DNA from: Bugula neritina
Taxonomy: Eukaryota; Animalia; Bryozoa
Length of the DNA stretch: 64,000 bases
Direction of reading: 5' to 3'
Assembly (NCBI GenBank): GCA_964035545.1
Contig: OZ037769.1
Coordinates: 2,108,001 to 2,172,000, forward strand
How positions within the stretch are numbered: the stretch's first letter is position 1; each line of letters opens with the position of its first letter. The position numbers and the translations under genes were made by a program. Under the pieces are notes generated by a model. The model ran no database searches. It was not told the DNA's origin and was given only the letters and a program-made list of their open reading frames with translations. Positions 1-64,000 of the stretch are shown here, in pieces.

Positions 1-762
1 CAATGTGACAGCTAATCAGGAGCATGATGTGTAATCTCTAAAGTTTTTTCTGAATGTAAAAACAGCTGCAATCAGGCAGCTATATAGTAGAATGAATAAA
101 GTTCTTACTATATTTTTGTCATATTGTTAGCTTAAAACTCAAAATATATTGGTTTAGATAATGTTAAATAATTATAATATGCTTGGGTAAGTTTAAAAAG
201 TGATGGCCATAATGCAACTTCATTATAAGAACGTGAATGTTTAAGAAATTATTCACTGCAATTTAAAAAAATTGTGTTGGTTTTGAGTTTCCTATCTCTA
301 TGTGAACCCTTGATGGAGAGAGCTTTTTAAGCAGGTAGAGGATTTTTGCTTTCTGATATCACCCATGGCGCTGCTAAACTTACGCTCCCTTATCTACTGC
401 AATACAACATGTGATGCAAGGAATAAGTATGTAGTTTGACACTATATACTCTAGCCATTTTCTTTTTACTAAATAGACAAGTATAGTGATTAAGTAATAC
501 AAATTATTTCAGTATAGGTGTATTTGGTATTAGGTATACACAATGTATTTTATGTTATAGCAAACCATCTTTAATTGCTAGGTATTGCAAACTGATTCCT
601 CTATAGAAACTCTTTGTGTTCTACAGGCACTATGTTGTAGTTTATTCACTCCCAAAATAATATGTTCATGTATGTTTATACTAAGCCTTCTTGTTGAAAT
701 ATTCCTAAACTCTGCATACTCTACTAAGTGGGGCGCTACTAGATACACCCTATAATCTGTAG

Positions 763-3148
763 GTCTAATCAAGGAGAAACATGGTATAATGGGATACTTT
801 CAGTATGAAGGACTCACTCTATCCTCAACTATTCATAATGAAGATGTGATGAAGTCTATTAGAGATTATGATGACTTCAAACCAGATGATGTTATGCTAG
901 TCACTTATCCAAAGACAGGTGGTTGCTATATGCTTTAACTTTACTCTATTTCTACTGCCCTTTAGCCAAAAGACGAACTTATACTATATGATCGTTATCT
1001 AAATAATAACAGCTTAAATTTAAATGTCTGTTTTAGGAACACACTTTACTATTGGAATAATGACATCTATATATGAAGAAAAGAGGTTGATGACTCCGAA
1101 AAACGCAAACAACCACATGCCCCGTCTTGAAATGCCTCTCTTCTTAGGTAAATCTGGAGGTAATAAATTTTACTATCTTACAATAAAACTACAATAGTTT
1201 ATTATTGAAGTTTCTAAGTTTTTAGACAGTGTATAGATGCTACATTCATATATAGGGAAATACTGTAGAGCAATGCGTAAAATATTCTACAACATATACA
1301 TTGTATCTTTTTATAGTAATCTGAATTATTATATACACAATTCCTAAGATTTGAAAATGAATAATATTATTAAACTTATTGCATATAATAAATTGCCAAT
1401 ACACCAAGGCTGAAGATTTTTCTTTGACTTGTAATAAAAATATCCAAGTATATAGGCCTAATGAACAAAATTGATGTGGTAGAAATTAGAATAAAATTGT
1501 GAAAAATGTTGAGTGAGAAGTTATAATTTAGAATCATTGTTAAAAACATTATGAATCAATAATTAAATCATAGTTTCCTTCAAATAATGCATGTGCTAAT
1601 TTATTTTGATACAGTCTGAGGCTTGTATATACCAGCTTCACTGCAAGAAAAAATACCATTCGCTTTAGTTGTTACATAACTTGTGAGTAAATACTTTCAG
1701 GCAGCAAGAGAAGCAGCGACCCTTTAGCCTTCCTTGACAACATTCCTTCACCACGAGTCATTGTCACTCATCTGCCTTGGAACTTTCTTCCCTCCAGAGT
1801 AAGAGAAGGTAAAGTCAAGGTGAGTGCATGAGGTACGAATTTATTCTTCAGCATCGAGCAAACTTATACAACTACCGCCAATTGTATAGTTTATTTTATT
1901 TTCAATATTATACGCAGGTGATACACTGCATAAGGAACCCAAAGGATACAGTATGCAGCTATTTCCCATTTTTACAAAAAGTGAGAGTTTTAAGTTCTGC
2001 TGTCAGTTGGAAAACTTTCTTTGTTAATTTCATTGAAGGAAAAGGTAGGCACATATCACATTCTTTTGTCGACTGTTAGTAAAGCTTACATAAAATACTA
2101 TAGGAACTATAAATAGCAATAACTAAATTCAAAAGCTTCTTCAGATTTTATGGCTGCATCTATATTTATATATGTTAACAGCTTCAACCTGTATATATAT
2201 ACATTTATAAAATTTCTCGTTCACCTCCTTGAAACTATTGAAACTATGCATTAAAAGCATAATATTTTTTTAAACTTTACACTTATTACAGTTTGTGTAA
2301 TTGCTTCTGCAATATAATCATATACTAGATAAATTTAGTCTAAACAATTGAAAAGCTCAATTGAATATAATTATTATACTTTGTCATGAAAAGCACTTGG
2401 TTATAATATCATGTTCTGCTATAACAATCAAGCTAAGAATAAATTTGTGAGCAGATAATAAACAGCTTCCTTTTTTAGTATTGTATGGGAGTTATGCTCA
2501 CTTTATGAAGGAATGGTATCCATACAGAAACATGGAAACAGTTCTGAATATTCAATATGAGGAAATGAAGGAGGTGGGCCTAATTATTTGTTCTCGCTTT
2601 AAAATTGAAAAAAAGTAGAATAATATAATATAGACCGCTGAGGCTTTCTTTTTTTTCTAGTTTTACTATTTATTATAATATATCGGTCTGTGATTTTAGG
2701 ATTTAGAAAGCAATGTCAGAAAAATAGCAGAGTTTCTGAAACTAGATTTAACAAAAGAGCAGATTTGTAGAGTCACTGAGGCTAATACGTTTGAGAGCAA
2801 GAAGAAAGAGTTTGGAAGAGGCTGTGTCTTTTATAGAAAGGGTATGGTGATCTTGAGTAAATTTACTGTCTGTTATGTCATATATCGTCACATTCTGCTC
2901 TTTTTTGCCAAAGTCACAAAGCTTCGATAAATTTGCTTATAATTGCCTTGCTTGAAAAAAAACTTTAAAAAGTAGCCCTCCATTAAAATTCTAAACATAA
3001 TATCGAGTGCTGATTGTAATACATGCATGCAGGTAAGAGTGGAGGATGGAAAGCTGAGTTGACTGTAGAACAAAATGAAGTTATGGATGAATGGATAAAC
3101 ACAGAATTGGATGGATTGGAAGACTTGAAACTGGAATATGGAGAATAA
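763..3148 (+). CDS. Cytosolic-type sulfotransferase, copy 1 (5'-partial; exon 1 probably lies before the window). Exons 763-918, 1037-1147, 1701-1819, 1918-2044, 2479-2573, 2700-2841, 3033-3148
   Basis: Spliced frame gives the 5'-PSB loop TYPKTGTHF, catalytic His in RVIVTHLPW, the 3'-PB motif IRNPKDTVCS and C-terminal RKGKSGGWKAELTVEQNE (RKG plus KxxxTVxxxE dimerisation motif). All junctions are GT-AG and phase-compatible; stop TAA at 3146-3148. Confidence 0.93.
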
Positions 3149-3694
3149 ATCTAATGAAATTGTATTCTAGCATTTATATAGGTTAATAAACCTGGTGTGC
3201 TTAAAAATTAGCAAAAATGCAGACTAATAATAAAGCATATAATTTTAATGTTTGGAATAATTTTAAATATTCAACAAGTATTTATACTGATATGACCAAA
3301 TCCAATCAACTCATACTTGTACTGTAGTATATATTGTTATGGTGTGCATACAGTTGCATTTTTAAACCGTCTATAACTATAATATTTTCAACGTATATAT
3401 AATAAGCTTTGTTTCTACTATATTTCATATAGGAATGTTTTGAGTAGAAATCCAGAAAACAAAGACATTATTTTACCATGTTTATGCAATACAATCTAAG
3501 TTTTAAACATGCAGCAGTTTACTAGACAATAGCCTTGTCAAGTCTGACGCAGTTTGTGGTAGTCTGTTGAAAGTGATTCTATACGTGAGTTATTAGATCT
3601 GATGTTAGGGAGAGCACAATCTCTAACATGACAGTAACATATTATTGGGCAGATTATAGAAGGAAAAGTATTTCAACATTATAGCTTTGCTTAA

Positions 3695-3830
3695 GAGTAG
3701 TGACTGCATATGGACTATTATAGGGGTAGTGACTATAAGCTGTAGGGGAGTGACTATAGTAGATAGGAGTATAGTGACTATGAGCTATAAGAGTATAGTG
3801 ACCATGAACTATAGGGGTAGTTACTATGGA
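3695..3830. repeat. Degenerate ~20-bp tandem repeat built on GTGACTAT
   Basis: Recurring atag(ggg)tagtgactat units between the convergent 3' ends of SULT copies 1 and 2. Confidence 0.7.
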
Positions 3831-4541
3831 CAATTGCAGGGAGTTCAAAGGTTAGCAGATAAATCAAATTTAGCTTTTTATTACAACAAACAAGCTGAGA
3901 AGCTAAAAATGTAAACCAGCACTTAGCACTTTACTTATTTGGTGCTTTAATTTATTACACAATGTGTTCAGAGTGTTGCAGAGGCTACGTAATTGGCTGA
4001 AAGCACAGCAAAGGCCATGAATTACCATCAATCTTTCTACAATATTCATGAAACTGTTTCTTTTATACTTATCATCTTAAAAATAACTTGCTAAATATAG
4101 TTTAAAATTATAACTTTTTATTCATCATATTGCGATTATAGTTTTAGCCAGTATCAATTCCAATTTCTAGTTTTAAAGTCTCTCTAACACAAACATTAAT
4201 GTGCCAATTGTATAAGAAATTAGTTGCACATCATGAAGGAAACTTGAATGACAAAACCAGTATCTTTGTAGTATGATTAATGTTTGATGATATTTTTTAC
4301 CAAAAAGTGCCCCATTAAATTTTTTAGGTAGTCCAACCATGTTTATCTTGTTCTTTTTAAAAAGTAGTTTCTCAAGTTATGAGAAGTTAAATCCTGGTTG
4401 GTTTTGATGGCCTAATTGTATGAAAACTATTTATTCAAGTTTCAGATATACTTGATTGCATTTGGTGATGCCTCTTTAATAACAGCTTAGATTAATTGTT
4501 TTGCAAAAGAAGGTGTCAAAAGAGAAGATCATCATTTATTT

Positions 4542-7500
4542 CTATTTATTTCCATATTTCAGTTCCAAATCTTTCAATCCACCCAACTCTGTTTTTATCC
4601 ATTCATCCATAACTTCATTCTGTTCTACAGTCAGCTCAGCTTTCCATCCTCCACTTTTACCTGCAGAATCAGCCAGCTACAGTGATTGTATTATATGCAG
4701 ACTATTATAGTTACATTATGACTACATAACATAATATCCCATAAATTAAGAGCCTTTATATGTATCTATGTAATGCCAACTGTTCTGTGAGAGTATTTAT
4801 CATCCTCTTAAAAAAAAATAAAAGGTGAAGTCTATCTTTGTCAAAAAAATAAACATACAGATAGCACTCATCATATCTTCATGTTATTCACATTATATTA
4901 TGTGACTTGAAAACCTACATAGACTCTGGTTATTAATTTGCCACAGCCTTTTGTCTAAGTTAAAGTGCCATTGAGATTGTTTACTTGCACAAAATAATTC
5001 TGATCAATATTCTACTCCGCAAGTGGGTAATTTGCAATTCAAAATTAAAAAGTTGGAATTTTGAGTAAGTCCTAACTAGTAGCTATAGCAACTATGAAGC
5101 TAATTATATAAAAGCATAAAAACTGTATGCATGTCAATATGTATCACCCTTAAGGAGGAAGGTGTGACAGCACGTATGCCTCTCAAGATAATTGTTACCG
5201 TGTCAGCGAGAGTGCAGGCTACAGAGCTCAACCTTTTGCCTAATGCTCACAGTTTATTTTTCTCACACAACTTAAACTGTAACTTATAACCGTAAAAAAC
5301 ATCTTGTTAAATTAACATTAATCAACATTTCTGACAGAATTTTTAATTAATGAAGTTGAAAACAAAAGATAGTATAATATTTACAATTGTTTGGACAATA
5401 AAGTTTAAGTTGCCTGCATCTTTTACAAGAGGAAAATTGAGCTGTACTGACTCAATAAAGAAAAACTACCAGTAAAAACCTATTGCAAAAGCTTTCACAA
5501 AAAGCTTTCTTCAAACAATCAAAAAGCTCCTGCAACGGAAGGTGTCTGATTTCTTCAAAGGAAAGCATTCCATTTAGTAAAAATGCTATGCAAACCTTGT
5601 GAGAACCATGTAGCAAAACGATATAAACTTTCCTCCAAAAGAAATATAATAATGTTGCTATAGTTACCCAATCTGTATAACATATGGCCCTTTCCAGCCT
5701 CCCGTTTCTTATTTTCAAATGTATTAGCTTTGGAAATCTTTCTGATTTGTTCTTCTGTCAATTTTATGTCAAGAAACTGAGCAATTTTCCTTACACTGTT
5801 TTCCAAGTTCTAAAAATAAGAAACTAGTTAAAATCAAATAATAAATAACAATAGTGTATTACATAATATATATTAGTTGAATGTTTATGGGTATAATATA
5901 ATTTTAGCTTACTTCTTTCATTTCTTCAAACTGAATATTTAACACATTAGCCAAGTTTCTGTATGGATACCATTTCCTCATATAGCTCGTGTAACTGCCA
6001 TACAGCACTGCAAAAAGTTAAATGAAGCAAAGGAGCATTATTACATACTGTAGTCTATTTAGGCATATATAGTTCATTGTTATCAAAGACTGGATGAAAC
6101 AATGGTTAGATATATTTACCATTTCCATCAATGAAATAGTTAACGAATCTGCCCCAAGTCGTATCGGGTGTTAGGAGTCTCAGTTTATGGAGAAACGAGT
6201 AATAACTGCAGACTATATCCTTTGGATTCCTTATGCAGTGAATTATCTTGTAAATAACAAAAATATTACAATAAATAGACAGTATAGATAGTTTCAAAAT
6301 TAGAATCAGCAACATGGATTATATAGATTATGAATTTGTATACTGCAGTATACTCACGAGTAACTTCTATTTCTTTTTGAAAAAAATCCATTTAATTTTC
6401 AAGTGTGTACATTTACTAAAATTTCTATGTATGATGCTGCGTTGATCACATAAATCATTATTGACAGACAGGTCTAAAGCTATGTATTTGTAGCATATAA
6501 CTCACTTTAGCTTTGGCTCCTACATTGGAAGAGAGGATGTCCCAGGGCAGGTGAGTTTTTAAAATACGAGGACTCTGTAGACTTCTTATGTGAACCAAAG
6601 GGTCTTCACTTGCACTGTCAGCTGCACCAGAAATAGTAAACGTAATATTGTGTTCTGCCGTGGTAATACTGATTGTCTTAAAATAATATGACCTAAATAA
6701 TACCATCCTTTTTATTATCTGCATGGCATACATTCTCAAAGTTTGTTAGAAAAAATGCTAATTTTTTGCAAACTGCTCAATATAATATAATATAATTATA
6801 CTAATCAGCATGTTTCATAGCTGTGTTATATGTAGCTCACTGTAACTCAACAGCATAATATGAGTATAACTTACTATATGGCAACAGCTTGTGTCACACT
6901 GCTGTGTTACTGTTAGCCCAAGTGCTTCTTATAGTTAAAGTAGTCAGTATTAACAACTTATTATTTATAGCTGAGGTGTGTAGACATTAGCTTTCTTAGT
7001 AGCAGTCTACCTTTTCTAATTCCTAGTCCAAAAGATGAGGGTGGCTTCATTTCTATATCTAATGCATGGGCTACTGGCAGCACATCAGGAGCAATCAGGC
7101 CTTTCTCCTTATAGATGGACATGATTATTCCCACAGTAAAATTTGTTCCTAAAACGCAGAGAGAAAAAGCATTTTTTATAAAATAAATATAAAATGCTGT
7201 AATATAAAGCATAAAATATGTGTATTGTATTCATAAGCTTTCAAAAGTTGTACCCGCTTTAGGATAGGCAGCAAGGATGACATCATCTGGTTTAAAGTCA
7301 GTAAACCCAACAGCAGCGTCAATCATACGTTCAGTATGAAGATTTCGGGACCAACCAATTCCATTCTTTTCAAAGTGGCCAACTAATCCATATTTCACTT
7401 TTAAAACACCTAGAAAATGAGTGTATGAAACTGGCTTTGTAAAGCTAAAAACTTTTAACCCGAGTATGTACACATGCAGCACACAAACAAAACACACAGT

Positions 7501-8309
7501 AGACATAAATGTTGCAGCTTAAAAAAAAACAATTGCTTGCTGCTATAATAGAAAGTTTCAAGTTGTATCTTTAATGCAAAGTGATATTCTTATCACTCTA
7601 ACATTAGTTACAGTTTGTTATTCAAAGGAAAAAAATAACTGCATTAAATATTTTTAAATGTTCAATATTTTCAACTTTAAATTAGTCATTATTACATTAT
7701 AATATTATAGTATCCTTTACCACTTGTAATTTGCATATCATTTATTCTTTTTCTGCAGTTTCAATCATTCATCTCCAATTATCAATAATTCATTATTTCA
7801 TTCAATTTATGTTGCATGTCTATTTATCTTGAGACTTGTGTTAAACATATAATTAGGTACATATTCCAAGTGTAATCAGCTAGTATATATATATATATAT
7901 GCAATTGGTTAGTACTTTAGTAAGAGAGTAGCAATGTAAATACCACAATTCAATTAGTTTGCGTGTGCAGTGTTTTGTTGCTAGGGTTACCGTACATCTA
8001 TTTTTCAACTCTGACTTTATAAGTAGCCTTCAAGTGAGAAATGATGTATTGTAGTGCAGAGACTAATACATTTAGAGTATTTGCACTTTGGTTTTATCTG
8101 ATAAAAGAAAAATTGTTTAATTTAGAGCTTTTTATTAAACATGTGCTTCAAGCTTCATGTATCTAACTTGCTACTGCGATAATTTGTAATATTCAGAAAA
8201 TAAAAGTTTAATCCTTACCTAGTTTTACCTTGAAAGAGTCTATCCAGGAGTTAATATAGAGAAGAAAGAGTAGAAAATAGTTTCTAAAGGTGTTTTTTAC
8301 TGCCATCAT
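4542..8309 (-). CDS. Cytosolic-type sulfotransferase, copy 2 (most divergent paralogue), 8 exons; exon 1 8309-8219, exon 2 7409-7254
   Basis: AYPKAGTNF, PRILKTHLPW, IRNPKDIVCS, LYGSYTSYMRKW, YRLGKSGGWKAELTVEQNE; same exon phases and same 156-nt exon 2 as the other copies; stop TAG at 4544-4542. Confidence 0.92.
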
Positions 8310-9075
8310 TAATGGCCTTCTCATGCAGTCACCAAAGTGTTCAACCCCTTGGAGCAAAAGAGCTATAACTGAAGTAATCCTGCCTACAGTAAGCAAATAT
8401 TACTGCTGAAATATTAGCAATTACTAGGCGACACTCGAAGGAAACAGTCCAACTTGTTTGATTAATGACAAAAATATGTTGAGTTCAATCCCCAGGCACT
8501 ACACATCAAGAGTAAAGTTGTCTTTGTTTAACCTTTGACCAATTGAATTAATTGATTTGCTAACTAGACTGCATTCTAAACAAAGCCTGTTTTAGATATA
8601 ACTAGCTAATAGTATGTAAAAAAGCTTCCCAATGAAATAATTACTAGTATAACTCTTTAAACAAGTTATCGTAGGAGCTAAGTCAGAGCATTGCCACATG
8701 TGTGCGTTTATAGCGTTCTGTCATAAGAGAAAGGGTTAAGATGTTAATTACGAATACTACAACTGAATGATGGATATTCAACTGATTGGTAAACAATCAA
8801 GCAGCTCACATACCTCATGATTACTTGTGGTATGCCATGAAGCCACAAAATTAAAGAAAGTCATTAGACTCTGGTTATTATTAGGTACCACAGAGAAAAA
8901 CACTTGAGGTGCAGTAAAGCAAAAATTTTTAAAAATCTTTGATTTAGAGCAGAACACAAACTTGAGCCTAAAACTTATTCAAAAGTTAAAAATTTAGACT
9001 GTTAAACTTGCTATGCTGCTGCCTCAGCTAAGAACATGCAATATTACCATCCCAGTGTGCTGCATGATATAGTGC

Positions 9076-9336
<261 letters not shown>

Positions 9337-10133
9337 AATCAGCTACATTGTATATAGTTACTATGCCCACATATACTTGATGCTAGAATATCTTGTTTTT
9401 ACAATATATTGTAAGCATTGGTCACCACTATACCTATAACATGAACTAACAGGATAGCTCAAGAGTTATTTAGAAGTTGTGCTCTCTTTTATACCATCTC
9501 TAATAGCTCACATAGGACTTGAACCACCAGGCCATCACAAACCATGTCAGACCAGATCCTGTCCAGTATGCTATTGTTTGAAACTTATAGACTATTGCCT
9601 GAATAATGCAAAATAAAACAAGTGTTTTAGTTTATAATTTATTGCTAAAGACACTCTTTTCATATATAATGAGCATGCAAGTCCAATTTATCACAGTTTA
9701 CATAGCCGAGCTAATAACAAGATAAATAATCATCTTTAAAAACAACACAATATGCTTAACATTAATTTAAATCTTGATTATAGAAAACTATCTAATTATT
9801 ATTTAGTGTATTATATAGACTATCTCGCTGTCCGAACAGGACAAAGCATAGATAGGTGAGAATAGGTGAGAATAGTATATATAGACTATGATGGTTACCA
9901 TAGAAACAAGTAAATAGTGTATATTGACATATTTTCTGTTTGAGCGGCATCTCCCATGACTTCTACAGGCTGATTTTGTGTTAGAGATACATAAGCGACA
10001 CCATTAAAACATAAAATGTTGTGAAAGGTATTAGAAAATGCAAATATGTGCACTAAATTTCTAATAAATACAGAAATAATAAAATATTTGGTTGCATTGT
10101 CATAAGTATAAGCATATTATGATAGCATTAGAT

Positions 10134-13100
10134 TTATTCTCCATATTTAAGTTTCAAGTCTTCCATTCCATCCAACTCTGTTTTTATCCATTCATCCATA
10201 ATTTCATTCTGTTCCACAGTCAACTCAGCTTTCCATCCTCCACTCTTACCTGCATGTATTATAATCTATATTTATATATTTTAAATTTTAACATAAGACT
10301 GCTTCTGTAATTTATTGCTACAAAATACACTAATTTAAAAAAGAAAATTCTATGTTTAAAAATTAGACAAATATTATTAGTTTGATATTTATTACACAAA
10401 TAGTTTCAGGTTTGTATTAGGTATATATCAGATACAGAGAAAATAGTCAACTGTAATTAGCAAGAATATGTGCATCGGATCCCGTTACCGACTGTTAGTA
10501 AAAACCTGCTGTAAAAGTTTCAGAAAGCTTTTACAATATTCAAAAACTATAAATGCCGACACATAAAATATATTTTTGTTGTAAATACAGCAGCTCTGTT
10601 TGAAGACAGCTATCTTCGTCTTGCAGAACTGCTAAACCTAGCATATAGCTTTTCTCAGAAGAGAGACCGTTTAAACTTTAGTGAAATTTTACTGATTTAT
10701 TTTGAATATACAAATCTTTTGCTCAAGATTACTTACCCTGTCTATAAATAACATGACCCCTACCGGCCTCTTTCTTCTTGCTCTCAAATGTGTTAGCCTC
10801 AGCTACTCTACGAATCTGCTCTTCTGTTAATTCTACTCCCAGAAACTCTGCTATTCTTCTTACATTTCCTTCTAAATCCTAAAATCAAGTTGATATATAT
10901 ATTAGTAGTATTCCAGAAAATACTTATAGATAAAAAATGAATTATGTTATAATGGGTTTTTATCATCAAACTCGTAAATTAAAAAATACCAAGAAGAAAT
11001 AGTCAAACTCACATGTTTCATTTCTTCAAACTGAATATTCAATACATTTTCCATGTTTCTGTATGGATACCATGCCTTCATAAAGTGAGCATAACTCCCA
11101 TACAATACTAAAATATGAAAGGTGATTTTTAGTCAAGTATAATTTGCAACTAACATAATGAAACGCCCAATATAAAATCTTCTCCCAATGTTATACAGAT
11201 ATACACTAATTATCAAAAATATGCTTTTAAATTTAGCAAACAATTATTATTTGAGCTATGTTTGTATTAGATTGAGGTCATCTACAAGTTTTATGCAATA
11301 AACCCTCTTGATAAAACAATTAAGCATGATTTAAACTATACCTTTGCCTATATTATTTAAGCAAATTTTATTTTAATAATGTGGTGTCATTGCACATAAT
11401 AAGGTTAACTGGAAGTTCTGTTGAAACTAGATTGACATAAATTGTAAAGTTAATTAACATGTTAGCATATATATATACTATTACAATAGTTGGTAAATAA
11501 AGAGGGATTAACCTTTGAACTCAGCATGAAAACTACGGTTATCTATAGTTACAGCAGATAAGCTTTGCCAAAGTGAGCAGTATATATACCTTTTCCCTCA
11601 ATAAAATTGGTAAAGAAAGTTTTCCAGCTGGTGGCAGAATTTAGAACTCTCATTTTCTTTAAGAATGGGAAATAGCTGCAGACTGTATCCTTTGGATTTC
11701 TCATACAGTGAACTACCTGTCCAATACAATATAATATAATGTAATATAATATAATATAATGTAATATAGTACAATATAATATATAGTATAATGCAGTATA
11801 ATATGATTTATTATAAAACAATATTATGTAATGTAATATATTACAATACAGTATAATATGATACAATACAACATAATATAGGATAATATAATATTAACTA
11901 ATGATAGGATATAAGATAGTAATATATTAATATGGTATGATGTAGATGATATGATATCATAATATATAATATTTTAGATAATATGATCACCTGTATACAA
12001 GATTGTATGCTATAAAAAGACATAATTATATGTGTTATGATATATTATGAAATATGAGATAATATAATATAGCTAAATGATAAAGGTTATAATATATAGT
12101 AAACTGCAAACCAGAAATATGATTTTCTACATGCAGCTACAATTACTCTGCATGTCCTGCCCTTGCTAAATATAAACTGGCATGCAGCTAAAGTCATACT
12201 AAGTTTCTCACCTTTACTTTACCTTCTCTTACTTTGGAGGGAAGAAAGTTCCAAGGCAAATGAGTGACAACAATTCGTGGGGTAGGATTGTTGTCAAGGT
12301 GAGCTAAGGGGTGGCTGCCTTTCTTGCTGCCTGGCAATATTGTAATCACAAGTTATGTAACAGCTAAAGGAATTGCTATTCTTTCTTGCAGTGAAGCTAT
12401 AAGTTTAAACCTTAGAATTTATAAAATTAAAATAGCACATGTTATTTGTTATAATTATAGAATATGTAGCGAAATATCTAATTTTTTAGTTCATGTTAAT
12501 TAGTTTCAGCATTTTCACAATTTTCACTCCATAAATTAATTTTAACTGCATTTTCTCAAAGTTAGATTTTATCACAAACATCTCTGGTAGTGGTGTAAAA
12601 TATAACATAACATATACGCAATTGTTCTTGCCTTATTTATGATAAAATATTACCTAATTTAGACTCAAATGAAACTATAGCAGAATTTATATAAACAGAT
12701 CGAAAATTACAGTAAAAGTTACTAAATATTTTCTTGCCTTTTCTATTATATGCTACATACTCATATACCCTGCTAAGCGTTGTTTATATTCGAGTTTTCT
12801 TTTGGTGTAAAACGGGAATTTTAAAACTTGCAGCTTTACCTGTAAAGATGGGCATTTCCAGACTATTCATGTGATCTCGTGGGTTTTTGGAAGTTATCAA
12901 ACCTTTCTCTTCATAAATAGAAGACATTATTCCAGCAGTAAAATGTGTCCCTAAAATAGACATTCAAATCTATTTGGTCAATAGTTATACATACCTCACC
13001 TTAGACATAGGTTAGTATTTTGTTTAAAGACTGTAAAGTTGACTGAAGTTAAGGTAAAGTTAGCAATAACCTGTCTTTGGATAAGTCACTAGGATAACAT

Positions 13101-14189
13101 CATCTGGGTTGAAGCCATCATAATCTCTAATAGACTTCATCAGATCTTCATTATGAATAGTTGAAGATAGAGTGAGTCCTTCATACTGAAAGTATCCCAT
13201 TATGCCATGTTTCTCCTTGATTAAACCTACAGATTATAGGGTGTATCTAGTAGAGCCCCACTTAGTAGAGTATGCAGAGTTTAGGAATATTTCATCAAGA
13301 AGGCTTGTGTGACATTATGCAGACATGAATATATTTTGAAGTGAATGACTTACAACTTATTGCAGTATATATAATAGAAGGAGCACGCATGAGTGGATTA
13401 GGTAAGTGAACAGCCCTTGCTTATAACATTGTTTCTGTATAATACAAAGAATGCCTATATACTGAAATAACTTATAGTGATTACTAGATATGCATAAATG
13501 AGGTTTCATACTTAGCAGTGAACACACTTATTAAGCAGTGTTATACACTCAATCAACATTCACGTACACCCTGCAGCATTCACCATAATTCTCCCAACTA
13601 TTCATTTTTCAACTTTACACAAATTGAAACTACGTTGAGTTTAATGCGCATGATCCTGTCATAAGACTGCACATAGCGACAATTTTGTTCATATACTTCA
13701 GCTATTTACAGACTACTTAAAATACAGCTATATTTTTGCATCTAAAACTTTCTAAAGACATTGATTGGTTTTAGTAATTGTAAGTTGCAGCTTTAATTTA
13801 TCTAGAAATAAAAGTAACTAACAAAACCAGGCATGTAGTGCGCAGTACGCAACTAAACTTGCTATACTGTAAAGATCAATTAATTGTTATAGCCTACTAT
13901 AAAAGGAAAATGACAGTTATGTACCAAAAGCAAATTATATTTTACAAATGATGGTCTATATTATTTCCCAAATTAAACTATAATATAATGATTAATATAA
14001 ATATGTCCAAGAAACAACTTGCATATACCTTCAGATTCAAAGCTGCAGTTGATAGAATTTGATTGAATAAAGAATCGCAGCTATTTGTTAGCAAAACTTA
14101 CCCAACTTTAACTTTATACGATTTATCCACCACTTGAAGAAGATCACCATGCGCATGAGCAAGTTCTTTAAGGTGTTCACTACTACCAT
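10134..14189 (-). CDS. Cytosolic-type sulfotransferase, copy 3, 8 exons; exon 1 14189-14102, exon 2 13226-13071
   Basis: Exon 1 MVVVNTLKNLLMRMVIFFKWWINRIKLKL-G (88 nt, GTAAG donor); TYPKTGTHF, IVVTHLPW, MRNPKDTVCS, YRQGKSGGWKAELTVEQNE; stop TAA at 10136-10134. Confidence 0.92.
11725..11975. repeat. (AATAT)n-like low-complexity tract next to a SULT copy 3 splice acceptor; equivalent tract at ~18275-18505 in copy 4
   Basis: Degenerate pentamer repeats ataat/atatg. Confidence 0.8.
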
Positions 14190-14306
14190 TTTAACCGTGC
14201 TTCTATGATAAACTGTCATAGGAAAATATTATGCAGCTAACGGTCTGTACTGCTTTTTATATAGGTTTTTAGGCTATGTACCTACAACCATTGAATGATA
14301 AGCTCA

Positions 14307-14425
14307 GGGGCGGGCTTTGAGCTGGCCCTTATTGCTTTACCTATGATAACAAACTTGATTGGCTGAGTGAACTTATATAATATGATTGCGTTGATGTCTA
14401 ACACGTGGAGGGGTCATGGAATGGG
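14307..14425 (-). promoter_or_regulatory. Putative proximal promoter of SULT copy 3 (GC box, CCAAT box, E-box CACGTG at 14402-14407)
   Basis: GGGCGGG, GATTGG and AACACGTGGAG lie 120-220 nt upstream of the ATG, in the same order as upstream of copy 4. Confidence 0.55.
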
Positions 14426-16592
14426 ACAATCCGGTTACGTTATGCTTCAATAGCTTTTATTAGTCAATGAATGAAGTTGAAACAAACAAGTCTGCCAAAT
14501 CAATTATTAAATTTGTGTTGAGAAAATTAGCTTGCTATTAGAAAATTGTATTATTGATGCTTTTTCTTGTTTTACTTCCCCTAAAATAGTTAGATTACTT
14601 TCTCAATTTATAATAAATGACTTTCAAGAAGAAAACTTACTTCATATAAATGCGAGCTATAACATGCAGTTCGGCTAAACTCAATATAGCTGTCTACCTA
14701 AATCTTGGTGAAATTATAGCATATAAAAAACTTTATATTACTATTTTTGTAGAAACTATTAGTAAAAGCATCAATCTTTCTGCATGCAGGCATAACACGT
14801 AAATGTTAATTACCATTACAACGACTTTTCTCATGCAGTATAAAAAGTATATCATGCATTATTAAAATTTTAGGCTGCAAATAGTATGGTGTCACAATAA
14901 CGCAACAATAAGCTGCTATGTCAATGAATGGGACAGCCTTCAGTCCTATAATAGTGTCACAGACCTATGTCTTGTCATGACGCAACTATGTGTAGTAAAC
15001 TGAGTTGATGTGATTGTGCACTTGGGTGATGAAAGACTGCCACATCATTAATGGGAATACAAAACAAAAACCACACTTCTATTTATAAACTAATTATAAT
15101 ATTTTGTAAGACATGTGAGCTGGCTAGTAACTCTGCTAAAGGGGGAAGAGGTAGAACATTGTTTAGACATAATATGAACTGTTAGCCACTGTAAGCTGAA
15201 ATATGCCAGTTTTAGTGCTTGGCCCTCTGCCAAGCTCCATAAAATTGTCCTAAAACTATGCTCTTTGCCAGACTACAGACTTTGTCTTAATCAGAAGCAA
15301 AAATACTGATGAGTATGGATGTTCCAACTGCTGGTATTTATGCTAATAGTTACTATAAGAGTTATACAAATTATATAGTTTATTAATACTCCTTTTTGAG
15401 CAAGTAGATGACCTTGCTGTGTTAATTTGGCAAGCTATCCAAAAACCAACTAAAGAAAGACAGTGCTGAAAATTATTCTGATGCCCCCAATAGCTAACGG
15501 AAGCACAGAGTATATGAATTAATAGTTTATCTGCCAAATCTGTAGAGATTGTGGCCTTGCCTCCTTCGGTAGCAGTGATCACCTTTCTCTTCACGAGCCT
15601 GGCATAGGCTACATTTTCATGAACCCATTCAGGTTCTAACTGCTTCATAGATTAGCTTAGAGATTATTTTTACCTCTTCATGCAGCAGGACAAAGAGTTA
15701 GAGCCTTGTTGACAATGTAAGGCCTAATCTATATCTTTTGGCAACTTCTTTTTCTAGTCCCTTGCCTTTTCCAGGTACTTTAGCTATTTGTTTGCCATCA
15801 ACATACTGTTTTTTATTATATCTAACTGATGGAATTATTATTGAATGTTTCAGCAATATAAGATATTATGCTGCATACCTATAATACAAGCGTGCTAAAA
15901 TTATGAACTAATGTATAACCTAACGCAATAATACAGCTATTTCATAATTCATGTGGCTATAGTAAGCAGACAGGATAAAGCCTAAAAGCCATTAGGCCTA
16001 TATATATTTACTCTGCAAGCACAGCCCTACTCAAGTCAATGTGCTTAGCACCGGAACCAATCATATTATAGTAATTCCCATTATGTTTTACATATCAATT
16101 GATTAGATAATATTTTATTGATTTTGCAAATTATTTTATTCAGACCCAAACAAAATGCTTTGTAGAAGTGTTAAAAAACAATAAAACATGTATCTTTAGA
16201 ACCAATAGAATATATTTAATAGGCATTGAAGCCACCATAGAAAAATAAGTAATTATTTTAAGAAATTTAATATTTGCCAATCAATAGTGTATATAAACTA
16301 TGTTATAGTTGCCGTAGAAACAAGTAAATAGTAGATAGTGACATCCTTCTTGTTTGAGCAGCATTTCCCATGACTTTTATACAAGCTGATTTGTGTTAGA
16401 GCTACAGTTACAACTACATAAGCAATGCACCAGCAGAAAATATAGAATGTTGTAAAAGGTACATGATAAAACTTAACAATGTACACTTAACGTAGGTTTT
16501 TATTAAATTTCTAAATAACAATCAAGCGTATATTGCGTTGTGTAAAAGTTATTAGCTCATAGGTATATATAACTCCTATAGTAAATATTAGA

Positions 16593-19500
16593 TTAGTCTC
16601 CATATTTAAGTTTCAAGTCTTCCATTCCATCCAATTCCGATTTTATCCATTCATCCATAACTTCATTCTGTTCTACAGTCAACTCAGCTTTCCATCCTCC
16701 ACTCTTACCTGCATGTAATACAATCTATATTATACACCTTAAATTATTACAAGAGGCCGTCTACGAATTATTTTTACCTGAATGGTATTATAGGAAGTGC
16801 TTTTCAAATTATCCCATTATAAGTTTATATTTTTTATTTTTGTTTACATAACAACCAAAAATATTTATATAAAAAGAATTAGGACAGCTATTATTTTGTA
16901 AAATTCCATAAAAGTGGTATTTATACAAAAGCCCTGTTGCCATCCAGTGGTTAGTTATTTCAAAATCTATCAAAATGAGAGCTGAAAACAACATTATACT
17001 TATTACAAAAGCAGTCATATTTATAGACTCAGATTTATATAATATACATGCAGACTCTTGCATCTTACAGAGTACCATCTTACAGAACCATCTTACAGAA
17101 ACATCTCACAGAACCATCTTACAGAACCATCTTACAGAACCACCTTACAGAACCATCTTACAGAACCATCTTACCGAACCATCTTACAGAACCATCTCAC
17201 AGAACCATCTTACAGAACCATCTTACAGAACCATCTTACAGAACCATCTTACAGAACCATCTCACAGAACCATCTTACAGAACCATCTCACAGAACCATC
17301 TTACAGAACCATCTCACAGAACCATCTTACAGAACCATCTTACAGAACCATTTTACAGAACCATCTTACAGAACCATTTTACAGAACCATCTTACAGAAC
17401 CATCTTACAGAACCACCTTACAGAACCATCTTACAGAACCATCTTACAGAACCACCTTACAGAACCATCTTACAGAACCATCTTACAGAACCATTTTACA
17501 AAACACAGTCTTCTGTTTCAGAGAAGCTTCTTAGTGAAATTTATGACAATTCTGAAAAATAAAGTATACTTTGACAGTTACTTATTTAGCCCAAGGTAAC
17601 CTACCCTTTCTATAAATAGCATGACCTCTTCCAAACTCTTTTTTTCTGCTTTCAAATGTGTTAGCCTCAGTGACTCTACGAATCTGCTCTTCTGTTAAAT
17701 CTACTCCCAGAAACTCTGCTATTCTTCTGACATTTCCTTCTAAATCCTAAAAGAAGAAAAAGACGAAATATAATATATGTTATAATAATCAAAAAAATCA
17801 ATTAGAATAAAAAATTAGAGCTTTATTAAGGCCTTTATTTTGTTATTGTTCATTTTCTGTCTTGCTGGTAAAACAAAACTGCAACTAATTGAACTTACTT
17901 TTTTCATCTCCTCAAATTGAATATTGAGAACCGTTCCCATCCCTCTGTATGGGTACCATTTCTTCATATAACTGGCATAACTTCCATACAATACTAAAAC
18001 ACAAAACATTTTAATCTTGCTCATATAAAGTTTAGTTTTACAAAGTATACATCCATCTTTCTCAAACCTATAATATAGGTAATAGTTATAATTTATGAAG
18101 TTCTAATAGAATTAAGCAGAAACTATTATATAGATTGCTTACCTTTTCCTTCAATAAAATTAGCAAAGAAATTATTCCAACTGCTGGCAGAACTTAAAAT
18201 TCTCATTTTCTTTAAGAATGGGAAATAGCTGCAGACTGTATCTTTTGGATTCCTCATACAGTGAATTACCTGCATAACATAACATAATCTAATGTAATAT
18301 AATATATTACAATATAAAATAATATAATATGCCATATAATATAATAGGAAATAATGTGAAATAATATAATGCATGGGTAAAATATAACATAATGAAATGT
18401 AAAGTGATATAATATACTATAATACATTTTACTATACATAGTAAAATATAATATAATATTATAATATAATATAATGTAATATAATATAAAATATTCTATA
18501 ATATATCTAATACGGTAGAAGCAGATTAGACTTGGCAGTAAAAGCTTACCTCCAATTATTTTGTCTGGCATTTGCTCAATGATGGCAGACAAACTAATAA
18601 CACACTGACCTACCTTTATTTTACCTTCTCCTACTCTGGAGGGAAGGAAATCCCAGGGCAGATGAGTGACAATGACTCGTGGTGTAGGATTGTTGTCAAG
18701 GTGGGCTAAAGGGTTGCTGCTTCTCTTGCTGCCTGAGAATATTATGTTAATCACAAGTTAGAACACAGATTAAGCATTACGTTGCTTTAATTTCATGCAT
18801 GGAAGCTGGTAGGTTCAAACGTCATATTGCAAGTTTTATTAAATTTAATAATTTTTTACCCGGAGCTTTACCTGAGAAAACTGGCATTTCCAGACAAGGC
18901 ATGTGATCTCGTGGGTTTTTGGAAGTTATCAAACCTTTCTCTTCATATATCGATGTTATTATTCCAGCAGTAAAATGTGTTCCTAAAATATAAATTCAAG
19001 TATAATTGGTTATTATTTAGATAATCAACATTAAATAATTTAGATATCATATAAGTCATCTTTTAGCATAATTGTTGCGAAAATAGAAAAAAATTAAACC
19101 TAGCAACCACCTGTCTTTGGATAAGTAACTAGCATAACATCATCTGGGTTGAAGCCATCATAATCTCTAATAGACTTCATCAGATCTTCATTATGAATAG
19201 TTGAAGATAGAGTGAGTCCTTCATACTGAAAGTATCCCATTATACCATGTTTCTCCTTGATTAGACCTACAGACAGGGTGTATCTAGTAGCGCCCCACTT
19301 AGTATATTATGCAGAGTTTAGGAATATTTCAATAAGGCATGTATATAATCACACACATGTATATAATCGTTTAAGAGTGAATAACCTACAAAATATTATT
19401 ATTCCAGTATATTATATGTAAGAAGTGTCTTTAGTCTATACTTTATACTAAAACTATGCCTAAACCACAGAATGTCCATTTGATTAGGTGATAATGAATG

Positions 19501-20272
19501 TAGTGTACATGAATATAATTGTATATTATTACAATGTGTTATACTGCAGCTAGCAACATTTCACTCAATGTATTCGTGTGTCAAGCAGATGTAACAACCT
19601 ACTCAACCATGTAATTATTCAATTATAACAAAAAATAATGATAAGTTTTATGCTTTAATGACAAGCTGTATGAAGCACTGATGTGATTGCGAACTTCAGC
19701 CCTTAACTTATGCACCTATTTTTACATGGTCAGGAGCAGTTTTAGGAAATTTACTACATGTTTCTGATAAGCTGCTATATACCCTGATTTTGATTACAAT
19801 TGCTTTTTGCGTTTCTATTTATAGAAATATTAGTCACTAACAAAAGCAGGCATTTTATCATAACACTCAGCTGCTCCTGTTAACTCTGCAGATCGAATTA
19901 TTGTAGAACAATGCCTACGGTATACAAGAATCCATACAATTGTAAACAAATTTATGAAAATTTTAGTAAGGCCTACACCATTCAGTAAATAACTAATCAT
20001 ATAAGTTTGCTCAACCTAATGACCACTATAATTGATATAAACACATACACAGTTGGGACAGCTATTTGACCAAAGTAATGACAATTTGATATTCATATAT
20101 ATCAACAGTATCAATGTTAGTTGGCTAGATTGAATTAAATAGATATTACACAGTTTAATAATGCCAACGACTTCTTGCACTTACCCAGCTTTAACCTTAT
20201 AGAATTGATCCATGACTTGATGTAGAGGATGATGAACATTATCAAGTTCTTGAATGTGTTGGCTGCTGTCAT
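16593..20272 (-). CDS. Cytosolic-type sulfotransferase, copy 4, 8 exons; exon 1 20272-20185, exon 2 19266-19111
   Basis: Exon 1 MTAANTFKNLIMFIILYIKSWINSIRLKL-G (88 nt); TYPKTGTHF, RVIVTHLPW, MRNPKDTVCS, YRKGKSGGWKAELTVEQNE; stop TAA at 16595-16593. Confidence 0.92.
17062..17500. repeat. 13-bp minisatellite (CAGAACCATCTTA)n, ~33 copies, in the last intron of SULT copy 4
   Basis: Direct tandem repeat; it accounts for the three overlapping repetitive ORFs at 16975-17599. Confidence 0.97.
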
Positions 20273-20397
20273 TCTTAGCTATTTTTCGCTTTCTCTCAAA
20301 CTATTTTTCACAACTAGTGCTAGTCCATTCAGTCTTTTATATGGATAAACCTAGCGAGCTCGAGTTTGTGTTCCATCAACATGCAATAATGAGGTTA

Positions 20398-20510
20398 AGG
20401 GCGGGCTTAAAATTACCCTTGTTACAGTTTTCACATGAACGAATTTGATAGGCTGATTAGATGCGCATATGTTGCGTCACTGTTTAACACGTGGAGAGTG
20501 AAGGAATGGG
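20398..20510 (-). promoter_or_regulatory. Putative proximal promoter of SULT copy 4 (GC box, E-box CACGTG at 20488-20493)
   Basis: GGGCGGGCTT ... GATAGGCTGA ... AACACGTGGAG ... GGAATGGG is conserved with 14307-14425. Confidence 0.55.
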
Positions 20511-21369
20511 TCGCATTGGGTATTACAGCCGAAGTAGAAGACACACTATTATATGGACAGCTATTATTAGTCACGGATTGTTTATTGCAACAATTGGTGT
20601 TGAAATAAATAAAGGAGTCTGCCAAATCTGTATTTGTAATATAAACATGAATTTGGTCAACAGAAATTACAAAACTTCTCAAAATATAAAGTAACAATAA
20701 TATCAATAATTATATGTCTTCACAACAGAAATTTGCGTGTTAGCTGTCTGCATGCATGATGACGGGTAATTATTGTTTATTTACCATGCAGTGCTAAGTT
20801 GGAGATGCGTAACAACTTTCAATCTTCCATGCTATATAATAATAACATTTTATGCTAATAGTGAGTTAGTATTACAGATGCCAGTTTGGAAAAACTTTAG
20901 CGTTGATCGATTTACTGCAATTTAATGCATAATGTCAGTGTATAATTTTTATGTAAATTACATTATCTTTTCTCAGAGTTCATATGATAATTTCATAATA
21001 AATTATGGTTTTGGCAGTAATAATTATATTGGAAGGATTCAAATCAAGATATGACTATAGTTATAGTAGTCTGGTGTAACAATGCTGAAATAGTTTAAGC
21101 TGTTATGTCAGTGAATAGGACACTACTAGCCTGTAATCCTAATGTCACACTCCATGTCATGATGCAATGGGAATGGTTGTGATTGATTGGTGGATAATAA
21201 TATAACACCTCTGATTGCAAAACAGTGATGACACTTCTATTGACAAAAACTAATAACAAATTATCTGTAAAATATGAGACTTTTGGAACATTGCCTATGC
21301 TGTGTCTGATAGTAGTGCTAAAGCTTGCTAGCTGTCACTTATTCTGAAATAACTAACCTATACATGGTT

Positions 21370-21495
21370 TTATAGTTGCCATCCCTGTGAGAACCCCTGA
21401 TGGACTTTTAATAAGCAGGCTAAAGATTTTTTCACTATTGTGGCAAAGGAACAATTGCTACAGAATGCCTTTTCTAATATCACAAATGACCTCTA
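21370..21495 (-). mobile_element. Degenerate copy of the SINE body seen at 39394-39588
   Basis: atagttgccatccctgtgagaac...ggctaaaga...caattg...ctaatatcac aligns by eye to the 39.4-kb copy. Confidence 0.55.
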
Positions 21496-22542
21496 CTAAG
21501 AATCTAACTATTGACATGTTCACTAAGCCAGTGCCCTCACCACTAGACAGTATTCTAGAATATGCTAGCTGTATTAGAAACTAGGCTGAGATATATGTTG
21601 TGGCTTAGGCGCACACAATGTTTTCTTTGTTACAGATGTTATTGCTTAAAATGTCCACTTGACTAAAATGATAAATTAACATTTTTTAGGTCTACCTTTG
21701 GAGTCAAGACCAAAACTCTAATGAGTACACATGTGCCTGCTGTAATTTGCACGCTCATCTGTTATATAGTAGTTATCAGAATACAAATGAATTAGGTAAT
21801 TTCACTTCACTCTTTCTCAAGCACTAATGACCTATTACTGCTGGGAAGTTGACAGACCACCAGAACAATCAAGTAATGAAAGAAATTTCTGAAAATTATT
21901 TTGATGATTTAAAGAATGACTGCATCTACTGAAGCAGTTGCGGTACCAATGCAAGCATACTAACATAAGCACACCCTGTGTATTAACGCTCTCTCCTTGG
22001 TTTATATATTAGCTTGTAGTACCTATATGTGAACCAAACTCTACTGAACAAATATTTGGTACCCAGAATATAATATTTTTGTTTGACAGCACTTTACAAC
22101 ACAGAGTGAACAATAGAAAATTCAGTAAACTACTTTTATTATACTGATGGCAAGGAAATGTGGCTTACAAGCTTCACACAAATAAATAAAAAACCAGCAT
22201 AGACATGAGGAATATTATAAAAAAATAGGAAAAAAGCTTTAAAAAATAATTATCCCACTTTATACACACCACTTTTTACACATAAAATTTCTCTGAGTAT
22301 TTATTATTGAGCAGGAGTTATATTTTATTAGTGAGGACAAAGTGAAAAGTTCTCTAAAATCAGGAAACAATTAAATTCTTCAAGTAACGGCCAACCTATT
22401 AATACTTTTATTTTGAAGTTTGTTATTGTTTTACAAGCAATTGATGTGTTTCCTTTCAACATAAATAAATAAACATAATCTAATACTCTTCAACCACAAG
22501 TTTGAGTAGTTCAGAAAGTTGTTAAGCACGTCACAAAACTTA

Positions 22543-25500
22543 TTACATGATGCTTTGCTGCAAATTGTTCAATGCGGGGATTTCATAACCTCCATCGTCA
22601 CAAGTAGCGTAGTAGTCATAGTCGCCACCGATACTCGTGTAGTAATAAGGATCCACTTCTGGTGCAGAATTTTCTAGACTGTTAGTGGTGTCGTCAACCC
22701 CCTTCTGCCCCTCTTCTCCTTCAACATACTTCATTTCAGCTGAGTCATAAGACATTAGACTTTTCCGTTCGGGTGCATTAGAGGCTGGATTTTGGGGGTT
22801 CTGCGTGGTCGTCTGTTTCTTAGCCCGTGATCTTTTGTGGTATAGCCATATGGTTATGACAATAATCAACCCTAGTACAAGGGAGACAAGCCCAGTAGAT
22901 ACACCAACCAAGGAACCTGTGAAATGATTAGAAGATTTAGCATTGAGCTAACTTCAGTGAAAGAAACTGAGTTTAAATAACAGCTGGTGCAAGAAAAAAC
23001 TTACTTCTGTGTATAAAATAAACATACTCAAATTGATTGCAAGCTGATTTGAAACTGAAAGAACTATGGACATTAATCTAAATTCTGGTCTATGAAAATA
23101 CTTTTCACGGAACTCTAACAAAATATTCAATGACTGCTAAAATACCAATAAATACATAAGCTGATAACACAAGCAGAAATGATTTCACCAATACTAAGTT
23201 ATGACCTCACCAAAACATCTTATAAATAAACAATAAGTAGAAAGACATCTTGACAACTCAGTTACAACATATCTAATGTTTTTCCACATAGAGAACACAA
23301 TTCCCAACTAACTTGTTAGCGGGTTTTGTCGACATCGAGGTAGTTTTCCGACCCAAGAAAATTTCCCATCTCTCATTTCACAGGTAAGTGTGGTTTGATC
23401 AACAGCCCTCATAAATCCCTCCTCACACGAGTAGACAGCTTCAAGCTGATTGGTTGAAGGCGATATTCTTACAAATGAGTCAGCATTTATAATTTGGGGA
23501 GGTAACTCACAGTCTGATTCTGAAAAATCAACAACTTAAAAATAATACTTAAAATCATTTTAATAAGGAATTTTTTTTTCAATAAAAATATTTTGTCTGC
23601 AAGTGATACTGTAATATTGCAACTGTAGTTGTGAAGGTAGCAAATCAATTTAGCTTCGTCAACAAAGGTTTTCTAGTTGTTCAGTCATTGCGCTTTGCTG
23701 GGATTGCACAGATTTTAAAAGCTTATCAATATAACGAATTAAATATAAACTCAGCAACAACAAAAAATAAAAATATTAACTACGTCATACGGCAATTAGC
23801 TCATTATAAATATCCAAAAGTTGACACAGGAGAGAATTCCTTTAAATAGAATGTCGAGATTAAAGGATGTAGTGGTAAGTAGAGGAGCTCTTAAAGTTAC
23901 ATGTTTGCAACGCAAACTCTTCACTTCACACGGTAATGCAAGCGTCAAAAATATAATCTAGAATAAAATTAGAATGAAGTGGATGTAAAACGGTCTGGAG
24001 TGACTGCCACACTTTTAAATATCATTAAATCATACAAAGTTAACCAAGGAATCAAATAAAATAATACAAAATAAGAAGAAACAAGAATAGATGAGGTTTT
24101 AGAAGCTGACCTATTTTATCAGTTTGAATGATTTTGTTGACATAAGATGACTCCAAACCCTCATCATTGATCGCTTTAACAGAGAAATTGACCTTGGCAT
24201 TCTCTCCAGCGTAGAGGTAATAGCTTCTGTCGGCAGTGATGACCTCATAAGGGGAGTGCAGAGGGGACAAACTGTACAGAATTTTGTACTTCACACTGTG
24301 GCAGCTGATGTTTACGGGTGGCTGAAAGTATTTGAATATTATTATAATATGACAAAGTATGTACCTAGAAATAGTATATGAAAGAAAGAAAGTGAACACT
24401 TTGATGAACTTCTAAAATAGTAACCATTATATATATAATTGCTAACAATATGTCAGGCTAATGCTACACTACAGATAATTGAGGTGTATTGGTATTTAAG
24501 CCGGGATTTTAATTTTGAAAAAATAATTACTACACTTCGCAAAGCAGAAAAACTAAAGTATTTGAATAAAATAAAAATAGTTTATAAAAAATCATAAATC
24601 AATAAAACTTGAAGTATACTGAAGAGAAAATTAGATATAAATTTGATTAGCATTACACAGTTGTGAGAAAGTGTACAATTATATAGGCCTAGTATAATTA
24701 GTTTCTGTAACCAAACTTTCAAAAATCGCTTGTAGCTTTTATATTCAGTATTGCAGACTAAGGAAGTTTAATAAAACTAAATGACGTTGAGCGTAGAGTT
24801 GGTCACAACATAGTACCTCCCACACAAGAGAACACATCCTATGCACACGTACCTGCCAGTAGAACCTGCACTTCCAGCGCCAACTCCCATCTACCAGAAT
24901 CACCTCCTGATGAGCGTAGAGAGTAGCAGGAACTGAGGGATCTGGGAAAGGGAAACATAACTCCAAGGAATATGTAAACAATGAACTGTGCCAACAAATC
25001 AATGTAAAGATAACTCTAAAATGAAATTACACTAGCAATAAAAGATAATATTAACATCATAATATATACTTAAACATTTACTGCTATGCCATAGGCTAAA
25101 AGAGAGCCTGAGTTTTACTGAATATAACTAATGTAAAGGAGAAAAAAGTGTCAATTGAACAGATTCTGTAAGAAAATCAAAATATAAGCAACAAAGCAAA
25201 AAATACTGTTTCCTGGTTTGCATCAGTACATGCAGAGACTTTGATTGACAGAAGAATGTTGAAAGGTAAAGAAAGGAAATACGTCAGCTATTCTAAACGA
25301 AAAGGAAATGACATCATAACAAGGTTTACTTGTGCATGAAGAGAACTGCATCTGAACAGATCTGTGATTGGTTGATCCCAAAACTCTCATGTCTATGTTA
25401 ATCTTCTTGTAGACAGGCAGATTACAATCCAGGAAGTTGCGGGTGGCATTCACCAGCACCCACTGTCTACTATCAACACTGATCTAAAAAATACCACAAT

Positions 25501-28500
25501 AACATTATTGTTAGTCCAAATACTAATTAAGGGGAATTTACAGTTTCACATTCTATTTCTTAAACTATAGTGTATAGCAGAAGTCATAGAGTATATATTT
25601 AGAACATTAAACTATTACAATATAATATATAAGACTATAGTATATAGAAGACCGTATAGACAATAATTTATTTATAACATTATATTATTACAATAATATA
25701 TTATTATATAATACTGTAGTGTGTAGCAGACCTCATAGCATGTTCTGGTAAGGTCCGGAAGTGGGTGGTCCCAACTCACGTTCACACATCCTCTACTAGA
25801 AGGAGTTACGGAACCTATGGCTTTCAGATTCCAGGGGAGATAACTCTCACTTTCTGTTAACATATCACTTCTTTATGTTACACACAGTTAACTTATTTGT
25901 AACATATAGCAGAATTGAGGCAAGATAAATGGACAAAATGAGAAAAGCCTGTGTTCTGGATTAGAAATGAAGCAAGAAGTTAATTTCTAGTAAAAATTTA
26001 ACCCACGCCCCAAACCAAAAATTATTAGAAAAATTGAAGAATTTAGACTATATTGAAGATGTCACCATTCTTATTGCGCAGCACATACACCAAATTTACA
26101 AAAAGATCAAGAAACATTATGTTTGTGCCATCACTAGATGATAAAAAGCTTTAGAAACTGCCCCTCATTGCTAAAGTTATGCAAGAGAATTGAAATTGTG
26201 TGATCAATATTTATTATGCAAGCTACCAAATATATTGACAAAACATAATGATAAGACATGAACATACTGATGGCAAACACCGAAAATTCTGCAAACGCAA
26301 TTCCATTGTTACTTGAGCTGAACACAGCCACATGTTGTGCAGATAAAAGTCTACCCAGTCTCCACAGACTGTAGTTCACTTGTAGAGTAGATAACTCCAG
26401 AGTAGTTTGTAAGCTAGATGGAACTTCTCTCCAACTGGGGTTGCTGAGAAAAGGTTTGCTACTTCTGGGTGACTCATTGAGCAGCACATGCAGCGTTTGG
26501 GGGTCAAATTCTGGTCAAATAAAAGCATGTTTGGTGCAGAAAAACCCCCCAAATATGAATTGTACAACAAAGAAAGTCATTAGTACTAATACAATAGCCT
26601 TTTATTACAGCCCAGTCAGCCAAAATGCACCTTGTTGTTACAAATCATTGCATGAGTTATTGTAGAACAAAGTATTTGCCATAGTTTAAACATTATTATG
26701 ATGTTAACATATTTAACATATTATGATGTTATACAATTAAACCACAAAACACATAGCATGTAGAACAAGAAATTGAAAAAATAAAATAGCAGCATGTTTA
26801 GTGTATCTGCCTAGGAAAATGCAACCATATAACATACAAAATAGTTTACTAATCACGAGGTAAAAATGGAATAAATATATAAATATTACATTACTGGTAG
26901 AAAGAACACTAGTCATTTCGAAGACATAATTGATAAATTGAAGCATGCATAACTAACTCACGATCACTTGGAGCAGCTGAATGTGATACAATCTGAACAC
27001 TGTGTACAAAGTATGTCTCTCCCAGACTAACCATCCACCATTGATTAGCTGCGGTACTAGACTGGAAATATGGCTGCTGAGTTAGTGAATCAAATCTGTT
27101 AACGGCAGCCTCAGGAGGATGCTGTGGGGCGGAGCTACTGCAGGTCACACTTTTGTTATAGGCTACGTTTCCTACAAAATGTTGAAATACTACATAAAAA
27201 GTTTGACAGGTCAACATGTCCTTAATTTGCATAACAATGTAAAATAAATCCCAAAACAATAAGTTTAGAGTAAACCTAGTTTAAATTTAAACATTTCTGT
27301 GACAATTAAGCATAGCAAATAATTTTATAAGAGTATAATTATTGAAGGTTATAGAATGCAAGTGGTAGAAGAAAATTTTGAAATAATTTAATATAAGGTA
27401 TAAAAACTTTATATAGCTGATTTAATAAACAAATCATCAACTTGATTTCGAGAGTTGTTGCCTTGGTTCCAGAAATAAGCTGGAGGTACATGATGGGAGG
27501 GTCACAACAGCCTGCCAGTTGGGATGATAACAACTAATGGATATTTTACATTAGGCTATCACCATAGTTTCTCTCTGCATAACACATTTACTTTTAACAT
27601 CCACTCTATATAATAGTCCATATATGCAAGTTGATAATAATATAGAGATAGGGTATAAAATCAAAGTATTTCTCACTGTAGCCCAGAATCTCTATCTCGT
27701 TGATGAAAAGTCCTAAAGGGTTGGTAGTATTGAGGATAAGATATTTAGCCTTGGGAACTTGAGTTGAAGCACTGGAGTTGAATGCAATGTAGAAGTTAGA
27801 TTCAATAGCGCCATGTCTCTGCAGATGGTACACAGTGCTGTGATTGGCTGAAACAGCTGATTCCAAGAAATGCACTTCAACATCCTCAAAGTGACTCACT
27901 AAAAGAGAGAGAGAGAGAGTAATTCCGAGCAAGAAAGAGGCAAATTGTCTTAATATGTAATAACTTGTCATGAGATTAGAAATGAAACAACTATTTATAA
28001 ACTATGCTAAAACTCAAAACTAAGACATTAAGCTGTTGAAAATGAAAAAAAGTAAAAAAAATCAATTGCTCGAACATTTAGCAGTGAAAGCATTTAAATC
28101 GAGTTATAAAAGTAAAATAAAGGAGAGCATATGAACAAACTCAGGTAGCAACTTAAGATTGTTTGCAGGTAGTATTTGAAAATGCTTAGCAAATGCTAAT
28201 CAAACATTGATAGAAGGTTCTTTAGCCACCCTGAAACTTGTTATCAATAGAGAGCATAGGATTTATTAGGTTTAATTAGTTGGTATGTAAGATAAACGCA
28301 TTTCATGATGTTGTAGAACATATAATATAATAAATATAAAATATTTTATTTAATATGTAATATATAGATAATAGAATATAGCTCCTTGAAATATATCCAA
28401 TAAGATATGATAGGTAAAATATATCATTAAATTACTCAATATGCAGCATGCCGTGTGGATGTAGCATGTATAATATATCCAATAAACCACCATAATAATT

Positions 28501-29588
28501 ACAATATAATACAATATATCTGGTAGAATATAACATACATCGTATAATAATATAATATAATATAGTATAACGTATTATAAATATTTATTATAAATTGGTT
28601 AAGATCAGCGAGTTGCATGTTTGCCAAAGTCTAAACTCTAAAGATATAAAAGTATATACTGCATAAGACAAAAGACTGTCAACTTTTGACATAATAATGC
28701 AAGTGCCCTTACGCTGATGGCTGGTGACTTGCACACGGAGAATGTGAGAGACTTGGGACAGGTTGAGCTTCAGCCATTGGCCAGCCTCTTCTTTACTCTT
28801 AAAGTAGTTGAACTGTGAAAAGTTGCCGTCTACAGCCCGACTAGCGCATGTGAGGGAGTTGTCATAACATGAGCTACTTGAGACGGAAATACCAGCAGCT
28901 ACCTTAGCACCCTCTGAAAGTAGAACATAGTACAAATTATTGTAAACAAGTTATATATTATAATTTATACTCCAGACTTATGAATGACACTTTAATAAAA
29001 CGCAGTGATTTTTTGCTTCTAACAAACAAAAAGTTATATTTATATTTAAATAATGACAAAAGTATTTAAAATGGGTGTTGAGCACGTAGATGTAGTGGTC
29101 TAACAAGTGAAACAGATATAATTAAAAAAAACTTTTTGGTGATATTCTACATTTTATTACGATGACTATGATGTAATTATTAGTCTTACTATCTATTATT
29201 ATTGCAGTGTAAAAAAATTAACTATTGTTAGTGCATGCATGCTTGTCTAGCTAAGAGCAAACAGTAAACAAAAACAAACACTTGAAATTATAATATGAAG
29301 AATTCTCCCATTGCTATAAAAATTAGTTTATATATAGGTGAGGGTTGGCATTGCAGTTATACTGAAGTAAGCAGAAATTATTCGGTATGTTTATCAACAA
29401 AATTTATTTGGGAGGAAAAATTACATAATATGCAGAGATAGACTTTATATAATCAAGAAAAATGCAATATGGCTTCCAAAAACAATGAGGCTAATAACAA
29501 GTTCCAAAAACATAATAATTTACTTACCAAGCAGGTTAGCAGTGATGATATAAAAGAGAACTAGATAAATTATATTGACAGCTTTCAT
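22543..29588 (-). CDS. Type-I membrane receptor-like protein: signal peptide, 2x F5/8 type C/F-type-lectin-like, 2x FN3, sushi/CCP, TM, Tyr-rich cytoplasmic tail; ~11 exons
   Basis: Exon 1 29588-29528 MKAVNIIYLVLFYIITANLL; NVAYNKSVTCSS..AAVN..QWWMVSLG and ASRAVDGN..QWLKLNL (discoidin-like); PWNL..VNVSWDHP and VNFSVKAINDEG (FN3); CELPPQIINA..AVYSCEEGF..LTC..W..LPRC (CCP, 23519-23312); TM VSTGLVSLVLGLIIVITIWLY followed by HKRSRAKK. Confidence 0.85.
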
Positions 29589-30380
29589 ACTGACTACGTG
29601 CAGACTTAAAAGGGAGTGGACACTTAGAACAGGTTGCAGCTGGTGTATTGTGTAGAACACAATAAGAAAGAATGATACCATGTAGCAACAATTATTAGAG
29701 AATAAAATATGGAAATGATATTTAGTAAATGATGGATGACCAAATTTTATCTTTAGATAAGGGCTAATTACTTCATACAACGTGGCAAAAAACATACGTA
29801 TGCAGTGTTTAGAGAGTAAACTCTGAGTACGAATGTATAATAGGGTTTCCGAATAAGATAAACAGATATTTATTCGCTAGAGTTGACACAGGCCGCAAAT
29901 CAAAACATCTAATTCAAAATTCTAGATTTATAGCAATTATAAAAGCACTAAATGTTGACGAAACCTTTCCAACATCTTATGCTAATAAAAACAGAGAAGA
30001 ATGGAAGGTAATGGACTGTGCTGCAACTGTATGGAACAGGGTCCTAGCTTATAATTTGTTATAAATAATAAATTCACAATATAGTTAGAGGTTGTTTACA
30101 TGGAGAGAGCTATGTGATGTCAATGCAGCATGAGACACCCATTTAAAATATTTTATGACACCTACAAGACACATTGCATGACACCTAAGTGACCATTAAA
30201 ATATGTGGTGGTCATAATACGATATACTTAACCAGACGCAATGGTGGGCATTACAAACGAAGCACATTTATAGATATATTGTTTTAAAAGTTCTAAACTG
30301 AGAAAAAATTGGTATAGTGTAGCAACCCTTTCTTTAAAACAATGAAAGACGGATTGAAATTTTCAATAATAAATTATCTT

Positions 30381-33300
30381 TTAAAATTTCGAATGACCAA
30401 AAAGTATTTTTTTGAAATCCGGACTGCTCTCAAGTTTCTCCATTTTTATAGCGTATTGAATAAGTGCCAGATGACAGAATAGATATTGGTCTGGCATCTG
30501 TATGCTGAACGCCCTCTGTCTTCTAATGTTTCTCACTATTCTTTCAACATTAACTCTAGCTGTAGTTTCATACATGTCCAATGCAATGTCAATCGCAATA
30601 AATGTACCTACAAAATATATGTCCACATATTACTGACTGCATTTTCATTTCTGTTACAGTATTTAAAACCAGACCTCAAATTTTCAAATAAAATACGATG
30701 CATTTATCAGCTAGCTACAGAAAGGGCAAGACTTTTCACAATGTGTAGCAGGTAGTTCACATACCTGTACGCCCAATTCCTGCACTACAATGAACGATTA
30801 TTGGTGGCTTTGTAGAGTGGAGCTGAAATAAAATAAAATCTATGAAGAAAAAGTTAATAAAAATAAATTATTTAGTGCAATAAAAGGGGCAGTCGCGCAT
30901 TGATAAGAACATTTATTATTTTAAAAAACACAATATAATCACACTAACGTAGAACAAAAGTATTTTTAATGCAATTTTGTGTAAAAAAATAAAACAGTAA
31001 ACTGAGATGACCAATCATTTCAAACAAACGAAAGCAGATCTATACAAAAACATGTTGATAATGCAACAAAGAATGTGCAAAATTATATAAAAAAATTTCC
31101 AATAAATACTAAAAGAAAGCAATATGACTAATATCATACTTGTATACATCTAAATTATGGAATTTGGTTTATCTTGGAAGCACAGGTGAGTAGTTCACAG
31201 GTAAAAATTCATAGCGTGAGGGCAACAAAATTAGTCAACAGATAATAATGCTGAAATATCTTGAACAGCTTCTAATTTGCCCATCATTTTGGCATAGCGA
31301 ATGAGAGTGAGGTGACAGAAGAGGTACTGAGCTGGTGTCTCTACACTGAATGCCCTTTGATGTCTAATATTCTTCACAACTCGCTGGATGTTGGACAGCC
31401 CAGTGGCTTCATACATGTATAATGAGATGTCTATTGTTATCAATGTGCCTACAAAAACAATAACCTATGTAGAGATCTATACATCAAGAGCATGGTGAGT
31501 AAATAGTCTCACGCTGTGTTTTAGTAGAAAGTTTAGTAATTTTAGTATTCAAAACAAAGTTAGGTGCATATTAAAATAAATTCTACAAATTAAAATGCAT
31601 CATTCAGGGATCATTCATTCAACATGTTGCGACTTTTGTATCTTTATTGCACTATTGTGCTACGCATTTTAGACTTTCAATACATTAGGGGGAAATGGTA
31701 ACAAGCTAAGCATAGAAAAACTTCGTGTTATGCAAGAAATAAAAATAACTTACCTGTTCGACCGATTCCGGCGCTACAATGCACCAGAAGGGGATGTCCT
31801 TGCGAGCGACGCTAAAGCAAAAAATATTTCATGACCAAGTCATGCCGTGTGCAACAGACGAAATACTTTACTGCAAAAAAAGTCACTGCAGACGATTAAA
31901 TAATGAGGAAGTTGAAAGATGAACCTAAATCTCAGCGCATCAAGTCACGTGACCAGTCACCTGACATCAGTTTATATGTTATATAGTTAGATATTTTCCT
32001 AAGCAGCACTGACTAGATAAGAGTGATGGCGTGCAACTGGCATTTACAGGAAAACACAACTCACAATAGTATTAACAAAATTATTTGAAAACCAATGTCG
32101 TGATTAAATGATATCCAGTACCATTTTGATTATTACAACGACCAGGTACTAATTAAAATTTTATTTTGTTAAAAAAAATTGAATAAACAATGCATTGGAA
32201 AATCATTTATGTGAGTGAAACTTTAGTAAATTGATCAAGTAATAGTGTTGAGTATGAACAGACAGACTTAGAGCATGAACACGTAGGGGTCAATCTGTTG
32301 TATAAAAGGGGTTGCAACACTCGGACACTTTAATGGGAAACTCTTATGACAAGCATTTGCCATTATACAACAAAATATTCTTTAATTGCATCTGAGAAAA
32401 ATCTAGCTTGTGCATTTCATCTTTTACAATTCTACTTCTACTACTTTTAGCTATTATACTTGTGCTAGTTTATCACTGAATGGTGAATGAATCTTGTTTT
32501 GTGTAATAAAAAAGTTCTATACGTTTATGAGAATTGTTTGCTCAAAAGATAGATAAAAAAAGTTAAAACAAAGTTTATGTAAAGCAATGGCTGAGTTACA
32601 TTGAAATGAAGTCCATAAAAATAATTATTCTTCTCACCCAAGGATCTGTATATATGTGACTTCAAAGATATCATTATCATTTGCATCATACTTGGAACAG
32701 GAGAAAACAAAATGATTGAATTGTTGACTTTTACCCATGACAACCATAATGAACTAATACAAAAAAGCCCTACCAAAAACCATTACACTTCAAAAATATA
32801 AAATAATTTGCGATTATTCACATGTGAAAAATAATCATGGAATACACCAGGTTTGAATGCTCAATAATGCTTCTAGTAGACCGAGTTCTACGCTTACTTT
32901 TCTAATTAAGGATCAATTTCAACATTTCTACGGAACTAAATTAACACACACTAACTACGCGCACACACACACAGCTTACGATAAACACAGGTAACTCACC
33001 TTTATGTCCGCAGTGAAGTCACGCTGTGCTTTGCGAACCTCAAAGAGAAACTCCAGAAAACTGCTGGAATCTGCAGGAACTCCTTGATCTGGCCAACTGA
33101 GATACTGGAGGTGCTTTATGTGTCTCACCTCTTTAGTCTATGAAGAAATTGTGGTCAGAAGATATGATATACTCAATATTAGATATACAAGGCAGATAAT
33201 GGCTACATATATTATGTGTGCTTACCCAGTAAACAACCAACCAACTGTGAAAGGAACTAAAAGAACTTCACTCACGCAAATTTATAGTCACTTTCCCTGT

Positions 33301-35386
33301 TAGAGCGCTGAGGATAAATTGGTTAAAATCGGGCTAAAGACTTATTCATATGTAGGAGCAATTATGACTGGACGCTATTCCTAACATCACCAATAGCTTT
33401 TACTGGGAATCGAACTAAGAAAAAAGAAACTAAAGATGTTTAGTGACCTACCTCTTTATGAGTAGCTTCCAGCAGGGTGATCTGATAGTCTCCTTTGTTA
33501 GCTATACCCAAATTGACCACCTTAATCTTCCCATAATCCACAGTCTCCAGGGGTTCTAATGGCCAGTAGGCGTCACATTTTACTCTACCTCTTTCTGCCA
33601 GTCTAAAATATAATTTGTTTACATATTAAAGAGTATTAATCTATGGGTTCAATGACAATCTAAATACAAATAGCCAATTTGTGTGTGCTCGCAATCAACC
33701 TACCTCTATTGGTATTAGAAACAAAATATGCTATGTAATTCAAACTACCTAAATGTAAATTATAATCAAAACCCTAAACTAATTTTGCAACAAGCTGATG
33801 GAAATATATAACAAGATATCATTGCAATTTTCCGAAAACTAGTATACTAAAAACATGTGACTCTATCGAATAACTCACTTGGTTGTCATGACGATGACCC
33901 TGACATTCTCCTGGAAAATTAGTCTCCACTGATCTTTGACTGTGTGCTCTAGAGGTCCCTGAGTAGAGATGTATGCCTTCTTATGATCAAATCCATCCAC
34001 ATAGTTAGCATTGATATAGTCTGACTTATACGACTCCCCCTTCAATATCACACGACTCACGTCCAGACATAAAACGTCCGAGTAACGATTCTTTGACAAG
34101 TTCTCTGGTAATCTACATATCATGTTGGCGATAAATTCTTAAATGAAAGATTTACTACAAATTTACAAAATCTTACTAACATACCAGATACTAGAAGAAG
34201 TGTACTGCTTAGAGGTAATAAATAAAATTGTGAATATGATAAAACGAACACTCAGACAAAAAATTCTCAGTACTTCGATATTTCAATAAAAATTCATTTG
34301 ATTTACTTTGAAGTTTTAAAGTCCATTGCAGGCTCAGCTGACTTTAGTTCAAGGTATTCTCCAATCAAACCATGTCGACCTCTACTTTGGCAATGAGTGA
34401 TGAACTGCTGAATGGATTTGCTAGCATACACCCCGGGAAGACTACCATACTCAGACTTCAAGTGAGTGTTAGAATGTAATGCTGACTGTTTCCCTTTGAT
34501 CTGTTGTAAAAGTAGAAAACAACTAATGACTAGTAAATCATACTTCGCATAACTTCACCGACTGACGCTAGCTGAAGAACAATATTCTAGCATTATATAA
34601 GTACAGTTGCACTTTAGAATTTGAACTTGATCAGCGTGATATGAATATTTCGTTATACAGAAAATTGGTTGCCTGCACTTAAAGCAAACCTATAAACATG
34701 AAAATAATTCTAAGACATCAGCAGTGTACTCTTGGAGTGTATTTCAAATATATCAATAACTATGTCACAGGCCCAGCAAAAATGTGTCCTTATCCGTTTC
34801 AAAGTTATCAAAAATTAAGTCAACAGAATTCACGATCAACAAACTTGCCGTCAAATATAATAGACTACAGTATGATGCATTCTCTTAAATGTATAATAAA
34901 ATTAATTTTTGTTAGCATGCATGACAAATACTAGTTTAAGCTTCTCAAATACAGGAAAAATGTAATATAAATCAACTAGATATAAGACTGTACCTTGTAA
35001 CCAGTGGTCTTGCTAACTTCAAGTTGGGAAAGCTTTGCACACTGGCGAAAAGGTCCTGAAATTTATTTTGTCCATTAGAACACTATTTTTACTATGTCAG
35101 TGTACATGGACATATGTTTAGTACGAAATATACTAGCTTCAACTATACCAATCGTTATGACTACCAGAAAACTTATTTATTTTGCAGTATTTGTTTAAAA
35201 AAGTATTAAATTGATATTATTGGTCAAATGACTAACAGAAAATTTTTTTAACGGGCACACAAACAAGAATTAAGATCCTGTTCTACCTTTGAATATTGAC
35301 ATTTTCGAGCACGTGTGGTCTGGAGATGACCTCATTATTTGTAGACAGGCAAGCAAGTAGACTGCACTTGGCGAAGGAGTCTTCAT
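30381..35386 (-). CDS. Non-receptor protein tyrosine phosphatase B (PTPN9/MEG2-like catalytic domain) with two alternative 3' exon pairs: proximal 31811-31754 + 31448-31231, distal 30822-30765 + 30607-30381
   Basis: Shared exons 35386-35287, ~35055-34994, 34500-34307, ~34112-33879 (KNRYSDVLCLD..DYINAN..TQGP), ~33602-33452 (KCDAYWP), ~33137-33000 (WPDQGVP). Two HCSAGIGRTG exons and two QRAFS..QYLFC terminal exons, each with its own stop. Confidence 0.88.
33293..33418 (-). mobile_element. 5'-truncated copy of the tRNA-derived SINE, in a PTP-B intron
   Basis: gggctaaagacttatt...agcaattatgactggacgctattcctaacatcaccaatagc...gggaatcgaac matches ~39445-39535. Confidence 0.75.
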
Positions 35387-36373
35387 CCTTACACAATCAG
35401 AACTAGGTAGCTTGGTTTTGTCTAAGAAAATTCAAAATGAAGAATATCTCAAAATCTCAAACGAACTATGAATAAAACTCGTACAGCGATTATATTTAAT
35501 TAAAATCAATGTTCACAGACAATGCGAATATCAATAGTCACAGTGATAGAGTTAAACATCAACATGAATATGTGTATAGCTATTACTATAAGTATATCAA
35601 TATGAATATTTGTAGCAATACTAATAATAAGTAATATTCATATTCATATTGTATATTAAATCCCAATTCCAAGACCAATGAACTCACCAATCACCAATGT
35701 GAATATCAATTTGAATATGAATACCTTTCTTGTCCAATTAAGGAAATTTTTATTTGTGATCTAACAAAAAATTAAGTCAACTTCGTATTCATGCAGCTGC
35801 ATGATTTACGTTCAGTGGTATTACTCTGATATGTATCATAAATTCTAGAATTTGTCCAGAGTAGTACCGTTAGTACGTCTGCCGATTGCAATTGTAGTGA
35901 TCTCCATAAATTAGTAATTAAAGCGAAACTACTCATACTACAAAAATATTACTGTGCTCGCTGATGATAGATAAATAATATTTTAAAATGAGCCGGCTTT
36001 ACGATATAAATACTGATAATGATTGCGACAATCTACAGGATTGAATACGAACACCTCTGATTTTACCTGAAAATCTATTGCTTGAAGAAACAACTCCTAA
36101 CACAGTACGACCTGCAAGTATTGCATTCTTCCTTTGCAAATGTTGTATTTATTACCTTAAATGTAGCTGAAATGAATAATCACAGTAGAGTATTCTTCAG
36201 TCAAATAATATACGTGTTGAGTTAAATCTGTTGAGACACGAATTTCCGAAATATTATATTCTCCAACTTTATTCAAAGTTCTGAGTCGCACCATGAAACA
36301 AATTGTCAAAAATAGACTTACAATCAATCTGATTAGCTATGATACTTTCAAAATCAATCATCTCAAGCAAAAA

Positions 36374-39300
36374 TCAATCATCAAACAATAGTTCTTGAAA
36401 GTCTATGTTAGTTTTTAGTTTCCCCATTTTTATAGCGTATTGAATGAGTGCCAGATGACAGAACAGATATTGGTCAGGCATCTGAATGCTGAACGCCCTC
36501 TGTCTTCTAATGTTCCTCACTATTTTGATGATGTTGGTTTTAGCTGTAGCGTCAAACATGTACACCGATATATCCACAGCAATGAAAGTTCCTACAAAAT
36601 AGTAAACATACTTCAGCCATAATCACAGAGAAATATTAAAAAATTTATACAAAATAATTGCCATAAATAGTTTCCTTCATAAATTATAAAATATGAACCA
36701 CAAACCTGTTCGCCCGATACCAGCACTGCAATGCACCACAATAGGAGGGCCTCTAGGGTGAAGCTAAAATAAAAAAACAAGTTATTTTACAAAAAATAAT
36801 ACAAACTTATACTAATTGTGATATCACTCTAAAACAAGTAAATGGAGTGTTTATTAAAGCTTTGCATTCAAAATGGCATCAACAAACAATATCATTTTTA
36901 AATATCCAACACTTACAACACTGTGTTTATATAACATTACATGTATTAGCTTATATAATACTTCTTTGATCTATAAAATATTCTATTATTTCATAAAATA
37001 TTGCATCAGTTTATAAAATATTGCGATAGTTTAGAACAAAAACAATGGTGGCTAATGTACCTTCCAGTTGATTCCTTTTGTGAATTCATGCTGAGCTTTT
37101 CTCACGTGAAAAAGAAACTTGAGAAATCCGTTGGCGTCTGGTGGAACCCCGTAGTCCGGCCAGCTCAGGAAAAGGAAGTGCTTCATCTTTCTTACCTCTA
37201 GAGTCTGAGAAACAAAAACAGTAACACAAGAATGGAGTGGAGAGGTAGTACGCATAGAAAAGGTGGTGAAGCCAATAGATTAGACGATTTCTGTTTCACA
37301 TAGGATTGACTGATTGATTACATATCACAGACACGAAAACACATCGTGGAACTCAGTGTAAATACTGGTCATCATAAGTAGATGTGAACAAAAGTAGAGA
37401 AAAAAAAACACATAAAGTTAGGACTTTGTTGGATTATTTAAAAAGATCATTTAAAGTAATTACAAAGTGTCGTAAAAACTATCCATGCCCCATGCTCTTT
37501 TATGGAAATGCCTAAGAACTTTACAATTTTCGGTCCTACATCTGATACTCTAAACTAAAAGAAGCCAGTGTTTGAGAACATCTACCTGACAGTCATATAT
37601 AAACTGTATATCACAAGGTGTACCTCTTTATGAGTAGCTTCCAGCAGAGTGATCTGATAGTCTCCTTTGTTAGCTATACCCAGATTAACCACCTTAATCT
37701 TCCCATAATCCACAGTCTCCAGGGGTTCTAACGGCCAGTATGCGTCACACTTTATACGACCTCTTTCTGCCAGTCTAAAATAAAAATGTGTAATACTTGA
37801 ATACCATTCAGAATATATCAATGACAAAACCATCATAAAATAATGCTATATGTTAGGAAGCTTTCTGAAAACTATAAATTCACAGATTACACGAATCTTT
37901 CGAAACATCATGGCATCGAAGATTAGGGTTAATGAAAAAAAGAGTGTTTAGCTTATAAGTATATTTGGCTCTGCAAAGAAATTATTGTTGAAAATCAGCA
38001 CATGAAAAACAGAAGCTGGTAAAAAATAGCAGGTTCAAACTAGTTGGGAAACCCAGGGAAATTCCGGCACATCATTATAATACTTATGCAATGTGCTAGA
38101 AACAGTGGGACTTTGCACCCAATTCCTGTATAATAGCTACTAGGTTGACTTTTGTATATGTGGGTGTATATGCGGGTGTATACACGTGGATGGGAAAGTG
38201 GGTGTGCGTGTGATGAACACATTGGTGTGTGCTTCTGTGAGTTCGTGTGAGTGTCATCATTGAATGAAATTAAAACCTTAGTCCGGAAAAAAGCTCAATC
38301 GCCATAAGTGACAGAATAAGGATTTTAAAAGTTAATAACATTTTAATCCTAATATCTTAAATCACTAACTTATAATATCAAAGGCTATGATATACTTAAT
38401 AAAATACTGAAGGTGAAGTCAACCTTACACTAAGCAGTAAAGTATTTCCTAGCACTCAACACAGTTTGTGACTGCAGCAAATGACTCACTTGGTTGTCAT
38501 GACGATGACCCTGACATTCTCCTGAAAAATTAGTCTCCACTGATCTTTGACTGTGTGCTCTAGAGGTCCCTGAGTAGAGATGTATGCCTTCTTATGATCA
38601 AATCCATCCACATAGTTAGCATTGATATAGTCTGACTCATACGACTCCCCCTTCAATATCACACGACTCACGTCCAGACATAGTACGTCTGCGTAACGAT
38701 TCTTTGACATGTTTTTTGACATCCTACAAATCATACTCACAACAATTACTAGTTATAGTAAAAACAGCAATATGAAGTGTTTAAATAAAACTTAAATAGA
38801 ATCATAAATGAAAATTTGTCATAAACCACTTTTAATTAGTTGTTCAGTTTTTTATTTATTACTAGTAATTTCGTGAATTAAGAGAAAAACTAAAACAGCA
38901 ATGATAATCTTGTCAATCAAAATAAATAAAAGTGAGTAAAGAGTTAGTCAAAACAAAAACGCCTCAAAAACACACTTTTACGATAAAAACTAGGCAGAAA
39001 AAAATATAGAAATAGTGAGCAATACTATAATAATCAGGTTTCTGAATCCTGCAAATAAAAGGCATATACTGGTTGCTAAATCAATATCTATCTACAAAGT
39101 GCGACTGACCTTGAAGTTCTAAAGTCCATAGCCGGTTCAGATGCCTTCAAATCATAATACTCATCAATCAAACCAGTTCTGCCCTTGACCTTACACTTGT
39201 CTACCAGCTGATTGATGTCTTTACCCGTATACAAGTTAGCTAGGGCACCGTAGGCGGGCTGAGAGGATGGGGGAGAGGAGGAAGCTAGGGCTGTGGCTAT

Positions 39301-40303
39301 CTGTTTCTCCTTATCTTCCTACAAACTAAGGTTATGTAGTTCTGTGGCTGTGTTGGCATCAAATATACATAATTAAAAAGCTCATGCCAGTTTATAGTCG
39401 CTATCCCTGTGAGAACCTTTAATGTAAAAGATTTTAGTTAAATTGGGCTAAAGACTTATTTAGATGAGGCACAGAAGCAATTATGACTGGATGCTCTTCC
39501 TAACATCATCAATGGCCTTTAATGGGGTTCGAACCCATGACTTCGTGCTTATTAGGCAAACGCATTAACCCCTAGACCACGACTTCTCTGGATATAATAT
39601 AAAGTAACAAGTGACTACCAGCTAAAGATCAATCAACTGTATATGCAGGGCTGATTCAGTAAGTTAATTCTCTTTGCTTATATGATGTTGGATATAAAAA
39701 CATGAGTAGCCAACTCCCTTGAAAGTAACATTACAACACAAGTTATCTCTCTAGAAAAGTGAGTAATGGAAGTAAAGACTGAGAACTGCAGAATGAGTTG
39801 CTCACCTTTATACTCTTCTGCAGATTGGCAGGTATGTCAGCCAGAGTCTGGTACGACTCTGCACCTCTTTTCAGAGGCCCTAAAAGTCACAGAAAACTTT
39901 TATATTGAGAAGACAAATCCAATGCAGAGTTTAATCTGTCAAATGCAGATATAATTTAGCTATGCTGATTGTGATTTGTCAATTAAAATTATACTACATA
40001 TAATGTACTATATGTAGTACATTATATATAGTATAATGTACTACATATAGTACAATGGACATGTCATAGTACATTTAGTAAATACACTAGGACTACACTA
40101 CACACTACATAGACTATAGCACCACCTACTATATATATAACACATGCAATATATTATGGCATATCAATACCTGCTGAGTTACGCTTTTTCCGCTTGATCT
40201 CTTCAAGATCGTCTAAGCCCATGCTAGACTTCATAGCCTTGAGCTCTCCAGCAGTTGGCTGCTTCATTTCACTCATTTTGGGGTTTTGCTTTGAACTAAG
40301 CAT
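36374..40303 (-). CDS. Non-receptor protein tyrosine phosphatase A (PTPN9/MEG2-like catalytic domain, short N-terminus), ~8 coding exons
   Basis: KNRYADVLCLD, DYINANYVDG, TQGP, KCDAYWP, WPDYGVP, HPRGPPIVVHCSAGIGRTG (36763-36706), RRQRAFSIQMPDQYLFC; N-terminus MLSSKQNPKMSEMKQ..KRKKR. Start codon uncertain (40303 or 40276). Confidence 0.9.
39394..39588 (-). mobile_element. tRNA-derived SINE, most complete copy in the window, in a PTP-A intron
   Basis: Minus strand has A-box-like TGGTCTAGGGG, anticodon-loop-like CTAATAA and B-box GGTTCGAACCC, followed by a non-tRNA body that recurs at ~33300 and ~21400. Confidence 0.8.
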
Positions 40304-41309
40304 GTGCAGACAAACTGCAAACAGACAGACAGACGTGATTAAGGCATTAGTGCAAATGTGAAAGCGGCAGCAGTAGTATTTGAAAACATGAACATAATAT
40401 GTATTAACACAACTCTACACAAACCATAACCAACAAAATTTATAAATAAAATAGTAGCATTGAAGCTAAAACTATATACCTTAAACTATCATGCATGCTA
40501 ATATTTATAGACATTGTATATATTTATTGAAAGCTTTATTATAATCAACAGTCTTACTAAATATATTGGCAAGACAGAATATTAATTAGCAATTATATCC
40601 AGGTGGGTTTACAAACTGACAGTCTCAATTATTAAATATACAGTAAAATGTTTAATATAAAGAAATCATTCCGTAATTGCTACTCTAACAATACAAAGGG
40701 GAGATAGGTGGGAAAAAGGTGAGAAAAGGTGAGAAAAAGGTGAGAAAATTGAGTAATTGCTGTAGATTTTGTAAAATGAACCAAGATCAGAGAAAAAGGT
40801 GCAACTGCTACAAATATTTCGATGACTATGTTAAATACTATAGGGTTTCAAAGAGTGAGTCACCTGAGGCTTACCTGGGCAAATACCTGAGAGCCTAAAT
40901 CAGTCTCCTCCAATCATAGGAGCTGGATATTAGCTACCATTTCATCAGTAGAGGCATTCCTGTGTGAGTACTAAACTTACCAGATTATTGAATGCTATTT
41001 AAAGTATGTGAAAAATAGAGATTGAAAAAATTGCCATTGTTAAATACTTTGGCAGATAATGAGAGTTATTGTGTTTACAGTAAAATTAGGTTTATTTAAT
41101 GAAAAAAGTAGTACTTTTGAACAAAAATCATCCTAAAACTGCTGACATATGACATGTTTTATATAAGGAACTTATTAGAGTGGGAGTTAGCTGCTCAAAT
41201 TAAGTGTAGGCTGTATTATAGCCCTGTTACTATACAATCTTTCATAGAAAAAGCTATAAAAAAGCTTTCAGAGCAAAAGTTATAAAAACTTTCAGAGAAA
41301 AAACTACAA

Positions 41310-41420
41310 AAAGCTTTCAGTTGAAAAGCTACTGTTTCGTTGAGTACTCTCTCTGTACTCCTCAACTATTTAACATGTTCAGTGTACATTAAAACCTACT
41401 TATCATAATCATACAGTGAG
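41310..41420. repeat. Dispersed ~100-bp repeat, second copy at ~48893-49000
   Basis: agctttcagttgaa..gct..tgttt...ctctct.t.tact.ctcaactat....catgtt...taaaacct...tatcataatcata..gtga is present at both loci. Confidence 0.65.
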
Positions 41421-43098
41421 CTCACACAACTAGACCTTCAAATCACTCAAAATTAGTTTGCAACACAACTCGGCACAATTTTTATGGGGGGGGGGGAAGT
41501 TTTGCACCATGACCAACATCAATTGGCACTGCTGTAGTGATTTGGCTTAACAAGATAGATTTGGGTTAGATGTATTAATAGTAACATGACTGGTTAAGAT
41601 GTGCTTTTAGTTATACCATAGCTAAAGCAAAGCTATACATAGCTGAGGGGTCACCTAAACCTATTGTTTGCATTCAATTATTAAACTGATTGCTTGTCTT
41701 AATTTAATGAACACAAATAACTAAATCAACGCTTAAATTTATTGAGTAAATCATGTTAACTCAGTTGGAGAGCTGTCAGGATATGGGAGTCCATTAGTAA
41801 GGCAGCATATTCAAACAAAATTGAAGCTCTGTTGTTTGTTAAAAGTTGACAAGACATGTTTGTAAGCTTTAATTAATAAAAAAAGATAAGGAAAGTCAAC
41901 ATTTTCATAAAATTGACTTTAGAATGGACTAGTAAATTGCACGAAGCTATAAAAGTAACATGTTACAATAATATATGAAATCAGAGTTGAATAAGGGAAC
42001 AGCACGGCACGCGAGGAACATAATGAAATGCAATTGATATTTTTGTTGATTGTTTGATACAAACCAAAATTAGATTCTACACAATGTGGAATTTGTGTAC
42101 ACAATGTATTGTAATCGATAAACTTTCCTATCAGATGTTGTGAAAAGAAATCATTATAATATGCTTAAATGAACGGCAAACAATCAGCAATGTTTACTTT
42201 TGTGCATGCATGCCTTTTCTAAAGCTTTCGATTCATCTAATTTACTGAACTCTTCTGTTCTAGCTAATTGTTACGTCACCAATTGAATCACATTACAATC
42301 AGTTTTAGAAAGCGATAAATTGCATTGATATAAATAATTACATGCTGGCTAATGTATGTAAATGTACGAGATTGCATTTGTAATGAAATCTAGGCATTGG
42401 TCGGAAGCAATACTTGATTGCAAGACATGAGGAATAGGCTCTTAAAGGTAAGCTCATAGCCGCAACTATTTCACAACCACATATATTGAGAGAACTGTTT
42501 AAGTTTTACCTGCACTCATAGAAGAAAATTTGTATATGAATTGTGTGAAAAATGTACAATAGTATGATAGATGTCTGAGTTATACATTAAGTGAAAAAAA
42601 ATTTCATCACCTATTAATAATTTTTATAAATAATACTGTTTTTTTTCCAAAGATCAATTTTTGCCAGATTCATTAAAAACGTAGTTAAATTTTGAATTAA
42701 AACTGTCAATATCAACTCGACCTAAAAGTTAAATTTATTTGTGGATTGTTAGATTTACACAGCGAATGATTAATAGCTAAAATATTTTCCCTGATCAACA
42801 TAGCAAAAAGCTATGCTGAAGCCAATGTTCTAAAATGTTGAGTGCAGTATTTCACAGTTAGTCCTTACAGCTCTTATATAGCATACATGTATTATTAATG
42901 GATTTTCAGGGTTACTGAACTGCGCTTTCATATTAAATATTAAAATGTAATATGAAATCAATAGAATGAAACTTCATGAGCACAAAGAAATGCTTTATTT
43001 TTAACAGCAGTATTATTTTGCATTGAATCAATATGATGCTGTGGTTTGTACTACTGTGAAGATCATGACTATTTAGAAAGTGCCAACTAAACAGAGTA

Positions 43099-44337
43099 AT
43101 GCTCTACGGTTCTAGTGTTGATCACTGTTTAGTATTTGAACTGTTGACATCAACACTTGTAGAAATGGTGCCTGACCAGAGATTTCCTGTAGACTTTCCC
43201 AGAGTCAGTCTGAATGAAGAAGATCGGTTTCTGCTCATAGTAAAAAATCAGTTTCCAAAGAAGTTACGAGCCAAAGTGCTGCAATCTCAAGTTAAAAGAC
43301 CTTACCGAAGTTTATCACTAAGCAACTCAACAGACAACTTTGAAAAAGTCAAGTGGGAGTTGAGTGAGTTGAGAGAAGCATTTGTAGAAAGAAAACAACC
43401 TCTCCCTTCCATCAATGCTAGGCCAGAGATCACAAGTTCGCAATCGGAAAAAGAACATCGGAGAAAAGCGGATGACTCTATAAACATTACATCGGCCTAT
43501 GACAAATCTCCCACAAGTGACGGACCGGACACAATTAATGACATTCAAAGACAAAAAACGTTTTACCCTGATGGATGGCCAAAAACCAAAAACCACCTCA
43601 AAGAGCTCAACAATGCAAAACTGTGTTTTATTTCAAACAACGAACTACGAGAAGCAAAGCAACCAGACACCTTAGATTTGAGAGACCATACGAAGCAGAA
43701 GAAACGAATAAAACATGGTCCTGGAGTTCCATCTAAGGTGTCTGACAACCACTGCAAAAAGTTGAAACCATCAATGAGCCATTTACACTTTCTAAGAAAT
43801 GAGAATGTTGGTTCAGATAGTAGTTACTACCAGATTCCCAACTATAGAAATTCGAAGTTGAAGTCACCAATTGAGTTTTCAGACTCAGAATATACATTTG
43901 AAGAAGAAGAGGGAGCACCTACACTCACAGACACTGACCTGTCAGAATACGAATATGACACTCTACAAGACAGCAGACATGAAACTAAAGTAGCAACACA
44001 GTTACCAGCTTTAGTCACGAAAAACAAGCACGAGATGACAACCAGCAAACACACTAAGCAAACAAAAGGTAACGGCAGACAGAGACTCAAATTACCAAAA
44101 ATTAAAAGAAGCAAAATACTCAATGCAAATGAAGTAACTTCACAGGATGAAAAGATACAAAGAAAGCCTGTGATTTCTAGCATGGTGCAGTTGAAAGATT
44201 TGGTGAGTCACAAGAGAGAAACAGACCTGAGTAGGGTTGTAGACCCCTACTCTGTCTACTTGAAGTATAAGGGTCATATGCAAGTCATAGATAACAGCAT
44301 CTACAACCGCCATGCTAGGAAAGGGGGAGGTAGATAA
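43099..44337 (+). CDS. Uncharacterised Lys/Ser-rich, probably largely disordered protein; single coding exon (likely start ATG 43165, just after a TTGTAG acceptor)
   Basis: 412-codon uninterrupted, non-repetitive ORF in AT-rich DNA with raised GC; AATAAA near 44570 and 44623; no domain recognised. Confidence 0.7.
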   Translation: MLYGSSVDHCLVFELLTSTLVEMVPDQRFPVDFPRVSLNEEDRFLLIVKNQFPKKLRAKVLQSQVKRPYRSLSLSNSTDNFEKVKWELSELREAFVERKQPLPSINARPEITSSQSEKEHRRKADDSINITSAYDKSPTSDGPDTINDIQRQKTFYPDGWPKTKNHLKELNNAKLCFISNNELREAKQPDTLDLRDHTKQKKRIKHGPGVPSKVSDNHCKKLKPSMSHLHFLRNENVGSDSSYYQIPNYRNSKLKSPIEFSDSEYTFEEEEGAPTLTDTDLSEYEYDTLQDSRHETKVATQLPALVTKNKHEMTTSKHTKQTKGNGRQRLKLPKIKRSKILNANEVTSQDEKIQRKPVISSMVQLKDLVSHKRETDLSRVVDPYSVYLKYKGHMQVIDNSIYNRHARKGGGR

Positions 44338-45727
44338 CTTCTGTTGCAATACAAAGTTCTGATGCAATATATAAACCAAGTAATTCTAGTCCTAGTTGTC
44401 AAGGCAAGCAAGCTGGTTGTTGAACTGTAAGATTTCTGTTTCTATTGAATATTCTGTATTGTTGGTTATTTAAATGAAAGTATCTGCACGTGCTGTGATT
44501 ATCATTAATCACAATTCTTCAGAAACATTTTAACTACTGTTAATTAAAGTGACATTTATTAATTACACAAATAAATAATGTTCAGAATATTACATTTGAG
44601 TGTCAATCACAAATCCGTCAGGAATAAAGGCTAGCGGCATCAACCTAGCCCACTTATAAAAATACATAATTCAGTTTCAAGCGAGCCAATGGAAGGGACT
44701 ATTCAATAAGATTAGCCTACATTTATCAATAGCCATGACTTTGCTGTAGGTAAAGTGGATGTAGAACCGGGCTAATCAAACATCTTTACTCTATAAGCTA
44801 GTTTTGAGTACTTTCAGTTACTCATTGAAAATTACAAATGTTTAAAAGACATGCCAACAAATAATATGGAACGGTGCCCTCCGAATGAAAAAGTAGATAC
44901 CGTAGTATAGTACGTTTAATACACACACATGCACTCCACACTAATCCAGTACAAAGCTATTGATATTTTACATACACCTGAGTTGTGTGACAAAACAGTC
45001 ATGGCTTACTGGACTCAACATCTAAATATGAAAGCGTATAAACATATCTGAAAATATATTAGCTGCTAAAGAAAGAGAGAGTTCGTCAAATAACTAAATA
45101 GTCTCACAGTGACATCATTTCCTGTGCGGTGAACTCCAGATAATACTCCCAAGTACTCTATGACACGTATCTAAAATTATAAAATGTCAATAAATTTAAC
45201 TAGAGCTATTGGAGTATAGAAAGACAAATATCATGGGACACAGAATTCTACAACAGCAAGCATTAATAAACAAATCAATTGCAGCTTGCAAACCGTCATT
45301 ATCAAATTATTTCCACCAAGGCAAAGCAGTTTAATGTGATTAACCAGTGAATTCACTATTAAAATACCATAAAAGCTAGCCATAACTTTAATTTAAAAAA
45401 TATAAATTCATTAACAAACTGATGATGATTACAAGGTATTTAACTTAATAGTGAAACATACAAGTTGATGCTCACAGAGCTAATATCTAGTGGCATATTT
45501 AGGCCTGAATTATATGTAATTAGCTGAAGGATAACAAAGCTGAGTTGTTAAAATAGCCCTGAGTTTATTGTTATAAAAAAGCAGGGAAGGTAAAACAAGT
45601 TCTAAGGGGCAGGTTGAAATTATATCTAAGGAATCCGGAAGAAATCATCAGTAGTCCAAAACGGAATTACTGTATCACCTCAGTATTGAAAACTTTTATG
45701 CTTACCAAACTCAAGTATTTCCCTCTA

Positions 45728-48700
45728 TCATTCTGTTAGTAGTTGTTTTCCCTTCACTGCAGCAAACCTAAGCCTAAGTTCTTCAAGAGTGAGTGACTTA
45801 GGTTTCGAAGTAGCCTGTAACATCATACAATAGCATACAGCTACCACCCTTTCCCATGTGTGTCTAGTATCATATCAATAGAGTATGAGAAAGGGAATTT
45901 GCTTACCTCATCACTGCAGTTAGTTGAGTTCATTGGGCCAGCTTGCTGCCTTACTGTAGAACTAGTGCGGGGAGGCAGCGAGGCTGTGAACCCACTAGAG
46001 TTGTGTAGACTGCCGCCACAGGTGTCACGAGGCATCAGTGCATACAGGTCATCTAGAATGAAATGGTCATCTCTCCAATATAGCATAGAGTTATTTATAA
46101 GCAATTTTTTTGTAAAATAAAATACTGCCAAATACTCTTGAGTAAGAAATGTATAAACCAACATTTGCATAAAACAGTGTCAAGCAGATGTCATATTATT
46201 TAAATTTATACTCGCAAAAAAGCTGCGTTACACATAAAATTCAAAGATTTTCTTGACATCTCCTTTGTATAGTGAAAATAAACAAATTAATTTGATTAAA
46301 ATCAAGATAATTTCAACCTATTTTATAGCAAAGCATGTTTTACATAAGTTTATTTATAGAATCACACCAGCCATTTAAACTGTTTAAAGTGGTATATAAT
46401 GTAATAGAGAGTTTACGCACCATGGCGAGGAGTTGTCCCCACAGGAGAATCTTCTATGAACAGAGGCTCTTCATCCAGCACACTGGTTACTATACGTCTG
46501 CCGGCACTCGGAGTTTTACATATATAGTCTATGAGAGACTTCTCTTTGTAGAGCTCAGTGGTGGATCTAGAAGAAGAGGGGCGACTCCTCGCCCCGCCTG
46601 TATTGCATGGAGAACCAGGGCTGTTTTCAGCCGTGACTTGAGGCAGTTGCAGAGCATTGGGTGGGGGACTGGAAGCGCTTGAAGATGAAGAGTTATTGAG
46701 AGTTTGACCTTTGACCGTGATGATGCCGTCTTCTGTGTCGTCAGACAGCGCACCTGCTGACAGGAAGTGAAACCAAGTCACACGAGCAACAAAACGTGGA
46801 AAGTGGAGACACCGCGAAAACACATTAATTCAAACAAAACTATCATATACAATGAACCAACTTTCAAGAAATATGCATAGCTAATATTGTGATGCCAAAG
46901 CAGGGTCAGACTCAAAGTGCACACCTGTATAGGATAATTCCTTACTGCTGGTTTCACCACCAGTGTGTCGAGCAACTTTACTTGTTACCGGGGAGATCAA
47001 AGAGCTGTATCCTGTGGTTTCGGGTGTGCGGGCTATTTTGTCTCGCTTTAGAAAACCTGACACACCTACATGTGCAAATGTGAAAGAGTGTTTTCAGACC
47101 AAATGTTACTAAAACTATCCAATAAAATGTCTAATACTTTGACTTTTGTGTATACTGCACAGCTTGAAATAGAGCCGCATTGTAGATTTAATATCAAGTA
47201 TTATACTCTATTGTATAAACATAGTAACAAAGAATAAATTGCATCACATAGCATAATATGTCACATAATACAATTCATAGTATATATTACATAACATAAT
47301 GAATTCTGCTATACTCATTTTAAAGAAATTATCTGGTTAAACTGGAATAAAAATATCTTTGTAACAATGTGCTATATCCAATATTTGTTGAACACAAGAT
47401 AAGAATAGACATGACAGAACCCATGATATATAGGAAGCTTACTTTAAGAGACATACACTGACCTAGTTCATCGAGTACATTAGCATCTTCTGGTAGATAA
47501 GTATCTCCATCAGCAATAATGGACTGAGCTATCTGCAAAGTGAGCATCTAATAAAACAGTGTGCAGGAACAGTGTGCAAACTTGCATAGTCGGTTTCCAT
47601 AGGACAAAATGGCAGTAGACTCGTATACTTAAGGTTGCTATGACAAGGCAGCAAAGCGGAAAAAAAGTTACAGACTAGAGAGAAGGTTCTAGAGACTAGA
47701 GAGAAGGTTCTAGAGACTAGAGAGAAAGGTTCTAGAGACTAGAGAGAAAGGTCTAGAGACTAGAGAGAAAGTTCTAGAGACTAGAGAGAAAGTTTTAGAG
47801 ACTAGAGAGAAAGTTCTGGAGACTAAAGAGAAAGTTCTAGAGACTAGAGAGAAAGTTCTAGAGACTAGAGAGGAAGTTCTAGAGACTAGAGAGAAAGTTC
47901 TAGAGACTAGAGAGAAAGTTCTAGAGACTAGAGAGAAAGTTCTAGAGACTAGAGAGAAGGTTCTAGAGACTAAAGAGAAAGTTCTAGAGACTAGAGAGAA
48001 AGTTCTAGAGACTAGAGAGAAAGTTCTAGAGACTTGAGAGAAAGTTCTAGAGACTAGAGAGAAGGTTCTAGAGACTAAAGAGAAAGTTCTAGAGACTAGA
48101 GAGAAAGTTCTAGAGACTAGAGAGAAGGTTCTAGAGACTAGAGAGAAAGTTCTAGAGACTAGAGAGAAAGTTCTAGAGACTAGAGAGAAAGTTCTAGAGA
48201 CTAGAGAGAAAGTTCTAGAGACTAAAGAGAAAGTTCTAGAGACTAGAGAGAAGGTTCTAGAGACTAGAGAGAAAGTTCTAGAGACTAGAGAGAAAGTTCT
48301 AGAGACTAGAAAGAAGGTTCTAGAGACTAGAGAGAAAGTTCTAGAGACTAAAGAGAAAGTTCCAGAGACTAGAGAGAAAGTTCTAGAGACTAGAGAGAAA
48401 GTTCTAGAGAGAAGGTTCTAGAGACTAGAGAGAAAGTTCTAGAGACTAAAGAGAAAGTTCTAGAGACTAGAGAGAAAGTTCTAGAGACTAGAGAGAAAGT
48501 TCTAGAGACTAGAGAGAAAGTTCTAGAGACTAGAGAGAAGGTTCTAGAGACTAAAGAGAAAGTTCTAGAGACTAGAGAGAAAGTTCTAGAGACTAGAGAG
48601 AAAGTTCTAGAGACTAGAGAGAAGGTTCTAGAGACTAGAGTCATACCCTGGCAGCGAGGACGTCGCTAGGTGAAGCAGCAACTGGGGGCAGCTTCTCCAC

Positions 48701-51700
48701 CTGAGAATAGAGTCGGTTCAGAGCCTCTTCTCTGTCAGCTGGGTTGGTCAGCTTCAGCCTACACAGAGAACTGAGTCTACAATCACTGGACTGAGGGGGA
48801 AACTTAGAGTGCAGATGTCCATCAGCATTGGGTACAGGATATATGAGCATACTGGTCAGATGGTGTGGTATTGTAGCGCTGTTACTATAAGTAGCTTTCA
48901 GTTGAATGGCTAATGTTTATACTGTTTTCACTCTCTCTATACTGCTCAACTATCTGACATGTTTGCTCAATAAAACCTGTGTATCATAATCATATAAGTG
49001 ATGCTTAATCCTGAAATGTAATGCATGGATGTAGATGCATCATTTTGTACATTGAAGCAATAACTCCTAATTAAAATGACAGCACAGGTGGGTTAACATA
49101 ACAATATATTATGCATGTTTATAAGTAATTTTAATGTCAGCTTCATGGGAAAGATAACTCCAAAATGTATAGTATGAATTGACCAGGTTCCACTGATGTC
49201 CAATATTAAAATGCACAAATAGATATCAATTGCAGAAAAACTTAGTAATTTACTCATTGGTGACAAAAAGACAGTTCCTTATTTCATCGATTTTCAGCAT
49301 TTCAGAAAAGATATACAACTATTAGAAAGCCCACAAAGTAGGCTATATAAACACTTGTACTGTAAGTGACCAGTGGCAAGGACTTACTTTGATTGGTTGG
49401 TTGGAGTGAAGGGAGGAGTTTTGCCTACAGTTTCTTTCCTCCAGCTGATTGAATGAGGGGGTGTGGTCAGATTGGCAGAGGGTGTGGTTAGATTTGCAGT
49501 GGGCGTGGTAGGAATGGCAGACTCACTATAACAGTGTCAACACACTTAATATCAACACAAGAATTATGTGAATAAAAAGTTGGTAATGTTAAAATACAGC
49601 AAAAATTAATAATTGAGTCAAAAAGATTGCGCAACTCAACAAGCTAATATATGAAATGGATCCCCTTCTTCCAATAACATTAGACAAAGTCCTTAAGGCT
49701 GGCTCACTGCAAGCCGAGTATCCTGACAGTCTAATGAGAAAAACAGTGGATTTAATGCATATGGTGTCTCTAAGCAAAGAATTCCCTCTATATATTCTAC
49801 CTCAGCATACACAGAGCTGCACATATACATATTACATACAAACACGTATCACTCACTGAATGTCAGGAGAAACACCCAGCTGTTCGATGGATCCGGTCTC
49901 TGTAGGTGAGAAGATGCTGTCGCCAGCAGAGATTACTTTCGTCAGCTGTTTCCTGCCGATACGACTCACCTCCACGGAGTTCTGCTGACCTTTGTGTGGT
50001 GTCAGCGGTGACCTGCTGCTGTGGAGAGACGGAGAGATTACAGGAACAGTTGTACCGACAGACACAGTAACAGGCAGCAAAGAAATGATTCATATTTACA
50101 CTGAATACGGCTGTAGAGAAATACTACAGCATCAATCATACATCTTTATGTACAAAACAAACACAACATAAATATGTAATTAATATTTACAATACGAGAT
50201 AATGTCACAAGTGAAATAAAAACAATTGCGTTGAGTTGCAGGAAAAGTGATTTAAGTTCACATCAATCTAAGTGTAGCCTACAATACCTGAATGAGCTAT
50301 TAGAGCAGCTGAACGGGTACTCCCCCTTCCTAGCCCGCCTGACCTGTCCCTGAGTCAGAGGTGACAGGGCGCCACTCTGACTGCTGCCTTTCCCAGCAGC
50401 TGGCGCCCGGTTCTCTTTGCCGGCATCAACAAGGCGCCGAGGTTTGACACCCTGAGATACCGACTTCAGTATCCTCCCCACAGCGTCTGGAGTAGATTCT
50501 AAAGGAGATACACACTGTGACAGCATCTCACAATAACCAACCTAATCAGAGCTTTACATTTCCTCAGCACGAACTTGGTGTACTCAACATGTATGCTTAA
50601 CTGCTTTAGTAGAGGGAGGAAACAAAATAGTACTGCATATACCTGTCTTCCAATGTGCATAATAGAACACTAATCTTACAAAACTTCAACATAAACCTAC
50701 CTTGGGGAAGCATGTCAGGGGTGAAGGTCATTTTAGAGGCTTCAACGTCCGCCGCTGATGCATAACTTGGGTCAAAGGTTAGAGGCGGTGAATTCGGCTG
50801 CAATGACATCTCCAACTGAAAATATGAAACCAGATAAAAATAAGACAAGCGAAATAAGTTTACATTTTGATGTCACAACAATCCACTTCCTGTCTAGGCA
50901 ATTTTCGAACTTCCTGTCGTCTAATCTATTTTACTGACCTGAGACCCACTTGGTTGGCTACTTCCTTGCGAGCCGTATCCACCCATCAGAACCAGTTTCT
51001 CTTTCATTTGGCTGATGGATTCCTTGAGTTCAGGAATAAGCTGAGTTCTGAGAGAGTTAGCCAGGGATCTGCTGCTATCTAGCTGCTGGTTGAGGGCGTT
51101 CACTTTGGGTTGAAGGTCTTCCAGTTGCTTACTCAAGTCTATCACGTCACATTCCTCAAATCTCTCCAGGTACAGGTGCATACTCAGGTTCCACAGATTC
51201 AAAATACTGAGAAAATGAAAAAAAAACAAACAAATTAATTTCCCCAACAAAGATATGGAAATTATATTGTCTATGAACATCACGGCAGTAACTGCCAGGG
51301 AATAGTAGGCATGTATTATATTATATTTAAATTTAGATTGGAAATATTGACTAGATTACGACTTCATCATAATTTTTGCTCAAAATAGGCTTCTGCAAAT
51401 TTATTAACAAATGTGTTACTATCGCAAATAGCACCAATGGGGTTAAAAATAGAATTTCATCTTTTATTACCTTACCTGACAAGGTCCAACTTTCCAGCCT
51501 TGTAAGTGTTACTGATGTCTCTCTACAACAGAACATATTTGAGTGCATACATGTCTAGTAAAGAATATGAAGTGTGGTATATGCTATCAGAAAGTTTATA
51601 CACTAAACCATTATACAGAATTGATACATTTTAAACCACTTCCGCATAAAAAGGTGTGCATTGAAGCAAAAATAAAAATAGTCCGCTATACTGACACAGA

Positions 51701-54700
51701 GAGTGAGTATAGTATAAAGCAATACACGTCAATCACTTTTATTACCACAATAAACTGTGTATGCAGTAGAGAAACAAATGCAAAAATGAATGCAGAGCAC
51801 TAGAAAAAAACAACATTACATTGTTCAATGAAAAGACAACATAAAGAAATAATATGTAACCCATCATAGGAACAAGTCACTCCACACAAACTCACCTTGA
51901 GTAGTTCCCGTTCGCACTCTCGCAGCAACATCTCCGGTATCCTGATATCTAGGTCACTGGCGCGGAGTATATACTTGTGTACAACACCACTGAGTATAGA
52001 GGAGACAACTTCTTGCTGAGTGTCGCTACTTGCCAGGAAGTCTTCCACAGAACTCCACAGGTCTCTCACCTAGAGAGAGTGAGAGCAAGCATTTAGCAAA
52101 CAGGAGAGGATAACTACTATGAATACTTTATTGAGCGCTTCTATACAAGTACTATTATAATAATAAAACAATAGGCTGAGGTGTCATTGACACATGGATT
52201 ATATATAACCTCTTCTAAGACATCAACCTTGAGCATTAGAGTATGATGTACAAGGTCAAAGAGATAACTTTCATGATGACATAGCGAGCTTTGACAATTT
52301 CACAGGTAAAATGCGCTGATAAAACAACTCACTAGATAATTATTTCTTAGAAAACAATTTGGAGTAAAACAGATCAATTCCCTACTAACTCAGTCTGACT
52401 TCACTGAGTCAAACTCCTCAACAGCATTAGATTGAAACACTAACAGCCACCTGTGCATTAGACTCATTACTTCAATTAACATCATACTACACTATGCTGT
52501 ACCTTCTGAATCTTTTCTTCTCTTCTCACTGACTGGATATTCACATCAAATATTCTGCCATGTTTACTCGCAGACGTCAAAGACTTCGTGTTCCTGTCGG
52601 ACCTGGCGGGAGACGAGATGCCTCTGTCACCATGGTTACTTAGTATGGCCTTCACATTAGCCTCGGTCTCTCTAATCTTCTTACTGAGTCGGCGGTATTC
52701 GGTCAACATGTTTCTACAGACAACATCCAGTGGAGTTAATGCACAGTGATGAGAAGCTTATTACAGAATAAAATCTATAAACGCTCCAACAGCTAATAAA
52801 ATAAATATACTATTATATTAGGACAACAAACAGCAAATTGTGAAAACAATAAATCAAAATTAATTGTTTTAAAAATTGCAAACTTTGTTAATCAGAATGA
52901 AAAATAGAAATGGAATTGCAAAAGGAAAACATTAATTGCTGCCAATGTTACTGGCAGCACATAAATAAAATTGGATTGGCAAGCTGCAACACAGAAAAGA
53001 AGCACGTGAACAGTGCTAGACAAGTAGAGGTAGTATTACAATGTACAGGTAAGTACAGACAGCATCACAATGTACAGGTAAGTAGAGGCAGCATTAAAAT
53101 GTACGTGTAGAAGAGGCAGCATCAATGACTCACTTAGCAGAGGACTGCCAAGTCTTGTGAAGAGTCTCTCTGTTATGGATGCTGTCAAAGAACCTCTTGC
53201 GGCCGTTGATGACCATACAGTGGGTGCCCTTTACCATGGCGGCAGCGTACTCCATGTTCTGAGGAGTTAGAATGGGTCTCAGTAGCATATCCACAGCTGA
53301 CACACCTGTAATGTCAGTAATATCATCACTGGTGGAGTGAAGTGAACATCAGCGTGTATTCAAGGACAGGAGTAGAAAAAAGTGAAATATTCTTCGAGTG
53401 TAGAGTGCACAGGACCAAACAGGTTTATTTTAAAAGCATTTAGTCTCTAGATTAATTGCTACAGTATAGAAAGGGGATCTGGGAAACAAGAAGTTAGCTA
53501 TAACTCAGCTGTGGGGGATGATTTTCATTCAGAAGACAACTCTGTAGAGATTATTGGGAATTACCCACTCTTCAAAAGCAACAAACATAAAGTCACGGTA
53601 GAAATGTGATTAATAATGTAGCATTGACAAAGTTAATTATGCTGAAAAGTATTTGAGACTGCGACGTTATCTCACAAGTTTGAATAGCAGCTTGCATCAA
53701 GTTTATGAGTAATTGCATTTACCACTTAAATCTTTGCTAAAAATCATTTGTGACAGGGAACGCACAGTGATGGGATTTCTTTTCAACTATAATATACTTT
53801 ATGTGGTTGAGAGAACTTCTAATGCTATGTTTTGTGTCTAGACTTCCAATTCCAGAGTAAAACAATAAAAGATTCATAAAAAATCATACTTAAGGACTAC
53901 TAATGTACCTTCTATTACATATGGAGAAAACACATTCTGGTAACTCACCATTCTCTGCCTTTATGATGGTTGAGAGGACGTAAGTAGAAAAAGCTAGTAG
54001 CAAATTACAGAATCTCTCTCCTCCTGGTGACTGGAATATAGAAGGAACTATCTTGGGAAGGTGGGCGTCGGCTTCATCCTGCGTGATAAGACAAAACAAA
54101 ACCAATCATTATATATTGGGATGGTGTAATACAAACAAGGAATGAGTTTGATAGACAGTAGACTGAACATAAATATTTAGCCTAAGTTCATAGTCAATTT
54201 ATTCGGTTATAAAGCACAGCACCCAACACAAGAGTAGAAAGAGTAAACTGACCTGAGCTATCTGACACAGCCAACCATTACACACCTTCCTGAACGTCTG
54301 CTCAGCTTTCTTGTCTCTCACGGGCCAACAACTCCTACACAAGTTTCAACAATTCTTAGAAGAAATTAATGCAAAGTCAAAGGAGAGAGATTGGGAAATA
54401 ATCTTTTCTAGGCAAGAAAAATAGCATAACAAGTTAATACTCTGGCAAAAATTTCCACTTACAATCTAAACAAAACCTCATATATATAGATTATAGACTA
54501 ATGAAATCTCTCTGTTATACACCTATATAAATTACTAATTACAATGTTACACAATAACTTTACGTTTCCACTAATAAGTAAGGATGGCTTGCCAAACATC
54601 CAGTAAAATTTAAATTATTTAGACAATTAGAGTGTTTTTAAAGGCACCCTATACTGTTTCATCTATGTAAAAAATATTGAAAAAAAAGTGCAAAGAGTAA

Positions 54701-55064
54701 ATAAAGATTTGAATTCTAGAGCTTAAAATAGTCACCGAAACTCTGCTGCAGATCTTTGAGGATCAAGTCTATGGAATAGAAAATACATGATCACTTCGAA
54801 TCCTGCTTTATTCGGCAGCTTGAACATATCTCTACAAAAACAGGCTTCATAAAAAGAAACAGCAAATTTTATTATACAATCTCAAATATTAGGAAAACGA
54901 AAATGGCATTTGGGAAACATCAACTTATTTTAGATAACCATTACAGAAACTTACACATTGAAGGCAACTTTGTGAACTCCGTGAGTTTGAGCAAACGACT
55001 GATCATATCCCAGCAGCAACAAATTAGTGTAGAATATCTGCCTTTTATGATCGTACGTGGACAT
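45728..55064 (-). CDS. HAUS6: HAUS augmin-like complex subunit 6 (Dgt6), multi-exon
   Basis: N-terminus MSTYDHKRQIFYTNLLLLGYD..DMFKLPNKAGFEVIMYFLF..LDP..FR.CWPVRDKKAEQTFRK..WL..I..LPKIVPSIFQSPGGERF matches the HAUS6 N-terminal domain; then coiled-coil exons and a long Ser/Pro/Thr-rich C-terminus; stop TGA at 45730-45728. Confidence 0.9.
47671..48640. repeat. 21-bp minisatellite (AGAGACTAGAGAGAAAGTTCT)n, ~46 copies, in a HAUS6 intron
   Basis: Direct tandem repeat; begins a few nt inside the 5' splice donor at ~48646. Confidence 0.98.
53020..53125. repeat. ~28-bp tandem repeat (3-4 copies) abutting a HAUS6 splice donor
   Basis: caatgtacaggtaagtacagacagcatca-like units. Confidence 0.75.
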
Positions 55065-56395
55065 ATTGAAACTAGCCACTTCCAAACAAGACTCCAGCAA
55101 AATTCTCCGATGCGTAGTTACTGAAAAAGAATAGTTTGTTCAGCACACAATTTCAGTTACCATAGGCATATAAAATATTTAACCGATATATTGAACTTCA
55201 TAACCCAACAATAGAGGTGAATAATGCAGTTTTGTGATCATTCATTGTTATTGATTAGGACGACTTTAGTCATGTTAAAAAAAACCTGATGATTCATAGA
55301 ACTTGAAATTCTAACTTACAAAATGAAAATTTAAAAATTATGATTTGAGATCTAGCTAGTTATACGGGAACTAGTTTATTGCAATACTACTACTACTACT
55401 ACTAGTAATGTTTATGTTATTTACCAGATTAAATGATTAGAATAATCACAAAGTGAAAGTTGTTAACATTTGTTGTTAGCCTAAGAGTAAGAGAGTAAGA
55501 CATGGTCATTTGAATTACTATAAATATATTTATTATCATAGACATTCACATTGCTTCAAAACTGTAATCAGTAAACTGTAAGTGTAAAGGCAAAGGGTTA
55601 TCGTGATGCAAACTGACAGACTCAAAAAAGTGAAAATAAAAATATAATACTGATAATTACTAATACCATTAGTATAAATAATAATAATTTAAATTAAATT
55701 ATATAAAGTAATAAACTTAAAAGTAAAACAATATGAATATTAATTTACAATTATCAATTATGAATTAAGTTACAGCATAATCATAATCATAATAACTATA
55801 AGAACGATAAGACTAAAACAAAGAGTAAGAATAAAAGTTAGAGTAACACTAACACTAAGTAACTGTAAGTAAATTAAAATTTAAAATAGTATTACAATAA
55901 ACTAAAAGTAAAAGTAAATCACACTGTAACTAAACCTAGCATGAGGTTTCCTAGAAGTAAAAGCCAGCATTTCAAACTTTTCAAAATTCAGCTTAGCTGT
56001 GGTTCTAGAAGATTTTGTTTTTCACTTCTATGTAGTTCGTCTTGAAGAATTCTGGAGGCACAGCATGTTTATAGTTTCTTAGACTATTCTATGAGAGTTT
56101 CGTGTCTTTTTATTGGACGCTAAACGCTAATTAAATAAACAAATGCGAGAACGCGGGATATATTATTTATATCAGACAGCTCCCCTATTGGTGATCAGAA
56201 CTGATATGTCAAGGACAAAATGCAATTTCCTGTTCAATGACCTGCACTACTGAAGGCATAAACTTGTTGAAGTTCTTTGAATTTCAATTTCTAGCCGAAA
56301 AAGATTGCTGCTGCTGCTGCTGCACTTCTAGCTTTCATGCAATCTTGCTAGACTAGTTATTTTGTTTATAGCGACATTGATATTACTAGCTAGTA

Positions 56396-59300
56396 ATGAA
56401 TTCGTTGGGAGTACGCTTTTGTAGAGTTTTGAAGGTAAGAATTAGAATAACTAGCCTACAACTGCAAGATCTGCAACTCGGACTCTGAGAGTGAGTCTCA
56501 CCCGTGGCTTCGCTCTTACTGTCTTAGTCTTGCTAGTTTCAGATATTTCAATTTGCAATTGCAAATAAAAGTGATTTCCATTTTGCAGTGATGTGATTTT
56601 CGAGCCGCACGTTTGCTTGCAAGTTGAAAGACAGCAGATCTAGTGGCGGCGATTTGTTTTACAATTACATGTTTTAGTATAAAATTAAATGTACTTGTAC
56701 TTGTAGAAGGAAATAAAATTAAATAACATAATGATATTTTTAATAGTATTAAACATAATCATAATGGTATTTAATTTTAGTAATTCACTAATTGGTACAG
56801 TAGTGGCATCTAACATGCATTAGCTTGTGACATTATGATTATCAAAAATGAAAAAAGTAATATTATGTCATTATGTCATAATATCATTTGTCATTTAAAC
56901 AACCTAGAAATTTCAACCATGAGTATTGATTTTATTGATAATACTGATTTACATCGATATATAAGCTAGTGTAAAAGGGCTTGTCATATAATTTTTTGTA
57001 TAAAAACATCCTAGATTGCATTTTGCCCCTTTTAGGGGCAAAATGCAATCTAGGTAGGCTGGCTGCCAAATATTTTCAAATGTAGTAAACTTCAATCTTG
57101 ATTTGGCAGATCTAATAAAATTGGCAAACTATTGCTAAACAATTTTTATCTACAAGTTCACGATGATTCATGAACTGCTGCACAAAGATGGTTCACTGAT
57201 TAGCCTGGCTAAATGTATTCTATTCCCTCTAAGTTAGTTGTTGCATAATCAGACTGCAGTTCATATGCAATTAATAGATAAAGTTTGTTAGAGGAAAAAG
57301 TATTGGCTAATGCATTTATTTATTAATCTCTACTCGATTACAAGCTCTGTTTGCTATACAGGTATGTTTTCGAACTTATTTCAGTTTTGAGCTTTAGCTT
57401 GCAGTTGCAGCTGGCTATAAGCGTTTTTAGGATAGTTAAAATCTGCTTAATTTACTGAAAAGCCTATTTTCATCTAAAAAGTTATCATCTTCCAACAAAT
57501 TGTTCCCACACTAAACACTGTGCCCTGCTGCTTTGTACCACCAATCACAATTCACTCAAATTTTACTGAAGATCTTTACATTTTACTCTCTAAATCAAAA
57601 TACTTCTATCACCTCCATCCTAACCAGAGCAGTTCAAGAAATTTTTAATTCTATTTTATTGTCAAATGTCTCAGAGTTGTAAGAAAAATAAATATTTATG
57701 TAAATCCATGTAATCTTTGCTCTTCAATGAGAAGTTATCTTGACATGCGCAATCTCAGTAGGCTTATAATGTCTTGTTGCAATAATTTAGTACATTCCAT
57801 TCCTAGTCTGGCAGTTATGTTGGTATATATGTTAAATCTTGCAATTCATTTTGATTGCATTGCAAATTGATACATCGACAAATACACTACATTACCAACA
57901 CAAAAAAGCAGATGCAGTTATGCTAATTATGCTTTGTCCATTAGTTTTGTAAAGATTTGTTTTTCAACACGGCATAATTTTTACTTGAGAAAAATTATCT
58001 GCTTTCATGTGTCCAGTGCATGGTAACCTTTGTAAGATGTTTTCCCATTCCATAGTTCATAAAATGCACCATTCTCGACAAATCTATGTCTGGAACAATC
58101 AACAACTTTTTGTTTCTCATAGTGAACTTTGATATTTCTGTTTGGCAACTTTCCAAGTATTAGTATTGATATTGCACAATCAGGAAATGAACCAGTCTTT
58201 GCACGTGCTTAATTGTTTTGACTTTTGGTCTTAACGTGCCATTGAGGTTGGACTTTGAACCTTGCACCTGCCTGTTGAGCAGGCCATGCGTAAAACCATT
58301 CACCCTACACAATACTGAGATAAAAATACACTGTTGATCTAATATCGTAGTATTAGTAGCAATTGGCAAGAGCTCTCTTTTCATTTTATCCATAACCAGT
58401 GTGTGTACTGCACGCAGGGCACTATGTGGGAGATATAGTTATTAGTTGATTAATGTGATATAGTTATTAGTTGATTAACGTGACTCTATAATCACTCCTT
58501 GCATTGTGAACAGTATTACCAGGTATCTATTACTGTTAGTGATGTCTCATAGCTTTGTATTGGTTTTCAAATATTTGCTTGTTTTTGTTTTCTAATTTAT
58601 ATATTCTTGTTGATTCTCAACAACTTTCAATTACAGTGACATGCTGTAGATGGCAACTAATTTGAGTTTCGGTCATCTTCAGCTGGTTTTTTTGGGTTAA
58701 TTCTCTGGAAACTTTGATGTGCATTTCCTGTGCAAAATATTTCAAATATTTTATATTAAAACTTGAAGGTATACCTTCAAATCCCACCTACACAGATATT
58801 CATCTGCTAATGTGCTTGTATACAGTCTAAACTAAAACTACAGCCATGTAGCATATAGCTGATATTTAACAACTGATGGCATAATATTAGGTACGCTACT
58901 CTTAATCAAATACTTGGTAATGCTTCTCCATACAATCCTCCCCCACGTACTACTTTGTACTATACCTATATAGCTTATGTAACTCTGCTTATCTATAGGC
59001 TACTAAGTAAATCTAATGAATGATTAGCGGATATCTTAGTGATGAGTCTGATTTTTTAAAATGAGCCTACGTTGTTACTATATATAGATTATTAGTCCAT
59101 ACATTAGGGTAGAAAACTGAACAATTGCAAAGGTTATATTTCTCGTAAGCTCTATACAAAAACATCGCTCTGTTTGCTATGCAGTAATGATGTAGGTAAT
59201 TGCATATGCCGATTCGTTGATGTAATTTATACACTCGATTTCTCAGCTGGGGTTCAATCACTTGATGGAAACTTTTATAGTATTCCTATTTCACAATATA

Positions 59301-62300
59301 TCTGCTCAAGGCACTATGTAGATTATTTTCCTGGAAGTGCAACTCATATTCAAAATGAAAGGGTCTCTAGTTTTATTTTTGTGGCGTAAAACTTGACTCA
59401 ACTGCATGTTTTAATGCAGTCCTCACTCAGCATTTATTACATCTTGTATACCCTCAACCTGTTTGTTCTCTAGACCCCAGGAATGACAACTCCCAGAAGG
59501 GTGTCCAGGGGGCGCATGTTCTCTATTCAGGCAGATCTTCCCCGTCTCCCAGTTCCCTCCCTCCAACAAACTCTAGACAAGTACCTCACAACCATCTCTC
59601 CCCTCACAACTCCAGAAGAATTTACCACCACTGAGCAGGTTAGAGTTGCACAGTAGTATGATAACTCCCAGTGGCTATAGCTTTGTTACACAGTAGTAAC
59701 ACAACTCCTAGTTTGTGTTGTATTATAATTTAATATGATGTAGTATCTGCTAGGATGCATGTTTTTACTATGGAAAAGGTTGTCTGCTATTCGGATTTTA
59801 GTAAAAAATGTCAGTTATGATGAATATGTGTACACTTTGCTCTGGATACTTTACTCTGCAAGTAAATGTAGTTTTAATAAACACAGTTGGCTGGTGGTAA
59901 ACCCCTTTCAGCTATTTGTTAGGGACTTTCACCTTGATGTACGTTTTGTACAGCTAGCATGCCGTCTGGTAAATGGGAAAGTTTTTGTGCGAGGTTTTTC
60001 AAAGAATAATTGTGTTTTTTGTAGTAATTTTTAGCCCATAAACAGTCAGTATTTTTTGTTCACAATCGTTTGTTGTGCATTGTTCATGTAGTCAGTACGG
60101 CGTAATGGTGATCTGTTTTCTTTCTTTCTTTCTTGTAATTATTTAGTAAAAACATTGAAGATTTTTACTGAAGTTTGATAGTAATTAAAAATTGCATTGA
60201 TAATTGAAGATAGTAAAGAAGTTTGCGTCCAATGAGGGACCACAGCTGCAGAAGCTTCTAGAAGAGTATGCAGTGGGCAAGGAGAGCTGGCTGGCAGAGT
60301 GGTGGCTCAACGCAGCCTACCTGGACTTCAGGTTGGCACCCTCTAGCTCTCCTCTAACTATCCTACACAATTTAGATCCGAGGTTATCTTGTGCTGTAGT
60401 ATGTTGAATACACTGCACTAAGTGTGTGTGCCTGTGTGTGTGATATGACACATGCAATGCAATGTGGCAGCTTGCACACTCTAATTATGATTCTGTTGTG
60501 TAGAGAGCCGTGTGTCATCAACAGTAACCCTGGCATGGTCATGCCTTCTCAGAAGTTCAACTCCGATGATGATTGGCTAGCGTATGCTGCCAGAGTGGCC
60601 AGAGCTGCCATAGATTACAAATCTCTCATAGACACGTAAGTTACAGAAAGTACAGCACATATTCACTCAGCCAATCAAAGCTTGCGGTACATTCCCCTTT
60701 TTGTGATAAAACAATTCAGGGATGTCTGTTTTGTTTTCTGGTGTTTCAGAATTTTGTGATATTTCGAAAGCTGCGAATATATTGTGGAGTTAATAGGAGA
60801 ATGTCTGGATATTCATTTGACTACACAATAGAAGTTGGCAATCACCGGGACCTTGAATAAACCTACAACCATATCTACCTAACCTAACTCCTTGTGTTGT
60901 AGTGAGAGTTTAGAGGTAGAGGTGCTGGCAGGTAAACCCCTGTGTATGGTGCAGTACTACAATATATTCTCTACATGTCGTGTACCTGGGCTAAAGAGGG
61001 ACAGACTCGTGTGTTATCCCCCCAATAAACCCAACGCTCCGAGACACATCGTGGTGATGCACAACAACCAGGTGAGCGTTCTACTGTATAGGAGTACAGA
61101 ATGTAATGAGTTTATTATACATAATATTTACACAGTGTGGCATTTTACTGTTCAGTGGTATGCGCTCTGTGTAATGTATCTAGAACTAACTACTGCACAC
61201 TTTTTACAGTTCAGCAAATTATCTTATAGAACAAAATAATATATTTCCATTAGGTAAGTCTTAGTCTTAGCATTTCATATGTTAATGTGAACATGTTCTA
61301 TCTGTATTGCATAGCATAGTAACATGTGGCTCTTGCTATGTTATTGTATTTATTTGAGTCTGTAGTTGTATGGTACACCAACTTGTAGTTCTTCTCACTG
61401 GACATGTACGGTTCAGATGGTAAACCCTTGGGAGAGATGCAGATCCATAAACTGCTTTCCAAGATAGTAGCCAAGTCCCAGGACGAGGGGCCCGCTGTCG
61501 GCGCTCTCACTGCTTGCAATAGAAACACTTGGGCTAAGATGCATGCCAGCCTCTTAAAATGTGAGTACAGCATGTGGAGTGTCTAGCTTGTAGGTTATTA
61601 CTCTAGCTCTAGTATTTGTGTGTAGACTCAGGAACCTTTAGGATAGTCTTGGTTCCACATCTCCTCGCCGAACATGCTAGTGTTGAAGGCTACTAGTAAA
61701 GCTTACAAGCCAGTTTGACTTTAGTGAATGTCACTTCAGCTAATATCTTATTAACCAAACATAATAGAGGGTGGTAAAACTTTGAAAATTTTGTTTGACA
61801 ACACAAACTGAGGTGTTTAACATTTCCAATGTTTTAACTTCCAGTGTATGTATGGTAGAATATAATAACATATACATGTGTTTGTTGCAGTGGGGAGACA
61901 ACCCTTCACCCTGTTGCATTGTGTCAATGTATGTTAGAGTGGGGAGACAACCCTACACACTTGTTGCAACATGTCAATGTTTATTACAATGGGAGACGAC
62001 CCTGCACACCTGTTGCATTGTGTCAATGTATATTGCAGTGGGAGACAACCCTTCACCCTGTTGCATTGTGTCAATGTTTTTACAGTAAGAGACAACCCTA
62101 GTCACCTGTTGCAATGTGTCAATGTATATTGCAGTGGGAGACAACCCCTCACATTTAGATAAGATAGAAAAGTCAATATTCATATTGTGTCTGGACAAAC
62201 AACCCAGAGAGACCCACGATCCTTCTGCAGATGAATTAAGTCGCAGTGCCAGACAGATGCTGTACGGGGACGGCACTAAGGCCTTCTCAACCAATAGGTG

Positions 62301-63543
62301 GTTCGATAAAACACTGCAGGTTAGCTCTTATCTTATATTGTGACCTTTGACACTTTAGGACACCCAGTGTTAGTATATTCAATGTACGAAAAGTTATGTC
62401 TAGTATTGATTGTATTTTACTGTTGAAAGTTTTAAATACTATTGCTGTCAAATTTTATACTATGACATCACTCATTAAAGAATGTGATAGAAGATATGTT
62501 CTATTGAATGGAAACAGCCAGCCTTTCAACCAAATACTAAACTAGCTTCATCTCATATCATCATTTATGTTTTCTTTTCCTGTTGCAATTCTATACTCTT
62601 CCTGAGATGGTAATATGATGTATTGTTTGTTTACTGAGATGGTAATATGGTATATTGCTTGTTTACTGAGATGGTAATATGGCGTATTGTCTGTGTTGCA
62701 GTTTGTCGTGGGGAGAAATGGAAATATTGGACTCAACTATGAACATTCCCCTGCCGAAGGTCCCCCAATTGCTTCACTTCTTGACCATATACAAGACTAC
62801 ATGTAAGTTTTAACTGCACTGTTGCTAGGCAACAAGACTACCTGTAAGTTCTACCTGCACTGTTGCTAGGTAACAAGACTACCTGTGAGTTTTACCTGCG
62901 TTGTTGCTAGGTAACAATACTACCTGTAAGTTTAATTTGTGATGTTAGGTAATACTTTCACTGATTTTGTGGAGTAAAGAGACTATTTGGTAGAATGGGT
63001 CTTTGTTAAACTGCTTTCACCACTTCCACTTCCTGTTTTAGAACTAAAGGTAAAGAAAGTGAGCCGTCCAAAGGAACAACAGATATTCAGCCTCTGTCAT
63101 TCACTGTAAATAGTTCCATAGAGAAGGCAATTGAGACAGCCAAAACTGAAATAGATATGTGAGTTTATATAATAACTTTATTGACCCAACATCTATTCTG
63201 AATATATTCTCGTATGGAATACATATCTTGTATAAGTCTGTCAAATAAGTTGTAGTTACGTGAGAGAAGTCTATAAGTTGGGCTTAGTGCTCTCTCTATT
63301 GTCTCTCTATCTAAGTAAAATGTTTCAGCTCTATATGTCTCGCATTCACTCCAGAGAATAACCCTGCCATATGTAGCATTCCCCTTTACTCTCTGTATTC
63401 TCTTCCACCAGCTGTCTGTTAGTCATCTGTTGTATGTTTTTGGCAGCTTTGGTTCAGATGTCCAGCTGACAGCGCATAATTTCACTGGCTACGGCAAGAA
63501 TTTCGCCAAGTCCATAAAACAGAGTCCCGACGCTCTTATACAG
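56396..63543 (+). CDS. CRAT: Carnitine O-acetyltransferase (3'-partial). Exons 56396-56434, ~59474-59638, 60210-60331, 60504-60635, 60903-61071, 61389-61560, 62135-62319, 62702-62802, 63043-63158, ~63448-63543
   Basis: LPRLPVPSLQQTLDKYL (carnitine acyltransferase signature), SWLAEWWLNAAYLDFR, INSNPG, PLCMVQYY.IFSTCRVPG, NRWFDKTLQF, catalytic His in GLNYEHSPAEGPP, YGKNFAKS..QSPDALIQ. Confidence 0.92.
57010..57054. repeat. Perfect inverted repeat, 21-bp stem with 3-nt loop
   Basis: CCTAGATTGCATTTTGCCCCT-TTT-AGGGGCAAAATGCAATCTAGG. Confidence 0.97.
61885..62150. repeat. ~49-bp tandem repeat (5+ copies) whose unit includes the CRAT exon-7 splice acceptor and first codons
   Basis: ttgcag|tgggagacaaccc...ctgttgcattgtgtcaatgtata units with exon-like starts at 61891, 61940, 61990, 62039, 62086, 62135. 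Confidence 0.92.
62602..62695. repeat. ~32-bp tandem repeat x3 running up to the CRAT exon-8 acceptor
   Basis: ctgagatggtaatatg..gtattg.ttgttta units. Confidence 0.85.
62791..62932. repeat. 41-bp tandem repeat whose unit includes the CRAT exon-8 end and splice donor
   Basis: acaagactac(a/c)t|gt(a/g)agtt...tgttgctagg units; GT at 62803, 62844, 62885, 62926. Confidence 0.92.
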
Positions 63544-64000
63544 GTATGTAGATTACAGTTCCTAGTATATTTGTAATAGGACAGAGGTTAATATATATGA
63601 ACTGGGTTATTTTACCTAATTTAGTACACACTGGAAATCTCTAGTTTTAGCTATTTTTTATAACTAAGCTGGTAATAAACATGGCTTTTTGCCCAAAATT
63701 AACAACATATCAACAAATACTCCTAAATAATCAAAGTTTTTTGTAATTTTGCTTGATTTCCCATGTTTTTTCCTAATTATACAGCTTACTTTCGATTGCA
63801 GATCGTTATACATGTATTTTTCGTAATGGTCCGCAATCCAAATTAGCTAAATAAATGGGAAAAACACAACAAGATATTTGCATTCAGGGTGTATAATTAA
63901 GTATTTTAATATCCTAACATTTTTTATAAAAACAGTGAAATCCCTATCTATCTCCTTTTGGAACTCATGGAGGTTAAATAGTGTAAGCTATACATTTTTT

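What the first reader, a model, noticed from the sequence alone, without database searches (positions are those of the whole stretch)
30381..33137. Tyrosine phosphatase with two interchangeable catalytic half-domain cassettes (canonical Q-loop vs Gln->Glu Q-loop)
Seen: after the single WPD-loop exon (ends ...ADIK| at 33000, phase 0) come two complete exon pairs. Each has a 58-nt phase-0/phase-1 P-loop exon with intact HCSAGIGRTG, then a terminal exon with its own stop. Proximal pair (31811-31754, 31448-31231): RRSQGHPLLVHCSAGIGRTG..RHQRAFSVETPAQY. Distal pair (30822-30765, 30607-30381): LHSTKPPIIVHCSAGIGRTG..RRQRAFSIQMPDQY. All splice sites are canonical, neither pair has a frameshift or premature stop, and a minus-strand AATAAA (30917-30912) lies between them. 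I found no N-terminal PTP exons belonging only to the distal pair. Established: the Q-loop Gln (PTP1B Gln262) positions the water that hydrolyses the phospho-cysteine intermediate, and mutating it slows turnover. Inference: alternative 3'-terminal splicing/polyadenylation builds two enzymes from one N-terminal half, one conventional and one slow, substrate-holding or phosphotransferring. That would switch the active site itself rather than a targeting tail.
Basis: partly seen in the sequence, partly recalled or inferred. Interest (0 to 1): 0.85.

Follow-up and report, generated by a model that had tools for sequence, protein, structure and literature searches.

The report
Phosphatase gene with two catalytic endings
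A tyrosine phosphatase gene, very likely of the bryozoan Bugula neritina, carries two complete, conserved and expressed copies of the exons for the catalytic second half of the enzyme, so it probably makes two enzymes with different active sites, although the splice that would make the second form has not yet been seen.

Summary
Downstream of one WPD-loop exon (33137-33000, minus strand) lie two P-loop plus terminal exon pairs. The proximal pair has Glu at the PTP1B Gln262 position; the distal pair has the canonical Gln.

A 3.2-kb contig from a sibling lineage (L001) has the same layout. Every splice site and reading frame is intact. The exons have no indels, against 29 indel events in the introns. 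dN/dS is 0.25-0.32 (proximal) and 0.18-0.19 (distal). The Glu is conserved.

Spliced RNA contigs show the joints WPD to proximal P-loop, proximal P-loop to terminal, and distal P-loop to terminal. The WPD to distal joint was not seen. It was barely detectable, because the RNA comes from the sibling lineage, whose WPD exon end falls just below the matching threshold. Contig geometry suggests that the distal acceptor is used and that the WPD exon has two continuations.

The gene is a Sec14-less PTPN9/MEG2-like paralogue, next to a single-ending paralogue with which it exchanges sequence.

Best reading (about 0.6): alternative last-exon pairs swap the catalytic half. Any kinetic consequence is untested. 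Mis-assembly and a silent remnant are largely excluded.

The parts
35286..35398 (-). Upstream exon of gene B (probable start codon region)
   Evidence: RNA contig joints 35054/35286 in X1, X2 and X5. The frame with Met codons runs on into the next exons.
34994..35054 (-). Upstream exon of gene B
   Evidence: RNA joints to 34500/34503 and to 35286.
34307..34500 (-). Exon 0, N-terminal lead-in of the phosphatase domain
   Evidence: Acceptor AG at 34502-34501. Joint 34112/34307 in three RNA runs. No Pfam hit.
33879..34112 (-). Exon 1: KNRY phosphotyrosine-recognition loop and DYINA motif
   Evidence: PF00102 positions 1-74, 100.8 bits. 95% DNA identity to gene A, dS 0.12.
33452..33602 (-). Exon 2 (KCDAYWP)
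   Evidence: PF00102 positions 77-123. Joints 33602/33879 and 33137/33452.
33000..33137 (-). Single WPD-loop exon, ends in phase 0
   Evidence: PF00102 positions 130-166. dN/dS 0.045 against L001. RNA contigs of X1 and X5 stop exactly at 33000; the X2 contig runs on into the proximal P-loop exon.
31754..31811 (-). Proximal P-loop exon (HCSAGIGRTG)
   Evidence: RNA joint 31811/33000 in X2 and joint 31447/31753 in X2 and X5.
31231..31448 (-). Proximal terminal exon with its own stop; Q-loop reads VETPAQY (Glu at the PTP1B Gln262 position)
   Evidence: PF00102 positions 185-233. Glu conserved in L001; proximal pair dN/dS 0.25-0.32.
30912..30917 (-). AATAAA between the two pairs, candidate poly(A) signal of the proximal form
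   Evidence: Present and conserved in L001. Its use was not tested.
30765..30822 (-). Distal P-loop exon (HCSAGIGRTG)
   Evidence: 57/58 bases identical in L001 against 13.4% neutral divergence (P = 0.002). RNA joint to the distal terminal exon in X1 and X5.
30381..30607 (-). Distal terminal exon with its own stop; canonical Q-loop SIQMPDQY
   Evidence: PF00102 positions 185-233. Distal pair dN/dS 0.18-0.19.
30433..30540 (-). 108-base core of the distal terminal exon, 94% identical to gene A between flanks of 53-62%: probable gene-conversion tract
36374..39318 (-). Gene A, the tandem paralogue with a single ending (context and conversion partner)
   Evidence: Groups with fragments from other contigs (P0002, P0006/L002, P0007; source organisms not identified) in the tree.

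Best explanation
Gene B is a lineage-specific, Sec14-less PTPN9/MEG2-like tyrosine phosphatase gene. One N-terminal half (exons up to the WPD-loop exon) can be completed by either of two homologous two-exon endings. Each ending encodes the P-loop, the Q-loop and the last helices, and each has its own stop codon.

- If the WPD donor at 33000 joins the near acceptor at 31811, and the transcript ends at a poly(A) site between the pairs, the product has Glu at the Q-loop water-positioning site.
- If the proximal pair is skipped and the donor joins 30822, the product has the canonical Gln and a different tail.

Both endings are kept by selection. This is an alternative-last-exon system built from old tandem duplicates. 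It would change the chemistry-bearing half of the active site, not a targeting tail.

Shown: the architecture, its conservation, purifying selection, expression of both pairs, and the WPD to proximal joint.
Inferred: the WPD to distal joint, and any difference in catalysis.
For: 1. Sequence and phases are exactly as described. Both pairs map to the same Pfam positions.
2. The sibling-lineage contig L001 is colinear over 3.1 kb, with every splice site and frame intact. The exons have no indels, against 29 indel events in 2238 non-coding bases (P about 0.03 per pair).
3. dN/dS is 0.25-0.32 for the proximal pair and 0.18-0.19 for the distal pair. In simulations, the chance of so few amino-acid changes and no stop is 4.5e-4 and 2.4e-3.
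4. The distal result holds outside the tract shared with gene A: w = 0.18, P = 0.018. The distal P-loop exon is 57/58 identical, P = 0.002.
5. RNA contigs with GT..AG joints at every intron occur in X1, X2 and X5 and not in the DNA run X6. They include 33000/31811, 31448/31754 and 30607/30765. The X1 variants match L001 at 16 of 17 sites and differ from the window at the 17th too, so the RNA comes from this locus in the sibling lineage.
6. The 200-letter X5 contig has 110 letters in the distal terminal exon and 63 on the distal P-loop exon. About 27 further letters do not continue into the well-conserved genomic sequence upstream. So the distal acceptor is used, and the contig starts about k-1 letters (taking the contigs to be 31-mer unitigs, my assumption) into a shared, branching exon (inference).
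7. The WPD-exon contigs end exactly at 33000 in the two runs that express the distal pair (X1, X5). In X2, which shows no distal RNA, the contig reads through into the proximal pair.
8. The distal P-loop exon starts at an acceptor in phase 0 and has no start codon of its own. The only WPD exons in the region are gene B's and gene A's.
Against: - The joint 33000/30822 was not seen in any of four runs.
- The contigs are from a sibling lineage, not from the window's own strain. Only contigs were available, not raw reads.
- A 108-base core of the distal terminal exon is 94% identical to gene A. Gene conversion therefore contributes to its conservation.
- Only two genomes could be compared.
- Proximal-pair DNA identity (88%) equals intron identity, so its constraint shows only in the ratio of amino-acid-changing to silent differences.
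- X2 expresses only the proximal form.
- No protein or full-length transcript of this gene exists in the searched protein collections.
Confidence: 0.6

Rival explanations
1. The distal pair is functional but belongs to another transcript. It is spliced to gene A's WPD exon (ending at 37061, also phase 0, also ending AAG) or to an unrecognised upstream exon. Gene B would then make only the Glu form, and gene A or a chimera would have the two endings.
For: The distal pair is A-like and carries a 94%-identical tract shared with A. About 27 letters upstream of the distal P-loop exon in the X5 contig could not be placed within 29901-35900, and gene A lies outside that stretch. Both WPD exons end in AAG, so the contig geometry cannot tell them apart.
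Against: It needs a 6.2-kb intron spanning all of gene B and its promoter. WPD_B contigs break at 33000 exactly in the runs that express the distal pair. The unplaced letters are explained by three differences in the last 27 bases of the sibling's WPD_B exon, which gives 88.9% against the 90% cut.
Confidence: 0.15
2. The distal pair is the remnant of a third tandem paralogue that lost its 5' half. It is transcribed and spliced as part of read-through or non-productive RNA and makes no protein. Its apparent conservation comes from gene conversion by gene A and from short divergence time.
For: Conversion tract with A. No 5' exons of its own. The joint to the WPD exon is unseen. X2 shows no distal RNA.
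Against: Outside the conversion tract, dN/dS is still 0.18, with fewer substitutions than introns (P = 0.007). The P-loop exon, which is only 70% identical to A's, is 98% conserved. There are no indels or stops in either lineage. In the tree the distal branch splits from A before A splits from its counterparts on other contigs, so it has survived a long time. The X5 contig geometry indicates that its acceptor is used, rather than read-through.
Confidence: 0.1
3. Both forms are made, but the Glu for Gln change has little effect on chemistry. The forms would differ mainly in stability, substrate preference or their different C-terminal tails. Alternatively, the Glu form is a low-activity, pseudophosphatase-like binder.
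For: The pairs differ at about 40% of residues, including the tails. Glu at this site recurs in other natural MEG2-like proteins, some with altered WPD loops (WPE, WSD).
Against: No tool here measures activity. The Gln262 position is described as key for catalysis (PMC9266312). In gene B all other catalytic motifs (WPD, HCSAGIGRTG, the second Gln) are intact.
Confidence: 0.3
4. Assembly artefact: a collapsed or mis-joined third phosphatase gene.
For: Tandem paralogues and a high-copy repeat lie nearby.
Against: An independent contig from a sibling lineage has the identical order and spacing. DNA contigs of X6 that are identical to the window cover both flanks of the space between the pairs, at 30784-31059 and 31100-31302.
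Confidence: 0.02

Closest known systems
PTPN9 / PTP-MEG2 catalytic domain
   Same: PTPN9 is the best solved-structure match for the terminal exon and the best single-domain match for exon 1. The Q-loop context RAFS(I/V)(Q/E)(T/M)PxQY is shared, and all classical PTP motifs are present.
   Different: There is no Sec14/CRAL-TRIO domain at this locus. The genome's Sec14-plus-PTP gene lies on another chromosome (C1, about 12.42 Mb). Genes A and B are tandem, lineage-restricted paralogues. In the tree they form a clade apart from MEG2-like proteins (100/100).
Alternative exons born by tandem exon duplication, and alternative last exons (for example PKM exons 9/10, KHK exons 3A/3C, FGFR2 IIIb/IIIc; from my own knowledge)
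   Same: Homologous duplicated exons of equal length and phase, used one or the other, replace part of a functional site while the rest of the protein is shared.
   Different: The unit here is a two-exon terminal pair with its own stop and probably its own poly(A) site. It replaces the nucleophile loop and the water-positioning loop of a phosphatase. One of the two joints is still unobserved.
Engineered Q-loop mutants of PTP1B (Gln262) and YopH (Gln446/450) (from my own knowledge; role of Gln262 as in PMC9266312)
   Same: The same active-site position is changed. In those mutants the second step, hydrolysis of the phospho-enzyme, is affected.
   Different: This is a natural Glu, conserved in two lineages under purifying selection, next to a canonical alternative in the same gene. 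Its kinetics are unknown.
Other natural Glu-variant MEG2-like phosphatases in sequence collections (P0097, P0102, P0114, P0117, P0123, P0125)
   Same: They read VET or IET in place of IQT/IQM in the same Q-loop context.
   Different: They are separate proteins of unknown organisms, two of them with altered WPD loops. None is known to share a gene with a canonical ending.

Membership tests
Classical protein tyrosine phosphatase domain (Pfam PF00102) | Profile match above the curated cut-off across the domain | tested here: met
   Exons 1, 2, WPD and both terminal exons score 21.6-100.8 bits against a cut-off of 20.9. They cover positions 1-166 and, twice, 185-233.
Classical protein tyrosine phosphatase domain (Pfam PF00102) | P-loop HCxxGxxR with the nucleophilic Cys | tested here: met
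   HCSAGIGRTG in both P-loop exons, identical in L001.
Classical protein tyrosine phosphatase domain (Pfam PF00102) | WPD loop with the general acid Asp, and the KNRY recognition loop | tested here: met
   LSWPDQGVP and SKNRYSDV.
Classical protein tyrosine phosphatase domain (Pfam PF00102) | First Q-loop glutamine (PTP1B Gln262) | tested here: not met
   Not met in the proximal pair, which has Glu (aligned to the IQT of PTPN9). Met in the distal pair (SIQMPDQY). The second Gln is present in both.
PTPN9 / PTP-MEG2 subfamily | N-terminal Sec14/CRAL-TRIO domain joined to the phosphatase domain | tested here: not met
   No PF00650 match near the window on C5. One lies beside phosphatase exons at C1:12422978-12427166. 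The upstream exons of A and B have no Pfam hit.
Alternative last exons derived from tandem duplication | Two homologous exon sets with the same phases, each complete to a stop | tested here: met
   Both P-loop exons are 58 bases, phase 0 to 1.
Alternative last exons derived from tandem duplication | Both joints from the shared upstream exon seen in RNA | tested here: inconclusive
   33000/31811 is seen (X2). 33000/30822 is not seen. Short flanks from the sibling lineage fall at 88.9% identity, below the 90% cut.
Alternative last exons derived from tandem duplication | Both sets kept by selection in related genomes | tested here: met
   (one sibling lineage only).
Alternative last exons derived from tandem duplication | Use of a poly(A) site between the sets | not testable with these tools
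   A conserved AATAAA lies at 30917-30912. Contigs cannot show RNA ends.

The most novel reading that the evidence does not exclude
One gene switches its own active-site chemistry by choice of last exons. The canonical Gln form would be an ordinary fast phosphatase. The conserved Glu form would have an altered second catalytic step (long-lived phospho-enzyme, substrate holding, shifted pH dependence, or transfer to acceptors other than water). The two would be expressed differently between tissues or stages.
Probability: 0.22. Interest if true: 0.75.

Novelty: new variant of a known kind. Interest (0 to 1): 0.55.

Why it matters
Alternative splicing of phosphatases is known mainly to change targeting or regulatory tails. 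Here the exchanged module would carry the nucleophile loop and the water-positioning loop.

That would be a natural experiment on the role of the Q-loop glutamine: the same N-terminal half paired with a Gln ending or a Glu ending, both kept by selection.

It would also give a clear case of how partial gene duplication and fusion within a tandem array can create alternative catalytic modules. The same array shows patchy gene conversion keeping some exons alike.

It is directly testable with existing bryozoan RNA data and simple enzymology.

Tried and rejected
**Searches that did not answer the question**
- Protein search with the distal terminal exon gave only four fragments. One (P0001) led to the useful sibling contig L001. 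No transcript-derived protein was found.
- The exhaustive representative search with the proximal terminal exon found no full-length product of gene B. The only close relative is the L001 fragment.
- The metagenome scan gave six loci. L002 holds gene A's counterpart from another, unidentified source, but ends 340 bases after the stop, so it cannot show whether a B-type gene follows. L003 and L005 are Sec14-containing MEG2 transcripts.
- The scan's earlier notes near this place were empty. Notes found by words only gave the organism lead.
- The literature searches found no report of a natural Q262E-type enzyme and none of a phosphatase whose catalytic exons are swapped.

**Readings considered and rejected**
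- Mis-assembly: rejected by L001 and the X6 contigs.
- Retrogene or DNA copy of the spliced form: no spliced joints occur in DNA run X6.
- Read-through in which the distal intron is removed inside a long 3'UTR: the X5 contig leaves the genome at the distal acceptor.
- Exon 2 joined directly to the distal P-loop exon: this is in frame, but the joint was not seen although it would have been detectable.
- The joint 30540/33452 (X1, X5) as a real cryptic splice: gene A is 94% identical to the distal exon exactly from 30540 downward, and identical to B over the last 24 bases of exon 2. Cross-mapping of gene A transcripts explains it.

All searches were exon by exon, by reference. No 3D model of either form was made.

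Full report
**Source**

The window is G000:C5:2108001-2172000 of a 216,009,554-base eukaryotic genome. A published assembly of the bryozoan Bugula neritina is 216.00 Mb (PMC11480708). The one related contig I found carries the label AY690838, which is the B. neritina mitochondrial genome accession (PMC2678162). Earlier notes of this scan reached the same organism. I therefore treat the organism as very likely B. neritina.

**The observation**

| Exon | Coordinates | Content |
|---|---|---|
| WPD-loop exon | 33137-33000 | ends in phase 0 |
| Proximal P-loop exon | 31811-31754 | HCSAGIGRTG |
| Proximal terminal exon | 31448-31231 | RAFSVETPAQY, own stop |
| Distal P-loop exon | 30822-30765 | HCSAGIGRTG |
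| Distal terminal exon | 30607-30381 | RAFSIQMPDQY, own stop |

- Alignment to solved PTPN9 chains places the Glu on the first Q-loop glutamine, PTP1B Gln262.
- Pfam puts both terminal exons on positions 185-233 of PF00102. The upstream exons cover positions 1-166 once.

**Context**

Two tandem phosphatase genes lie on the minus strand.

- Gene A (about 39318-36374) has one ending.
- Gene B has upstream exons at 35398-35286, 35054-34994 and 34500-34307. Then come exon 1 (34112-33879), exon 2 (33602-33452), the WPD exon and the two endings. RNA joints and the sequence confirm these boundaries.
- Neither gene has a Sec14 domain. The genome's Sec14-plus-phosphatase (MEG2-type) gene is on C1 near 12.42 Mb.
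- The nearest relatives of the proximal terminal exon anywhere in the genome are gene A's terminal exon and the distal one, both at 57%. The proximal pair therefore arose within this local family.

**History**

A and B are a mosaic.

- Exons 1 and 2 are 94-95% identical in DNA (dS 0.12-0.24), although the introns do not align.
- The WPD exons are 62% identical in protein, with dS saturated.
- The proximal terminal exon is 56% identical to A's in protein.
- The distal terminal exon is 71% identical overall. It consists of a 108-base core (30540-30433) that is 94% identical to A, between flanks of 62% and 53%.
- The sharp edges indicate patchy gene conversion between the paralogues.

A tree of the terminal exons, with MEG2-like proteins as outgroup, gives (proximal, (distal, (A plus fragments P0002, P0006 and P0007 from other contigs))). 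The group as a whole has 100/100 support and the inner forks 91-94%. Both endings are therefore old lineages. The WPD exon and the proximal pair share the oldest divergence class. The simplest origin is a fusion of two neighbouring paralogues with loss of the 5' half of the downstream one. This origin is inference.

**Conservation**

P0001 led to L001, a 3198-base contig that is colinear with window 33558-30376.

- Non-coding divergence is 13.4%, with 29 indel events in 2238 aligned bases.
- The five exons have no indel. All splice sites, both stops and the AATAAA at 30917-30912 are kept.

| Exon set | dN/dS (NG86 / ML) |
|---|---|
| WPD exon | 0.045 |
| Proximal pair | 0.25 / 0.32 |
| Distal pair | 0.18 / 0.19 |

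- I placed the observed number of substitutions at random. The chance of so few amino-acid changes and no stop is 4.5e-4 for the proximal pair and 2.4e-3 for the distal pair.
- Gene conversion by A could mimic constraint, so I repeated the test without the shared core. The rest of the distal pair still has w = 0.18 (P = 0.018) and fewer substitutions than introns (P = 0.007).
- The distal P-loop exon is only 70% identical to A's, yet it is 57/58 conserved between the two lineages (P = 0.002).
- The Glu codon is GAG in both lineages.
- A silent-remnant reading is therefore hard to hold.

**RNA**

One run search and one laying of 6,000 letters were allowed.

- Runs X1, X2 and X5 hold contigs that skip every intron of gene B with GT..AG ends. 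The DNA run X6 has none of these joints. X1, X2 and X5 are therefore cDNA.
- The X1 variants agree with L001 at 16 of 17 listed sites and differ from the window at the 17th too. The RNA therefore comes from this locus in the sibling lineage.
- Joints seen: 33000/31811 (X2), 31448/31754 (X2, X5) and 30607/30765 (X1, X5).
- Joint not seen: 33000/30822.

This absence is weak evidence. In the sibling lineage the last 27 bases of the WPD exon carry three differences, which gives 88.9% identity. That is below the 90% cut I had set.

Three indirect signs favour the two-ending model.

- The 200-letter X5 contig has 110 letters in the distal terminal exon and 63 on the distal P-loop exon. About 27 more letters do not follow the well-conserved genomic sequence upstream. 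The distal acceptor is therefore used. Taking these contigs to be 31-mer unitigs (my assumption), the contig starts about one k-1 overlap into an upstream exon that branches.
- The WPD-exon contigs end exactly at 33000 in X1 and X5, the runs with distal RNA. In X2, which has no distal RNA, one contig runs from the proximal terminal exon through the whole WPD exon.
- The distal P-loop exon begins in phase 0 and has no start codon of its own. Its perfect protein conservation shows that it is translated. The only phase-compatible WPD exons nearby are B's, 2.2 kb upstream, and A's, 6.2 kb upstream.

The joint 30540/33452 (X1, X5) is best explained by gene A transcripts mapping onto B's exon 2 and onto the shared core, which begins at 30540.

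**Function**

The role of Gln262 in positioning for catalysis is established (PMC9266312). What a natural Glu does at that position is unknown. All other catalytic motifs of gene B are intact.

Glu at this site is not unique. Six other proteins among 126 representative relatives have VET or IET, two of them with altered WPD loops. The two endings also differ at about 40% of residues and in their tails. A difference in chemistry is thus plausible but is only one of several possible differences.

**Verdict**

Two conserved, expressed catalytic endings in one gene are real, and their alternative use from one WPD exon is likely (about 0.6), but the decisive joint is unobserved.
- This is a new variant of a known kind: alternative exons born by duplication, here a terminal two-exon module carrying the phosphatase active-site loops.
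- I found no published precedent for such a swap in a tyrosine phosphatase. The searched library is incomplete.

Noticed in passing
window 33879-34112 and 33452-33602 versus 38489-38722 and 37621-37785; 30433-30540 versus 36417-36524: There is patchy gene conversion between tandem paralogues A and B. Exons 1 and 2 and a 108-base core of the distal terminal exon are 94-95% identical. Neighbouring exon parts and introns are saturated or do not align.
   Followed up: partly
window 33271-33415 and 39381-39534: A short interspersed repeat has word depth of about 100,000 in every run. Its loose ends resemble tRNA-derived SINE sequence. One copy sits in intron 2 of gene B and one upstream of gene A.
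   Followed up: no
window 32577-32726 and 32813-32903: Blocks in the intron between the WPD exon and the proximal P-loop exon are 90-97% identical to the sibling contig, against about 87% for introns overall. They could be splice-choice elements. No RNA coverage was seen there.
   Followed up: no
window 33000: One X6 DNA contig carries a 6-base insertion at the last codons of the WPD exon. It stays in frame (DIK becomes DINLK). The two extra residues match the length of gene A's exon end.
   Followed up: no
window 28591-28950 and 29901-30300: Downstream on the minus strand is an open frame with weak, sub-threshold similarity to F5/8 type C (discoidin) domains. RNA contigs cover 29901-30124 and run on to lower coordinates. 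This is either a neighbouring gene or a long 3'UTR of the distal form.
   Followed up: no
proteins P0097, P0102, P0114, P0117, P0123, P0125: Natural MEG2-like phosphatase fragments from unknown organisms carry Glu at the Gln262 position. P0123 also has WPE and P0125 has WSD in place of WPD.
   Followed up: partly
G000:C1:12422978-12427166: The genome's probable true PTPN9/MEG2 orthologue: a CRAL-TRIO match followed by phosphatase exons on the same strand.
   Followed up: partly
L001 2147-2364 versus 2966-3192: In the sibling lineage the proximal and distal terminal exons are more alike (68% protein identity) than in the window (57%). At 5 of the 11 sites where the two proximal copies differ, the sibling's proximal residue matches its own distal copy. 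This points to conversion between the two pairs, or to faster change of the proximal pair in the window's lineage. The Glu is kept either way.
   Followed up: partly
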